From Sedimentisphaerales bacterium (GTDB lineage Bacteria > Planctomycetota > Phycisphaerae > Sedimentisphaerales > SM23-30): a stretch of 64,000 nucleotides of DNA. The notes under the pieces were generated by a model. That model was not told where the DNA came from. It searched no databases and worked only from the letters and a program-made list of their open reading frames with translations. The position numbers were made by a program, and so were the translations under genes. The stretch spans positions 1 through 64,000 of the forward strand of contig CAXXFK010000026.1 in assembly GCA_963663965.2 (NCBI GenBank), given 5' to 3'. Positions 1 through 64,000 of the stretch are shown one piece after another (positions within the stretch are counted from its first letter, which is position 1; every line of letters begins with the position of its first letter).

Positions 1-412
1 GATGCCAGGATTCTTTACTGATGGGGCCGGTGACAACCGCATCGATTTTACGGTCCTGAGCGTCTTTGATGGCATCGGCAACAAACTGGAAAGAGATCTT
101 TCCACCCGATTCAGTGGGACAGGCGTGATTTCGGGAATAAAGCGGCCAGTTTACCTCGTCATAATCGGCAACGAGAATATTATGAGGAAATATTCGGGAT
201 ATGTTGTCATGCTGTTCCCGTCCCCAGATCATGTCCAATTCGGCCAGATCAGAAGCATAGCTGATGAGTTCATTCATGCCATAGATAACAAACCGGGCCA
301 TAGAACGGATAGCCGGATCGTTCAGGGCTTTGACAATCACTTCCGGCCCGATGCCGGCGGGGTCCCCCATGGTAATACCGATGACTGGTTTATTGGCTTC
401 TTGTTCAGGCAT
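1..412 (-). CDS. pdxA: 4-hydroxythreonine-4-phosphate dehydrogenase (5' part; runs off window edge)
   Basis: Manual minus-strand translation from ATG at 412: MPEQEANKPVIGITMGDPAGIGPEVIVKAL...IDAVVTGPISKESWH, both PdxA signature motifs. Not in ORF track. Confidence 0.92.
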   Translation of the reverse strand, partial: MPEQEANKPVIGITMGDPAGIGPEVIVKALNDPAIRSMARFVIYGMNELISYASDLAELDMIWGREQHDNISRIFPHNILVADYDEVNWPLYSRNHACPTESGGKISFQFVADAIKDAQDRKIDAVVTGPISKESWH

Positions 413-422
413 GAAATCGTGG

Positions 423-1076
423 TTAGACAAAACCCTGGTCGCGGAGTTTGTCCAGAGTTAACTGAGATGGTGAAATATCTGGTGAGGACAATGCGTTGAG
501 GCTGCGATTGATCCATTTTCCGATGATATCTGTTTCAAGATTGACGTGGTCTCCTTTTTTTCGTTCTCCCAGATTTGTTTCTTTTAAGGTGGTGGGAATT
601 AGGCTGACGGCAAAACGATCGTTTTCCAGCCTGGCAATAGTCAGACTGATGCCATCAACAGCGATAGAGCCTTTGGGAATCATATAACTGATCAGGTCAA
701 CCGGAGGTGTAATCCAGATGGTCCATTGCCGGTGGTCGGTATCAATTTGTTCTATTTTGCCGATACCATCGACATGTCCCTGTACAAAATGTCCGCCAAA
801 ACGCCCATTGGCAGCCATAGCCCGTTCCAGGTTCACTTTGTGGCCGGGCCGCAATTCGCTTATCGTGGTCGCTTTGATCGTTTCGGTCATGATATCAAAG
901 TATGCCTGCGCACCCTGTAACTGGTTGATAGTCAAGCAGACACCGTTAATGGCGATGCTGTCCCCGTAACGGGCATCCTCTGCAAGATGGCCCAATGGCA
1001 ATCCCAGTCGCATACCGGTTGGGGTCGTCTGGATTGACTGAACGGACTGAATTGTTTCTATTATACCGGTAAACAT
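423..1076 (-). CDS. ribE: Riboflavin synthase (alpha chain)
   Basis: MFTGII N-terminus, duplicated lumazine-binding domains (GDSIAINGVCLT / KGSIAVDGISLT), GGHFVQGHVDG. Confidence 0.97.
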   Translation of the reverse strand: MFTGIIETIQSVQSIQTTPTGMRLGLPLGHLAEDARYGDSIAINGVCLTINQLQGAQAYFDIMTETIKATTISELRPGHKVNLERAMAANGRFGGHFVQGHVDGIGKIEQIDTDHRQWTIWITPPVDLISYMIPKGSIAVDGISLTIARLENDRFAVSLIPTTLKETNLGERKKGDHVNLETDIIGKWINRSLNALSSPDISPSQLTLDKLRDQGFV

Positions 1077-1080
1077 CTTT

Positions 1081-1115
1081 AAAAAAAGAAAGCCCGCTAC
1101 CTGGATGCAACGGGC
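1081..1115 (-). terminator. Intrinsic terminator after gltA
   Basis: Minus strand GCCCGTTGC-ATCCAG-GTAGCGGGC followed by TTTCTTTTTTT. Confidence 0.75.
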
Positions 1116-1139
1116 GTAATATCTGAAAAATAAATTACG

Positions 1140-2428
1140 TTACCCTCGTTGAATAATCGGGACGATGGCGCGTTCATTTTCTCCAACATAAACCTGGCGA
1201 GGACGATAAATACGGTTTTCTTTGAAATTAACTTCACGCCAGTTGGCGATCCAACCGGGCAGGCGACCCATGGCAAAGAAAACAGTAAACATATTGGTGG
1301 GGATGCCTATGGCTCTCATGATCAAGCCGCTGTAGAAGTCCACGTTGGGATATAAGTTGCGTTCGACGAAATAATCGTCTTTCAAAGCGGCCTGTTCCAG
1401 TTCCATGGCGATATCCAGCAGAGGATCGGTATGGTCCAGACGTTTGAATAACCGGTCGCACGCTTCTTTCAGAATACGTGCGCGAGGATCGTAGTTCTTA
1501 TAAACCCGGTGGCCAAAACCCATCAGACGGACTGGATTCTTTTTATCTTTGGCGTTTTTCGATGCAATCCGGGATACTGAAACCACCTTCTTTAATTTCC
1601 TCCAGCATGGTTAGCACTTCCATATTGGCGCCACCGTGTAAATGTCCCCATAAGGCACAGTCCCCGGCCGATATCGAAGAGAATACATTCGCGCCTGAAG
1701 AGGCTACCATTCGCACGGTAGAAGTGCTGCAGTTCTGTTCATGATCGGCATGGAGCATGAGGATCATATCCAGGGCAGTAGCCACTTCCGGCAGTACGTC
1801 GTATTCCTGATGAGGCACGGAAAACATCATATGCAACAGGTTCGATACATAACGGCGTTTCGGATCCGGATAAATAAACGGCTGGCCCAGCCGCATTTTA
1901 TAGGTATAGGCGGTGATCGTGCGAATCATGCTCATTAACCGCGCCGTAACGTCGAGGAGCTGTTTGGGATCGGTGGGAGAAGCCAGATCCGGGTGATAAC
2001 AGCTCAAGGCGTTGATTCATGGCTGAAAGGATTGCCATTGGATGCGCGTTGGTGGGAAAACCGTCGAAATGGTTCTTGAGATTTTCGTGAATCAATGCGT
2101 TATCCGTTAATTTCTCAGAAAAACGGTTCAATGAGGCCGTGTTTGGCAGTTCGCCAAAAATCAACAGGTAAGCCACCTCAATAAAGCGGCTGTGCTTAGC
2201 CAGTTCTTCGATGGGATAGCCGCGATAGCGTAGAATCCCTTTCTCGCCGTCAATAAACGTAATTTCGCTTTTACACGAGCCGGTATTGCCATAACCACTG
2301 TCCAGGGTAATATATCCGGTTTCGGAGCGCAATTTGCTGATATCGATGGCTTTTTCGTTTTCAGTACCAACAATAACCGGTAGTTCGTATTCTTTGCCTT
2401 CCAGGATTAATTTTGCGGATTCGCTCAT
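1140..2428 (-). CDS. gltA: Citrate synthase, split over 3 ORFs by two +1 insertions (probably sequencing errors)
   Basis: [66 protein letters not shown]; start MSESAK with GGAGG RBS; shifts near 2018 and 1554. Confidence 0.93.
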
Positions 2429-2544
2429 GAAATACCTCCACAAGGTTAGGGGTTCATTCCGTGGGCCCGCGGGCATCACAGAGGGGCCAGATGCTAACTT
2501 GAAATCTAACGGATGATAAATCAAAGGGATGGCCCCTGGGGAAA

Positions 2545-2616
2545 CTGGGGTACTAGGATTCGAACCTAGACTAAATGATCCAGAGTCACTTGTGTCTGCC
2601 GTTACACTATACCCCA
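2545..2616 (-). tRNA. tRNA-Gln (CTG)
   Basis: TGGGGTA...TACCCCA acceptor stem, AGTGA-CTCTGGA-TCATT anticodon arm, CTAGG-TTCGAAT-CCTAG T arm. Confidence 0.95.
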
Positions 2617-2727
2617 ATGTAATAGCATGTTCTAAGGCTTAATCAGCCGTTAGCCTTATTATTAATAACAAAAAATAATGTTAAAGCAAGAAAAAAATTA
2701 TTCGAGCTGCGTTAATTTAACTTATTG

Positions 2728-3129
2728 TTAAAAAAGAAGTTCGGTGTCATCGTGGGGTTTGCCGGTGTTGGGTTGCCGGTCTATCCAGGTCAGGATTAAT
2801 TCAATAATATATTCGATCTGGTTCCATTCTAACTCTTTGCCTGTTGGTATGTTATGCCATTTCTTCAGGCATTTTCGACAACAACTGGCCGTGGCGTGCT
2901 GCGCAACAAAAACCGGATGATTCCGCATGGGAGTCTGGCGACCATCATTAGGGGGATAAGCAGGGCCCAGTCTGTTAACGATGATATCCCTGGCATGGTT
3001 GCGTAAAGTCTCATGATCCAGTCGGAATAAAACCTTGATTTCTTTATTTTTAAGTCGAAATCTGGCTCGAAAGGACGATTTTGAGAGTTTTTCCAGAATT
3101 GTTATGATTTTTTGTTCGTCTGTAGTCAT
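2728..3129 (-). CDS. DUF4186 family protein
   Basis: S-FR-RF-L, NDGRQTPMRNHPVFVAQHATASCCRKCL-KWH motif. Confidence 0.85.
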   Translation of the reverse strand: MTTDEQKIITILEKLSKSSFRARFRLKNKEIKVLFRLDHETLRNHARDIIVNRLGPAYPPNDGRQTPMRNHPVFVAQHATASCCRKCLKKWHNIPTGKELEWNQIEYIIELILTWIDRQPNTGKPHDDTELLF

Positions 3130-3301
3130 TTACTGGTCATAATAGCGACAATAGTAATAAATATCAAAAAGTTAACCCATTCAGGGACGTGGTAAAAGAA
3201 ATGTAAAACGTAACTGACAAAGAACTTAGCTTGAACAGTGCCGTAAAAGTAAATGTGTTATGTGAAAAATTCATAGTTGAAGAAATGTTTAAATAGGAGA
3301 T

Positions 3302-4756
3302 TTGATTATGATCCAGAAAAAAATGTCACCCAAAGCTCAATGTATGATTGCGATCGTGTTATTCTTGTCCTTAATTAGTGCACCGGTATTTGCCGCTGAC
3401 GATAATGGCGTTGCCAGTTTGCGTAAGACATCTCAGGCTTTTTCCAGTGTGGCGAAAAAGGCCATTCCGGCGGTTGTTTATGTGAAAGTGGAAAAAAATA
3501 TTCAGGTTCAAAGGCCGCAGTATAACAATCCCGGATTACGGGGCCCCTTTGACCAGTTTTTCGATGACTTCTTTCAACAGCAACCCAATACGCCCCAACA
3601 GTATCGCCAGGAAGGGCAGGGTTCCGGTTTTATTATCAGTAAAGACGGCTATATTTTAACGAATCATCATGTGGTGGGTGATGCCGATAAAATTACTGTG
3701 CGTCTGCGTGATGGCCGGGAATTCAAGGCCAAAAAGGTTGGGACTGATGAGAAAACCGATATCGCACTGATCAAGATCGAAGGCAACGATTTTCCAGTAA
3801 TCAACCTGGGCGATTCCGACAAGTTGGAAATTGGTGAATGGGTCATGGCCATAGGCAATCCTTTTGGATTAACCGAAACGGTCACCGTGGGCATTGTCAG
3901 CGCAAAAGGCCGCAGCACGGTTGGAATAACCGATTATGAAGATTTTATTCAGACGGATGCCGCGATTAATCCGGGTAATTCCGGCGGACCGCTGATCAAC
4001 CTGGATGGCGAAGTCATCGGCATCAACTCGGCGATTTTCAGCAAGAGTGGCGGTTATATGGGAATTGGATTTGCTATTCCCGTCAATATGGCCAGAAATG
4101 TCAAAGATCAATTGCTGGAAACCGGTAAAGTGCGCCGAGGGCAATTGGGAGTGATCATTCAGAATATCAATCAGGAACTGGCTGACTCCATGGAATTGTC
4201 TTCAACGAAAGGTGTGCTGGTGGCAGATGTCTTAGAAGATTCTGCCGCAGCGAAAGCCGGCCTGAAAACGGGCGATATTATTGTGGAACTCAATGGCAAA
4301 GAAGTTGAAGGGGTAGGTCCCTTGCGGAATGAAATTGCCATGACCACACCGGGCACCCAGATCGACCTTAAAGTCAATCGTAATGGCAAAATGATGGATA
4401 TCAAGGTCAGTATTGGCGAATTGGACGAGAACGCGGTAGCGAACGCTGAACTTACCCCATCCGATTTTGCCGCGAAACTGGGACTCAAAGTCGATAATAT
4501 CGATGAAAGCTACAAGGACTACTTCGAAGGAGATATGCCGGAATCTGGCGTTATCGTCACTCGAGTCAACTCTGGCAGCGAAGCGGAACGCAAGGGCATT
4601 ACTCCCGGTACCGTAATCATCAGTGTGAATCGAAAGAAAGTCAGTTCTGTCAATGAATTCAATCAGGCCATGGCTGAAGCAGCCAAAAATAATAAAGTGT
4701 TACTGCTGGTTAAAGAAAAGCAATATACTCGATTTGTGCCACTAACACTCGAGTAA
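3302..4756 (+). CDS. degP: HtrA/DegP-family periplasmic serine protease with two PDZ domains
   Basis: Signal peptide, GSGFII, TNHHVV, FIQTDAAINPGNSGGPL, two PDZ regions. Confidence 0.93.
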   Translation: MIMIQKKMSPKAQCMIAIVLFLSLISAPVFAADDNGVASLRKTSQAFSSVAKKAIPAVVYVKVEKNIQVQRPQYNNPGLRGPFDQFFDDFFQQQPNTPQQYRQEGQGSGFIISKDGYILTNHHVVGDADKITVRLRDGREFKAKKVGTDEKTDIALIKIEGNDFPVINLGDSDKLEIGEWVMAIGNPFGLTETVTVGIVSAKGRSTVGITDYEDFIQTDAAINPGNSGGPLINLDGEVIGINSAIFSKSGGYMGIGFAIPVNMARNVKDQLLETGKVRRGQLGVIIQNINQELADSMELSSTKGVLVADVLEDSAAAKAGLKTGDIIVELNGKEVEGVGPLRNEIAMTTPGTQIDLKVNRNGKMMDIKVSIGELDENAVANAELTPSDFAAKLGLKVDNIDESYKDYFEGDMPESGVIVTRVNSGSEAERKGITPGTVIISVNRKKVSSVNEFNQAMAEAAKNNKVLLLVKEKQYTRFVPLTLE

Positions 4757-4783
4757 CCTGATTTTCATAATTCCATCCTCCTG

Positions 4784-4816
4784 AAAGCCGCCCGAATACT
4801 ATCGGGTGGCTTTTTT
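4784..4816 (+). terminator. Intrinsic terminator after degP
   Basis: AAAGCCGCCCGA-ATACTA-TCGGGTGGCTTTTTT. Confidence 0.85.
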
Positions 4817-4992
4817 ATAGCTATCGGTGATGATCATTGGATATTACCCGAAAGCAGCTTCACCTTTTGGCATTTATATGTTCAATGGCAAAACGATATG
4901 GCAATTACAGTGAATACTGTTGGCAAATGCGTAATAATTCCATATCGATAATGGTATTTACCCTGCCATTGGAAATATTGCCAGAGTGATGT

Positions 4993-6235
4993 TTATCTTT
5001 TCTTGATATCAAATGCCATCAGGCTTTCGCCGTGCCGAACATACAAAATGCCATCTGAAATTGCAGGATGGGCCCAGTGTTCACCGGATCCTTTGGTTAT
5101 CCTGAATTCGCTGACGATTTCAAACCCTTTCGGATCGGCCTTAACCAGCGCGAAATCGCCCGTCCGTTCCGAGTAGCAATACAGCATCCCATCGGCATAA
5201 ATAATCGGACCTTTCTCGTTATTCCAGGAGGTATCGTAGCTGAATGTCCCGGTTTTCCAGTCCGCGCACACCCAGTTTCCTTTGGAATTACTCAGCCAGT
5301 TCGATCCATAAAGATACCCATCATGATACAAAACCCCGCCATGATGATTATCGAATTCATTATTTCGCCAGACCTGGGTGACTTTCGTACCGGTCTCATC
5401 CAGCTTCAACAATGCCCCGAAATCGTTATAACCGCTGGTGACAAAGATCGACCCGTCATACCATACCGGACTCACCGGGTTGATATCTTTGCCTTCAAAT
5501 GGGTAGGTCCATAGCGTTTCGCCGTTACGAATATCCAGTCCCGCAACCACATCATCCACGATCTGGACTACTTGAGGTTTCCGGGTATGAGGCGCATAGA
5601 TCGCTGAACTGTAAGTTGCCTTTTTAGTCAATCCTTTACTCGACCACACCAGTTTCCCGGTTGTTTTATTGTAAGCCGCAACCGACGCCAGCGCTCCGCC
5701 TGGAGTACAGATTGCCAGATCACCTACGACCAGAACGCTTTCCGATACCCCCCAGGCCACCCTTCTGCCATTTAAATTGTTGATTGGTATCCGCGTTCCA
5801 CACCGGCTCACCGGTTATCGCATCCAGACAACACAATAATCCATTTCCACTCATGACATACAATTTATTTTCCGACAGGGTGGGGGTGGTGCGTACTCCC
5901 GGAAAACTCCCGGTCCATTCCGGCCCGTAAACTTGCTGCCAGAGCGGCTTGCCATAAATATCGAACGCGTAAACCACCCCATTTTTACTGTCTTTCTCCA
6001 TCCCGGTAATATAGACCCGTCCATTACCAATCGCAGCCGATGACCAGCCAATCCCCAGAATATCCGTTGACCAGATCATCTGTGGTCCGCCCGCCGGCCA
6101 CTCCTTCAGTAAACCGGTTTCATTGGATCGGCCGTCACGCAAGGTCCCGCGAAATCCGGCCCAGTCCGCCGAAAAAACTGGTGTAATGAATAAAAGCCCG
6201 GCTATCATTGAAAGGATAAAATTATTTTTTCTCAT
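4993..6235 (-). CDS. Secreted PQQ-like (BamB-type) beta-propeller protein, one frameshift near 5770-5790
   Basis: Signal peptide + ADWAGFRG..RDG.S.ETGLLKEWP, repeated W-docking motifs, C-terminal WAHPAISDGILYVR; ORFs 5720-6235 and 4993-5811 join. Confidence 0.8.
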
Positions 6236-6343
6236 GGATAATGTCCTTATAATACATTCATTAGCGTTAAATTTTATAGAACGTGATTTGTAGACTATTT
6301 ATTAGTAATCATAGTAATTGTTTGAAGCAGATTGGCAATAAAT

Positions 6344-7518
6344 ATGAAAAGAAGTATAACTCTTTTATTGGTCAGTTGGTTGCGTCGGGTTAATGTGCGG
6401 CATTTCCGGCTGTTCCAGACAGGACTCTGACTCTTCGCCCCCGGAAAAGCCATCCAGCCCCGGATTTTTCTGCCATGTCCTGGCCCATTTTCCGTGGGAA
6501 TAAACGGCTGACCGGTACTTCCGATTGCACGATTAATATCCCTCTGGCTCTAAAATGGCGATTTAACGCTGATGCCCCGGTGAAAGCCGCTCCTGTCATC
6601 AGTCAGGGAAAAATCTTTTTCGGCGATTCCGATGGCATCGTTTATGCCGTCGATCTGGCCACTGGGAATGAGGTCTGGCGTCATCCTACCCAGGATGAAA
6701 TCGAGGCCGCGCCACTGGTGATCGACGATCTGATCTATATCGGCAACGCCAACGGTGATTTTTTCGCGCTCGATATCAACTCGGGCCTGCCCGCCTGGAC
6801 CGCCGCCACCGATAATAAAATTCTCGGTTCGGCCAACTGGTATCAGGCCGATGACAAAACGTTTGTCGTGATCGGCAGCTACGATTTTTGTGTTCATTGC
6901 TTCGACGCCCGTTCCGGCCAACCCGCCTGGAAAATGGAATCGGACAACTATGTCAACGGTACTCCTGCGATTACTGATCGGTATGTCGTTTTCGGTGGTT
7001 GTGATGCCATGGTTCGCTTTGTCAGTCTTGCTGATGGCACCGAAGTCTTTTCTTTCGACGCGATGACGTATGTGGCCGGGTCTCCTGCCTATGATAATGG
7101 CGAATTATTCGTCGCCAACTTCGAGGATAGTCTATTCTGTTTTGATGTCGAAAAGCCGCATATCAAATGGCGGTTTGAAAATCCCAATCGTGAAGGATTC
7201 TTCGCTTCGCCCGCCGTCACCCCGGACCGGATCGTTATTGCTTCCAAAGATAAAAATGTCTATGCCATTGACCGGAAAACCGGCGACAAAATCTGGCAGT
7301 TTCCCACCCGCCGCGAGATCGACTGTTCCCCGGTGGTCGCCCGTGACAAGGTTGTCGCGCCCGCCGGTGATGGGCGCCTCTACCTCCTTGATCTTGCCAC
7401 CGGCCAACAACTCTGGTCCTGGGAAATCGGAGCTGAAATTGTCGCCAGCCCGGCCGTCACCGGGGGCTGGATCTTTATCCCCGCCACCGACGGTACCCTC
7501 TATGCCTTCGGCCCCTGA
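6344..7518 (+). CDS. PQQ-like beta-propeller lipoprotein (BamB-like); 5' end frameshifted, main ORF 6475-7518
   Basis: WPIFRGN plus repeated SP-x(n)-G-LYA-D---G---W blades; upstream MKRSITLLLVSWL..LMCGISGC lipobox recoverable by removing two inserted bases. Confidence 0.78.
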
Positions 7519-7831
7519 TTGCTGCAAAGATTCATTCTTTTTCAAAATGTGAATGCCTGGAGAGAATCTAAGTGCTTTAACAAATCGGTTTTACTTTGTT
7601 TCGTCTCTTGCGAGTGAAATCTTGCTCAAAATGGCAAAGCAATCTCAACAGGGAGACAAATGCCGCTGTGACCCTGTTTGGTTCCGGCACTGCCGGATTA
7701 GATTCCTTAAATTGATTAGAATGTGTACAGACTGAGGGCGAGATGATCAAGACAAATTGATACAATCCTGATTGATTGAACTCCTATGCTTTTTTATTGT
7801 TCGATGAATAGCTGTCGAGTAATATGATTAT

Positions 7832-8960
7832 ATGAAAATCCTGGTTATAAACTATGAATTCCCACCCATCGGAGGGGGGGGGAGGGGCAATTTGTTATGA
7901 GCTGTGCCGCCAGTTAGTGGAGATGGACCATCGAGTCGATGTAGTGACAATGCGGTACAATCATTTGCCCAAATATGAAATTCGTGATGGTATTGCAATT
8001 TATCGGACTCCGGCATGGCGTCAGCGGCCCGATATATGCCGTACCCATGAAATGGGTTCTTTTCTGGCAGGGGCCCTAAATCCTACCCTTAAACTGGCTG
8101 CTGATAACCACTATGATGTTATTCATTGTCATTTTCTTATCCCAACGGGTCCATTAGCCTTGCTCGTCAGCCGATGGAAAAGAATTCCTTTTATTATCAC
8201 TTGTCATGGGAGTGATATTCCAGGTTATAATCCAGACCGGTTTGGTTTCGTCCACCGGATGATTCATCCGATCTGGAAAGGATTGGCCCGCCGGTGTCCT
8301 TTGCTGGTTTCCCCCAGTCACTCGTTAAGAAATCTTGCCCTGGGCCATATTCCCTCCCTGGATATCCGGGTGATACCCAACGGCTTTCAAGTGCAGCAAT
8401 ATCCAAGTTGCCAAAAACAGAATCGAATCCTGATGTGCAGTCGCATTTTACCCCGTAAGGGATTTCAGTATGCGCTGCAAGCGATTGCCCGGATTCAAAC
8501 TGATTGGGAAGTTCATATCATCGGTGACGGCACCTATCTGGAGGAACTGAAAACTTTGGCCGGTCAGTTGGGTGTGCCGGTACAATTTTATGGCTGGCTG
8601 GACAAACAAGACCCGAGGTTCATGGAGCTATACGCGACCAGTTCCATCTTTATTTTTCCATCCGAGGCAGAGAATTTTCCCACGGTATTGCTGGAAGCGA
8701 TGTCCGCCGGCATGGCCATCATCACCAGTACGGCCGGGGGGTGTCCTGAGGTGGTCGGTGACGCCGCGATTCTGGTCCCTCCGAGGGATTCAGATGCCCT
8801 TGAAGAAAAACTTAAGCTGCTGCTGGAAAACCGTGCGGTTCGGGATGAACTGGCGCAAAAAGCCCGGGAGCGAATACGGCAATTTAACTGGGACGTTATT
8901 GCCAGTCAATATGTGACCCTGTTTCAAGAAGCGATGGCAAAAAATGAAAAAACCAGATAA
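7832..8960 (+). CDS. Glycosyltransferase family 4, frameshifted at a G9 tract (7874-7882)
   Basis: MKILVINYEFPPIGGGG N-terminus in a different frame from main ORF; ENFPTVLLEAMSAG (E-x7-E) motif. Confidence 0.88.
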
Positions 8961-9008
8961 ATACGAAATGATCAGATATCGTGTGATTAACATATTATGA
9001 GGTAATTT

Positions 9009-9776
9009 GTGAGTAGAAATCAGTGGTCCCCTTGGGGGGAATTGAAACATGAACGTGCTGCGTATCAGCTGACTTCCCTGCAGGAAGACTGCCGGATCGA
9101 TGCTATTCGAGGAAAACGGTTGCTGGAAATTGGTTGTGGCAATGGATTGTTCCTTCAGCATTGTCACGAAGCCGGCTTGCTCGCCAGCGGATTGGAGGTG
9201 GACCGGGAGAGTTATGACGCAGCCAAAAGGCAATATCCTCATCTGGATATCATACACTATGATGGCTTGAATATCCCCAAGGAAGATCAATCCTTTGATA
9301 TCGTGGTGTCCTATCAGGTTATTGAGCACGTCGAAGATATCGAACAGACCCTTAAGGAATGTTCGCGCGTTTTGAAGCCCGGCGGTATGATGTACCATAC
9401 CATGCCGAATTATCAATCCTTTTATGAAGGGCATTATCAGATTTTGTGGCTGCCGTTTTTAACGAAAAACAGCGGCCGCCTGTATATGAAAATGCTAAAG
9501 AAATACAATCCGTTTTATGAAACTTTAAATATTGTCAAGCCGCAACTGCTCAAACGGTTGATGAGGAAATTCGACCATCTGGAGATGGTCTCCTTAGGGA
9601 AACAGGAATTTGTGCGGCGTTTTACCTTGCAGCAGATATCGAAGATTGGCAATCTGCCGTTACGCAAACTGATCCAGGGGGTCTATCGTCTGTCCTGGCT
9701 GCGGAATTGTATCATTTACCTGCTGTTATGGACCAATATGTACTATCCAATAATATTAATAGCCAGGAAGAAGTAA
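9009..9776 (+). CDS. Class I SAM-dependent methyltransferase (Methyltransf_11-like)
   Basis: LLEIGCGNG motif I, SFDIVVSYQVIEHV, RVLKPGG. Confidence 0.85.
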   Translation: MSRNQWSPWGELKHERAAYQLTSLQEDCRIDAIRGKRLLEIGCGNGLFLQHCHEAGLLASGLEVDRESYDAAKRQYPHLDIIHYDGLNIPKEDQSFDIVVSYQVIEHVEDIEQTLKECSRVLKPGGMMYHTMPNYQSFYEGHYQILWLPFLTKNSGRLYMKMLKKYNPFYETLNIVKPQLLKRLMRKFDHLEMVSLGKQEFVRRFTLQQISKIGNLPLRKLIQGVYRLSWLRNCIIYLLLWTNMYYPIILIARKK

Positions 9777-9903
9777 ACTATTGAAATAACTTAAGGTATG
9801 TCGAGACCGGATCGATCGCGCTCACGCAGTTTTCAGGCGGCAGTCACGCCAGAATATCCGGTGGGTCTTTCCGGCAGGAATATAAAATGATGGAGAATGA
9901 TCG

Positions 9904-11005
9904 TTGAAGGATTCTGTGATACCTGTCTGCTTTATCGCTCCTAAAGCTTATCCGCTATTTGAACCGGAAAACCAGGGTGTTTTTGGCGGTGCGGAAGTCG
10001 ATATTTTCCTGCTTGCCACCGAACTGGCAAAGGATAAGAATTATGCGGTTTCTTGTATTGTGGCGGATTATGGCCAGCCAGATGAAGAGGAGCGTCAGGG
10101 AGTGCGATTGATACGCAGCGTTAACTTCGGATGTAATCCCATCACCGGCGCCGTACAGGTCTGGAAGGCTTTACGGCGGGCGAACGCGGATATTTATTTT
10201 CATGAGGCGGCTTCAATGGGGACTGTTCTGGCGGGGGCTTTCTGCAAACTGAACCGGAAACGATTTGTCTATCGAACTGCCAGTCAGCGGGAATGTGATG
10301 GACGGTACCTCGGCGATAAACCCCTGGTCAGCCGGTTGTTTTATCGAACGCTTTAAAACGGCTGACGCAGTGATTGTGCAAAATCAGCAGGACCGGACAT
10401 CGATGAAGGCCATCGCTCCGGTTGATGCCCAGGTGATAAAAAATGGTCATTATCTGAATCCGGTCAAGGCGGGAAAACGTCATGTTGTGGCCTGGATTGG
10501 CCGAAGTACACCAGTGAAGCGGGCTGATTTATTTGTGACCCTGGCCCGGCGACTGCCTGAAATTCAGTTTGTCATTGTCTGCCAGAAAGCTACTGGCGAT
10601 ACCCAATACCAGACTTTGCAGGATGAAATCGGACAGGTCCCCAATTTAAAGCATATCGAAAGAGTGCCGTTTGATGAAGTAGTCAATTTTCTGCAGGACA
10701 CGGCAATACTGGTTAATACCAGCGATTCGGAAGGGTTTCCTAATGTTTTTATTCAGGCGGGTATCGCGGGTTGCGGATTGTTGTCACTAAACGTGAATCC
10801 CGATGGCTTTCTGGAGAAAGAACAGTGTGGCATCTGTGTTAATGGCGATTTTGAAAAGCTTGCCGAACAGGTCCATTTAATGATGACCAACCGGGGTTAC
10901 GAATCGCTGGGAGCAAACGCCCGGAAATACGTTGAGAATCATCATAATATTGAATTGATTATTAATGACTATAAAGCGCTTTTCGAAAGGTTGATGACGA
11001 AGTGA
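9904..11005 (+). CDS. Glycosyltransferase family 4, one frameshift near 10350
   Basis: FGGAEV N-terminal motif; SDSEGFPNVFIQA; ORFs 9904-10356 and 10265-11005 join. Confidence 0.82.
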
Positions 11006-12050
11006 AGACCGTATGGCAACGATGGATAAAGCGAGCCAGTTTACTGCCCATGGAAGGCGGTCCGGAAATCCTTTATGATCTGTCTCGCTTTCGAGAGCCG
11101 CCCAGGCGAATCCTGTGCACTACGGTTGCCGGTATGGGAGATTTGATCATGATCGCGCCGGCTATTCAGAGTATTCATGAGCGGTATCCGGAAGCGGAAA
11201 TCAGTTTTCTGGCTCATTATAATCGCGGTGGTCATGAAGTGGCGTCCCCTGATACCGGCGATTGATAAACAGTTCGATCTGGGTTTGCAGAAATATAAAT
11301 TTGCCAGCATTACTTATATGTTTGGGCAATACTGGAAGTTGCTGAAACGGCCTGCGAAAAGAAAAATTCGATCTGGCGATCTGTTTTATGCCCACTTATA
11401 CCCTGCGCTGGGTACTGGCCGGTTTGAATTGCCCCAACTGGATCTATGGCAACAGTTTTCTCGGATTCCCCCTGGACCTGGCCATGAAGCAGTTGGCGTT
11501 ACTGGGGATCGATCAGCCCGCATCGCAACCGGTTTTTAACGTTCCCAGGCCTGAACGGGCAGACCTGATAATCGATCCCGACTGGCCCCGGCCCTGGATT
11601 GGGGTCCATCCCTATGCCGGGTACACCTGGAAACACTGGCCCTGTATGAATGATTTACTGGAACGGCTCAAAAGCTTTCCTGGTACAGTGATTCAGATGG
11701 GCCGCCAGGCAAACGCTTCAGTTTACCCGGTTGGAATTGACCGTATCAATCAGCTGTCGATCCCTGAACTATTCTGGGCAATTGGTCAATGTGATGCCTT
11801 TGTCACGGCGGATTCCGGGCCGATGCATATTGCATTTGCCATGAATGTGCCTACGGTTGCAATGTTTTCCGTCATGAACCCAAAATATCTCGTATCACAG
11901 AAAAATCTCAGCAAACATACAATTTTGTATAAACCCACAGATTTGTCTGAAAGTCCGGTCCATGTTCGCTATAAAAAGAATCTGGATAATATGAAGGCCA
12001 TTACGCTTGATGAAGTTTGGGATCGCTTATCAAAAGTGATTGATTTATAA
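11002..12050 (+). CDS. Glycosyltransferase family 9 (heptosyltransferase-like), two frameshifts
   Basis: GMGDLIM..PAI, KHWP, FVTADSGPMHIAFAMNVPTVAMF. Confidence 0.82.
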
Positions 12051-12728
12051 GTTGCTTTTTTTTGAGTTCAATTTCTATCAGATAGGTTGCGTATTAAAAG
12101 TTAAATATCATCATTGATATAATTTAAAGGATAGTCCATTTTTCTAGTGAAATGGATTAGATTAAGTTTGACTAATGGAGAACAAAATGCTATTATATAG
12201 TAAATGAATAATAAGGGCCGGTAAAATATCAAACACACAAAGACTTAGTTCTTTTAAAATTTAATATCAGTCGAAAGATAGGGCGGCCTAGATTTGGATA
12301 GGTATATCGAACACAAATTCCAATGAAATCCAAACTCCTCAGCTCATGACATTCTTGTTATAATTCTTCTCTTGTCAGCTGCAATCTCCCTAAAAACGAA
12401 ACGAACCAAAACTTAAAAAAACGGAATGTATCTTATTTTAATATATAAGTTTATAACAAATATGCTATTGTAAAATACAACATGCGTATCCCAGCAAACC
12501 GGCCGCTATCATCGAATATTATGTGTACTTATTCCGGTCACATATTCCATGTGGAAAGTTATTCAAAATCTCGAACAATCGAATAACTAATCTAAGGATA
12601 AGTCTATTTGTTAAACCAGGTATAAACAAAACGAAGCCAATTCTACCTATTTTAACATTGTGTAATAACTGTCATAATAAACAATATTACCTTATCTGTC
12701 TATAATACATAATGTTAGGAGCGTTAGC

Positions 12729-13754
12729 TTATTTTTTGATCGCCTCTTTAACCTGTTTGGGCGTGTAGCGGCGGGTGACCTCTTTTTTGAGTTTCAGGGC
12801 GTGTTTAAGGGAGGAAATGGCATTGAGCAGCCAGGCGGTCAACGGCGGGCAGAGGGTTAATATCCGGGCGCCCAGCCGGACATGGGGATCGAATAAGTCA
12901 TTAAAATGCTTGAGGATATAGCGGCTGTCCTCACCGAGGCCATAAAAGATGGTGGTGCGCAGTTTCCGGGTCAGGAATTGCCTGATAAAGGGCAAAAAGT
13001 GATCCAGCATTTCAGCATCCCGAGCCAGTTGCAGATGTCTTCGTGTCAATTCGCATGCATCCCGGCCCCGGGTATCTTGTAATGAGAGTTGGCGGTTCAA
13101 ACCTTTCTGGACATCGAGGTGCATGATCGAGAGCGGCTCGGCCAGGTAGCCCAACTGGGGAAATGCGTAAGCCCCGCGCCACCACATATCCAAATCGGCA
13201 CAGCGCAGCCAGCAGTTGTCAAATAGGCCGGCGCGACTGAACAGGTCACGATGAACCATCATCACCGCGGATATCGGGCTGGGAATGTGGCGCAGGTGGG
13301 CGTCGAAGTAGTTTGGGAAGTATTCCTGTCCGCCCAGAGCGGTCTGAATCAATTGGGGATCGCCGGCGGGTTTCTGGATTTCGCCGTATTTCTGGAAGTA
13401 ATTGGTTTCGCTCCAGCATAACTGCGGATGACGCTGCAAGTGGGCCCATTGGGTTTCAAGTTTATGCGGGAGCCATTCATCGTCATGGTCAAGAAAGGCG
13501 AGCCAATCCCCCCCAGCGGCGGCAATACCGGTATTGCGGGCGGGGCCGTCCCCGGTGTTTTCCTGATGGATATAGCGGACCCGCGGTTCAAACGCTTTGA
13601 CCTGTTGTGCGGTATCATCGGTTGAGCCATCATCCACGACAATGATCTCACGGGGCTGCAAGGTCTGGGCGAAGACACTTTCCAGAGTCCGGACAATGAC
13701 AGAACTGATGTTGTAGGCTGGAATAATTACACTGATATTTTTATTTTGCACCAT
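12729..13754 (-). CDS. Glycosyltransferase family 2
   Basis: SVIIPAYN, IIVVDDGSTD, ARNTGI, FLDHDDEW. Confidence 0.92.
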   Translation of the reverse strand: MVQNKNISVIIPAYNISSVIVRTLESVFAQTLQPREIIVVDDGSTDDTAQQVKAFEPRVRYIHQENTGDGPARNTGIAAAGGDWLAFLDHDDEWLPHKLETQWAHLQRHPQLCWSETNYFQKYGEIQKPAGDPQLIQTALGGQEYFPNYFDAHLRHIPSPISAVMMVHRDLFSRAGLFDNCWLRCADLDMWWRGAYAFPQLGYLAEPLSIMHLDVQKGLNRQLSLQDTRGRDACELTRRHLQLARDAEMLDHFLPFIRQFLTRKLRTTIFYGLGEDSRYILKHFNDLFDPHVRLGARILTLCPPLTAWLLNAISSLKHALKLKKEVTRRYTPKQVKEAIKK

Positions 13755-13778
13755 AAGGATTTGCTTCTATAAGGAGCG

Positions 13779-14852
13779 TCAGGGCTTGTCGGATTTTTGA
13801 TCCGGCAGTTGATTCAAGGAACCGCACGATTCTGGATTGACTGTATCCGGATTATCCTGGCGGACAATCTGTTTACGAAATTTAAATGTGCGGTTAATCC
13901 AGGATAGTATCCGGCAGCCCAGCAGGGTTAGTGGTGGATAGATAGTTAATATCCAGGCCAGGCGGGCAAACCGCCCGGTCAGGTATGGGCGATATTTATG
14001 CAAGATATGACGTATATTCGTTTTGTCGCCTTGAAAAATCATACCGCGCATCCGGCTGGTGAGCAAATAACGCACACAAGGCGCCAATTGATCGAGTTGG
14101 TGACAGGATATGGCCAATTCGATATGATGGTCCAAAAAATCATAGAAGATGGTCTGGTTCTGATATTTGCGGGTAATACTCTGGGCCACATCCAGATGAT
14201 AAATTCCCAGCGGGTGGTTGATAAAGCCGATTTCAGGGTAGCGATAGGCGATGCGAAACCATAGTTCAATATCGTTGTACCGGGGTAGGCCGACCTTGAA
14301 CATGCCGACCTCTTCCAGGATGTCTCTGCGGATAATGAATGTACCGGTCCAACTGAATACCTGATGACTACAGGCAAAGAAATAGCTGGGAAACGAGGTC
14401 TGGCCGTGAAGCAACTTGTCGACATGGGCCGGGTCGTGGCCGAGGGCGCGATAGTTTTCGTTACAGGAACAGAGTAGATAATTGGCCATGAACCAGACCA
14501 GATCGGGGCGATTGCGGATGGCCGATTCATGTTGGGCCAGGGTGTCAGGCAGCCATTCGTCGTCACCGTCGAGAAAGGCGATCCATTGGGAACTGGCGGC
14601 TTTGATACCCGCGTTACGGGCGGCGCTGGCGCCGGCGTTGGCCTGATGGAGATAACGTACCTGTGAGCCGAAAGATTGAACAACCTCAGCAGTGTTGTCG
14701 GTAGAGCCATCATCGACTACGATGATTTCATCCGCCGGCCGGGTCTGGTTGATAACACTTTGGAGCGTACGGGCAATGAACCTGCCGGCGTTCCACGCGG
14801 GGATGACCGCGGTGATCGTAATGGGAGATTTTGAATGGGCTGGTGAACTCAT
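13779..14852 (-). CDS. Glycosyltransferase family 2
   Basis: VIPAWN, VVDDGSTD, ARNAGI, FLDGDDEW. Confidence 0.92.
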   Translation of the reverse strand: MSSPAHSKSPITITAVIPAWNAGRFIARTLQSVINQTRPADEIIVVDDGSTDNTAEVVQSFGSQVRYLHQANAGASAARNAGIKAASSQWIAFLDGDDEWLPDTLAQHESAIRNRPDLVWFMANYLLCSCNENYRALGHDPAHVDKLLHGQTSFPSYFFACSHQVFSWTGTFIIRRDILEEVGMFKVGLPRYNDIELWFRIAYRYPEIGFINHPLGIYHLDVAQSITRKYQNQTIFYDFLDHHIELAISCHQLDQLAPCVRYLLTSRMRGMIFQGDKTNIRHILHKYRPYLTGRFARLAWILTIYPPLTLLGCRILSWINRTFKFRKQIVRQDNPDTVNPESCGSLNQLPDQKSDKP

Positions 14853-15826
14853 TGTGAAAGCCCCAATAAGCGTCTGATGGCCATTTTAAAACGCACCCAA
14901 CCCGGCATAAACGGGCTGAAAAGGATATCGCGTTGGCACTGCCGGTATAATTGCTGAACGCGGGATGATTGCGCCCGTGCTGCACCGGGAAATTGTTGCA
15001 GAAACGAGACTGCCTCAGATTTCCGCCCCTGACGGGCATAATAGCGGGCCCGATGGATGGCCAGGTAATCGATGACCTGGGCCATGCAATCCCGCTGGGA
15101 TCCCTGACAGTAATTCAGAATGACATCGGGATTCTTCAGGTGGGGCGGGAGCGGTTTTTCGGTCATATGCGACAGTTCGCTGTCCGAGCGATAATGGCAG
15201 GCGCCAATCTGCGGGATGATTAGAAAAGGTTCGTTGATTCCCAACCGCATAAAAAATACCGTATCTTCCGCGTAACGGCAGCCATTTTCATAATAACCAC
15301 CGTATTTAAGCGCGCGGTCCCGTTTGACGAGGGTTGTGCCGACATGCATAAAGCTCAGTAGCGCTTCGACTTGAACGGGATCTTCACGGCCAGTCAGGTG
15401 GTAGCATCCCGCTTCGACACCTTTATTTTTCCAGAATGCCGTCATATTCATGCCTGATGGCTGCTCATCATAAAAAGAAGCAACCATCGTAACCTCATTC
15501 TGGTCAAATGGCTGTAAGCCATTATGCAAATAATCGGGATACCAGGCGTCATCACCATCAAGAAAAGCCACATACGGGGCCGTGGCCGCGCGAATGCCGT
15601 TATTACGCGCTGTGCCAGGCCCTTGATTAGGTTGAGTGAGGCAATCGATGCGGGGATCGTTTTGCTGAAATTGTTTTACGATGTCGGCGCTGGAATCGGT
15701 TGAACCATCATCCACAACAATTAAACGCCAGTTCTGGTGGGTCTGGGCCTGAATCGATTGGATGGCCCGGCCGATGGTGGCGGCTTTATTGTATAGCGGA
15801 ATGACTATGTCGATAGGGCTGGTCAT
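14849..15826 (-). CDS. Glycosyltransferase family 2
   Basis: IVIPLYN, VVDDGSTD, ARNNGI, FLDGDD; likely ATG start (MTSPID) at 15826. Confidence 0.9.
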   Translation of the reverse strand: MTSPIDIVIPLYNKAATIGRAIQSIQAQTHQNWRLIVVDDGSTDSSADIVKQFQQNDPRIDCLTQPNQGPGTARNNGIRAATAPYVAFLDGDDAWYPDYLHNGLQPFDQNEVTMVASFYDEQPSGMNMTAFWKNKGVEAGCYHLTGREDPVQVEALLSFMHVGTTLVKRDRALKYGGYYENGCRYAEDTVFFMRLGINEPFLIIPQIGACHYRSDSELSHMTEKPLPPHLKNPDVILNYCQGSQRDCMAQVIDYLAIHRARYYARQGRKSEAVSFLQQFPGAARAQSSRVQQLYRQCQRDILFSPFMPGWVRFKMAIRRLLGLSQ

Positions 15827-16032
15827 TAAAAAGTTGGATTGAATGCAAATTGACAACAAATTTAAAAAATGGTTTAACTCATTACATGCCTTACTCTTAT
15901 CGAGTAAAATCAGGGGCCGGTTGAGATTATCATATTACTGCCGGTATTTCAAATCCAATTTTTTTGCCGTTATGTCCGATAATACCCGCCTGATGGTTCA
16001 TTGTACTTGAAAAAATTGAGATCATATAATAG

Positions 16033-16182
16033 ACTGAACTGAATGATTTTCATGCTATCGCCCAGTACTGGCTGGTGAATAGTGACCATGATGATATTAA
16101 TCAGTCTGGTCTTGTGGATATGACTGATTTGGATGTATTAACTAACTTGTGGATACATACTGCGTTATGGTGTAACGAATAG
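16033..16182 (+). pseudogene. Orphan dockerin-like (EF-hand) C-terminal fragment with no N-terminal start codon
   Basis: Open frame TELNDFHAIAQYWLVNSDHDDINQSGLVDMTDLDVLTNLWIHTALWCNE*, preceded by in-frame TAG at 16030. Confidence 0.65.
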
Positions 16183-16207
16183 GCTTTCACATAATATTGT
16201 TCATATT

Positions 16208-16570
16208 ATGCCTGAGGCACCAATTGTAATTCCTGAACCTGAAGTGATTCCTGATCTGGATCCATTTACCGAGCCGGATACGGATGATGAGGTGAAATTG
16301 CAACCACCTTACGGTGTGATTTTGCACAATGATCCTGTTAATGGGATGGACTATGTGGTGGGAGTTTTAAAGAAGATATTTCGCTATTCAACAGTCAAAG
16401 CGATTGCTTTGATGTTGCAATGTCATTTCACCGGACGGAGTCTTATTTTTTCCGGGAGTTTTGAAGTCGCCGAGTTTAAGGCCGATCAAGTGAGATCCTG
16501 TGGACCTGATCCGGCAAAGAAACATCAAGGGGCAACGGTTTTAAGTGTCTCGGTCGAACCGTTAGGTTAG
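16208..16570 (+). CDS. clpS: ATP-dependent Clp protease adaptor ClpS
   Basis: PPYGVILHND..N.MDYVV.VL..IF, A..LML.CH..G, E.AE.K. Confidence 0.85.
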   Translation: MPEAPIVIPEPEVIPDLDPFTEPDTDDEVKLQPPYGVILHNDPVNGMDYVVGVLKKIFRYSTVKAIALMLQCHFTGRSLIFSGSFEVAEFKADQVRSCGPDPAKKHQGATVLSVSVEPLG

Positions 16571-16589
16571 TATCGTTAATTGCTTCAGG

Positions 16590-18527
16590 TTATTTTTTCA
16601 AATACTCCATTCGCAACTGGACAACGTTATTTTTACTTATTGGGGTATTTTTAAGTGTTTCAAAGTAGTCCTGTAAATCAAAAGCATATCCTGGTTTGCC
16701 ATCTTGCAGCAGGGTGACCGAGTTCAGTATTAAGCCTACTTCACAAGCATCCTGGCTGCGCTGGAGGGCCTGGGTTATATATGCGCGGGGATCGCCCAGA
16801 CCGGTCAAACCTAAGAATTCTGCCGCGCGTATCCGGACCAGATTGGAGGGATCGGATTCGGCTATTTCCCGGGCCCGGCTAAGAAATTGTTTCGCCTGAT
16901 TACCAAAGGTGGAGCAAACAATTAAGCCCCAATAGCGTTTCAAGGCATTGGTCGAATCAAGCGTTTGTTTGAGTTCTGATTGGATGGCGGCAAAGGGTTG
17001 CAAACTTAAATCCGCGATATCAATTAATTGGGCGATCATTTTTCTATTCTGCTGACCATAGGCTACCGGATTATCCATCGCTTCAGCCAGCATGATGGGT
17101 TCTGGGATGAAGCTTAGATCCGGCATGGACTTGACCTGCTGTTGCATTAACTGACGCATCTTCATCAGGATTTCGGCGTAAGCTGGATCTCCGGCCAGGT
17201 TGTTAACTTCGTCGGGATCGGATTCCAGGTCAACCAAGCATTCGGCCGGGCGCGGCTCGAAAAACTGTTTTTGTTTATCATTCAGTTTTCCAGCCAGGTA
17301 AAGTTCTCGCCATTCCTGGTAGGCGGGCTGGATATAGCGGTATCGGTTGTATAAACCGTCAAAATTGAAAGGCTGATAGTTGCGCGTGTAATAGTAGCGG
17401 CCTTTTCTGATAGAGCGAACCAGATCATATTTTTCATCGAACCGGTCGGCATAACCAAAGCAGGTATCGCGCTTATTCAGTTCGCTCAATTGAATCCCAC
17501 GGCCGAGAAAGGGACGGCCATCGATTCCATTTGGCAGGGGAATGCCTGCCAGATTGAGGACTGTTGCTGACAGATCGATAAACTGGACAAAGCCATCAAT
17601 CCGGCTACCGGGGGGACAAGGCGCCAGATGCTGCCAGTTTTTGGGGATGTAAACTACCATGGGAATCTGGATGCCGTTATTTGAGGCATAGCCTTTACTG
17701 CGGGGGAGAATACCCCCATTATCGCCATAAAAAAAGATAAAGGTGTCATCCAGGACGCCGTCAGCGCGTAATTGTTCGATAAACTGGCCTAATTGCTGGT
17801 CGACCTCCGTTTGTCGGTCGAGATATCTGGCGTAAGCGTGTCGAAAAGCCGGGGTATCCGGGTGATAGGCCGCCAGTTTTACCGTGTCCGGATTGGTTTT
17901 GGTTTCATCATAGTAGCCATTTTTATTCGTTGGATGTAAGCAGCTTTCATGAGTATAGGTGTAATTCTGGACATGAAAGAAAGGCTGGCCGGTCTTACGA
18001 TTTTGATAGCTGGCTTTATTGGAGGAGGCATCCCAGACACCTTGTTTTTCTGATGGGATAAAGTTGTAGTCTTCTTTGCTGCAATTGGTGGTATAGTATC
18101 CGGCCTGCCTGAGGTAATAGGGGAACATTTTGATCCCGGCGGGCAGGGGGGCTGCGGCTTCCCGGCGATGATACTGTACACCCAACCGTGGAGCATAACA
18201 TCCTGAGATAATGGTGCTGCGGGCTACTGAACAGACCGGTGCGTTGGAATAGGCATTATTAAATACGATGCCCTGTTCGGCAAGCCGCTCTATGTTTGGC
18301 ATTGGGGCGCCATGCTCATGGTACAAGCGCAGCCAGTGGGCGGAATTATCTTCGGTGACCAGCCAGACGATATTGGGCCGATCCACCGCCCAGACAGTAC
18401 CAGGCAGGCACAACAAGCCTGTTGCCAACAGGATAATTACTGAGGCTAATTGGTTAAAGCAAGAGTTGTTCTTATATAGCTTGTTTATATTTAATGATAC
18501 GAATCTCGATAAATAATTTGTATTCAT
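16590..18527 (-). CDS. Secreted S1 sulfatase with C-terminal HEAT-like extension
   Basis: RPNIVWLVTED, NAPVCSVARSTIISG formylglycine motif (CxVxR variant), GDNG. Confidence 0.88.
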   Translation of the reverse strand: MNTNYLSRFVSLNINKLYKNNSCFNQLASVIILLATGLLCLPGTVWAVDRPNIVWLVTEDNSAHWLRLYHEHGAPMPNIERLAEQGIVFNNAYSNAPVCSVARSTIISGCYAPRLGVQYHRREAAAPLPAGIKMFPYYLRQAGYYTTNCSKEDYNFIPSEKQGVWDASSNKASYQNRKTGQPFFHVQNYTYTHESCLHPTNKNGYYDETKTNPDTVKLAAYHPDTPAFRHAYARYLDRQTEVDQQLGQFIEQLRADGVLDDTFIFFYGDNGGILPRSKGYASNNGIQIPMVVYIPKNWQHLAPCPPGSRIDGFVQFIDLSATVLNLAGIPLPNGIDGRPFLGRGIQLSELNKRDTCFGYADRFDEKYDLVRSIRKGRYYYTRNYQPFNFDGLYNRYRYIQPAYQEWRELYLAGKLNDKQKQFFEPRPAECLVDLESDPDEVNNLAGDPAYAEILMKMRQLMQQQVKSMPDLSFIPEPIMLAEAMDNPVAYGQQNRKMIAQLIDIADLSLQPFAAIQSELKQTLDSTNALKRYWGLIVCSTFGNQAKQFLSRAREIAESDPSNLVRIRAAEFLGLTGLGDPRAYITQALQRSQDACEVGLILNSVTLLQDGKPGYAFDLQDYFETLKNTPISKNNVVQLRMEYLKK

Positions 18528-18759
18528 GAATAACTCCAGATAGTATTTGATTCAGCCGGTTCAATTGGGCCTCAGCTATTGGTAAACGGTTTCTAACTGA
18601 TAAATCTTGCGGAGTCAACGAGTTGTTTTTGGCTCTGGGACACAAAACCTATGATATCTGTGAAATGATGTTTAATTGACTAGAGGAAAAAATCGGGGGT
18701 GAGAAGTTCGACTGGCCTGAAGGAACAAGTCATAAACCCATGTCTGATAAGGATTTTCG

Positions 18760-18789
18760 TTGACACAAGGTGTGTGGCTGAGTTATGAT
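18760..18789 (+). promoter_or_regulatory. Putative sigma70 promoter of gltX
   Basis: TTGACA-N18-TATGAT, 36 nt upstream of the ATG. Confidence 0.5.
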
Positions 18790-18825
18790 CTGGCATTTAG
18801 CGAAAATTAATTGGAGACCTAATCC

Positions 18826-20472
18826 ATGGTAGTTACACGATTTGCACCGTCCCCGACAGGTTATTTACATATTGGCGGGGCAAGAACCGCATTGTTTTGC
18901 TGGTTGTTGGCCCGGCATAATGGCGGGAAGTTTCTTTTAAGAATTGAGGATACTGATCAGAAGCGCAATACCCCCACCGCGGCCGCTCAGGTAATGGCGG
19001 ATTTGCGTTGGCTGGGAATCGAATGGGATGAAGGGCCGGAAGTGGGTGGTCCGAACGGGCCCTATAGCCAATCTGAGAGGCTTGATATCTATCAGATCTA
19101 TATGCAACAGCTACTTAATAGCGGCAAGGCGTATTATTGTTTCGATACGGCGGAAGAACTGGATGCCATGCGCCAGGAGGCGATAGCACGTAAAGAGACT
19201 TTTTCCTATAACCGTCCAGAGGTATTTCCGACGACTGAAGAAGTTGAGCAGGCCCGTGCCGAGGGGCGACCGGTGATTGTACGATTTGCAGTGCCGCAGA
19301 ATCGGGATATTGTAGTGAAGGATATAATCCGCGGCGAGGTGACTTTTGCGGCCGGCCAGGTGGGCGATTTTGTGATCCAGAAATCCGATGGTTTCCCCAC
19401 GTATCATTTTGCGTGTGTGGTGGATGATGAATTAATGGGAGTGACTCATGTCCTGCGCGGTCAGGAACACCTGATGAATACGCCCGGTCATATGATGCTG
19501 CAGGAAGGGTTGGGATTCCGCACTCCGGTCTATGCCCATATGTCGGTCACGGTAAGTGAAGGCGGGGGTAAGCTTTCCAAGCGCGACCGGGCGAAAACCC
19601 TCAAAAAGGCAATTGAATCGGGTAGTTCGATCGATCTGGATAAGTTATCCGAAGCGGGCGGATTGTCACGCACTGAACTAGATACATTTCTAGCAGGTGA
19701 TAGCACACCGGATGCCCCGCAAGTGTCCGCAATGGCTGAGTATCTGCATATTCATCTACCGGAAATTAATGTAGTTGATTTCCAGCAGAGCGGTTATATT
19801 CCGGAAGCCATGGTGAATTTTATTGCCTTGCTGGGCTGGTCTGCCGCCGATGGCAGGGAGATTATGACGGTGGATGAACTGATTGGGGCGTTTGATCCGA
19901 ACCGTCTGAACAAGACCAACAGTCTGTTTGACCGCCAGAAGCTGGTTGCCTTCAATACCGAACACATGAAGCTGGTCGATCCAGATAAGCTGCTGGGGTA
20001 TTTTAAGAATTATCTTCATCTGAATGAGTCGCCCATGGCGAATAACGATGATATAACCCTGGCTCATATTCTTAAGGCTTGTGCCGGAGCCCGGACTCTG
20101 GCGGATGTGGAAGCAAAGTGCGGGTTTCTGATGATCGATCAGGTGGAGTTCGATCCCAAGGCGGTCCAGAAGGTTCTGCGCAAGGAGGGCGTAGAAGTTG
20201 TTTTGCGGGATATTCATACATTATTAGCTAACCTGGCAGACTGGAACGTCGAAGCTGTTGAAACGGCAATCACCGATTATTGTCAGGCGAAAGAGTTGGG
20301 TATGGGTAAAGTGGCCCAGCCCATACGGGTGGCCATTACTGGCAGTACAGTAAGTCCGGGGATTGGTGACAGTTTGATTCTGCTGGGTAGAGAAGAAACG
20401 CTGAGGGCGGATTCAAAATGCAATAGATTTTATCCAAATGAATCCATGATCGTAGCGATGCCGACAGCGTAA
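18826..20472 (+). CDS. gltX: Glutamate--tRNA ligase with an inserted HTH-like domain; true stop probably 20449 after correcting one inserted G near 20405
   Basis: TRFAPSPTGYLHIGGART (HIGH), LRIEDTD, KLSKR (KMSKS), VAQPIRVAITG..SP. Confidence 0.96.
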   Translation: MVVTRFAPSPTGYLHIGGARTALFCWLLARHNGGKFLLRIEDTDQKRNTPTAAAQVMADLRWLGIEWDEGPEVGGPNGPYSQSERLDIYQIYMQQLLNSGKAYYCFDTAEELDAMRQEAIARKETFSYNRPEVFPTTEEVEQARAEGRPVIVRFAVPQNRDIVVKDIIRGEVTFAAGQVGDFVIQKSDGFPTYHFACVVDDELMGVTHVLRGQEHLMNTPGHMMLQEGLGFRTPVYAHMSVTVSEGGGKLSKRDRAKTLKKAIESGSSIDLDKLSEAGGLSRTELDTFLAGDSTPDAPQVSAMAEYLHIHLPEINVVDFQQSGYIPEAMVNFIALLGWSAADGREIMTVDELIGAFDPNRLNKTNSLFDRQKLVAFNTEHMKLVDPDKLLGYFKNYLHLNESPMANNDDITLAHILKACAGARTLADVEAKCGFLMIDQVEFDPKAVQKVLRKEGVEVVLRDIHTLLANLADWNVEAVETAITDYCQAKELGMGKVAQPIRVAITGSTVSPGIGDSLILLGREETLRADSKCNRFYPNESMIVAMPTA

Positions 20473-20497
20473 AAAATTATTTATTGAGGTATTTGAA

Positions 20498-21415
20498 ATG
20501 TCTTTACTAGTTACTGGTTCAATAGGTATCGATACGGTTCGTTCGCCTTTTGGCGAAAGCGTTGATTGTCTGGGCGGTTCGGTCACTTATTTCAGTATGG
20601 CGGCGAGTTTTTTTACCCGTGTGCGATTTATGGGCGTGGTGGGCGAGGATTGCCCCGTTCGATCTGCACGAACTGTACGCCGGGCGGGATGTCGATCTGG
20701 AGGGGCTGGAAGTCCGCAAGGGCAGCAAGACTTTTCGCTGGGGCCGGGAACCTATCAGGCCAATATGAATATCCGTAATACGGACAGTGTGGAATTGAAT
20801 GTGCTGGCTGAGGCTCCGCCGGTCATGCCCGAGAAGCTATAAGGACAGCCGCTATGCTTTTCTGGCCAATACGCATCCGGCGCTGCAAATGCAATTGCTG
20901 GAACAGTTGAGCGATCCGAGGTTTGGTCGTGGCCGATACGATGGATTTGTGGATCAATAATGAGCTGGATACTTTAAAACAGCTCATCAGTAAGATTCAG
21001 GGGCTGGTGCGTGAACGAATGAAGAGGCGGTGATGATTACGGGCAAATACAACCTGGTGGCGGCCGCGCTGGAACCTGGTGAAGATGGGGCCGGAATTTG
21101 TAGTGCTAAAAAAGGGTGAGCATGGCGCGCTGCTGGTGACGCGACAGGACGAGCCGGTTTGTGCTGCCGGCCTATCCGACGGCCGAAGTGGTCGATCCAA
21201 CCGGCGCCGGCGATACCTTTGCCGGGGGGATGATGGGCTATCTGGCGGCCTGTTGATCGGATCGATCTGGAAACATTGAAAAAGGCCAGTCGCCTATGGC
21301 ACCAGTACGGCGTCCTTGGTGATCGAAGGCTTTTCGCTCAATCGCTGGCAGACGGCCGGCCGCGATGCAATAGAATCGCGCCCTGGTTGAGTTAAGATCT
21401 ATGATGCAGTTTTGA
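20498..21415 (+). CDS. PfkB-family carbohydrate kinase, several frameshifts
   Basis: MSLLVTGSIGID, LGGS, VLKKGEHGA; VVDPTGAGDTFAGG readable at ~21188-21230. Confidence 0.8.
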
Positions 21416-21466
21416 GACGTTAATCTGGTTTCACCTAATAAAAATAGTAGAACGGAGACCAAAGTA

Positions 21467-22749
21467 ATGGATAATCAAACACACGGAGATGGAGTCACTC
21501 GTCGCGGCTTTTTGAGAGCATCGGTTCTTTCGGCTTCGACACTGGCGATGGCGGGCGGCAGCGGCATCTACGCGGCCGGGAGGCGACAAGATTAAAGTCG
21601 GCCTGATCGGTTGCGGCGGGAGGGGAACCGGTGCAGTGATCGATTGCCTGAACGCGGATTCTCAGGTTGAGGTTGTTGCGCTGGGGGATTTATTCAAAGA
21701 CCGGTTGGATGGTTGCCTGGCGAAGCTGAAGCAGGATTTTCCTGGCCGGGTGACAGTGACGCCGGAGACTTGTTATACGGGTTTTGACGCGTATCGCAAA
21801 GTGATCGATACGCCCGGTGTACAGATTGTGCTGGATGTTACGCCGCCGCATTTTCGTTCGATTCATGTGCTGGCTGCGGTGGAGGCGGGCAAGCATGTCT
21901 TTATGGAAAAGCCCGGTGGAACCGATCCGACGGGTGTCCGGCGGTTGATCAAGGCCGGGGAAGTAGCTGACCAGAAGGGGGTATGCGTGGTGGCCGGCAC
22001 CCAGCGGCGCCATGATCCGAAATATCGTGAGACGATGAAGCGGATTCATGACGGCGCGATCGGGAATATTGTCGCGGCGCAAGCCTATTGGTGCGGCGGC
22101 GATATGCTAGGCTATTGGAAATGGTGGGACCGTAAAGAGTGTCAGGACGGATATGGAATGGCAGTGCCGCAGTTGGCCGTGGTTTGTCTGGACCAGCGGC
22201 GATCATGTTGTCGAACAGCATGTTCACAATATCGATATTATGAACTGGGCAATGGGCACGCATCCTGTATCTGCCCTGGCGATGGGAGGCCGTCAGGTAC
22301 GCGACCTGGGCGTGATCTGGGACCATTTTGCCATAGAATTTGAATATCCGGGTGGTGTGCGGGTGAGCAGTATGGCACGCCAGATCAACGGCTGCTCCAA
22401 TAATGTGAGCGAACGTATCGTGGGCGCCGAGGGCACAGCCATGGGCGACGGCAAAATCTGGGGCAAGCAGAGTTATCAATATACTGGCGAAAATGTAAAT
22501 CCGTATGTGCAGGAACATAAAAACCTGCTTGCCGCCATTCGCGGAGGTAAACGGATCAATGAATGCAAACAACTGGCCGAGAGTACTATGGCGGCCATTC
22601 TGGGCCGGATGAGCGCCTATACCGGACAGGCGCTCCGTTGGGATTGGGCGATGAACAATTCTAAATTGGACCTTTCGCCGGAGAAATATGACTGGATTGA
22701 TTTGCCAGAAAATTCAGTGGCTATGCCCGGTAAAACGCCGATTATCTGA
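21467..22749 (+). CDS. Tat-exported Gfo/Idh/MocA oxidoreductase, two frameshifts
   Basis: VTRRGFL Tat motif, VGLIGCGGRGTGA, GKHVFMEKP, GTQRRH, SGDHVVEQHVHNID. Confidence 0.87.
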
Positions 22750-22772
22750 CCCGAATTTTAGCTGATTGACGC

Positions 22773-22801
22773 TTGACGATAGCGCAATCAGATGTTATAT
22801 T
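22773..22801 (+). promoter_or_regulatory. Putative sigma70 promoter of tRNA-Cys
   Basis: TTGACG-N17-TATATT with extended -10 TG. Confidence 0.5.
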
Positions 22802-22875
22802 AAGATTCTATCAAGAAAGACAGGATAGTTATCGACAGGCAGTGACCATCGTAACTATTTTAATAGCAATAGGAT

Positions 22876-22949
22876 GGCGGCATAGCCAAGTGGCCTAAGG
22901 CGACGGTTTGCAAAACCGTTATCCGTGGGTTCGAATCCCACTGCCGCCT
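22876..22949 (+). tRNA. tRNA-Cys (GCA)
   Basis: GGCGGCA...TGCCGCC acceptor stem, ACGGT-TTGCAAA-ACCGT anticodon arm, GTGGG-TTCGAAT-CCCAC T arm. Confidence 0.96.
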
Positions 22950-23424
22950 TTACGAATCGTTCGACTCCACTCTAACATGCGGTTTTATGGCAATATTTTG
23001 TTGGTTTAATCATCTGAAATTTGGATTTATCGAATAAAATAGATGCTGATAAAGACCGACTATACCCGGTCTTATTGTTTGCGGTTGGTTATATAAAATT
23101 TCTAACATTTATAAATATGTTTTGATTTCGATTTTTCCGGAGAAACACTCTGCAATTCAAAATATAGCTATTACCTGAAAAAGATGTATTAAACTGAAGA
23201 GCGTGTCACTCCAGAAAGAAATTAAAATTAATAATTTTAAAAATTAAGCGCAAGATACAGGACACTTACGAGTAAATAATAATTAGATTAAAGGGCTCAA
23301 AACATATTTAACCTGTTTAGAGTTATTTAAAAGGGTTAAGTGGATTTCAATAACTTAATTGTTAAAGTTACAGATTTGTCCAGATAATGGCATTAGTTTT
23401 CACCCATTCACAAAGGAAACGATC

Positions 23425-26400
23425 ATGAAAAACTGTAAATTGTTATTATTAACAGCAGGGTTCATACTGTCTGTTCAGTGTGCCTTACAAGCAAAGAATT
23501 CAATTTCGAATGTTACGTTTACTCCAGCCTCACCGGCGTATATGCTCACGGCAGAATCGCCTGATGATGGTGACAAAGTGGAAATCACGTTTGATTATAC
23601 CGCTGATCTCATAAAAGGTGGGGTGCGTATCTGGCTGTTACCCTATACCAAAGGCAATCCGTCGCCCAATTATGGTGTTAGCGGGTCGCCGCTTTACACA
23701 GCGCTCAGTGGCAGTGGTGATGGCTATGTCCGTATTCGATCCGGTAATGTGACGGTTGATCAGATCCAGATTCGGATGACACCCGATAGCGATTATACAA
23801 CGACATTAGTGGAACAATTTTATAATGTAAGGTACTATTATGGAACCAATATTTATAATGTTAATTTGACACCCAGTTCGCCGGATACGCTGGCTCCGGG
23901 CGACAAGATTGATATCACATTCGATTACGCGCTCTCTGAAGAATCTGATGAGTACAATATCTTTGCCCTGCCTCTAACCAACGGATCAATCAGCCAGTCG
24001 ACAGCCTATCTGGCTTCACCACCATATACGTTTGGTAAAGGCAGCAGTTCCACCTGGTTTTTGATCAATGCCCCCAATGTTCTGGTGGATCAGGTTCGTT
24101 TTCAGATAAAAAGAAGAGTCACTAATGAACTCATTTATGAAAAATTTATCAATGTCCACTACCGATTCTGTAATGGCAATTGCATCTGGCATGTTAAACC
24201 TAACACCTCAGGTTCTCAAACAGGCCAAAGCTGGCCCTATGCTTTCCATGACCTGCAGGATGCGCTGGCTGTTGCAGAAGCCGGCGACCAGATCTGGGTG
24301 GCACAGGGTACTTACTATCCCGACGAGGATTTCGATAATCCCGATGGGGATAACGATCTAACGAAATCGTTTGTTTTGAAAGATGGTGTGGGAATCTATG
24401 GTGGTTTTACCGGGACAGAAACATCCATCGATCAACGCGACTGGCTGGGTAATCCAACGGTATTATCCGGAGCGATTGGCGCTTCGACATCAACCGACAA
24501 CAGTCTGCATGTGGTTCGCAGCGAGAACAATAGTTCATCGGCAGTGCTGGATGGCTTTACGATCACTCAAGGACACGCGAAAGGCAATTACCCTGAATAC
24601 ATTGGAGGTGGAGCGCTTATTCGTAATAGCAGCCCAACGTTCCAGAATTGCTCATTCAAATACAATCAAGCCGGTAGTGGTGGTGGCGCGGGAACCTGGT
24701 CGGGGGGAGAACCATCCTTTTTGAATTGTCAGTTTATCGAAAATTCTGCTACAGGGGCCGGTGGCGCGGTGAATATTCAGACCAGTGGACCGATATTCCG
24801 AGTCTGTACTTTTCTGGGGAACTCCAGCGAAAATGGCGGCGCCGTCTGGAGTATTAATAATCTGACCAGACCTGTTTTCCAAAGCTGTTTATTTAATTTC
24901 AATACGGCATCCGGAAGTGGTGGCGCTCTCTATACCAGCGCGACGGAAGGTACCAACGAAAACGCTCCACAGGTCGAAAATTGTACGATTGTCAATAATA
25001 CGGCAAGTTATAACTGTGGGGGCATCTATAATTCCGGAGGCGCCAGTATTCCGGTTAATAGCAGTATTCTGTGGGGTAATACCGATGCCGGGGGCAGCGA
25101 TCAGGACGCCCAGTATTATGCCAGCCATATTCCCCAGGTTGAATACAGTTGTATTCAGAATTATACCGGGGGCTTCAGTGGTATTGGTAATATCGATGAT
25201 TTCCCTTTATTTGTTTATCCTGAAGGACTTGATAATATTGTTGGTACGGAAGATGACAATTATTACCTACTGCCCGGTTCTCCCTGTATCGATACTGGTG
25301 ATCCAGCACCGATCATGAACGATCCGGATGGCAGTCGTAATGATATGGGCGCTTATGGCGGGCCATGGTCTGGTTTGTCTGGCGGTGTGGGTGTCATTCC
25401 CGGCAGTGGTTATGTCTTTACCACAATCGGCAATCTGCCTACCGCTTTTATTACTCAAAGCTCAGCCAATGCCTCCTATCTGCAGGGAACAGCCAATGTC
25501 ACATCAAGTCAAGCAACGGACTATCAAATCCCTCAATACCAGAATTCACCTTTTGGATCCAAGATCTGGCTCCATGGCTTGTTTGGCGCCGATGATAATG
25601 TAACACATTATAAAATTCAGGCCGGAAAATGGAATGGCGACACCCCGCCTTCCAGCGGTTCGTTTTTTGATATTACAGATAGTTTATATAAGATCTATTA
25701 TTTCTATAACATTATAACCCATGAATGGGTTCCGGTATCGACCAAGGTTGGCCCTAATACTGTTGAAGGGGTTTCCAATCTCTATACTTATACTTCGACT
25801 GGATTCTGGTCCCATCTTGATTTAAGAATGATCTGGAACACCCGCGCAGTAGCGGATGGGAAATACACCCTGCGAATTAAAGGCTATCATCAAGAGACCG
25901 GTTCCATGTCTGATGTTACCCCTGCGAACGCTCAGGAATTGATTGTTCTGGTCGAAAATTCGCCCTTAACCTGCGAAATCGAAGCCGTCAAGTACGATTC
26001 ATCCAGTCCCTACTGGACCGTTGGAGATGATGGCGAAATTCAGGAATGTGCCATTATTAATCTTGGGAGTGTTCGCGAGAACCTGCGTTTCAAGATCAAC
26101 GCCAGCCATCCTGATGGTTTTCTGCGGCAGTTCACTCTTGACGCGATTGCCGGGAAAAACGACCATCGCGGTACAATTAAGACCATGACTTACAATTTTG
26201 CTGATGGTCCCTTGTGGCCGGGTGTGACTGGTATGGAATTCGGTTCGGATGTGCCGACATTTCAGGATTGGAAACGCTGTGCCTATCAGTTCCGCTTACG
26301 TACCTGGTCACGGGTAAATAATGGATACTATTATATCTACTACCGTGAGTTTAATGACCATTACTTTATCGACCTTGGAGACAGTGGCTGTACTGCGGCA

Positions 26401-26484
26401 GATGTCAACAGTGACGGCATTGTCAATCTTGGCGACATTTACCAGATTAGTTTACACTGGATGGAGGAATGTAACAGTAACTAA
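23425..26484 (+). CDS. Large secreted multidomain protein: tandem N-terminal repeats, right-handed beta-helix (Pmp/pectin-lyase-like), C-terminal dockerin-like motif
   Basis: Signal peptide MKNCK..AKN; SW..AF.DLQDAL, IWVAQGTY, GGA/F..N.A repeats; terminal ADVNSDGIVNLGDIYQISLHW. Confidence 0.75.
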   Translation: MKNCKLLLLTAGFILSVQCALQAKNSISNVTFTPASPAYMLTAESPDDGDKVEITFDYTADLIKGGVRIWLLPYTKGNPSPNYGVSGSPLYTALSGSGDGYVRIRSGNVTVDQIQIRMTPDSDYTTTLVEQFYNVRYYYGTNIYNVNLTPSSPDTLAPGDKIDITFDYALSEESDEYNIFALPLTNGSISQSTAYLASPPYTFGKGSSSTWFLINAPNVLVDQVRFQIKRRVTNELIYEKFINVHYRFCNGNCIWHVKPNTSGSQTGQSWPYAFHDLQDALAVAEAGDQIWVAQGTYYPDEDFDNPDGDNDLTKSFVLKDGVGIYGGFTGTETSIDQRDWLGNPTVLSGAIGASTSTDNSLHVVRSENNSSSAVLDGFTITQGHAKGNYPEYIGGGALIRNSSPTFQNCSFKYNQAGSGGGAGTWSGGEPSFLNCQFIENSATGAGGAVNIQTSGPIFRVCTFLGNSSENGGAVWSINNLTRPVFQSCLFNFNTASGSGGALYTSATEGTNENAPQVENCTIVNNTASYNCGGIYNSGGASIPVNSSILWGNTDAGGSDQDAQYYASHIPQVEYSCIQNYTGGFSGIGNIDDFPLFVYPEGLDNIVGTEDDNYYLLPGSPCIDTGDPAPIMNDPDGSRNDMGAYGGPWSGLSGGVGVIPGSGYVFTTIGNLPTAFITQSSANASYLQGTANVTSSQATDYQIPQYQNSPFGSKIWLHGLFGADDNVTHYKIQAGKWNGDTPPSSGSFFDITDSLYKIYYFYNIITHEWVPVSTKVGPNTVEGVSNLYTYTSTGFWSHLDLRMIWNTRAVADGKYTLRIKGYHQETGSMSDVTPANAQELIVLVENSPLTCEIEAVKYDSSSPYWTVGDDGEIQECAIINLGSVRENLRFKINASHPDGFLRQFTLDAIAGKNDHRGTIKTMTYNFADGPLWPGVTGMEFGSDVPTFQDWKRCAYQFRLRTWSRVNNGYYYIYYREFNDHYFIDLGDSGCTAADVNSDGIVNLGDIYQISLHWMEECNSN

Positions 26485-26519
26485 TAGCTTTATTCTTCTA
26501 TTTATCCTAAAAGGTGAAC

Positions 26520-26559
26520 ACAGGCCGTGGATGACAATATCTGCGGCCTGTAATTTATT
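26520..26559 (+). terminator. Probable terminator hairpin
   Basis: ACAGGCCGTGGAT-GACAAT-ATCTGCGGCCTGT followed by AT-rich tail. Confidence 0.5.
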
Positions 26560-26812
26560 AATCTGATATGATCTCATCGTGGAATGAATAGATTTAAGAC
26601 TGTTTCAGTTCAGAATTATGGTTGTTTCAGATTAGTTTAATGGAATGGCGGTAATCATTTAATAAGTGGGTAACCGCTAAATTCTTGTGAACAATACAAT
26701 ATTGTATCATTATTGTATCATTTCGATAGATTTCATAGCAATTTGTGTCCAGTCGTAACATTATACTAATAGCAATATTTTATAAATTTATCTCGTCTTA
26801 GAAAGTATTTGT

Positions 26813-28258
26813 ATGTGTAGAACAATATTTTTTGGTGTCATCTGTATTGTTTTCTTTGTTGGGACAGATTTAAAGGCTGACATACAGGGCCGTCCAAATT
26901 TTGTTTTTATTATTACTGACGATATTTCGCCAGACGACCTTGGCTGTTATGGGAATACTCAGATCAAAACCCCTAATCTGGATAAGCTGGCCGCCAGGGG
27001 GCTGGTATTTGATAATGCCTATTTGACAATCAGTTCCTGTTCGCCTAGCCGTTGTTCGATCATCACTGGCCGTTACCCGCATAATACCGGGGCGCCGGAG
27101 TTGCATACAACCTTACCTGAAAGTCAGCATACTTTTATCCAGAATTTAAAGCAGGCGGGTTATTATACTGTAATTGCCGGTAAAAATCATATGGCTACTC
27201 CCCAGCAACTTGGGTTCGATAAAGCGGTTAACAGCAATCCGGCAGGCTCAGAGCGCTGGATTGAGATGCTGAGAGATCGCCCGATGGATCAGCCGTTTTT
27301 CTGCTGGTTTGCCTCGCATGATGCCCATCGAGACTGGCAATTGAATAATCTAGCGCCGAAATATTCTGCCGATGATGTTCCGGTGCCACCCATGCTTTAT
27401 GATGGTCCAATGACTCGTGAGGACCTGACGGGATATTATCATGAAGTGAGTCGATCCGATTATTATGCGGGTGAGGTAATGAAAGAGCTAGAGCGTCAGG
27501 GGATTGTGGAAAATACCTGGTTGATCTATTGTTCTGATAACGGACGTCCGTTTCCCAGATGTAAAACTTACTTATATGACAGTGGTATTAAGACCCCGTT
27601 GATCATACTGGGACCAGGAGTGACGCCCGGGCGAACCAAGTCTCTGGTCAGTTCCATTGATTACGCTCCAACTATTTTAGAACTGGCTGGTCTGGATAAA
27701 TCCGTAACCTGTCAGGGTGTCAGTTTTCGGCAACTGTTCAACGATCATAACGCCCGAATACGTGATGTGGCATTTGCCGAAAGAAACTGGCATGTCTTTC
27801 AACTTCATGAACGTATGGTTCGGATGGGGGATTGGCTTTATATCTGGAACGCCTATCCGGAGGATTATAATGTTTGTGGTGAGAGCGCGGCATTTCGATT
27901 TCCCGCTGTGAAAGAGCTTTGGGATATGGCTGAACAGGGTCGACTGACGGCGGCGCAATTACTGGTAACACAGAAACCACAGCCGGCCGAATTGTTATTC
28001 AATGTTACTAATGATCCGTATCAATTTAAAAATCTGATTGATGATGCCGGACATGGTGATGTGTTGAATCAAATGCGAAGTCTTCTGAAAAAATGGAAAC
28101 AGCAAACAGGTGATAATGTTCCGGAGAAACCGACGCCTGACCGTCAATCGCTACATGAGCTGGGTGAACAAAGCAATGTTATCCGCGGTGATTTTCCGGG
28201 CGCGTTAAACCATGCCGAAACAATCAATCAATCCGGACCAATATCTCTAAACCCATAA
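26813..28258 (+). CDS. Secreted S1 sulfatase
   Basis: RPNFVFIITDD, SSCSPSRCSIITGRYP, GKNH, SDNG. Confidence 0.92.
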   Translation: MCRTIFFGVICIVFFVGTDLKADIQGRPNFVFIITDDISPDDLGCYGNTQIKTPNLDKLAARGLVFDNAYLTISSCSPSRCSIITGRYPHNTGAPELHTTLPESQHTFIQNLKQAGYYTVIAGKNHMATPQQLGFDKAVNSNPAGSERWIEMLRDRPMDQPFFCWFASHDAHRDWQLNNLAPKYSADDVPVPPMLYDGPMTREDLTGYYHEVSRSDYYAGEVMKELERQGIVENTWLIYCSDNGRPFPRCKTYLYDSGIKTPLIILGPGVTPGRTKSLVSSIDYAPTILELAGLDKSVTCQGVSFRQLFNDHNARIRDVAFAERNWHVFQLHERMVRMGDWLYIWNAYPEDYNVCGESAAFRFPAVKELWDMAEQGRLTAAQLLVTQKPQPAELLFNVTNDPYQFKNLIDDAGHGDVLNQMRSLLKKWKQQTGDNVPEKPTPDRQSLHELGEQSNVIRGDFPGALNHAETINQSGPISLNP

Positions 28259-28280
28259 AACAGGAAAGGAATTTAAGTCA

Positions 28281-30396
28281 ATGGATTTAAAGAAAGTAGT
28301 TTTACCGCACTATATGGCGGTGATTCTATCAGGATTGTTATTGTTGGGGTTTTCAAGCCATGGGGTGGCTGGTAACAGTGAGTTGTATGCTTTTAATCGT
28401 GCACCATTAGTAGAAAAACCTTATACGGAGTTGCCCCTGGGTACAATCCGGCCGGAAGGGTGGCTGCTGGATGAATTACAGCGGATGGCTGACGGGATGT
28501 CTGGTCATCTGGATGAATGGTATCCGGAAGTGGCCGGTCCCCGTAATGCCTGGCTGGGTGGGGATGGCGATACCTGGGAGCGAGGGCCTTACTGGATTGA
28601 TGGGTTGTATCCGCTGGCTAGATTGCTTGACGATCAAAAACTGATCGATAAAGCGATGCTCTGGGTGAACTGGACACTGGAAAACCAGCATGATGATGGT
28701 TATATCGGGCCGGTTGAATTAAAAAATGAAGATCGGAAAGTGCCCCCCGCCACGGGGAGCACAAATTGAAAAACCGGATGACTGGTGGCCCCGGATGGTA
28801 ATGCTGAAGATTCTGCAACAGCACTATCTGGCAACCGGTGATCAGCGAGTGATTAAGGTTATGACCAACTATTTTCGCTATCAGCTGAAGAAGTTGCCAG
28901 AGGCACCGTTACAGGCTCCCCGGGGTGGGGCGGGAGGCAGTTGGTGGGCCCGTCAACGGGGGGGTGATAATCTTATGTCGGTATTGTGGCTTTACAATAT
29001 TACCGGTGAGAAATGGCTATTGGATCTGGGTGATCTGATTTATAAACAGACATTACCACATACCGATTATTTTTTGAAGGGGGATGTTTTGAAATTGCAA
29101 GGCAGCCACTGGGATACGATCTATGAAGACCGGGCGTTTCATTGTGTCAATCTGGCACAGGGAATAAAATCGCCGTTGATTCGCTATCAGCAGGACCATG
29201 ACAAGCGTCATTTGCAGGCGGTGAGCAAGGCATTTCTGGATATTGAGACGATTCATGGTCAGCCGCATGGGTTGTATGGGGGTGATGAAGGATTGCATGG
29301 CTGGGAGTTGCATCGTGGGAGTGAATTATGCAGCGCGATTGAGATGATGTTTTCGCTGGAGAAAATGCTGGAAATTACCGGAGACATCGATTTTGCCGAT
29401 CGCCTGGAAAAGGTGGCGTTTAATGCATTACCCACCCAATGCACGGACGATTATTACGCCCGCCAGTATTTTCAGCAGGCGAATCAGGTGCTGGTGACCG
29501 ATCACGCACGGTCTTTCTTTGACGATAACGGGTATCGAATTGTTTATGGGCTATTACAGGGGTATCCGTGCTGTACTTGTAATTTACACCAGGGTTGGCC
29601 GAAATTTGTCCAGCATCTCTGGATGGCCAGCGCTGACCGTGGATTGGCGGCTCTGGTTTATGGCCCCAGTCGGGTGACCGCTCAAGTTGCCGATGGCCAG
29701 CAAGTGACTATTATTGAAAAGACCAATTATCCATTTGAAGATACGATAACGTTTATTATTAAATCGGAAAATCCAGTTAATTTTCCTTTGCATTTACGAG
29801 TGCCGCGATGGTGCCGTCAAGCCAAGATTGTCATTAATGGTAAAGAATATTCCCGGCCGGATGGTGGTCAGGTGGTCGTCATGAAACGATCCTGGAAATC
29901 AGGCGATCAAATACAGCTTACATTACCAATGACCCTGCGGAGTTCACACTGGTTTGAACGAAGTGCGGCAATTGAGCGTGGGCCGTTAGTTTATGCATTG
30001 CGAATTGAAGAACACTGGTCTGAAGTTGAGTTATCCGCTCCCAAGGGTGTACCGAAGGATGCCATGCACCGGGGATACCGTGAATGTCTGCCGGGTAGCC
30101 CTTGGAATTTTGCTTTGATGGAAACAACCTTGAATGATCTGAACAACAAAGTCAAAATAATTGATCATGGTGTCCAATCAGAAAATCCATGGAACTTAAC
30201 TAACGCTCCGATCGAATTGGAACTGCAGGGTGTTCGTTTGCCGGAATGGACACTGTATAATCATTCTGCAGGGCCGGTCCCGCGGAGTCCGGTGCGGATG
30301 CCAAACCATGGCCACTTAGAAACAATCCGGTTGATTCCCTATGGTTGTAGTACTTTAAGAATTGTGGCATTTCCATGGGTGAATGATCGCCGTTGA
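28281..30396 (+). CDS. GH127/GH146-like beta-L-arabinofuranosidase domain protein, frameshift near 28740-28750
   Basis: I.PEGWL, WERGPYWIDG, HCVN, ELCSAIEMM, PCCTCNLHQGWPK, T.YPF, LIPYG. Confidence 0.85.
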
Positions 30397-30577
30397 ACTT
30401 ACAATCATACAGACGAAAATATAGAATGGCCATGTTATCATTCCAATAAAGTTGACCAGAATGTTCATAAAGCATTCTGGCAACTTTATGTAATTATATA
30501 AACAATTCATTCGTGAGCTGTTTTAAACATCCAGATAGAAATCATACGGCGCCGCAGATTCGTGACAGTAATATATG

Positions 30578-30605
30578 AAAAAACCCGCGTTTCAGGCACG
30601 GGTTT
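30578..30605 (-). terminator. Intrinsic terminator-like hairpin (U-tract on minus strand)
   Basis: Minus strand AAACCCGTG-CCTGAAA-CGCGGGTTTTTT. Confidence 0.6.
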
Positions 30606-30964
30606 GATGTTGTGGGCAAATACTTCTGTTCTCAAATTATCTCTTCGTTTTGCTGATGAAGCACAACATGATAGTATTGCCAACTGACCGGAAAAGAAAA
30701 TCCCGATAGAATGGCTCTCATCATTCAGCTATATCGAGTTATTGCCACACAAAATTATGAGTTGAATGGATTCTGAATACAGATATAACTATAACGAGTT
30801 CATGATAACAAGCAATATCTGAAACGATTAAATTATCATAATTCTTTTGAAATTTTAAATTTTACAAAAATGATTTAAATAATAACCCTGAGAAAATGGT
30901 AATCTTAATAATCTTGGTAAGCCAGTAAACTCATATGTCAATGTAGGTAATTTGAGAGCCCGTT

Positions 30965-31921
30965 ATGGATGTTTATTTTTATGAAGCTTTTGAGGAAGAA
31001 GCCAGACATTTAAAGCACTGGCTGCCAACTTCGGTTTCTGCAGGTTTTTTTACTGATACAATACAGGAGTCGGAAGATCAGAAACCGCCAGCCAGAATCA
31101 TATCGATTCGTACTCAGTCGAAAATCCCACCGGAGTGGTCTGACCAGATTGATGCTGTGTTGACTCGAAGTACTGGGTATGATCATATCTTGGATTATCG
31201 TGGACTTACCGGAACGAATCTACCGGCAGGTTATTTACCATTGTATTGTAATCGTGCCGTGGCGGAGCAGGCACTTATGCTTTGGATGGGATTGTTACGC
31301 AAAATTAAAAGGCAGATATCGCAATTTAATCAATTCTGGCGCGACCATTTGACCGGACAGGAATGTTCTGGAAAAAATTTGTTAGTTGTTGGGGTGGGCC
31401 ATATAGGATATGAGGTGGTCAGGATTGGTCGGGGTCTTGATATGACCGTTTTGGGTGTTGATATTGAACCCAAACATGATTTTATTGACTATGTTGACAT
31501 TGAGACTGGGATTGCAAAGGCAGATATCATTGTTTGTGCTATGAGTCTGAATCATGATAATCATGGCTATTTTGACAGGATACGCTGGTTAAAAGCCAGA
31601 AGGGGAGCCATCTTTGTCAATGTGGCTCGAGGTGAAATGGCACCAGTAGCCGATTTAATCTGGGCGCTGGATCAGGGAATTTTGTCAGGGGTGGGGGTGG
31701 ATGTTTATGATAGAGAATCTGACCTGGCAACTGCGATGCGAACGGGAGTTGCATCAGACGCTCTAAAAGAAATTGACTTGTTTCTTGAGCATCCCAATGT
31801 GATCTGTACGCCCCACAACGCCTTTAATACATTAGAAGCAGTAGAACGCAAGAGCCAGCAGAGTATCGAACAGGTAGTCTGGTTTTTAGAAAAAGGACAT
31901 TTCAAATGGCCGGTACCTTGA
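30965..31921 (+). CDS. D-isomer-specific 2-hydroxyacid dehydrogenase
   Basis: TRSTGYDH, AVAE, GVGHIG, VNVARG, DVY..E, TPHNAF. Confidence 0.88.
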   Translation: MDVYFYEAFEEEARHLKHWLPTSVSAGFFTDTIQESEDQKPPARIISIRTQSKIPPEWSDQIDAVLTRSTGYDHILDYRGLTGTNLPAGYLPLYCNRAVAEQALMLWMGLLRKIKRQISQFNQFWRDHLTGQECSGKNLLVVGVGHIGYEVVRIGRGLDMTVLGVDIEPKHDFIDYVDIETGIAKADIIVCAMSLNHDNHGYFDRIRWLKARRGAIFVNVARGEMAPVADLIWALDQGILSGVGVDVYDRESDLATAMRTGVASDALKEIDLFLEHPNVICTPHNAFNTLEAVERKSQQSIEQVVWFLEKGHFKWPVP

Positions 31922-33036
31922 TAGCGCCTGCGTTGTATATTCATGTGCCGTTTTGTGTTGCCAAATGCCCATATTGCGCGTTTTATTCTGTGCCTTATTC
32001 TGAAGATTTATTTGAATCTTATTTTCAGGCACTCACCCTGGAAATGGAACAGAGGCGAACCTGTTTTCCGGCACGCACAGTTTATATCGGAGGCGGCAGT
32101 CCCAGTTGTCTGGCCAACAGCGCTCTGAAACAATTGCTGGAAATGATTGTTCGGGTTGCTGGTTCTGGTGAAGAGTTCTCGGTAGAGGTTAATCCTGGTC
32201 AGGTTAATGTGGAGCAATTGAACCTATTGTGCGAGGCCGGGATTAATCGCCTGTCCATCGGGGTTCAGGCTTTTGATGACAAATGGTTGAGTTGTCTGGG
32301 GCGGCCCTATTCGGTAACAGCCATTTATGATACTATCAAGATGGCGCGAGCGGCAGGACTTATTAATCTCAGTGTCGATTTGATTTTCGCGCTTCCCGGA
32401 ATGGGGCTTACAGACTGGAAAAAACAACTGGATCAGGCTATAGCTTTGGATATACCGCACATGTCCGCTTACAGTTTGACCTGGGAAGAACAGACTCCTT
32501 TTAAACAATGGGCCCAAGAGGGGCTTTTACATCCGGTGAGCGAAACAGAAGATCAGTTGATGTACGAGTGGACGATAGACCGGCTAGAAGCCGCCGGCAT
32601 CCATCAATATGAAATTTCCAATTTTGCCAGGCCCGGTTATGAATGCCGGCATAACCTGGTATACTGGCATAACGATCCCTGGATCGGTGTTGGGCCGGCG
32701 GCCGGCTCGTGGTATGGTGGACAACGTAGCATGAATCATAGCGATTTGCAGCATTATATCAACGCAGTAATGGCCGGAAATAATCCTGTCGATGAGATTA
32801 TAACGCCAAACACCGAAGAACAGGCACGTGAAACAGCTGTTTTAATGTTGAGATTGACAGATGGATTGCGATATAAAACCTTTTATGGGCAAACAGGGTT
32901 TAAGGCCAATGAACTTTTTGCCGGACAAATTTCAACATTAACCGAAAAGGGGTTGCTGGACGCAGATGAACAGGGTTTTCGCCTGGCGCGCCATGCCCGA
33001 GTGATTGCCGATTCGGTTCTATGTGAGTTTGTCTAA
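31906..33036 (+). CDS. hemW: Radical SAM heme chaperone HemW (HemN-like)
   Basis: LYIHVPFCVAKCPYCAF, YIGGGSPS, YEISNFA, HNLVYW. Confidence 0.88.
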   Translation: MAGTLIAPALYIHVPFCVAKCPYCAFYSVPYSEDLFESYFQALTLEMEQRRTCFPARTVYIGGGSPSCLANSALKQLLEMIVRVAGSGEEFSVEVNPGQVNVEQLNLLCEAGINRLSIGVQAFDDKWLSCLGRPYSVTAIYDTIKMARAAGLINLSVDLIFALPGMGLTDWKKQLDQAIALDIPHMSAYSLTWEEQTPFKQWAQEGLLHPVSETEDQLMYEWTIDRLEAAGIHQYEISNFARPGYECRHNLVYWHNDPWIGVGPAAGSWYGGQRSMNHSDLQHYINAVMAGNNPVDEIITPNTEEQARETAVLMLRLTDGLRYKTFYGQTGFKANELFAGQISTLTEKGLLDADEQGFRLARHARVIADSVLCEFV

Positions 33037-33044
33037 GATGGTTT

Positions 33045-34493
33045 TCAAGTGGTTATCTTCTGCAATCGAATGTTTCTGAAGCTGACAACCGATTTTTCAT
33101 CGTGATTTTGAAATCCGATGTAGCCAATGCCGGTTCGATCTAATTGGGTATCGACAATCTGCTTGTGATTCATCTCAACGATGATCCGCGAGCCTTGAGC
33201 AATGATCGTCACGGTATTCCAATGGCCGGGGGCCCGGGCGGCGTTTTCCTGAGGAGCAATGACGTCATAAATTGCACCGGGAGTGCCATGTTTATTGGGG
33301 GTGGGATTCTGGCTGGAGGTGATTTGCATTTCGTAACCGGTAAAAGCGGGATTCTTTTCCAGTTGTGAACGGAACATGACGCCACTATTGCCGCCCTGAT
33401 TGATCTGGTATTGGAATTCCAGGCGAAAATCCTGAACCGGTTGATGGTAATGGATCCAGGAACCGCTCACTTCAGGGTTTGTTGACCAGTTCTGCCCGTT
33501 TCGTCCGGTTAATACACCATTTTCCACGGTCCATTCGCCACCTTCAATGGAGATCCAGCCATCCAGGCTCTTACCCAGAATGACAGGCGTCTGGATCCAT
33601 TGTTCACGAATTTCTTCGAGCAGGGCTTTGGTGAGTTTGATCGCTTCCATTTCACTGATGCCTTCGGTGGCTGCGGATTCGATGCCTACGTATTGGTTCC
33701 ACCCCGCGTCCCGGATAATCCGCATCATCTTATGATAGTCCACGGTCAGGCATTGCCCCTGTTTGTTGAATGCGGCTTTGGCACTGACCCCTCTGGCATA
33801 AGGCATCAGTTGTTCAACACCAAGGTAGGGGTTGTATTCGCCAAAATTACCGAAATCAGGCAGAGTGCCAACATTAGGCAAGCCAACCTGTTTCATGATT
33901 TCCGTAAGCCATGATGGATCTGAAGAAAGACCGCCGTGATTTTCAACGATTACATTCAATCCGAAAGATTGCGCTTTCTGACATAATATGCTTAATCCAT
34001 CAGTAACCAGTTTAAGCTGCTCTTCCCGGCTCCCTTGAGAATAGGCATTTACCCTGATGGAATGGCATCCCAGGTATTTCGCCGCTTCCAGCCATTTGAT
34101 ATGATTATCCACAGTTTGATTTCTGTTTTTTTCAACCGGATGTCCTAAATCGCCTTCGCTATCACACATGATCAGTAATGACCGGCAACCGAAACCATCC
34201 GCCCGCTTCTTCAGCTCTTTCAGGTAATTTGAGTCCCGGGCTTTATCCTTGAAAAATTGATTGACATATTCCAAGCCGTGTATGCCAAGTTTGTTCGCAA
34301 TACTGGCAAAGTCCAGGGGATCCAGTTGAGGTTTGACGGTGCCGAAAAATCCTTTATTTAAGGACCATTGAGCCAGAGAAATTTTGAATGGTAATTTTGG
34401 TGATTCTGATTCCACAGCCAAGGATAAATGTGGTGTTAACAGGCTTCCGGCCGTTACGCCCAGACCCAATTTTAGAAAAGAACGGCGATCCAT
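33045..34493 (-). CDS. Tat-exported sugar-phosphate isomerase/epimerase (AP_endonuc_2 TIM barrel) fused to DUF1080 (3-keto-glycoside-acting domain)
   Basis: MDRRSFLK Tat motif; ISLAQWSL, ENHGG, LPDFGNF, VSAK, GIE; then W.V.NG, NSGV.FR, GYEMQI, GAIY, WN, G.IGFQNH, FRNIR. Confidence 0.85.
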   Translation of the reverse strand: MDRRSFLKLGLGVTAGSLLTPHLSLAVESESPKLPFKISLAQWSLNKGFFGTVKPQLDPLDFASIANKLGIHGLEYVNQFFKDKARDSNYLKELKKRADGFGCRSLLIMCDSEGDLGHPVEKNRNQTVDNHIKWLEAAKYLGCHSIRVNAYSQGSREEQLKLVTDGLSILCQKAQSFGLNVIVENHGGLSSDPSWLTEIMKQVGLPNVGTLPDFGNFGEYNPYLGVEQLMPYARGVSAKAAFNKQGQCLTVDYHKMMRIIRDAGWNQYVGIESAATEGISEMEAIKLTKALLEEIREQWIQTPVILGKSLDGWISIEGGEWTVENGVLTGRNGQNWSTNPEVSGSWIHYHQPVQDFRLEFQYQINQGGNSGVMFRSQLEKNPAFTGYEMQITSSQNPTPNKHGTPGAIYDVIAPQENAARAPGHWNTVTIIAQGSRIIVEMNHKQIVDTQLDRTGIGYIGFQNHDEKSVVSFRNIRLQKITT

Positions 34494-34586
34494 AATCATA
34501 CTCCAGTTGATAGCAAAGAGCACCGTCAGGCACTCCTGGTTTCGAAGGTTAACTTACAAATTAGTTATCAAGTTTCACTTACTAAT

Positions 34587-35018
34587 TTAACGATCGATTT
34601 TTTTCTCAAAGCCGCCGCGTTTAATTCTAATGCTGTATTCTTTGGCTTCTACAGAGAAAGCAGGAACTTGATAATACTCAACCGCATTTTGAGGAATAAT
34701 GATGGATTCCCAGTTGGTTGCGTCTCCCAGGGCCATGTTGTTGGCATCTTTGAATATGGTTTGTACCTGTACGATAACGGATTTACTATGGTTGTTCCTA
34801 ATTTCGGCATAAGCAATCAGGCGGCCATCATCCGTGTATTTTTTAGTCGCGGTATTGACACGAATCCAGCTTTCCAGTTTACTGTCCATTATTGTTACCT
34901 TGTCAGTTTGTTCCAAGGGATATTGGTCCGATTTGGCTTGATAGGGACCTGATTTACAGCCGGATATAACAAAAATCGTACAGATAAGCACAGATAAAGA
35001 TATCATTGTCTTTTTCAT
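34587..35018 (-). CDS. YcfL/DUF1425-like lipoprotein
   Basis: Lipobox ISGC; size and beta-rich pattern; position downstream of lpoB and COG3014-like gene. Confidence 0.6.
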   Translation of the reverse strand: MKKTMISLSVLICTIFVISGCKSGPYQAKSDQYPLEQTDKVTIMDSKLESWIRVNTATKKYTDDGRLIAYAEIRNNHSKSVIVQVQTIFKDANNMALGDATNWESIIIPQNAVEYYQVPAFSVEAKEYSIRIKRGGFEKKIDR

Positions 35019-35054
35019 GGATTTTCCTTTTCAGTTATGTAATGTAATGATTCA

Positions 35055-36614
35055 TTAGTTAGAGGTTACAGGTTGAATTAATTTGCCTGAACGAATCAGA
35101 TAAGTATTTTCACGATTAGCCTGAATATTGACTGAAAAAGTCTGGGAACGGCCGGATAATACCTGGTTATTATTATTTAAATAATCCAGCGTTATAGTTT
35201 GGGGACCATGAGGTAATTGAGCGGAAATAGCATGAATCTCGCCGGGAAGGAACTCCCAATATCGAATATCTGCCTGCGGGGTGGTTACGGCGCTTAGAGC
35301 AGCCAGGGCCAGGCCACTGGCCAGAGCAATATTCCCCGCTTTCTGACCATCAGAATCATAAAGAATATCCGCCGCTGCCAGAGAAGCCATAGCCGCTACT
35401 TTGGTGACATCCTTGAGTATGGCTTTGCCTTTTAAAAAATCATCCATGGAACGGCCACCTCGAGTACTGCACTGGTAGTATAAATCATCCAGTTTGAGAC
35501 TTTCAACGATCTGGCCATCGGGCAGCTGGATGCGACAGACGCGTTCCTGGTAAGAACTCCGGCCGTAGCTAAGCCGGCTACCATATTCTCCGGTGCGATA
35601 TTTATAAGGCCCTTTACCCATTTCAATAATTAATAGCAGGTTATTCTCAGGTTGTGTCATTTTGTCAAGTTTTGCCGCGTACTGTTCATATTCCGATTGG
35701 CGACTGGAAACATCGACACTGCTGAGCATGTCTTTGGCTTTCTGTTCCATTTCAAAAATTAATTTGATCACTTTTTGCCGGTTTGGTTCGATTTTTCGCC
35801 AGGAAGACGGTTCATCGCTTTTTTGAGGATTTTTAGTGTAATACTGGATGGTTGCTTCGGCTGCATCGGCTGCCTGTTGCAAGGTAACTGATGCATCCAG
35901 ATGGATCCAGGCGTTGGCACTGATTTCGCGCAGATACAATTCTTCCGCCAGTTCTACTAAAGAGTCGGTTGATCGGCCCATAGCCAAGGCAGCTTTCTTG
36001 ATAGCCTTCGAAGCTTGTTCAAAAACGACATGGTAACGGAGCAGGTTTTTGGCATCGGTAAAATTCTGACCGGCTTGTTTGGGCTGATTCAGATGAAGCT
36101 GGGATTTCCCAAGCAGATATAAGACCAAACCGGAATCGGCCCGGTAGCGCTCTTCTCTACTGCCGGTGTCGGCTAAAAGGGCGGTTACCAATGATGGACG
36201 CGCCAGATCATAGCGACCTTTCAGATAGTCCAACAGGCCGACATAATAAAATGCCATCATCTGTTCGTAAGGATCGCCCAGATAATCCTTGGATTCTTCG
36301 GTTGTTAAAATGGCTTTAAACTCGCCATCAGGTGCAAAGTTTTCCAATTGCTCGGTGGCTTTTAAAAAAGCATTCTGGGCAGAATCAAATTGTCCGGCAT
36401 ATAAGGCACAAGAGCCGTATCTAAGCAGGTTTAAAGTATATTCCGGCGATTTTGATTTATCGAGGCGGTCATGAAGTTGAGTCATTACCGCCTGGTAATT
36501 CTGGTGGTCAAAATCAGAAATCAAGTAGGGCGCCAGGACGGCATCTTTGGAGGTACAGCCTGTTAAACCTAATCCTGCCAGGGACAGGGCTAATATGATC
36601 GCGATTGTTTTCAT
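35055..36614 (-). CDS. TPR-like lipoprotein (COG3014-like)
   Basis: Lipobox LTGC; Y.G..YE..M..YY, ADIRYWEFLP. Confidence 0.65.
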   Translation of the reverse strand: MKTIAIILALSLAGLGLTGCTSKDAVLAPYLISDFDHQNYQAVMTQLHDRLDKSKSPEYTLNLLRYGSCALYAGQFDSAQNAFLKATEQLENFAPDGEFKAILTTEESKDYLGDPYEQMMAFYYVGLLDYLKGRYDLARPSLVTALLADTGSREERYRADSGLVLYLLGKSQLHLNQPKQAGQNFTDAKNLLRYHVVFEQASKAIKKAALAMGRSTDSLVELAEELYLREISANAWIHLDASVTLQQAADAAEATIQYYTKNPQKSDEPSSWRKIEPNRQKVIKLIFEMEQKAKDMLSSVDVSSRQSEYEQYAAKLDKMTQPENNLLLIIEMGKGPYKYRTGEYGSRLSYGRSSYQERVCRIQLPDGQIVESLKLDDLYYQCSTRGGRSMDDFLKGKAILKDVTKVAAMASLAAADILYDSDGQKAGNIALASGLALAALSAVTTPQADIRYWEFLPGEIHAISAQLPHGPQTITLDYLNNNNQVLSGRSQTFSVNIQANRENTYLIRSGKLIQPVTSN

Positions 36615-36644
36615 AATGAATCGCTCTAGCCAGTCTGGTATGCA

Positions 36645-37247
36645 TTAACGATAAACTACGCCAAATTCGCCCTGTTTCTTGGTTTCGTAACGGCCAGACC
36701 AGACCATTTCGCTGGATTCAGTATCGACCAGGCGGAACATATAAACGATGTAATCATTTTTGCCTTTGTCTGATGATTTAGTAATACTGCGCAGGGTTCC
36801 TGTCAGGAAATAATCAGCCCCTTTAAGTTTTTTGCTTTGTCCGGATTCAAATACACCGGCCTGCTTGGCTTGTTTTTCACTCTGGATATCTGTCAAATCT
36901 TCACGAGCCAGAAAACGTACTTTGCCTCCGGCATTATTGATCAGTTCATCACGAATCATTTCTGTTAAAATGGTCACGTCAATTCGGAAACGGGTGTTAT
37001 TTTCGATATCGGTCAGCGCTATGGTTGGCCGTTTTTCGGCATTGACTATTTCAGGAGTATTAATAATCGCCCGGCTCATTTGCTGGCATATAGAACGGAT
37101 ATCCTGAGAATCCACCCCTGTTCCCCCGAGTTTATCTTCGACATCCGGATCGATATAGGCGGTTTTTTGAGAGCAACCAATTAACTGAAAAAAGAAGCAT
37201 ATCGCCAATATCCCCCATAGTTTATGCTGGTAATTTCGATTTTTCAT
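36645..37247 (-). CDS. lpoB: Penicillin-binding protein activator LpoB-family lipoprotein
   Basis: Lipobox LIGC; D.....QM, I.N.T, GADY.L.G, Y.F.LVD.ES.E.VW; AGGAG RBS. Confidence 0.75.
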   Translation of the reverse strand: MKNRNYQHKLWGILAICFFFQLIGCSQKTAYIDPDVEDKLGGTGVDSQDIRSICQQMSRAIINTPEIVNAEKRPTIALTDIENNTRFRIDVTILTEMIRDELINNAGGKVRFLAREDLTDIQSEKQAKQAGVFESGQSKKLKGADYFLTGTLRSITKSSDKGKNDYIVYMFRLVDTESSEMVWSGRYETKKQGEFGVVYR

Positions 37248-37639
37248 AAAAGACTCCTGTTTCAAGAAGGTTAATAAATAGAATTCTGATAGAAAGTACG
37301 TTAATATCGGTTAGTTATTACTTGAGTATAGACATAATTATCGTATCCGATAGAGTCTGTCAAGATGTAACTATCTTTATGACCTAGAATTATGCATTTT
37401 ACTTTACATAACTTTTGCATTGGCAAATGGGCCTGCCATGTTTTTTGTTTTAAAGAACTTTTATCAATGAAGCCTGGAGCAGGTTAGAAAAGTTGCATAT
37501 TTATCTGTTTTTGTACCCTTCATCAAAAGGGTTTAAATGAAATCTCATACAGTGACGATATAAATCATTGTATTAGCAATATATAATAAATTGTAAGTTT
37601 TAATTTGGAATTAACTGACTTGATTAAAGAGGAAACTAA

Positions 37640-38698
37640 ATGACACAAGATATGGAAAAATTTTTACGTGACATTCTCAACGCTCCCAGCCCATCAGGTT
37701 ATGAACAACCCGCCGCAAAAATCTGGAGAAATCGTGTTAAGGACCATGCTGACCAAATGATTCAAGATGTGCATGGAAATTCCATTGCCATATTGAATCC
37801 CAAAGCCTCCTTCAAGGTTATGTTAGCCGGTCATATTGATGAAATTGGCCTGATGATTACGTATATTGATGATAAAGGTTTTCTTTATGTCGCTCAAGTA
37901 GGGGGGATGGATCCTTCATTATTGATTGGCCAACGAGTCCGGATCGTAACAGCCAAGGGAATCATTCCCGGTGTTATCGGTCGAAAAGCCATCCATTTGA
38001 TGACTCCGGAAGAGCGCAATAAAGCCGTCACGATGGATAATATCTGGGTGGATATCGGTGCCAAAGATAAAAAAGCGGCAGAAAGAATTGTTGCTGTTGG
38101 TGATCCTATGGTTGTCGATGTGGCATTTCAGAAAATCAATGACGATATTTTTGTCGCTCGTGGTTGCGATGATAAGGCCGGAGCATTTGTCGTTGCTGAA
38201 GTGATCCGAGCATTGTCCCATCGAAAACTTAATGTTTGTCTGGCCGGAGTTGCCACAGTTCAGGAAGAAATTGGATTGCGTGGGGCAACGACCTCAGCTT
38301 ATACCGTCAAGCCAGACGTCGGGATTGCGATCGATGTTGGATTCTGTACGGATCACCCTGATTCAGATCCCAAAAAAGTTGGTAAGGTAGATCTAGGCAA
38401 AGGGCCTATATTACATCGAGGGCCTAATATAAATCCAGTATTGGAAAAAGACCTGTTTCGAGTTGCGAAAGCATCGAAAATTCCGTATCAGGTTACTGCA
38501 GAACCGCGCGCCACCGGTACAGACGCCAATGCAATTCAATTATCACGTGGAGGGGCGGCAACCGCTTTACTCAGTCTGCCGAACCGATACATGCATTCAC
38601 CGGTTGAAATGCTGTCTTTGCAGGACTTGAACCATACGATAAAACTGCTGGTCAATTTGATAGCGAAAATGCCTGCGCAAAAAAGTTATCGGCCCTGA
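37640..38698 (+). CDS. M42 family metalloaminopeptidase
   Basis: SPSGYE, AGHIDEIG, DDKAG, VQEEIGLRGA, GTDA, RYMHSPVE. Confidence 0.93.
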   Translation: MTQDMEKFLRDILNAPSPSGYEQPAAKIWRNRVKDHADQMIQDVHGNSIAILNPKASFKVMLAGHIDEIGLMITYIDDKGFLYVAQVGGMDPSLLIGQRVRIVTAKGIIPGVIGRKAIHLMTPEERNKAVTMDNIWVDIGAKDKKAAERIVAVGDPMVVDVAFQKINDDIFVARGCDDKAGAFVVAEVIRALSHRKLNVCLAGVATVQEEIGLRGATTSAYTVKPDVGIAIDVGFCTDHPDSDPKKVGKVDLGKGPILHRGPNINPVLEKDLFRVAKASKIPYQVTAEPRATGTDANAIQLSRGGAATALLSLPNRYMHSPVEMLSLQDLNHTIKLLVNLIAKMPAQKSYRP

Positions 38699-38728
38699 TT
38701 TCGGCTTCAAAATACTAAAAAATACGAT

Positions 38729-38753
38729 AAGTCCGTAAAAATACGGGCTTTTT
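38729..38753 (+). terminator. Intrinsic terminator
   Basis: AAGTCCGTA-AAAA-TACGGGCTTTTT. Confidence 0.7.
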
Positions 38754-38862
38754 GCATCAAAAGCCAATTCAGTGCTTAAGTTGACTGAATTCCCGTCCGA
38801 TTTTCTAATTAGAGTTTGAAAAAGAACTAAACAGATAGTATTTACGGACAAGGAGATAGCCG

Positions 38863-39351
38863 ATGGCTGTTGCGACACTAAAAGAGATCAATCCTTCCCT
38901 GATCAAGGCATTCATGCAATCCGTGCAGAATGTACTTGGAACGATGGTTGGGATTGAATGCCGTATTGGCAAACCCACCCTGAAACATGAGCCCAAGCCC
39001 TCTTATGATGTATCCGGTATAGTTGGTTTTTCCGGGGAAGTGGTTGGATCGGTAGTTATCAGTTTTACGGCAGAAACTGCCGGCAGCTTTGTAGAATCCT
39101 TTACTGGTGAAAAATTGCCTTTAGAATCTCCTGATTTTGCAGATGCGATCGGAGAACTATCCAATATGATTGCTGGTAACGCTAAGAAAGATTTCGGTTT
39201 GAATGCCAGTATCAGTATTCCAAGTGTTATTATCGGGCATGATCATACAATTGCCCGTTTAACTGATGTGCCCTGTGTGATTGTTCCTTGTGAAACTGAT
39301 CTGGGGCTATTTACCGTCGAAATCAACATCAAACAGGTACCTGGTGTCTAA
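38863..39351 (+). CDS. cheX: Chemotaxis phosphatase CheX
   Basis: VSGIVGFSG, DAIGELSNMIAG (E-x-x-N), ISIPSVI.G. Confidence 0.9.
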   Translation: MAVATLKEINPSLIKAFMQSVQNVLGTMVGIECRIGKPTLKHEPKPSYDVSGIVGFSGEVVGSVVISFTAETAGSFVESFTGEKLPLESPDFADAIGELSNMIAGNAKKDFGLNASISIPSVIIGHDHTIARLTDVPCVIVPCETDLGLFTVEINIKQVPGV

Positions 39352-39372
39352 TTAGATAGAAGGGATAGTGAT

Positions 39373-39750
39373 ATGAAAATTTTATTAGTTGACGATTCTC
39401 GTACGATGCGAAATATCTGGAAGAAGGTCGTCTCCCAGTTACCGGATACTGAAGTTGTAGAAGCTGGTGACGGATTGGAAGGACTGGCGGCCGTTAAAGA
39501 TCATGGCCCTTTCGATCTAATGCTAGTCGACTGGAATATGCCGAATATGGATGGTTTATCAATGGTGATGAAAGTTCGCGAAAGTAATAAAAGCAGCTTA
39601 ATCATTATGTGTACTACTGAAGCCGAGAAACCACGAATTATCGAAGCAATCAAAGCCGGTGTAAATAATTATGTCGTTAAGCCATTTACTCCGGAAACTC
39701 TTCTGGAGAAAATTCAGGAGACGATGAAAAAAGCTGCCCAACCAGCTTAA
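39373..39750 (+). CDS. cheY: Single-domain response regulator (CheY-like)
   Basis: LLVDD, DWNMPNMDG, CTTEAEK, YVVKPFT. Confidence 0.85.
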   Translation: MKILLVDDSRTMRNIWKKVVSQLPDTEVVEAGDGLEGLAAVKDHGPFDLMLVDWNMPNMDGLSMVMKVRESNKSSLIIMCTTEAEKPRIIEAIKAGVNNYVVKPFTPETLLEKIQETMKKAAQPA

Positions 39751-39799
39751 AAATAGTTGGCTCAAAGACAATCATTTTATCAGAAAACAATCAGCATAT

Positions 39800-39826
39800 A
39801 AAGCCGACCGTATGTGTCGGCTTTTT
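39800..39826 (+). terminator. Intrinsic terminator after cheY
   Basis: AAAGCCGAC-CGTATGT-GTCGGCTTTTT. Confidence 0.8.
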
Positions 39827-39910
39827 CTGTTGGCTTCTATAGGGATGAACAGATTAACGGGTGATTATTAGTGCTAACATTAGTATACTTTATGATGGTC
39901 TATCAAGAAA

Positions 39911-41137
39911 TCAGGGGCCTAGAATACGTTTTACGGCATCGAGATAAGCCGTGCCATACTCCTTTTCAGGTTCAAGGCAACTGCCTTCGGGCCATTCGTT
40001 CCAGGCATTGATCGTAATGATTTTGGGTTGGGTAGGCAACGCCAGGAGCCGATCCTTAATGATTTGACATGATTCGCCGAACGCTTCAGGGGTATTGTTG
40101 ATTATAACGGGATTTACCACATGAGGGGCCGGACCCTTCCAAGATGCATCCGGATGAGCACGCGGACTGTTATCCCAGTTAATCGTGACATTAGGGTAAT
40201 AAGGGATTGAAAACTTATTCGAAGTGTCATCCCAGAATGCAAGATATTTCTCTCGTCCCCAAAGATAATCCGATACCGGAAAGGTCTGGTAGTTTAAAGA
40301 CCCATGATGAACCCAGGTATAACTGGTCAAACTGTCGAGGCCGAGATCCATACTTAATTGCGGCCAGTCTGGCGGGGTCTGGCCGCCGGGAAGGTTGGGT
40401 CTTCCCCAAAGAATCGAGCTAATATGTAATCCTGGAAAACCGGCTGCAATAGCCCGGGCACGGAATTTATCAAGCGCTGAACGGGCTTTTTCAACGGATT
40501 CAAAGCTTTGAAGGAATAAACTGATTTCGTATATAGAAAAGTATGGTTTTCCATCTATTTTCCAATAGCTGGGATGTTTGAAATAGCGATCAATGACAAG
40601 ATCGGTGATTTTGTCCCATGTTGCCGGTGTGATTTTCCCTGGATAGAGTAGTTTTAAGGGATCGGCAGGATTATAGCCTTGAATATCGTACCAGTCATGG
40701 TTGGCCCACATCAAGGTGAACTTGATACGGTTATTATTGGTCGCTTTCAGATAGCCATTTTCCAGGGCTCGTTCCAGATAGGGGCCATCATTATAGTAAT
40801 ACCAATCAAAGATAAAAACATCTACTCCATGATCGGCGGCAGCATCAATTTTCTTAGACATTACTTTGGGATCTGACTCATCTTCATAACCCCAGACTGG
40901 AATTTTGGGCTGTTTATGGCCTTCGAATCGTGGTTTAGCACGTTTTATTAAGTCCCATTCAGTAAAACCGGGGTATTTCGCCTTGTCCCATCGAGGATCA
41001 GGATGGGTGCAGGGGTAGTAATAGGCTGCTACAGTAATATCATCCCGGGCATTTTCTGCCATCGTTGAACCGGTAAGATTTGCCAGTGCAGCATACGACA
41101 CCGACAGTAGTATAATCATTTTTCCCCAGTTATTCAT
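39911..41137 (-). CDS. Secreted GH99-like / WbsX-domain glycoside hydrolase
   Basis: VAAYYYP, EW..IK.AKPRF.GH.QP, FIFDWYY, MWANH, WDNSPR, INAWNEWPEG. Confidence 0.82.
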   Translation of the reverse strand: MNNWGKMIILLSVSYAALANLTGSTMAENARDDITVAAYYYPCTHPDPRWDKAKYPGFTEWDLIKRAKPRFEGHKQPKIPVWGYEDESDPKVMSKKIDAAADHGVDVFIFDWYYYNDGPYLERALENGYLKATNNNRIKFTLMWANHDWYDIQGYNPADPLKLLYPGKITPATWDKITDLVIDRYFKHPSYWKIDGKPYFSIYEISLFLQSFESVEKARSALDKFRARAIAAGFPGLHISSILWGRPNLPGGQTPPDWPQLSMDLGLDSLTSYTWVHHGSLNYQTFPVSDYLWGREKYLAFWDDTSNKFSIPYYPNVTINWDNSPRAHPDASWKGPAPHVVNPVIINNTPEAFGESCQIIKDRLLALPTQPKIITINAWNEWPEGSCLEPEKEYGTAYLDAVKRILGP

Positions 41138-41168
41138 CGATTCAGGGTTCCTTTCTATACATTTTAAT

Positions 41169-42493
41169 GGTTCTTCCGAAAAATGAGTAGTTAATGTTGC
41201 AAAAAGAGAGACATGACTTTACTGTTTGAGGAAAAAAATAAAACCTCATATTAGGAGCTAAAGTCATGTCCACAAGTATGTTGTATCATACTTTTGGTGT
41301 TCGAGGTGTTCAATACCAAAAGACAGAATATTTTTGCGGGCAAGAGCGTGATTCACGGCATCTTGCCGGCGGATAGTCTGCGTTGCCCTTGTTGTAACTC
41401 CCGTAATTTCATTTACTTCGGTCACAAGGCCCGGAGGTTTGCCATGGTACCCGCCGGTCTGCGTCAAATGGAGTTGCTTGTCACTATTCCCCGATTGAAA
41501 TGTCTGGCGTGCGGGGCCATTCGTCAGCCTCATCTGCCATTTGCCGACCCCAAGAAGCATTACACCCATGCGTTGGAACGGTATGTCATCGATTTATGTC
41601 AGGCGGCTTCCCTGCAAGAGGTGGCCCGACGGACCGGCTTAAGCTGGGATACCATCAAATCGATTCATAAGTCCTGGCTAGGTCGACGGTACCGAAAGAT
41701 TTCCCTGAAAAAGGTTCGTTATCTGGGGATTGACGAATTGTATCTGGGCAGGAAAAGCAAATACATCTCGCTGGTAACCGACCTGGAAAGCGGACAAATC
41801 TTGCATATCGGCCAGGGCAAAGGCCAAGAGGCCCTGGTGGGATTCTGGGGGCGTGTCCGACGCAGCCGGGCGGTGATTGCCGCGGTGGCTACCGATATGG
41901 CCAGTGGTTTTATGACCAGTGTCCTGAAAGAACTGCCGCAAGCCAAACTGGTGCTGGACCATTTTCATCTGGTCAAATGGTTTAACGACAAACTGACCAG
42001 TTTACGCCGGGATTTGTACCGGGAGGCCGATACCATGGGCAAAGCGGTACTTAAAGGCAGCCGCTGGCTGCTGCTCAAAGCGCCGGAGAACCTTAAATCC
42101 CATGCCGATAGCGCCAAAGATGAACGGCACCGGTTGCAGGAGGCTCTGCAACTCAACCAGCCGCTGGCCACCGCCTATTACATGAAAGAACGGCTCCGTC
42201 TCCTTTTTGATGCGATCACGGCTCCGCTGGCTGAACAGGAACTTAAACGCTGGATCAGCCAGGCGCAAACCAGCGGGATTCGGATCCTGCTGGATGCCGC
42301 CAAACAACTGCAACTCTGGAAACCCTTCCTGCTCAATTGGTATGACCATCCCATCAGCACCAGCAAAGTCGAAGTCAATAACCGTAAAATCGGCCTCCTG
42401 CAACGAATGGCTCATGGCTACCGCGATCAGGAATACTTCTATCTCCGGATCCATCATATCCATAACCAAAACTACTCATTAACCGGATGAGCC
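41169..42493 (+). mobile_element. Complete ISL3-family insertion sequence (1325 bp) with 8-bp TSD ATTTTAAT
   Basis: IRL GGTTCTTCCGAAAAATGAGTAGTT vs IRR(rc) GGCTCATCCGGTTAATGAGTAGTT; ATTTTAAT at 41161-41168 and 42494-42501. Confidence 0.93.
41266..42490 (+). CDS. ISL3 transposase (one extra T in run 41331-41335 shifts the N-terminus)
   Basis: MSTSMLYHTFG start with AGGAG RBS; CPCC and C..C zinc finger, GIDE, TDM, DHFHLV, E..N.KI....R.A.GY. Confidence 0.92.
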
Positions 42494-42536
42494 ATTTTAA
42501 TGACTATTTCGATGAATAACGGGTATCAACGGGTAT

Positions 42537-45500
42537 TTATTGCCCTGGTGATGGGGCAGAACCCATCCAGTTTTCATGATCGCTACCGTAAAGGTTGGGA
42601 TTCAGCCGTTGCAGGCTATCTCCTTGTCCATCAGCTGATACCGGCCAGGTACCATCTGGTTTATAATCGATACGTTCGAGATCAACATAATAACGATCTT
42701 TGCCCCATTCCTGGTCACCTGGGAATTGGATGGCGATCTCTTCTCCGCTATTATCCAGTTTGCCGCACGGTCCGTAAACTCGTGTTCCTACCGGCAATAA
42801 CGAATCGTAGGTTTCGTGAAAATCATCCGGATCACGGGCGACGATGATTCGTTCATCTGGATTTAAGGTAATATTCGAAGGGAAGGTATATCCTATGCCT
42901 TCGATCCGCCAAGGCAATGGCTGGATAATCGTTTGTGACTCTGAAATAGCTGTTGAGGCATCTGACATTAATAAAAGTGTCTGGCTGCTTCGGTTCAGTA
43001 ATTCAATAAATTCATAGTCGGAACCATTCACAGGGTTATAATGGATTTCCGTGATTACCAGTGGAGACTGGAGTGGTGCGCTGTTTGGTAAACCGGGGGT
43101 TGCTGAAGCCAATGCGACGAAGTCATAACCTTTGGAAAGACTGGATTTTTCGAAACGCCCCAACACCATATCTGTGGCTGATGCTCCAAACTTCTGGCTG
43201 GCCTGGTAGTAACCTGTGACTTCACCGGCATCGCCTGAGTATAAAAAGACCGTTTCACCCGCTTCGCTCAATCCGAAACGTCGTTCCGTGGGCAATTCAG
43301 TGCTGCCAAAAGTATTGTTTTGATAAAGTGTCAGATACTGGTATGCTGCAATATAGGTATTGGAAGGGAATTCATACTTACGGATGGTATCCGATGTACT
43401 GTCGTCATCAGTCAAAAACCAACCGCCAATATTAATTGCCTGGCTGGTTTGATTGTGCAATTCGATCCAATCGGGTTCGTTGCCGTGAGAATGGGCTAAC
43501 AATTCATTAATCACGATACTGTCAGGCGTCAGGGCCTGATCCTGCCCACCGGGCGAACCACCCGAAAGCGTGCTGGCTCGCCAGCCAGATTTACGATCCC
43601 ATTCTGTCAGATCATTGCCGGCCGGATCGGTCCTCGTCAGAGAAAAACCATCTCCATCGGTTATGGGGTACCAACTGTCATTGTATGTAAATGTCTGAAC
43701 AATGGCGCCTGCCGCATCGGTTACCGTAATGGTTTCACCACTGTTATCCAGCGCTCCATCAGACCATTGTTCAACCGCAATGGATTCTGACAGGTCAGGA
43801 TATAGGGTATTAAATGCATCCAGATTTTTTACCAGTATTATATATTCATCCGGCGCCAGCATATGATCAGTAAATTGGTGCCGGATCCCTTCGGTTATTT
43901 GTACCTGACTTAAATCAATGGATTCCGATCCGATATTCCTGAATTCAATAAATTCCGCCAGGGAGTCAATAGGATGGTACATGATTTCACTGATGCGTAA
44001 ATTCTGGCGTACTGTGCCATCTGCGAAAATAGCTGAGGTAGCTGGAGACCATTCATTGCCATTAAAAATGCGAGCCCGAAGCACGGTGGTTCGCTGAGGG
44101 GTAATGGACGATTCGTAGTGTATGGCTGTAGGAGAGATAGAACCAACAGGTGGCAATGAAGCGGTCAATTCGGCGGTTACGATGAAATCACTACTGGTGG
44201 ACATAGTATTTAAACCCTGAATTGCCAGCATATTAGCACCATTGCGTAAAACGGGTAAAAAACTGGAAATATCATAGTTGACAGGCTGGACCGCGAGAGC
44301 ATCCGATCGGTTATCTGCTGACGGCGAGTTCCAGAATAACTGGCCGTTGCCGGCATTATCACGGACAACTTCAACCCCATTCATCCAAACAGCGATCCCA
44401 TCATCATAGCGGAGCGACAGGATGAGTTTGCTAAAATTCGTACCGTCATACTGGAATGGAATGCGAATATAACAGGTTGGATTTTTGGTGTACATAACAT
44501 TTTTGACATTAATACCGTTGGCAATAAATGGGGTATAATCACCCGTACTCTGTTCGTATACCACTGCTCCGTTTCCAGATATCCAACCAGAATGATTGTA
44601 ATCAATCTCTGTCCATGGGTAAAGACTGGACAGGTAATTACCAGGAATCAGTTTCAGATTGGAATATCCGGACGTAGACCAGGCAACTTGTAAATGATCT
44701 CCACCGCCTTGTTCTTTTTGGAACGCTTCGATATAGTAGGCCTGTCCGGCAGTTAAATAAATTTGAGAAGATTGTTGAGACGAGTATTGATTCCAGGTAT
44801 TGGCAGGAGTCCAGCCATCGATATACGCGATTTTCTGTTTATTGGTTTCGGTAGAATCTGTGCTTAACCAGAGTTGACTGGCATCATCGGAACATATCCA
44901 AAATGTGTAATAGGCACTACTGGGTGGATAAAACAGCCCTCGCGCCCAGGTCCCGTATTCATCGCGGGAATCAATAACCGGCATGGAAAAGCTATGCCAG
45001 TATTCTACCAGGTCAGGCTGGGCAGGGTATTTAGTTGCATTGAGCAGGTTATCAACCGATGTGCCACTTATTCCAGTGTAATAGCTGGCAACAATCATTC
45101 CGGTAGCTTCTAGTATCGGTTGTGTGGGCACTTTCACATATTTCAAGGCGGATTCTTCGATCAGAGTAACCTCTATGCCTTGAGTATCAGAAGCCGGAGG
45201 TATCCAGGGATCACTGCCATCAACCGTATAATAAATCTCACCACTGGTGTTAGGATTTGACAATGTCACCGTTTGCCCGGAGGTTAAATATCCTCCATCT
45301 GGTTCAAATTGGGGTCCAACCAATGAGGGAAACCATCCTACCGAACGTAATTGAGCTAATACCCGCAATTCACGGGGGATGTTATTTCTACCAACACCGT
45401 TGATATAATCATGCAGCCAATTCTGAGCCCAATACCAGGTATCCCTCGTCAAGCTACTACTGCCCCAGCGAGCGGATTCCGCAATGATTGCCACATCGAG

Positions 45501-48500
45501 AGCGGCAGCACGACTCATCATTTGTTGCCATACTCTATCGGGAGTCAACAACCCACCGTTAAAGAAGTGCTTCTGGACCGTATCGGCAAAATGCATTCGG
45601 TACAAATCGCTTTGCCGGCACAACTGTTCATGAAGCCATTGAGAGTTGAAATGATCGAAATTGCTGCCAATCGTTGTCAGGGGGGTAACGGTATTTTCGC
45701 CATCGTAGGCTAAGCCGAATGAATGCTCTGAATCATGTTCAAACCATTTCCAGCCATCTGGATTTGACCGGTTGTAGACCGCAAACAAGTTATTGGTGCC
45801 ATAGCCCAGAAATCTTGAACTGGGGCCATCCATATCGGCCGTATAGTACTGAATGATTATGTGAGCGATCAGATTATCCACATCAAGTAATCGTTCATAA
45901 TCCGAATTACGCGAACCATCCGGATTCATGCCCTGAATACGATAGTAATCGGCAGGATCTTCCACGCCAGTAATGATTGCTTCGTACAATCGACGGTATG
46001 CGGCCCGGCCATTCCAGCCATCATTAAAGATGCCGTCAGTGGCAACGAGTGCATAACCGGCGTTGATATCAACCTTAACGGCATCGTAATCTTCCTTTGT
46101 TCCGTCCATGTACGAGGCGGCGAAACGACTGTCCACCCGTTCCTGTGTCATATACAATCCCCAATACTGGCCATTGATGTATAAATGGTAGTAGCGGCTT
46201 CGGGTATAGGGTTGTCCCATCAGCCCCTGCATGTCTCGTGAAAAGACCTCTCGTAAAAAGGTGTTTTGGTTGTTGTTTTCGAATGCCCAGGAATAATTCT
46301 GGCTGGTGCGCAGGTCGATTTTATCGAATTCGTCGGTCCCTTCCTCGCCGAATAGAGGATATTTCAGTTTGCTATCGCCATATTTACTGCGGAAGAAGAA
46401 GCGAAAGGCATGCTTGGGATTATTGCTACTGCGACTATATCCCCCACGAATGCGCATGCCGCAATTGATCTGAAATCCATCGGGGTCATCGCTGTTAATT
46501 AATTCGAGAGAACAGGGTTTTTCTTTTTGAATTGTCCAGAAATCATCGTCCCGTCTTGAGGCGGCAGCATTTACATAAATCCCGGTGGACGGATCAAATA
46601 AATTGGGTAGATCAGTAACCAGAGAAAGAGCCGGAAGCGCAAGCAAAGCGTCCTCCATTAGTGGACCATAGGTTGAATGATTGACAATTGCTGGTGTCAT
46701 GCCGTATCGCATACGCTGACTGTTAATGGCTCCACTGGCTGGCCAGCGGGAATTCGGGCGTTCGCCATTAGGGGATTGGCGTTTGATGTCTTCCAGGAAC
46801 AGGTAAGTTTGAGTATCGATATTGCTGGGCAAATGATTGGAAAGGAAAGAACGAGCGCGCAGTATGGTGGTTTTTTCGATACGTAAAGGATGGCCGGCGA
46901 TAAACAGACTCCCATTATCCCAATCCGGTTCTGAACCATCGAGGGTATAACGAATCGTGGCGTTGGGATCATTTGTGGAAATGGTTAAGTCGAAGGCGCT
47001 ATTATAGTATCCACGATCATGGCTGAAATGAGTATCCGGGGCGATACCCATTGAGATTCCTGTGTTTAACGTACCTGGTGTCGGTGGAGAGAAATAACGC
47101 TGAGATGTATAATAATCGGCATAGCCATAAGAGATATTGGGTTGTTGTGCCGGATAACCCCAGAAACCCGAAACGATGTCCCCATGGTCATTGACTAAGA
47201 GCAGCGATTCATTATTAGTTCCAAGCGAGAAATTCGTATGAATGTAGTTCCCGACGATGGTATTTCGGCCGGAGGCATAAATTATTTTGTAGGTATTGGG
47301 CGCCATTGACAACGTATTAGGAAATGACCATTTTCTCAGGTTGCCTGGGTCATCTGTCAAACTCCAACCGTACAAGGTGACCGTTTTTGAAGAAATATTC
47401 TTCAACTCTATCCAGTCCACCGCATCGCCGGCCTCATCAAATACTTCCCAGGTATCTCTGGGCTGGTCCGGGTTATCGCTGGCGTTATCACACATAAACT
47501 CATTGATCACAATTGGTCCCAATCCTTTGAGCCAAGATATTGTCATGATCGCATAATCATTCAAGTTGATCACATCATCATCGGTCAACATGGCACAGTC
47601 AGGACAGTCACTGTCTGTTAGCCATTGTTCAGCTAGAAGGGATAAGTCGGAAGCAGTAACCCAGCAATCGCCATCAATGTCGCCAATGGGACATGGATTA
47701 ACGACGAAATCAGTGATCTGAATTTTTATGGGGGCAATTCCAGCGCCATTGTAATCCGGATCTGAACTGATCATACTGTTCCGGATTAAGACTTGTTCTG
47801 TATTTTCTTCAAGATCATCGATTGAGGCGGCGATTTGTACCGTTTGTGATTGTGACCAGTTTTCCGGTGTGAATATCAGGGTCGTCTCATCGCCTCCAAA
47901 TGCACCATTCAGTTCCAAGTCGTCACTTTCGGGAGTGAAAGTAACCTGCACATCAGTTTTGGGCATGGTTGATAAAGATACTGAGATAGACGTTGATTCT
48001 CCTTCTGCCACAATAACAACGCCCTGAGGAATAACTGAAATCAAATTGGTGGGCAGGATATCCGGTCCCACTTCGTAACAATCCGATATTTCCTGATTAG
48101 TCAGAGCATGGTCCCAAATCCTAAATTCATTATAAAGGCCACTAAAACCCTGGTCTATCCATTGAGACCGGCCTAACCAGTTGTTAATGTCTGTCAGATT
48201 ACTTAAAAGCATATTGGTAGGCGTTGAGGCAACCAACTCACCATTGACAAACATTTTGTAAAGGCCGGTATCAGAATTCCAGGTAATTGCCACAAAGGCT
48301 TCGGTTCCCACATTAATCGATTGATTCCAGAGCAGCGTTTTAACGCTTGAAGAATTTTTGGATTTGGCCTGGGAGAGCAAAAATCCGCTACTGTTTTGTG
48401 TAGTCAGAAAAATAAAATCAACCCAATCCTGACTGGCATAAGTGCTTGAAATGTCTTCTCCATCACTGCTGACACCAAAATCAAAGATCCGGCACCAGGA

Positions 48501-48812
48501 ACGATCGCTATAACTGGTATACCAGATACCAAAGGTGGCCTGGGCGCCTAATGAGGAAATCAGGCCGTTGGGTAAATCAACATAAGAAATTCCCGGATCG
48601 TTACAGATAGCAGTATTGACCATTTCTAACTGACCATCAGGCATAAAAGCCAGAGAACCGGCATTTTCCCCACTTCCTTGTTTCAGTAACCCATGAGCTG
48701 AACCGATGGAATCCTGTATATTGCCATTAAAACTATACCGATGAACAAGCTCAGCTTTGCCGGATAGAACAGCACAGCATAAGACGATCCAAACTGAAAA
48801 CGGAATTCTCAT
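42537..48812 (-). CDS. Giant secreted protein: LamG-like, dockerin-like, lamin-tail domains, Fn3-associated, CotH kinase, PA14
   Basis: Signal peptide; HRYSF...WLGRSQW (LamG); GDIDGDC.V..SDL..LAEQWL; INE..DWIEL.N (LTD, x4); IRYTLDGS.P; IRGGYSR, LYINGQYWGLY..QER (CotH); FWICSDD.S.LWLS...EQGGGDH (PA14). Confidence 0.85.
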   Translation of the reverse strand: MRIPFSVWIVLCCAVLSGKAELVHRYSFNGNIQDSIGSAHGLLKQGSGENAGSLAFMPDGQLEMVNTAICNDPGISYVDLPNGLISSLGAQATFGIWYTSYSDRSWCRIFDFGVSSDGEDISSTYASQDWVDFIFLTTQNSSGFLLSQAKSKNSSSVKTLLWNQSINVGTEAFVAITWNSDTGLYKMFVNGELVASTPTNMLLSNLTDINNWLGRSQWIDQGFSGLYNEFRIWDHALTNQEISDCYEVGPDILPTNLISVIPQGVVIVAEGESTSISVSLSTMPKTDVQVTFTPESDDLELNGAFGGDETTLIFTPENWSQSQTVQIAASIDDLEENTEQVLIRNSMISSDPDYNGAGIAPIKIQITDFVVNPCPIGDIDGDCWVTASDLSLLAEQWLTDSDCPDCAMLTDDDVINLNDYAIMTISWLKGLGPIVINEFMCDNASDNPDQPRDTWEVFDEAGDAVDWIELKNISSKTVTLYGWSLTDDPGNLRKWSFPNTLSMAPNTYKIIYASGRNTIVGNYIHTNFSLGTNNESLLLVNDHGDIVSGFWGYPAQQPNISYGYADYYTSQRYFSPPTPGTLNTGISMGIAPDTHFSHDRGYYNSAFDLTISTNDPNATIRYTLDGSEPDWDNGSLFIAGHPLRIEKTTILRARSFLSNHLPSNIDTQTYLFLEDIKRQSPNGERPNSRWPASGAINSQRMRYGMTPAIVNHSTYGPLMEDALLALPALSLVTDLPNLFDPSTGIYVNAAASRRDDDFWTIQKEKPCSLELINSDDPDGFQINCGMRIRGGYSRSSNNPKHAFRFFFRSKYGDSKLKYPLFGEEGTDEFDKIDLRTSQNYSWAFENNNQNTFLREVFSRDMQGLMGQPYTRSRYYHLYINGQYWGLYMTQERVDSRFAASYMDGTKEDYDAVKVDINAGYALVATDGIFNDGWNGRAAYRRLYEAIITGVEDPADYYRIQGMNPDGSRNSDYERLLDVDNLIAHIIIQYYTADMDGPSSRFLGYGTNNLFAVYNRSNPDGWKWFEHDSEHSFGLAYDGENTVTPLTTIGSNFDHFNSQWLHEQLCRQSDLYRMHFADTVQKHFFNGGLLTPDRVWQQMMSRAAALDVAIIAESARWGSSSLTRDTWYWAQNWLHDYINGVGRNNIPRELRVLAQLRSVGWFPSLVGPQFEPDGGYLTSGQTVTLSNPNTSGEIYYTVDGSDPWIPPASDTQGIEVTLIEESALKYVKVPTQPILEATGMIVASYYTGISGTSVDNLLNATKYPAQPDLVEYWHSFSMPVIDSRDEYGTWARGLFYPPSSAYYTFWICSDDASQLWLSTDSTETNKQKIAYIDGWTPANTWNQYSSQQSSQIYLTAGQAYYIEAFQKEQGGGDHLQVAWSTSGYSNLKLIPGNYLSSLYPWTEIDYNHSGWISGNGAVVYEQSTGDYTPFIANGINVKNVMYTKNPTCYIRIPFQYDGTNFSKLILSLRYDDGIAVWMNGVEVVRDNAGNGQLFWNSPSADNRSDALAVQPVNYDISSFLPVLRNGANMLAIQGLNTMSTSSDFIVTAELTASLPPVGSISPTAIHYESSITPQRTTVLRARIFNGNEWSPATSAIFADGTVRQNLRISEIMYHPIDSLAEFIEFRNIGSESIDLSQVQITEGIRHQFTDHMLAPDEYIILVKNLDAFNTLYPDLSESIAVEQWSDGALDNSGETITVTDAAGAIVQTFTYNDSWYPITDGDGFSLTRTDPAGNDLTEWDRKSGWRASTLSGGSPGGQDQALTPDSIVINELLAHSHGNEPDWIELHNQTSQAINIGGWFLTDDDSTSDTIRKYEFPSNTYIAAYQYLTLYQNNTFGSTELPTERRFGLSEAGETVFLYSGDAGEVTGYYQASQKFGASATDMVLGRFEKSSLSKGYDFVALASATPGLPNSAPLQSPLVITEIHYNPVNGSDYEFIELLNRSSQTLLLMSDASTAISESQTIIQPLPWRIEGIGYTFPSNITLNPDERIIVARDPDDFHETYDSLLPVGTRVYGPCGKLDNSGEEIAIQFPGDQEWGKDRYYVDLERIDYKPDGTWPVSADGQGDSLQRLNPNLYGSDHENWMGSAPSPGQ

Positions 48813-49786
48813 AGGCTCACTCCAATTATTTATATTTCAATTTATATATAATTATTTATCGTAGTAAATATTTACGATTATTATTTGAAAGTTTTATGAG
48901 ACTAATATTTTATGAATAGCCGTTAAAAAATTTTGGCATAAGTTTATGTGTTAGTTAAAATGTTATGTGAATAGGTTTCTTTGCACCAATTAGTATGGAT
49001 GCTAACGTGCTGAAAATGAACTTGTTATGGCGATAGATGGTTGGTAAAGCGTTGCAAGTGGTGTTAGAAATATAATGAAATTTTAATTAATTGCCCATTC
49101 AAGTCTATTATTTTATATTATTTAACCATGCATATTAACTATGATTTGTATTTAAATGAAAAATATAAGCCAATTTTAATACAAAAACAATAATCCATTA
49201 TACCGTAAAGCCTCATCGAATCTAACAGAAATCTAATAATCAAAACGTTGATTTCCTGATTTGTATACCAAAGATGGGATGTAATTATTCAATTTATAAA
49301 TTTCCAAGTCGAGAACGCTTATATATTTATTTATGATGAACGGGCAATCACTTGGTAGAATTTTTGGGTAAATATAAAATAACTAATTGAATGACAGATA
49401 GTTATGAGTATTTTTGTTGCATTGAAAGCTATGTGATAGTCTATATAGCCATGACATTGAAATATAATCCTAAGCGTAAGCTATACCCAATGGGAATGCG
49501 AATTCCTAATTGCTCGAAAGATAACTTATTACTCATCAAGTATTTATCTCCCGGTGCAACGGGAAAATTCAATTGTAAAGGGTATAAAATTTATTGATCA
49601 TAGAACTCCCAATCGTTACTGTTACAAACAGAACCAAGCTCCGTGTTTATATTTGCCACCCCATAACAATCAACAAATGACTGTTAGCGTTCAATTAATG
49701 TAAACTTGGCGATTCTCAAGAAAAAATTGAAATATCTGGATTATGAAGAGTCGGGTGGCCTGGCCAATTGAGGAGATGGGTTTTCT

Positions 49787-49892
49787 GGATAATTCTATGA
49801 TATGACTGCAGATCCTGACGAGACGAGTTAATCAATATAAAATCTTGGAATATCAGGTGATTGTTATTGAACATAATAGGTTGTTGGAATAG
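49787..49892 (+). pseudogene. Decayed sulfatase C-terminal remnant
   Basis: G*FYDMTADPDET-(shift)-VNQYKILEYQVIVIEHNRLLE* resembles the sulfatase C-terminal ELYD...DP.E..NL motif. Confidence 0.5.
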
Positions 49893-49937
49893 TATCAATC
49901 ACACAGTTTTCAGCAGATCAATATAATAGGAATCAAT

Positions 49938-51311
49938 ATGAAATATTCACGTCGTGATTTCATTGGTGTATCGGCTATGGTAATTTCAGGAGGATTTCCC
50001 TCGTTATTTTCACAACAGTATGGCGCTCAAGCAAAATCTGATTCGTTATGCAAGCCCAATATTATTCTGATTATGGCGGATGATCTGGGGTACGGCGATC
50101 TGAGTTGTTTTGGCAGCCAAACGATCCATACCCCATGTCTTGACGAGTTGTGTGCTAATGGGATGAAACTGACCGATTTTCATTCCAATGGCGCGGTATG
50201 TTCACCTACTCGCGCCGCTTTGCTCACAGGCCGGTATCAGCAACGAGCAGGTATCGGTGGTGTCATAACAGCCAAAAACCATCGCAACGTCGGTATGAGC
50301 TTAAGTGAATTCACTTTGGCTGAAATGTTTAAGACCATTGGCTATCAAACAGGTCTTTTCGGGAAATGGCACCTGGGGTATGCCAGTCAATATAATCCCA
50401 CTCAACAGGGATTTGATGAATTCAAGGGATATGTCAGTGGTAATGTGGATTACCATAGCCATGTTGATCAGGAAGGATACTTTGATTGGTGGCAGGATAG
50501 TAAACTGAAGGATCAACCCGGCTATGTTACCCATTTGATTACAGAAAACTGCCTGGATTTTATCCAGAGACATAAAAATGAACCCTTTTTTTTGTATGTT
50601 CCCCATGAAACCCCTCATTCGCCGATTCAGATACCAGACGATCAGGCATTCCGCCAGTCCGGAGGCGGCAGAATACCCGGAGCTACTTATAAGCCAAGCG
50701 CTGACAAGTATCAGAAGATGATCGAAATCATGGATGGCGGGATTAGTAAGATAGTTAAAAAGATTCGCGATCTAAAGCTGGAAAAAAATACACTTATCAT
50801 ATTTTGTTCTGATAACGGGCCGGTTACCAATTATGGTGGCAGTGCCGGCGGCCTTCGGGGTAATAAAGGCACGTTATGGGAAGGGGGGCATCGAGTGCCT
50901 GCAATTGTTTATTGGCCTGGTAAAATAAAACCTGGAATATGTAGTGACCAGACGATTATGACTATGGATATCATGCCTACATTGGCAAGCATCACCCAAA
51001 CTGCTTTACCAGATTCACTTAGACTTGATGGCATCGATATCTCACCCGTCCTGTTTTCAAAGTCATCGCTGTCTGCACGTACACTGTTCTGGCAGTATGG
51101 CAAACAAAAAGCTGTTCGCCAAGGAAAGTGGAAATGGCTTAACGATGCAAATGAAAATTCGCCTGATAAAATGAAGTTATACAATTTGGAAACTGATAAA
51201 GAAGAAAATTATGACTTAAGCCGTAATTTTCCTGATATTACTCAGCGGATGCAGGTTCTATTTGACGGTTGGTACGATGAAGTAACCCATCGTATTAACC
51301 AAGTCTCTTGA
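49938..51311 (+). CDS. Tat-exported arylsulfatase-like S1 sulfatase
   Basis: SRRDFI Tat motif; PNIILIMADDLGYGD, VCSPTRAALLTGRY, GKWHLG, SDNG, KG.LWEGGHRVP. Confidence 0.93.
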   Translation: MKYSRRDFIGVSAMVISGGFPSLFSQQYGAQAKSDSLCKPNIILIMADDLGYGDLSCFGSQTIHTPCLDELCANGMKLTDFHSNGAVCSPTRAALLTGRYQQRAGIGGVITAKNHRNVGMSLSEFTLAEMFKTIGYQTGLFGKWHLGYASQYNPTQQGFDEFKGYVSGNVDYHSHVDQEGYFDWWQDSKLKDQPGYVTHLITENCLDFIQRHKNEPFFLYVPHETPHSPIQIPDDQAFRQSGGGRIPGATYKPSADKYQKMIEIMDGGISKIVKKIRDLKLEKNTLIIFCSDNGPVTNYGGSAGGLRGNKGTLWEGGHRVPAIVYWPGKIKPGICSDQTIMTMDIMPTLASITQTALPDSLRLDGIDISPVLFSKSSLSARTLFWQYGKQKAVRQGKWKWLNDANENSPDKMKLYNLETDKEENYDLSRNFPDITQRMQVLFDGWYDEVTHRINQVS

Positions 51312-51449
51312 ATTCGATGTCACGATGCTGAGGAGAGATTTATCCTTGATCCGCTTTGAGATACAAAGGATATTTTAAGGTAAAGGGGAAAATAGGTAAA
51401 TTTTCAGATTATGTTTTTTATTGAGGTATCAATATTTCTGATTGATTAA

Positions 51450-51627
51450 GGGACCGTAAATAAATAACACCTTCATTTCCCATCCCAGATTGCCGCCATC
51501 TTCAGCTGCTTCTCAATCGCGAACTCCTCGACATAGAATAACTATGCCTGCGGTTTCACTCAATCGGCGCGACTGAAACTGACGATAAGTTGGGCGATCA
51601 ATGCAGCATTTATTTATATACGGACCC
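51450..51627. mobile_element. 178-bp MITE (non-autonomous) with 18-bp TIRs and TAA target duplication
   Basis: Left GGGACCGTAAATAAATAA vs right(rc) GGGTCCGTATATAAATAA (16/18); TAA at 51447-51449 and 51628-51630; no ORF. Confidence 0.78.
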
Positions 51628-51796
51628 TAATGAGCAGATTCTGGACTTTGGTAAACGTATTGGACAAATTTTTAGACAGGTTGATTAATCAAGATTGAAT
51701 TCTAGATAATAGACAATATAATGTTAATTGTACTTAAGGAACGAAGTGCTATAACCTGTTTGTTCACATAGAATTAATTGTTTTATGGAGACTATC

Positions 51797-54211
51797 ATGA
51801 AAAAGAAGCATTTTTGTGGATTACTGGTCGCTTTATTCGCTTTCACGTATCCAGTATCCGCCATGCAGGATTATCCTATTCAGCCGGTGTCTTTTACTGA
51901 CGTGACAATCATAGGGGAGTTCTGGGCAGATCGAATTGAAACGAATCGAAGTGTCACAATTCCAACTTCGTTTCAGAAGTGTGAAGAATCCGGCCGAATG
52001 GATAATTTTGAACGGGCCGCAAGAGTACTAAAAGGTGATGAGTCACTAACGGATCGTCAGGTGCGTGGCTTATCCTTTGACGATACGGATCCTTATAAAG
52101 TTCTGGAAGGAGCATCCTTTGGTCTGAGTGTCAAGTCGGAACCTGAGATGGATAAATACCTTGACGATTTGATTGCATTGATTGCATCCGCTCAGGAAGC
52201 GGATGGTTATCTGTATACAGCCCGAACGATCAATCCTGAGCAGCCACATGAATGGGCTGGTTCAAAACGTTGGCAAAATGTAAAAAGACTCAGTCATGAA
52301 CTTTATAATATGGGGCATCTTTATGAGGCGGCTGCGGCTCATTATTTAGCAACCGGAAAAAAAACGTTGTTAAATATTGCTATTAAAAATGCAAATTTGT
52401 TATGTAATACATTTGGCCCAGGAAAGAATCTCGATGCACCGGGACATCAGATCATTGAAATGGGATTGGTCAAACTTTACCGCGTTACTGGTGAAAAGAA
52501 GTATCTGGATCTGGCTAAGTTTTTCCTAGATACCCGGGGACCCGGTGATGGCGAATATAGTCAGGCCCATAAAAAGGTTGTCGATCAGGATGAAGCGGTT
52601 GGCCATGCCGTTCGAGCAACCTATATGTATAGCGGGATGGCCGATGTGGCGGCTATTACGGGGAATACCAGCTATTTAAACGCAATTGATAAAATCTGGG
52701 AAAATATCGTTAATAAAAAAATGTATGTCACTGGTGGTATAGGGGCTACCGGCAGCGGTGAGGCATTTGGCAGAAATTATGAATTACCAAATATGACTGC
52801 CTATTGTGAGACCTGTGCGGCGATCGGGCATGTTTATTTGAATCAACGACTTTTCCTGCTCCATGGTCAGGCTAAATATATCGATGTTATGGAAAGAATT
52901 CTTTATAACGGTCTTATTAGCGGGGTGTCTCTGGATGGCCAGACTTTTTTCTATCCCAATCCACTGGAATCTATTGGTCAGCACAGCCGATCGCCATGGT
53001 TTGGTTGCGCCTGTTGTCCGGGGAATATTGCCCGCTTTATCGCTTCGGTTCCTGGATATATGTATGCGATTCGAGAAGATAATTTATATTTGAATTTGTT
53101 TGCTGCCGGTAATGCAACGGTTACTGTTAATGGTAATAAAGTTGAGATTGTTCAGGAGACAGATTATCCCTGGAAAGGTAATATCAAACTGACCATAAAA
53201 CCTGAGACCGGCACGGTACCATTCAATTTCCATGTGAGAATACCTGGTTGGGCGCGTAATGAATGTGTCCCGGGAGATTTGTATTCTTTTTTACATGAAT
53301 GTAGTGAGTGTCCTGAGGTTAAATTGAATGGCAGAATAGTGCCTGACAACTTGATTGATGGTTATATATCGATAACCCGGTCATGGAAGAACGGAGATAC
53401 CGTGGAACTAGAACTTCCCATGCCGGTTCGCCGAGTAGTGGCCAATCGTAAAGTTGAAGCCGATCAGGGAATGGTTGCAGTTCAGCGTGGTCCGATAATG
53501 TATTGCGCGGAATGGCCGGACAATCCTGACGGGCATGTTCGCAACTTGATTCTATCAGATGAACAAGAACTGGTTGCACAATGGCGGGAGGATTTTATCG
53601 CTCATCGCAATATGATGTTGATTAGCGGAGAAGCAGACGCCGCTAATAAAGACGAAGCAGGAGAAGTCGTCAAGACAAAACAACAGCTGTTGCTGATTCC
53701 ATATTATGCCTGGGCTCATCGAGGCCGGGGAGAGATGGCAGTATGGCTGGCTTATCGTGATGAGGCCGTTCGGCCTTTGCCTGGCCCAACGATTGCATCT
53801 AAAAGCAAGTTATCCGCATCGGCAGGGAAAGGATCTCTTAAGGTGATCGTTGATCAGGCCGACCCCAAAAATTCCAGCGATCAGTCGATGGGGATATATC
53901 ATTGGTGGCCTGACAATAACTGTACAAAGTGGATTATGATGGAGTTTGAAAAACCGGCGACAGTATCAGGGACTGAGGTGTACTGGTTTGATGATCGCCC
54001 TCATGGAGGATGTCGGGTTCCTGTTAGTTGGCGTTTGCTTTATCGAGATGGTGATACCTGGCGACAAGTCAAGGATGGCAATGGGTATGGGGTTGAAAGA
54101 AATATATATAATCAAACAGCATTTGAGGCCGTAGCAACAGATGCCTTGAAAATTGAATTGCAACTCTCGGAAAGATTCTCAGGTGGAATTCTGGAGTGGC
54201 GAGTTGATTAA
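51797..54211 (+). CDS. GH127 beta-L-arabinofuranosidase-family protein with C-terminal carbohydrate-binding-like domain
   Basis: Signal peptide; F.D.D.YK.LE, HELY..GH, GH.IIE, GHAVRA.Y.Y, YCETCA, CACCPGN, LIPYYAW..RG. Confidence 0.92.
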   Translation: MKKKHFCGLLVALFAFTYPVSAMQDYPIQPVSFTDVTIIGEFWADRIETNRSVTIPTSFQKCEESGRMDNFERAARVLKGDESLTDRQVRGLSFDDTDPYKVLEGASFGLSVKSEPEMDKYLDDLIALIASAQEADGYLYTARTINPEQPHEWAGSKRWQNVKRLSHELYNMGHLYEAAAAHYLATGKKTLLNIAIKNANLLCNTFGPGKNLDAPGHQIIEMGLVKLYRVTGEKKYLDLAKFFLDTRGPGDGEYSQAHKKVVDQDEAVGHAVRATYMYSGMADVAAITGNTSYLNAIDKIWENIVNKKMYVTGGIGATGSGEAFGRNYELPNMTAYCETCAAIGHVYLNQRLFLLHGQAKYIDVMERILYNGLISGVSLDGQTFFYPNPLESIGQHSRSPWFGCACCPGNIARFIASVPGYMYAIREDNLYLNLFAAGNATVTVNGNKVEIVQETDYPWKGNIKLTIKPETGTVPFNFHVRIPGWARNECVPGDLYSFLHECSECPEVKLNGRIVPDNLIDGYISITRSWKNGDTVELELPMPVRRVVANRKVEADQGMVAVQRGPIMYCAEWPDNPDGHVRNLILSDEQELVAQWREDFIAHRNMMLISGEADAANKDEAGEVVKTKQQLLLIPYYAWAHRGRGEMAVWLAYRDEAVRPLPGPTIASKSKLSASAGKGSLKVIVDQADPKNSSDQSMGIYHWWPDNNCTKWIMMEFEKPATVSGTEVYWFDDRPHGGCRVPVSWRLLYRDGDTWRQVKDGNGYGVERNIYNQTAFEAVATDALKIELQLSERFSGGILEWRVD

Positions 54212-54247
54212 CGGATAATTGATATGATTCTCGACTGGAGTTAGTTA

Positions 54248-54275
54248 TTGACTTTTTGTTGCTCTGAGCTATAGT
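54248..54275 (+). promoter_or_regulatory. Putative sigma70 promoter of mini-rpmH
   Basis: TTGACT-N16-TATAGT, 80 nt upstream of ATG 54356. Confidence 0.55.
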
Positions 54276-54355
54276 GTGCGCCATGTGTTCTGTGTGATTT
54301 AGAAATGTATCTGAAATACAGACCTGAATGAAAATTGACAGTTGAGGTATAAGCT

Positions 54356-54442
54356 ATGGAAAACAAGCGAATCAGCCACAGGAAGAGATCCCGTAAAATG
54401 GGATTCCTCGCTCGTGCCAGGCGCAAAAAGAAAAGACGCTAG
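54356..54442 (+). CDS. rpmH: Short (28 aa) 50S ribosomal protein bL34-like
   Basis: MENKRISHRKRSRKMGFLARARRKKKRR*; S..KR.R..GF.AR core of L34; GAGGT RBS at 54344-54348; below ORF-track size cutoff. Confidence 0.7.
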   Translation: MENKRISHRKRSRKMGFLARARRKKKRR

Positions 54443-54910
54443 ACCAGCAAGATATTTATAAATTCAATAGTCAATCATCCAAATTTAGTATATATTTTCG
54501 TTCCATATATTTGTCCGCAACTTATTCTCAGCATCAAAAAGTTGGTCGGATGGGTATTTGAGATAAGTTAGTTCTGGTATTTATTTGTATTTTACCGGAC
54601 CCAGCAACTGTTAGTCTGATTGACATACAAGCGCAGTGTGATTAGTGTTGAATATTTATAACTATTTTTACCGTAATAGTTTATGACTTATTTTGCTTGC
54701 ATGAAGTCTGTTGGTTTTATGCTCGATTTTTATGATTCATATTTTTTTTCATTTCAAACTGGAAATTGTTTTGTTTTGCAATTATAAATTTCAATTGAGC
54801 GTCTTACAGTTTGCTATTAAGATATTATTCGTGGATTGTAGAAAGAGTAGAGACGTAGTTTTGTATGACCAGATAAAATGACGGGATCCTATAACTGAAA
54901 GGAGATCGCC

Positions 54911-56284
54911 ATGGTAGATATGGATTCAACCATTAAATCAAATCCTAATGACGCCAGAAAAGCCCCTTTACATCGCGTAATCGCAGAAAATCTCAGCCAT
55001 AAAATCAATAATGGCGATTTGAAAACCGGGGAAAAATTGCCATCCGAACGGCAAATCGCGCAGCAATACAATGCCTCACGTGCCACGGTCAGAACGGCTT
55101 TGCAGCATCTGGAACAGGAAGGCATAATTACCCGAAGAGACCGGCGTAGTGCTATCGTGACTCTTCGGCGTGATGTTAAGCCCAATTTACGCATAGCGGT
55201 CACCAGTCACTCCCTTATGCGGGCAATGCGGGTATTAAATGAAAAACAGCTATTGCCAGCCAGAACGCAATTGCAGGCGATTAATATCGCGTGTCCCAAT
55301 GCGGTCAGTAATCTGGTGACTCAGCCTGCCAGTGGAGCAGATATTCTTATTTGCGATATCGATTTTATCAATTGCTGGCGGTCCAATGACGGTTTGTTCA
55401 ATTCATTAAAGCTGACGGTTACTGGTGATGCTGAAATAGAAGAACAGCTTTTGAGTGTTTGTATGGATCAAGGCCGGCTTATGGCCGTTCCGCTGGGGGT
55501 TTCCCCGATGATTCTATATTATAATCGAGCCATTTTACAAGAGATTCAGGCATTTATTCCACAAGGAGACTGGCATTGGGATCAATTAATTGATTATGGT
55601 TCCAGGATTTCTAAAAGTGGCCGATTTGGGTTGCAAATGAAGCCAGGATTTGCGCAGTTAACATCATTGTTCACTGGTTTTGGAGGGCAATTGTATCAAT
55701 CCAACGGAAAACTTGCCGTTGATTCCCAACCTACCTTTGATAACGCAGTCCGGTTCCTGTGTGAACACATCGGCGGCAGTGGAATTATCGCCCCGATTAC
55801 TTCTGAATTGCCGATAGATTTATTTGCTGATGGCCGTTGTGGCATGGCGATTGACGGGTATGATAAATATACTTGTTATCGGGACAAATTAGGCGACAAT
55901 CTTGGAATTGCCAGTTTGCCGGGAGCCAGGTCTGATGGCCGCGTATCTCGAGCGATCGTAATGATGATATTAAAGCCTATGGAGGATCTGCAACCCGTCG
56001 AAGATATGTTACGAACTTTCTTAAGCAATAATGTTCAGTCTGTTATTGCAAGTGAAGGCTTAGCCGCACCAGTACGCAAGGATCTATTGACAAAAGATTT
56101 TATGGTAAATGCTGGAGTATCCTCTGAGATGGCTGAATTGCTCGTGAAAGAACTGGGCAGTATGAAACCGGTAGCACTGCCAAGTGATGACCGGTTGACG
56201 GTCGCAACGCATCAACTATTTACAGAGTTATGGTTAGGAGTGGATTGCGAAGAGAATCTTATCAAGCGTTTACATGGCTTATAA
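54911..56284 (+). CDS. GntR-family regulator fused to a sugar-binding (SBP type 1-like) domain
   Basis: I.NG.L.TGEKLPSER.IA..Y.ASR.TVR.AL..L..EG wHTH; LMAVP.....ILYYN..IL...P...W.WDQL SBP motif; no signal peptide. Confidence 0.85.
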   Translation: MVDMDSTIKSNPNDARKAPLHRVIAENLSHKINNGDLKTGEKLPSERQIAQQYNASRATVRTALQHLEQEGIITRRDRRSAIVTLRRDVKPNLRIAVTSHSLMRAMRVLNEKQLLPARTQLQAINIACPNAVSNLVTQPASGADILICDIDFINCWRSNDGLFNSLKLTVTGDAEIEEQLLSVCMDQGRLMAVPLGVSPMILYYNRAILQEIQAFIPQGDWHWDQLIDYGSRISKSGRFGLQMKPGFAQLTSLFTGFGGQLYQSNGKLAVDSQPTFDNAVRFLCEHIGGSGIIAPITSELPIDLFADGRCGMAIDGYDKYTCYRDKLGDNLGIASLPGARSDGRVSRAIVMMILKPMEDLQPVEDMLRTFLSNNVQSVIASEGLAAPVRKDLLTKDFMVNAGVSSEMAELLVKELGSMKPVALPSDDRLTVATHQLFTELWLGVDCEENLIKRLHGL

Positions 56285-56306
56285 TTTAAGAAGACATAAA
56301 ACTATC

Positions 56307-56333
56307 AAGGCCCGGGTATTACCGGGCTTTTTT
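56307..56333 (+). terminator. Intrinsic terminator
   Basis: AAGGCCCGG-GTATTA-CCGGGCTTTTTT. Confidence 0.82.
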
Positions 56334-56413
56334 ATTTAGGCGGTTTGATGACTTGATTTGTTGAACTGACTACTTTTATATAAATTTAATCAAAACGACC
56401 GATAAGAAAACGG

Positions 56414-56441
56414 TTGACATCTGACTCTAAGTACTTATAAT
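56414..56441 (+). promoter_or_regulatory. Consensus sigma70 promoter upstream of cyclophilin gene
   Basis: TTGACA-N16-TATAAT. Confidence 0.6.
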
Positions 56442-56453
56442 TCATATCATTAG

Positions 56454-58652
56454 ATGACTTGTCGACCATATGCTGAGGACTCAATCATGCTTGAACGACT
56501 AAACGATCCGATGATCGAATCAGATATGAATCCAATACGGATATATAGGAATCAATCCCTATCGCAAGAAAATACTTACTTGAAAAAAATAGCAGGGAGT
56601 TGGTGTTGGGTCTATATATTAAGTGTCATCTTATTGTTTAGGGCATCTTCGCTGGCTGATACGACCGTTGTCATCATTCATACGACATTGGGAGATGTTA
56701 CCGTTGAGTTATACGATGATAAAGCGCCAGTAACTGTCGCCAATTTTCTCAGTTATGTGAATGATGATTTTTATGATGGTGTGATTTTTCATCGTGTAAT
56801 TGATGACTTTATGGCTCAAACCGGTGCCTATACCGAGGCACTTTATGATGCCGATTTCACGGCATCAGATTTTAATATCAAAGATACTGATTTTTATCGT
56901 GAACCCGAGGATGCGATTGATTTAGAGATTACGGCAGGTTTATTAAATCTGCGCGGAACGATAGCCATGGCCCGGACATCTGAACTCAATTCAGCTACTT
57001 CACAATTTTTCATCAATGTGGTTAATAATTCACATCTGGATCCAGGCACCTCCTCACCTTATGCCGTCTTTGGTAAAGTGACCCAGGGAATGGATGTTGT
57101 TGACGCAATTGTGCAGGACATAGTGGATAATGGTAATTTTGCAGATGCAGAAGACTATTTTGAAGATTTGCCACTTAATCCAATCGTTATTAATGATATT
57201 GAGATTATAAGATCGTTTGATGAAGACAGTGCGGACTTTAGCGATGTGCCATATTTTAACGCAAAAGATGGTTCAAACAGATTATTTCGGGGGCAGGGAA
57301 CTCTTACCGGTTCTGTTCTGAGGCATAATTTTTCAATGATTGAGCGTCTGGACCCACCGGTTAAATGTTTGAAATGGTCTCAGGCTGTGGCATCGGATCT
57401 TGACATGGATGCGTCGACTCTGGTATTGGCAAAAGATACTGATGATGGATTATGGCTGGTTCAGCATATTATCAATGAAGGAACTGATTCAGAAGAAATT
57501 TTAGTGGATGCTAATTCTGTTGTGGACCTGACCCCCATGGGAGATTTGGCGGATCAAAGCATTTATTATCGGATGATGCTCGAATTGACGGTTTCTGATG
57601 ACCTGGAAGATCCTAACAACATTATTACAATCGGCGAGGGCGAAAATCTCTATATCGAACAGATTGCGGATTTCGATGCGGCATTATTACCTGAATATTC
57701 CGGCAATTTAGTCGAAGTTCGTAAGACCTATGGCCCCGTCGATACTCCCACTAATATTGACTGGAGTTTCTACGATGAGGAAAATGGGCTGGTATTAGAA
57801 TTGTTTGATGACAACGAAGACACTGTCAATGGTGATGGATGGTTGCTAAGTCAGCCCTCCGTACTTCCTAATGCCCTAATATCTGTCAAAGTGGACACTC
57901 GTGAACCCAATAGTATATATCACGATGATTTTCTGGTGACAGGTTTACTGGCGGCTGAGGCCGAAAATTTCGATGATGGCTATATTTATATTCGTGTTGG
58001 TATCTGGGAAACAACCATTAATACGTCAGATCCTGAATTAAATGCTTATAGCAATGGATATATCTATCAGGGTGAATTAGAGGATGGTTCAATGGCCAAA
58101 CTGAAGTTTGATTTGAAGCATGACAAATTCGTGTTTTATGTGAAGAGCACAGATTTATCGGGATTGGCTGAGCCGATTCAAGTTGAAATTGTCGCGGGAT
58201 CTTATAGTACCTCCGGGCAAGCAACCATCAAGGGTGGGAAAAAAATTCCAGTGCGATTAATGTCGGGAGTTGCGGATACGGTTTATCATGGCAGTTATCG
58301 TCGAATTATTGATGATGGTCCACATCACGATTCGATCACCCTGGTGGGTCAAATTGCGGCAGAAGATGGGTGGATCGATCTGACCGAAACAGAATTCGCT
58401 GCCATCTGGGATAGTAAAACCTATACCATTAGCAGTGGGAAATTTCAACGTGTCGGGAGACGCGATCGGTATTATTACAAAAACAGTTCGGCGTCCTTCA
58501 AATATGCCGTGGTTGACTGGAACAAGGGGGAATACAAAATTATCCTGGCAAGAACCAGTATTGCCGCACCGACTGAAGATCTTCAGATAAAAATCACAAA
58601 TAGCGCTGATACTGTATTATTCGATCAGACCATAGAAGTAAAAGCCAATTAG
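56454..58652 (+). CDS. Secreted cyclophilin-type PPIase with long acidic C-terminal extension (true start may be downstream)
   Basis: TTLGDV.VEL...AP.TVANFL.YV...FYDG.IFHRVI..FM.Q.G, RGTIAMART...SATSQFFIN, YAVFGKV..GMDVVD.I; hydrophobic signal ending SLA-D. Confidence 0.85.
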   Translation: MTCRPYAEDSIMLERLNDPMIESDMNPIRIYRNQSLSQENTYLKKIAGSWCWVYILSVILLFRASSLADTTVVIIHTTLGDVTVELYDDKAPVTVANFLSYVNDDFYDGVIFHRVIDDFMAQTGAYTEALYDADFTASDFNIKDTDFYREPEDAIDLEITAGLLNLRGTIAMARTSELNSATSQFFINVVNNSHLDPGTSSPYAVFGKVTQGMDVVDAIVQDIVDNGNFADAEDYFEDLPLNPIVINDIEIIRSFDEDSADFSDVPYFNAKDGSNRLFRGQGTLTGSVLRHNFSMIERLDPPVKCLKWSQAVASDLDMDASTLVLAKDTDDGLWLVQHIINEGTDSEEILVDANSVVDLTPMGDLADQSIYYRMMLELTVSDDLEDPNNIITIGEGENLYIEQIADFDAALLPEYSGNLVEVRKTYGPVDTPTNIDWSFYDEENGLVLELFDDNEDTVNGDGWLLSQPSVLPNALISVKVDTREPNSIYHDDFLVTGLLAAEAENFDDGYIYIRVGIWETTINTSDPELNAYSNGYIYQGELEDGSMAKLKFDLKHDKFVFYVKSTDLSGLAEPIQVEIVAGSYSTSGQATIKGGKKIPVRLMSGVADTVYHGSYRRIIDDGPHHDSITLVGQIAAEDGWIDLTETEFAAIWDSKTYTISSGKFQRVGRRDRYYYKNSSASFKYAVVDWNKGEYKIILARTSIAAPTEDLQIKITNSADTVLFDQTIEVKAN

Positions 58653-58656
58653 TTAA

Positions 58657-58680
58657 GTTCTGTGAGATATCTCACAGAAC
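58657..58680. promoter_or_regulatory. Perfect 24-bp palindrome containing CRP-consensus TGTGA-N6-TCACA
   Basis: GTTCTGTGAGAT|ATCTCACAGAAC between cyclophilin stop and tolC start. Confidence 0.55.
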
Positions 58681-58687
58681 AGATCCT

Positions 58688-60382
58688 GTGAAAGTGGCAA
58701 TTATGCAAATGTTATCGAGATATAAACTTACTCAATCCAAAACATTCATATATCTGTTTTCAGGCATTGTCTGGTGGTTATGGATGTTTGGAATCGTCTC
58801 CGCTCAGGAAGATTTGTTTCATAAGGTTCCAGATTTAGAATCGGTGATCAACGACGAACATTTGTTGCTGGAAGACCGTGAACGTAAACCGATTGATCTG
58901 ACGCTGGAAGATTGTATTGCCGCAACTTTACAGCATAATTACAGTGTGAAGGCGGGCGGCTTCGATCCGGCCATCCGGCTATCAGATATCGTTCAGGCTG
59001 AGGCCGTTTTCGATGCGGTTTTGTATGGATCGGTTCAGTTAAATCATAATGAAAGTTATAATATTGATACCACGTATTATACGCGAACAAAAGATAACAA
59101 TGGCGATGTGACGGTAGAGAAAATTCCAACAGATCTATTTAATAGTAATAGTGACGATAATTATACGTTGGGATTGCGTAAACTCATACCGTCTGGCGGG
59201 GTTGTTCAGTTAGCACAAAGTTTGCGGCGTTATCAAGACCATATTGAAGAAGGATTGTATCAGAACCCTTTTTATGAATCGGCCATCCAAGTGCAATATC
59301 GGCAACCATTGCTTCGCGATTTTGGCGTGGATGTCAATCGGGCGGGAATCCTGGCTGCGCGAAACAGATATAAAACTTCACTGCAGCAATTCCAGCTTTT
59401 AGTCATCAACTCTATGACTGAGGCAGAGTCGACCTACTGGAATTTGTTTTCAGCGCGTCAGCAAGTCAAAATTCAGCAGGAATTGCTCAATCGGGCGGAA
59501 CGGACTCTGCTGATGGTTCAGGCCAGGGTGAATTATGATGGCCGAAGTATCTCTCTGGCGCGAACCCAGGCAGTTATTGCCAAGGCGAAAGCCGATCTGT
59601 TGACAGCTCAAAACAGTGTTTTGCAAATGCAAGACCGCCTTTTGAGACTGATGAACGATCCGGAAATGGATCTGAATAGCAACATCGAATTGATTTTATT
59701 CGATAAGCCTTGCCGGGAACATTATTACGTCGATAGGGAAAAGGCTATCGAAACCGCCTTAAAAATACGCCCGGAAGTTGTAGCCCAGCAATTGACCGTT
59801 GATACTGCCGGTCTGGCATTGGGTGTGGCGCGCAATCAGAAATTGCCTCGATTGGATCTGGTGTTTCAACATGAAGTGTCCGGCGCGGAAGGGACTTCAA
59901 GCTCTTCGGTTGAAGAAATGTGGGAAGGTAAAGCGCAAAGTTATGCCGTTGGTTTGAGTTTTGAAACGCCATTCGGTAATCGGGCATCAACGGCGGCTTT
60001 TGAACGAGCCCGCAAACAGTATCAACAGGAAATGGTGAGACTAAAAAGCGTCGAGCAGGATGTGCAAACTGAGCTCAGTATTTCGTTGCATAATTTGGAA
60101 AAGGCTTGGGAAGAAACACAGGCTCGCCTGGAAGCCGTTGAGTATGATCGCAATGAAGTATTGAATTTTCTGGCATTGCTGGACACAGAAAGGCAAGATA
60201 CGGTAACCCCGGAATTTTTAAATATCAAGCTGAATGCTGACCAGCGACTGGCCTATAGTCAAGCCGCTGCCCTGCAAGCGATGGTGCAGTATGATCTGGC
60301 CATTATGAATCTACAAAAAGCCCAAGGCGCATTGTTACGCTATAATAATGTTAAACTGGCTGAACAGGCAGATTCAGAATGA
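58688..60382 (+). CDS. TolC-family outer-membrane efflux protein
   Basis: LTLEDCI..TL.HN, QPLLR.FG, YWNL, AL..RPE, LP.LDL, two helical OEP repeats. Confidence 0.85.
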   Translation: MKVAIMQMLSRYKLTQSKTFIYLFSGIVWWLWMFGIVSAQEDLFHKVPDLESVINDEHLLLEDRERKPIDLTLEDCIAATLQHNYSVKAGGFDPAIRLSDIVQAEAVFDAVLYGSVQLNHNESYNIDTTYYTRTKDNNGDVTVEKIPTDLFNSNSDDNYTLGLRKLIPSGGVVQLAQSLRRYQDHIEEGLYQNPFYESAIQVQYRQPLLRDFGVDVNRAGILAARNRYKTSLQQFQLLVINSMTEAESTYWNLFSARQQVKIQQELLNRAERTLLMVQARVNYDGRSISLARTQAVIAKAKADLLTAQNSVLQMQDRLLRLMNDPEMDLNSNIELILFDKPCREHYYVDREKAIETALKIRPEVVAQQLTVDTAGLALGVARNQKLPRLDLVFQHEVSGAEGTSSSSVEEMWEGKAQSYAVGLSFETPFGNRASTAAFERARKQYQQEMVRLKSVEQDVQTELSISLHNLEKAWEETQARLEAVEYDRNEVLNFLALLDTERQDTVTPEFLNIKLNADQRLAYSQAAALQAMVQYDLAIMNLQKAQGALLRYNNVKLAEQADSE

Positions 60383-60450
60383 CCCTTACATATGTTGCCA
60401 GTATTAAGGATTGAGCAACTCAAGTTGCCGGAATATTAAATGGGGTTTAA

Positions 60451-61437
60451 TCACCGACTGGCGATAGTTTGCCCTTGTTTCATTGTATGAAGCGCCAAGC
60501 CGGCGGCCCCAACAAAGCCGGCATCCCCTCCAAGTGAGGCATACTCAATAGCCATGGGTTCCGGCTTTAGATTCCAGACCAGCTCCTTAAAATAAGATCG
60601 GATCATATCGAGTAGATAATTGCCGGCTTCAATCATTCCACCTGCAAAAACCACCAGTTGAGGCTCAGTTGTGTGTAACATATTCACGCAAATCAAGGCC
60701 AGATATTGAGCTGTTTCTTCAGTAATTCTTTTTGCTGTTGGATCCCCATTAATGGCATGATCGAAAACGTCTTTACAGGTCAGTTTGCCATTAGTATCCC
60801 AGATTGTCTTTAATGTAGACGTTGGATTATTCCGGATCGCTTCTTCAGCTCGTAATGCCGTCTGGTTAGCCGAGGCATAAGCTTCGATGCATCCTTTTTG
60901 ACCGCAATTACAAAGGCGTCCATTATGGATGATGATAATATGACCCAGTTCAGCGCCGTTGTCATCACTTCCACGGATAAGCTCTCCATTATATATAATG
61001 CCGCCCCCAATACCCGTACCCAGAGTAAACATGACCATGTCAGTGACATTTCGACCGGTTCCCATCCAGAATTCGCCCCAACATGCAGCATTGGCATCGT
61101 TGTGTAGTACGGCTGGTTTTTTCAGGGCTTTAGAAAGTTTAGCCCTCATTTTAAAGTTGTCATAACCCGGAAGATTGGCGCATTTGTAAAGCTGCCCTTG
61201 GTCGACGGATAATGGGCCTGGGCTGCCAATTCCGGCACAAAGTACTCTATCGATGGAGTACTTATATTTCTGAAGCAAATCAAAACTGTGATGAGCTATT
61301 CTTTCTATCAGATCCTGAGGGCCCTGTTCTACCTGTGTTGGAAATGAGCGGCTTGCGATAATATTACCATCAACATCAACCAGGCCCAATTTTACATTAG
61401 TGCCACCAAGATCAATTCCAATGAGTAGTTCTTTCAT
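60451..61437 (-). CDS. glk: ROK-family sugar kinase (glucokinase)
   Basis: GIDLGGT, GSPG, NDANAA, TLGTGIGGG, ELGH, CNCGQKGCIEAYAS. Confidence 0.88.
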   Translation of the reverse strand: MKELLIGIDLGGTNVKLGLVDVDGNIIASRSFPTQVEQGPQDLIERIAHHSFDLLQKYKYSIDRVLCAGIGSPGPLSVDQGQLYKCANLPGYDNFKMRAKLSKALKKPAVLHNDANAACWGEFWMGTGRNVTDMVMFTLGTGIGGGIIYNGELIRGSDDNGAELGHIIIIHNGRLCNCGQKGCIEAYASANQTALRAEEAIRNNPTSTLKTIWDTNGKLTCKDVFDHAINGDPTAKRITEETAQYLALICVNMLHTTEPQLVVFAGGMIEAGNYLLDMIRSYFKELVWNLKPEPMAIEYASLGGDAGFVGAAGLALHTMKQGQTIASR

Positions 61438-62000
61438 ATTGGATTTTCCTTTTGTTTATAGCGTTTGAGGATTCCCTCGATTAATTTTTTCTCAAGTATG
61501 GAGTCGCTTGAGTTGATGGATTCCCAAATAAATGAATCAATATTTGAATGATAATAGATTTGACGGGATGCCATAAACGGGCTTGAATTCGACTGGACGC
61601 GTTCCTGAGGTAAGGATGAAAGGCATAATTTTTCAACTGAAACTTTGCAAACAACCGGCTGTGACGGCGAATTGGTTAACGAGCATTGGACCGAACGACG
61701 AATGGTATGCAGACTTGATTCAATAATGGAGGCCGGATCGATTATGTCATTCCGCCAGAATTCAAACCATTGTTTGCCAGTCAGTGGAAGGGTAGACACC
61801 AAACCCATTCGATAATCGATGGTATTAATGGTGAAACCATGCGATTTTAACTCAGCCTGGCATGCTTCGATAAGCAGATCCCGATCCAGAGATGTGTCAA
61901 TATCGTCCGGAATTGATGACTGACATCCTACTAAAGCCAATGTCAGGCCTAAAAATAAAACAGCAATGCAATATTTCCAATTTGTTAGGATGTTATTCAT
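61434..62000 (-). CDS. Hypothetical lipoprotein
   Basis: Lipobox LVGC; D.R.G...T.P....QWFE.WR.D motif; overlaps ROK start. Confidence 0.65.
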   Translation of the reverse strand: MNNILTNWKYCIAVLFLGLTLALVGCQSSIPDDIDTSLDRDLLIEACQAELKSHGFTINTIDYRMGLVSTLPLTGKQWFEFWRNDIIDPASIIESSLHTIRRSVQCSLTNSPSQPVVCKVSVEKLCLSSLPQERVQSNSSPFMASRQIYYHSNIDSFIWESINSSDSILEKKLIEGILKRYKQKENPI

Positions 62001-62010
62001 ATTGGATGAC

Positions 62011-63096
62011 CTAAATGGGATACTTTTCAAACAATTTTGCCCATTCTGAATCTGCGATCAAACGCATTCGACGTTTGCCTTCGGTGGGCCACCAGATATA
62101 ATCGTGATATAGAAATGAACCAAAAATAAAAAAGTAAACAATCGGCGTATGGAACATGAGATATTGAAGGAATTTGAAAGGCCCAAACCAGAATTGTTTC
62201 CCAACCCGACTTACCGCGTTATCTGTTTGATGGAATTGAAAATTGACCTGGGATATATCTTCACCTGAAATTTCTATTTCATCAATTCGACCGGTTCCGA
62301 GTCCCTGTTCATGAGCCATACGGATGCATTTGATGGACATGGGATCAAACCCCATTAATTTAGCAGATATGGCATCAATGGCAACGCTATCGTTAGATGC
62401 CAGGATGTAATCTTTGATCATAGGAATCATGGTTCGCGGCCCCGCACCATTACCGGCGACAGTGCCGTCCATAATCGTGAAAATACCGCTATGGATCTCT
62501 TTTTGAACAGCCAGCAAATCGACCAGGGTTTCGTGGATTACACTGTGGGTATAGTGGCGTTTGGTATTCAAGAGGCCACCAAAAGCGTTTTTCATGGCGC
62601 CAGTCATTGTTGTATAGATATGACATTTGACGGTAGGAAGATGAATAATGTTTTTATCAAAGAAGAAATCTGGTATCTGGATGCCTTTTGGAAAAACTTT
62701 ATCGAGGACGAGCATTTTTGCTTTGGGCTCATAAGTGATCCACTTCATGTGCCGGGGATTAAAATTAAACCGAACAGGCACTTCATGTTTTCCCAGAACT
62801 TTAGTATACCGATTCAGGCGTTCCCCTTTATAAGGATTGGTAACTACCGTACGGTTTTCCACACAAACAATATCCTGATAGTTACGTTTTTTAAGCGCCA
62901 GAATGGTTCCTTCCAACTGCCATGGAGTCGTATTGGCGCTTAAAAAGGGCATATGCCAGGAAATATTATCTTTTAGAATCGTGGTTTTGTTTACCGGCAA
63001 GGAGGGTTCGATCTCAGCCAGTTGAACCAGTTTGTCTATGTCTTCCAGTACGGTTTCGGCTTTAGTTTTGAGAACAGCTACCTTGGAACAGGCCAT
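62011..63096 (-). CDS. DUF362 domain protein
   Basis: LK.N, T.P, HLPTVKCH..T.MTGAMKN.FG, IMDG...G.G.GP, D.VAID. Confidence 0.82.
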   Translation of the reverse strand: MACSKVAVLKTKAETVLEDIDKLVQLAEIEPSLPVNKTTILKDNISWHMPFLSANTTPWQLEGTILALKKRNYQDIVCVENRTVVTNPYKGERLNRYTKVLGKHEVPVRFNFNPRHMKWITYEPKAKMLVLDKVFPKGIQIPDFFFDKNIIHLPTVKCHIYTTMTGAMKNAFGGLLNTKRHYTHSVIHETLVDLLAVQKEIHSGIFTIMDGTVAGNGAGPRTMIPMIKDYILASNDSVAIDAISAKLMGFDPMSIKCIRMAHEQGLGTGRIDEIEISGEDISQVNFQFHQTDNAVSRVGKQFWFGPFKFLQYLMFHTPIVYFFIFGSFLYHDYIWWPTEGKRRMRLIADSEWAKLFEKYPI

Positions 63097-63158
63097 AATA
63101 AAAATCTCCCAAACATTGAAAATTATCCAACGGAAGTTATTACACCGATAGAAATTTG

Positions 63159-64000
63159 TTATTTGTGAAAGAATGTTTCGATCAGATAGTGGTCGAGCTT
63201 GTTGCCATTATTGACGACGACATAAGCCAAGACTATCCATATCAACAGATTCAGTAATGATGGTATATCTCTGATAATTGACTGGGTAGGATCTTCGCCC
63301 TTTTTGAGATGGTACATAAGATAAAGGTATCTAAATATGCCATAGATTACAGAGGGAACTGTAATGATCATGGTTCTGGTGCCGAGGACTTCCTGGCTGC
63401 AAGTGCGATCGTCAACCGTGTAAAGTGCGTAACAGATTATGGTCGCGCCAGTCACAATCGCGATCAATTGATCAAGGAATTTTATACTGTAATCTTTAAG
63501 GACATGACGGGTGATGGTTGTATCTGATTCCGTAACAATCAATTCGGCTCGACGTTTGGCAAAACCAAGAAACAGGGATATCATAATCGTACAAAGCAAA
63601 ATCCAATGCGACGGTTTGGTGGCAATCGCAACGCTACCGGCCAATATTCTTAAGAGAAATCCAGCTGAAATCGTCATAATGTCGAGTATCGCCACATATT
63701 TCAATATCATTGAGTACGCTAGGCTTAAGAAAAAGTAAGCGAGAATTACCCAGATTAACACGGTATTTACCAAAAGACTAATACCAAGACTGCTGAATAA
63801 AAAAATGATCAGCAGAATAATCGCATCACGTGGCAGGATCGTTCGATTCGCGAGTGGTCTTGATTTTTTTATGGGATGATTGCGGTCTTCATTTTGATCG
63901 CATAAATCATTGAAAATATATATGGCACTGGAAATCAGACAAAAACTTAAAAAGGCCTTGATCGCTTGAATATCCGCATTGGCATTTAAATATTGTCGAG
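63159..64000 (-). CDS. UbiA-family polyprenyl-phosphate phosphoribosyltransferase-like membrane protein (5' end beyond window)
   Basis: In-frame upstream YIFNDLCDQNEDRNHPIKKSRPLA; GFLLRILAG, FLGFAKRRAE, YGIFRY, GEDPT. Confidence 0.88.
   Translation of the reverse strand, partial: RQYLNANADIQAIKAFLSFCLISSAIYIFNDLCDQNEDRNHPIKKSRPLANRTILPRDAIILLIIFLFSSLGISLLVNTVLIWVILAYFFLSLAYSMILKYVAILDIMTISAGFLLRILAGSVAIATKPSHWILLCTIMISLFLGFAKRRAELIVTESDTTITRHVLKDYSIKFLDQLIAIVTGATIICYALYTVDDRTCSQEVLGTRTMIITVPSVIYGIFRYLYLMYHLKKGEDPTQSIIRDIPSLLNLLIWIVLAYVVVNNGNKLDHYLIETFFHK

Follow-up and report, generated by a model that had tools for sequence, protein, structure and literature searches.

Our results support the conclusion that a 28-aa open reading frame (ORF) from an uncultured Sedimentisphaerales bacterium is, judging from its sequence, a genuine and naturally shortened rpmH orthologue, and the only copy of the gene for ribosomal protein bL34 found in its genome (G000). 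The ORF is 87 nt long including its TAG stop codon and encodes MENKRISHRKRSRKMGFLARARRKKKRR. It sits in an AT-rich intergenic stretch, with a GH127 gene on one side and a gene for a GntR/solute-binding regulator on the other (Table 1), within the window, by which we mean the whole stretch of 64,000 nucleotides that was analysed. What is new here is a short rpmH survivor within a clade that is otherwise without the gene; it is this place, more than the peptide itself, that makes the find interesting. This does not amount to a new system, and the case rests on one uncultured genome.

Table 1. Features in and around the short rpmH gene, in positions of the window
Feature	Position	Strand	Remarks
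rpmH, 28-aa bL34	54356..54442	+	Sole copy found in genome; read-derived contigs identical
Codons 1–22, conserved bL34 core (R5, S7, K10, R13, K14, G16, F17, R20)	54356..54421	+	Spans predicted helices 8–13 and 17–20 (AlphaFold model of a full-length relative)
Codons 23–28, Lys/Arg-only tail replacing the T23..G26-R27 turn and helix 24–39 of relatives	54422..54439	+	Alignment and model of a full-length relative
GH127 beta-L-arabinofuranosidase-like gene, upstream neighbour (context only)	51785..54211	+	ORF list, Pfam
GntR-HTH plus solute-binding-domain regulator, downstream neighbour	54911..56284	+	Family-conserved; tree marker tying the contig to the genome's lineage
Candidate sigma70-like promoter, TTGACT-16-TATAGT, 10/12 matches	54248..54275	+	80 nt upstream of start codon
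Shine-Dalgarno sequence, GAGGT	54344..54348	+	7 nt before ATG; complementary to 3' end of the genome's 16S

The peptide scores below the cut-offs of the curated bL34 families. Pfam PF00468 is its sole family match, with 17.8 bits where 25 are required, and TIGR01030 (NCBIfam) does not match it, while a 44-aa relative passes (40.9 versus 37.65). We also built models from 34 full-length relatives, leaving the 28-aa peptide out. Among the 305,825 frames of the genome, the ORF obtained an E-value of 2.5e-8 with the N-terminal model of 22 positions (runner-up 0.4) and 1.6e-5 with the full-length model (runner-up 2.1). Set against the Sedimentisphaerales type of the family, residues 1–22 align without a gap and all eight core invariants are present; the start context and the MEN- N-terminus are likewise typical of the bL34 of the order. 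A full-length relative from the family matches solved bL34 chains at E 7.5e-8. For the same N-terminal motif, the records among the matches listed are mostly titled Sedimentisphaerales, Phycisphaerae, Planctomycetota or Pirellulales. The gene finder Prodigal has a minimum gene length of 90 nt, and the 87-nt ORF is below this limit. The exact peptide is missing from about 15 billion called proteins, among which all three of the longer relatives tested are present. The original prediction, made from the DNA letters of the window, had proposed a naturally minimised ribosomal protein that gene callers miss, and an orthologue that is below profile cut-offs and missing from called proteins is in line with it.

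A second rpmH was not found in the assembly (94.6% complete, 5.4% contamination) with either PF00468 or our lineage models. The search for a full-length gene elsewhere in the genome, which had been proposed as a check, thus speaks for a single copy, and an alternative paralog, which had been considered as well, loses its ground. A split gene was rejected: the C-terminal bL34 model found nothing among the same 305,825 frames (best E 0.47), and the genome is without a separate C-terminal half.

One could still argue that the short form is an artefact, either of an assembly deletion or of a minor paralog that is accompanied by a full-length rpmH in unassembled DNA. The incompleteness of the assembly leaves room for this, some bins of relatives carry two copies, and both sequencing runs that support the stretch (X1 and X2) come from one low-depth sample, which is probably the source of the assembly (word depth about 3.5–3.8). 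Next to none of the stretch is present in a third run, X3. Against an artefact, two separately assembled Logan contigs are identical to the window across the ORF: record 1 of X1 covers all of 52500–56500 and record 5 of X2 covers 52500–55190, both with 0 other letters and 0 gaps. Because these contigs, from two runs of one sample, match across the ORF, an assembly deletion is unlikely, as the original prediction had assumed when it placed the ORF in an error-free part of the window; this description applies to 52500–56500, the sole stretch checked. Moreover, the ancestral rpmH locus is assembled in this genome and carries no rpmH, and sisters with closed genomes likewise have no rpmH. We consider an artefact of either kind extremely improbable.

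How much of bL34 is left can be judged from a comparison set of at least 221 distinct coding sequences of the order's type with a start and a closed stop, which is limited by the search motif and deliberately enriched for short frames. In this set, 204 sequences encode 37–49 aa and six are longer; seven have 34 aa, and there is one each of 32, 29, 28 and 26 aa. In the 26-aa L135 and the 29-aa L170 a stop or frameshift is followed by a tail that is still intact, and likewise in L149, a 17-aa frameshift outside the count of 221. These three look like sequence errors or fresh pseudogenes. Behind the stop of our ORF, unlike in these three, there is no vestige of a lost coding part in any frame, and hence the 28-aa form is the shortest clean form seen. 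A frameshift origin was rejected, since neither frame +1 nor frame +2 continues in a bL34-like way.

The 28-aa peptide keeps all eight residues that are nearly invariant in 193 full-length relatives, the query excluded: R5 (190 relatives), S7 (193), K10 (193), R13 (191), K14 (179), G16 (193), F17 (193) and R20 (182). The part behind the core is different. In an AlphaFold model of a 44-aa relative (pLDDT 83.6), residues 8–13, 17–20 and 24–39 form helices, and comparison with this model shows the first two predicted helices kept and most of the third gone. Compared with the 37–49 aa of the Sedimentisphaerales type, the chain stops at 28 and is without the G26-R27 turn, the long C-terminal helix and the invariant R34; aligned collinearly, G26, which is present in 193 of 193 full-length relatives, is replaced by Lys. 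Scored with a position-specific scoring matrix (PSSM) over positions 2–20, the peptide equals or exceeds no more than 11 of 193 full-length proteins, and over positions 2–28 it is under all 193. The original prediction held that the peptide keeps the bL34 core and then jumps straight to the basic tail. Core and basic tail are indeed there, but the loss of an M.T..GR..L segment in between is only one of two alignments, which fit about equally poorly: the collinear alignment (truncation) scores −5.5 to −8.9 bits and the best shifted placements (deletion) −6.2 to +3.0 before gap cost. An internal deletion is therefore possible, but it is not favoured over truncation. The closest single sequence, L304 (...ARARRKKGRQ...), is collinear with the peptide at eight of the last ten residues and identical at 20 of 28 overall.

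What remains is unusually basic at its end. Positions 21–28 contain seven Lys/Arg residues, versus at most five in the 204 full-length coding sequences. Net charge is +14 (full-length range 13–22, median 17; the two error-like short forms have +10), and the charge density of 0.50 is the highest in the set, versus a maximum of 0.49 in 193 full-length proteins. A stand-alone gene with such a charge density could be a repurposed one, a basic peptide derived from bL34 with another RNA as its target or a role away from the ribosome. If this were so, it would be hard to see why precisely the family-invariant residues are kept, and a full-length copy, which could have released the 28-aa form for a new role, was not found. 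Hence, we regard repurposing as very improbable.

The signals for expression are plausible, as far as can be told from the DNA, and are no proof of it. The near-consensus promoter of the original prediction is there, but it is only modestly above chance: when the upstream gap is shuffled by mononucleotides, 158 of 5000 shuffled versions reach 10 of 12 matches, and between 54000 and 55000 three sigma70-like sites of this grade are observed versus 3.2 expected. The predicted GAGGT ribosome binding site (RBS) is present ahead of the ATG as well. Its pairing with the 3' end of the genome's 16S amounts to −7.2 kcal/mol; of 1536 long ORFs 28% do as well or better, and of 787 random short ORFs 7%. 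No RNA run appears among the sequencing runs listed as containing this stretch, and the statement that the gene is apparently expressed could not be confirmed. An Rfam scan of 53500–55500 gave just two chance snoRNA matches far under their gathering scores, and the fold of 54282–54520 (z −1.13) gives no structured-RNA signal. The predicted 5' leader contains an imperfect hairpin at 54286–54325, within a fold that as a whole is not better than its shuffles.

Over its branch as a whole, the reading frame bears the marks of selection. Over codons 2–22 there are 7–10 amino acid differences between the 28-aa form and each of 16 family-type coding sequences, none of them at the eight core sites (p 0.015–0.0008). 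Relative to family relatives, pS is 0.64–1.27 and pN 0.28–0.36, and in a fully neutral simulation the eight sites and the frame were retained in 2 of 80,000 runs. These data argue for strong purifying selection over the whole branch, which is also the span of the tests, so that they leave the shortening undated. A closer relative might have divided the branch, but a pattern specific for the N-terminus had 0 matches in metagenome contigs, and G000 is alone in its genus. The basicity of the tail is the best hint of selection after the shortening.

The conservation might then predate the cut: the gene could be a decaying remnant that was cut recently, for example as a 3'-incomplete copy that moved here, and its product could be unused. 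Four informative sister genomes are without a detectable bL34, the peptide has the lowest family score over 28 residues and has lost the invariant G26, and no terminator-like site is found directly behind the gene. In addition, rpmH copies with nonsense mutations or frameshifts do exist in the order (L135, L149, L170). However, the RBS, the start codon and all eight invariants are intact in the 28-aa gene, and it is without a downstream trace of the lost part. Drift would also not be expected to favour a tail that is more basic than that of any of the 204 full-length coding sequences. On balance, we consider a decaying remnant unlikely.

The sisters are important for any reading of the short form. 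A clear bL34 match is found in 16 of the 25 genomes of the family, with lengths of 28 (G000), 32 (G018), 38 and 41–46 aa. G000 groups with G013, G005 and genus g5 in a quick RpoB tree with five outgroups (SH-aLRT 95) and in an LG+G4 tree of 21 full-length RpoB rows from the family, without G003, G322, G324 and G325 (UFBoot 97). A GntR tree of 21 rows, without G003, G005, G010 and G325, unites G000, G013 and four g5 genomes (UFBoot 100). No bL34 is detectable in the sister genomes of this clade. Four of them, among these one closed genome, are informative, namely G004 (1 contig), G297 (2 contigs), G323 (4 contigs) and G013 (95%), and in all four the ancestral locus is assembled and rpmH is missing; G005 and G322 (70–72% complete, marker gene not found) are uninformative for the absence of bL34. 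The gene for bL35 is present in all three of the bL34-null sisters tested. The closest relatives of G000 thus appear to have lost rpmH.

It is conceivable that these genomes, too, hide a miniature gene. Candidates for such genes were rejected: the 11 weak matches in 10 genomes without a clear match are all unrelated frames, and a loose pattern gave 11 matches in five sister genomes versus 17 in the control; seven of these were read, and none had a start plus the core. Weak family matches at L066–L068, L073 and L079 were judged to be noise, L079 with some doubt. L079 is a 26-codon frame with a GTG start (contig C133 of G002, about 5371–5424, plus strand) and a weak bL34-like pattern without the core Gly (E 0.57), which could be a decayed remnant.

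The picture across the order is similar. A bL34 match at E ≤0.05 is found in 244 of 389 genomes and in 132 of 194 high-quality ones, a tally in which at least three near-threshold matches are noise. Six single-contig genomes (G004, G025, G131, G138, G145 and G166) look like real losses because the lineage-tuned model gave only noise there, which suggests that rpmH has been lost repeatedly in this order. The original prediction had offered hidden mini-genes as an explanation for an apparent absence of rpmH; this applies to G000 only and does not extend to the six single-contig genomes. Elsewhere in the class the N-terminal model matches 101 of 110 genomes and in other classes of the phylum 9 of 190, counts in which one unpublished genome, which carries none of our conclusions, is included and divergent forms may be missed by the model.

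The usual arrangement of rpmH is within a dnaA-rpmH-rnpA-yidC cluster. The original prediction had noted that the 28-aa gene is solitary and not linked to rnpA. This is correct, as rnpA of G000 is on contig C17 without rpmH upstream, but it is no peculiarity: of the 75 bL34 loci of at least 2.5 kb, G000's own counted, none carries rnpA, so that a solitary rpmH is normal in this lineage. In most of the family loci inspected, rpmH follows a conserved gene for a protein of about 720 aa, which belongs to no clear family (weak NCBIfam matches below cut-off only). The 28-aa gene, in contrast, is elsewhere. In G000 a convergent gene is directly next to the gene of the ~720-aa protein (C4:27150–29315; L389:251–2416, minus strand), and rpmH is absent. 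Orthologues of the GntR/solute-binding fusion are found in 21 of 24 family genomes, and in several of these a cyclophilin-like gene comes next. None of the 21 relatives' GntR loci has a bL34 gene beside it. Since the usual locus of G000 is without rpmH, and so are the GntR loci of all 21 relatives, rpmH has moved in G000. There are relatives, too, in which rpmH is found in other contexts (L054, L010–L012, L019).

We think there is an even chance that the gene encodes a functional minimal bL34, vertically inherited, relocated, shortened and still working, which survives on the path to loss. Two kinds of observation speak against this reading. First, the sister lineages, going by their sequences, show that bL34 is dispensable. 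Second, the peptide is divergent, the invariant G26 is lost, and the best sequence matches (L304, L337, L261 and L294, 19–20 of 28 residues identical) are outside the collected family members. Vertical descent would also require that the gene was lost at least twice within the clade.

The gene might instead be functional but re-acquired: an ancestor would have lost rpmH once, and a copy with its own promoter would have been regained from another member of the Sedimentisphaerales and shortened during or after the transfer. With one loss and one gain, this history is no less parsimonious than one with two losses. In G000, G013, G004, G323 and G297 rpmH is missing from the ancestral locus, the present locus is without bL34 in the GntR loci of 21 of 21 relatives, and the origin of the top matches would fit a foreign source. 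Yet nucleotide identity to any collected coding sequence is at most 41/63 (median 35), so there is no donor signal, and taking the best of 221 matches inflates outside matches. Furthermore, rpmH is found elsewhere in relatives too, and losses are frequent in the order. A re-acquisition seems to us quite unlikely.

If the 28-aa gene is indeed a vertically inherited and working rpmH, it would be transcribed from its own promoter and then translated, and the peptide would lie buried within the 50S subunit, in the usual place of bL34. The N-terminal core (residues 1–22) would there make specific contacts with 23S rRNA, and the basic tail would act as a polycation and neutralise phosphates that the lost helix once covered. 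Together, core and tail could support 50S folding and 70S formation. In its clade, selection on bL34 would have been relaxed and sister lineages would have dropped rpmH, with this gene as the last one left.

Published work, in the portions of the sources accessible to us, fits with some of these ideas. L34 is non-essential in Bacillus subtilis, where cells without it are impaired in 70S formation and L16 is released, defects that a higher Mg2+ level suppresses (10.1101/300103); the suppression fits a largely electrostatic role of bL34. The protein, which is classed as a helix hairpin (PMC11354259), is mostly buried, early to join, and lost in "certain Clostridia and Planctomycetes" (Galperin et al., 10.1101/2021.01.31.429008). 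In tiny genomes L34 is often lost, and rRNA binding sites are not reduced there (PMC7782861); the accessible account of the Hodgkinia large subunit reports no bL34 density (10.64898/2026.10.18.759926). Similar to these lineage-specific losses (10.1101/2021.01.31.429008, PMC7782861), the order studied here has closed genomes without detectable bL34. A structural table lists Phe18, Arg19 and Arg29 as bL34 contacts with rRNA (PMC11711686), and with an offset of +1 the Phe18 contact is retained as F17 in the 28-aa form. At the Arg19-equivalent the peptide has Leu, a residue common to 39 of 193 relatives. The loss surveys, as far as their accessible text goes, score presence and absence and describe no shortened survivor among lineages of loss, and one of them dropped sequences of less than 50% of full length (PMC7782861). 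In the literature that we searched, with subscription journals largely outside its coverage, we found no report of a naturally shortened bL34.

The order does contain other shortened forms. In G018, a 62% bin, a 32-aa bL34 with a basic run at its end occupies the ancestral locus (L051:1498–1596). It belongs to another RpoB clade and seems to have shrunk independently, with a similar break after residue 22; here an internal deletion of 6–9 residues probably fits better than truncation. The 34-aa form is recurrent, ends immediately behind the basic terminus of the long helix, and is represented by seven distinct coding sequences (loci L130, L131, L211, L220, L246, L277, L311 and L322), one of which bears the NCBI name 50S ribosomal protein L34. 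Together with the G018 form, these show that C-terminal shortening to a basic run has occurred elsewhere in the order, and those inspected have no downstream coding vestige either. Unlike the 28-aa form, the 34-aa forms retain G26 and most of the long helix.

Taken together, we tentatively propose, with slightly less than even confidence, that bL34, a buried ribosomal protein, is being lost step by step in free-living bacteria whose genomes are large (43 to 34, to 32 or 28, to none), and that a working form of 28 residues, made of a conserved RNA-reading core and a tail of condensed charge, is a natural intermediate in this process. A break close to residue 22 would have arisen twice independently and would mark the minimal functional unit. 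Forms of less than 30 aa would escape annotation, and some reported losses may hide survivors. Genes this small are missed when presence and absence are tabulated from profile cut-offs or from called proteins. The order offers full-length, 34-aa, 32-aa, 28-aa and null states of bL34 among related free-living bacteria, and with this series one can test directly which portion of bL34 suffices for 70S formation and what makes up for its loss.

A few further observations concern unusual rpmH forms. A search with the ARAR pattern had one genome match, in a record titled Gemmatimonadetes. A pattern of the core plus a basic run had 10 matches; among the six listed, two are bL34 genes already collected and four are chance frames. 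The bins G470, G530, G345 and G022 have two rpmH matches each, which may be contamination, and in G470 one copy has a single TGA with its tail intact. In genus g311 (L124, L129, L147, L116, L119 and L127) the trend is the opposite within the same order: bL34 has a divergent core and basic C-terminal extensions to 50–58 aa.
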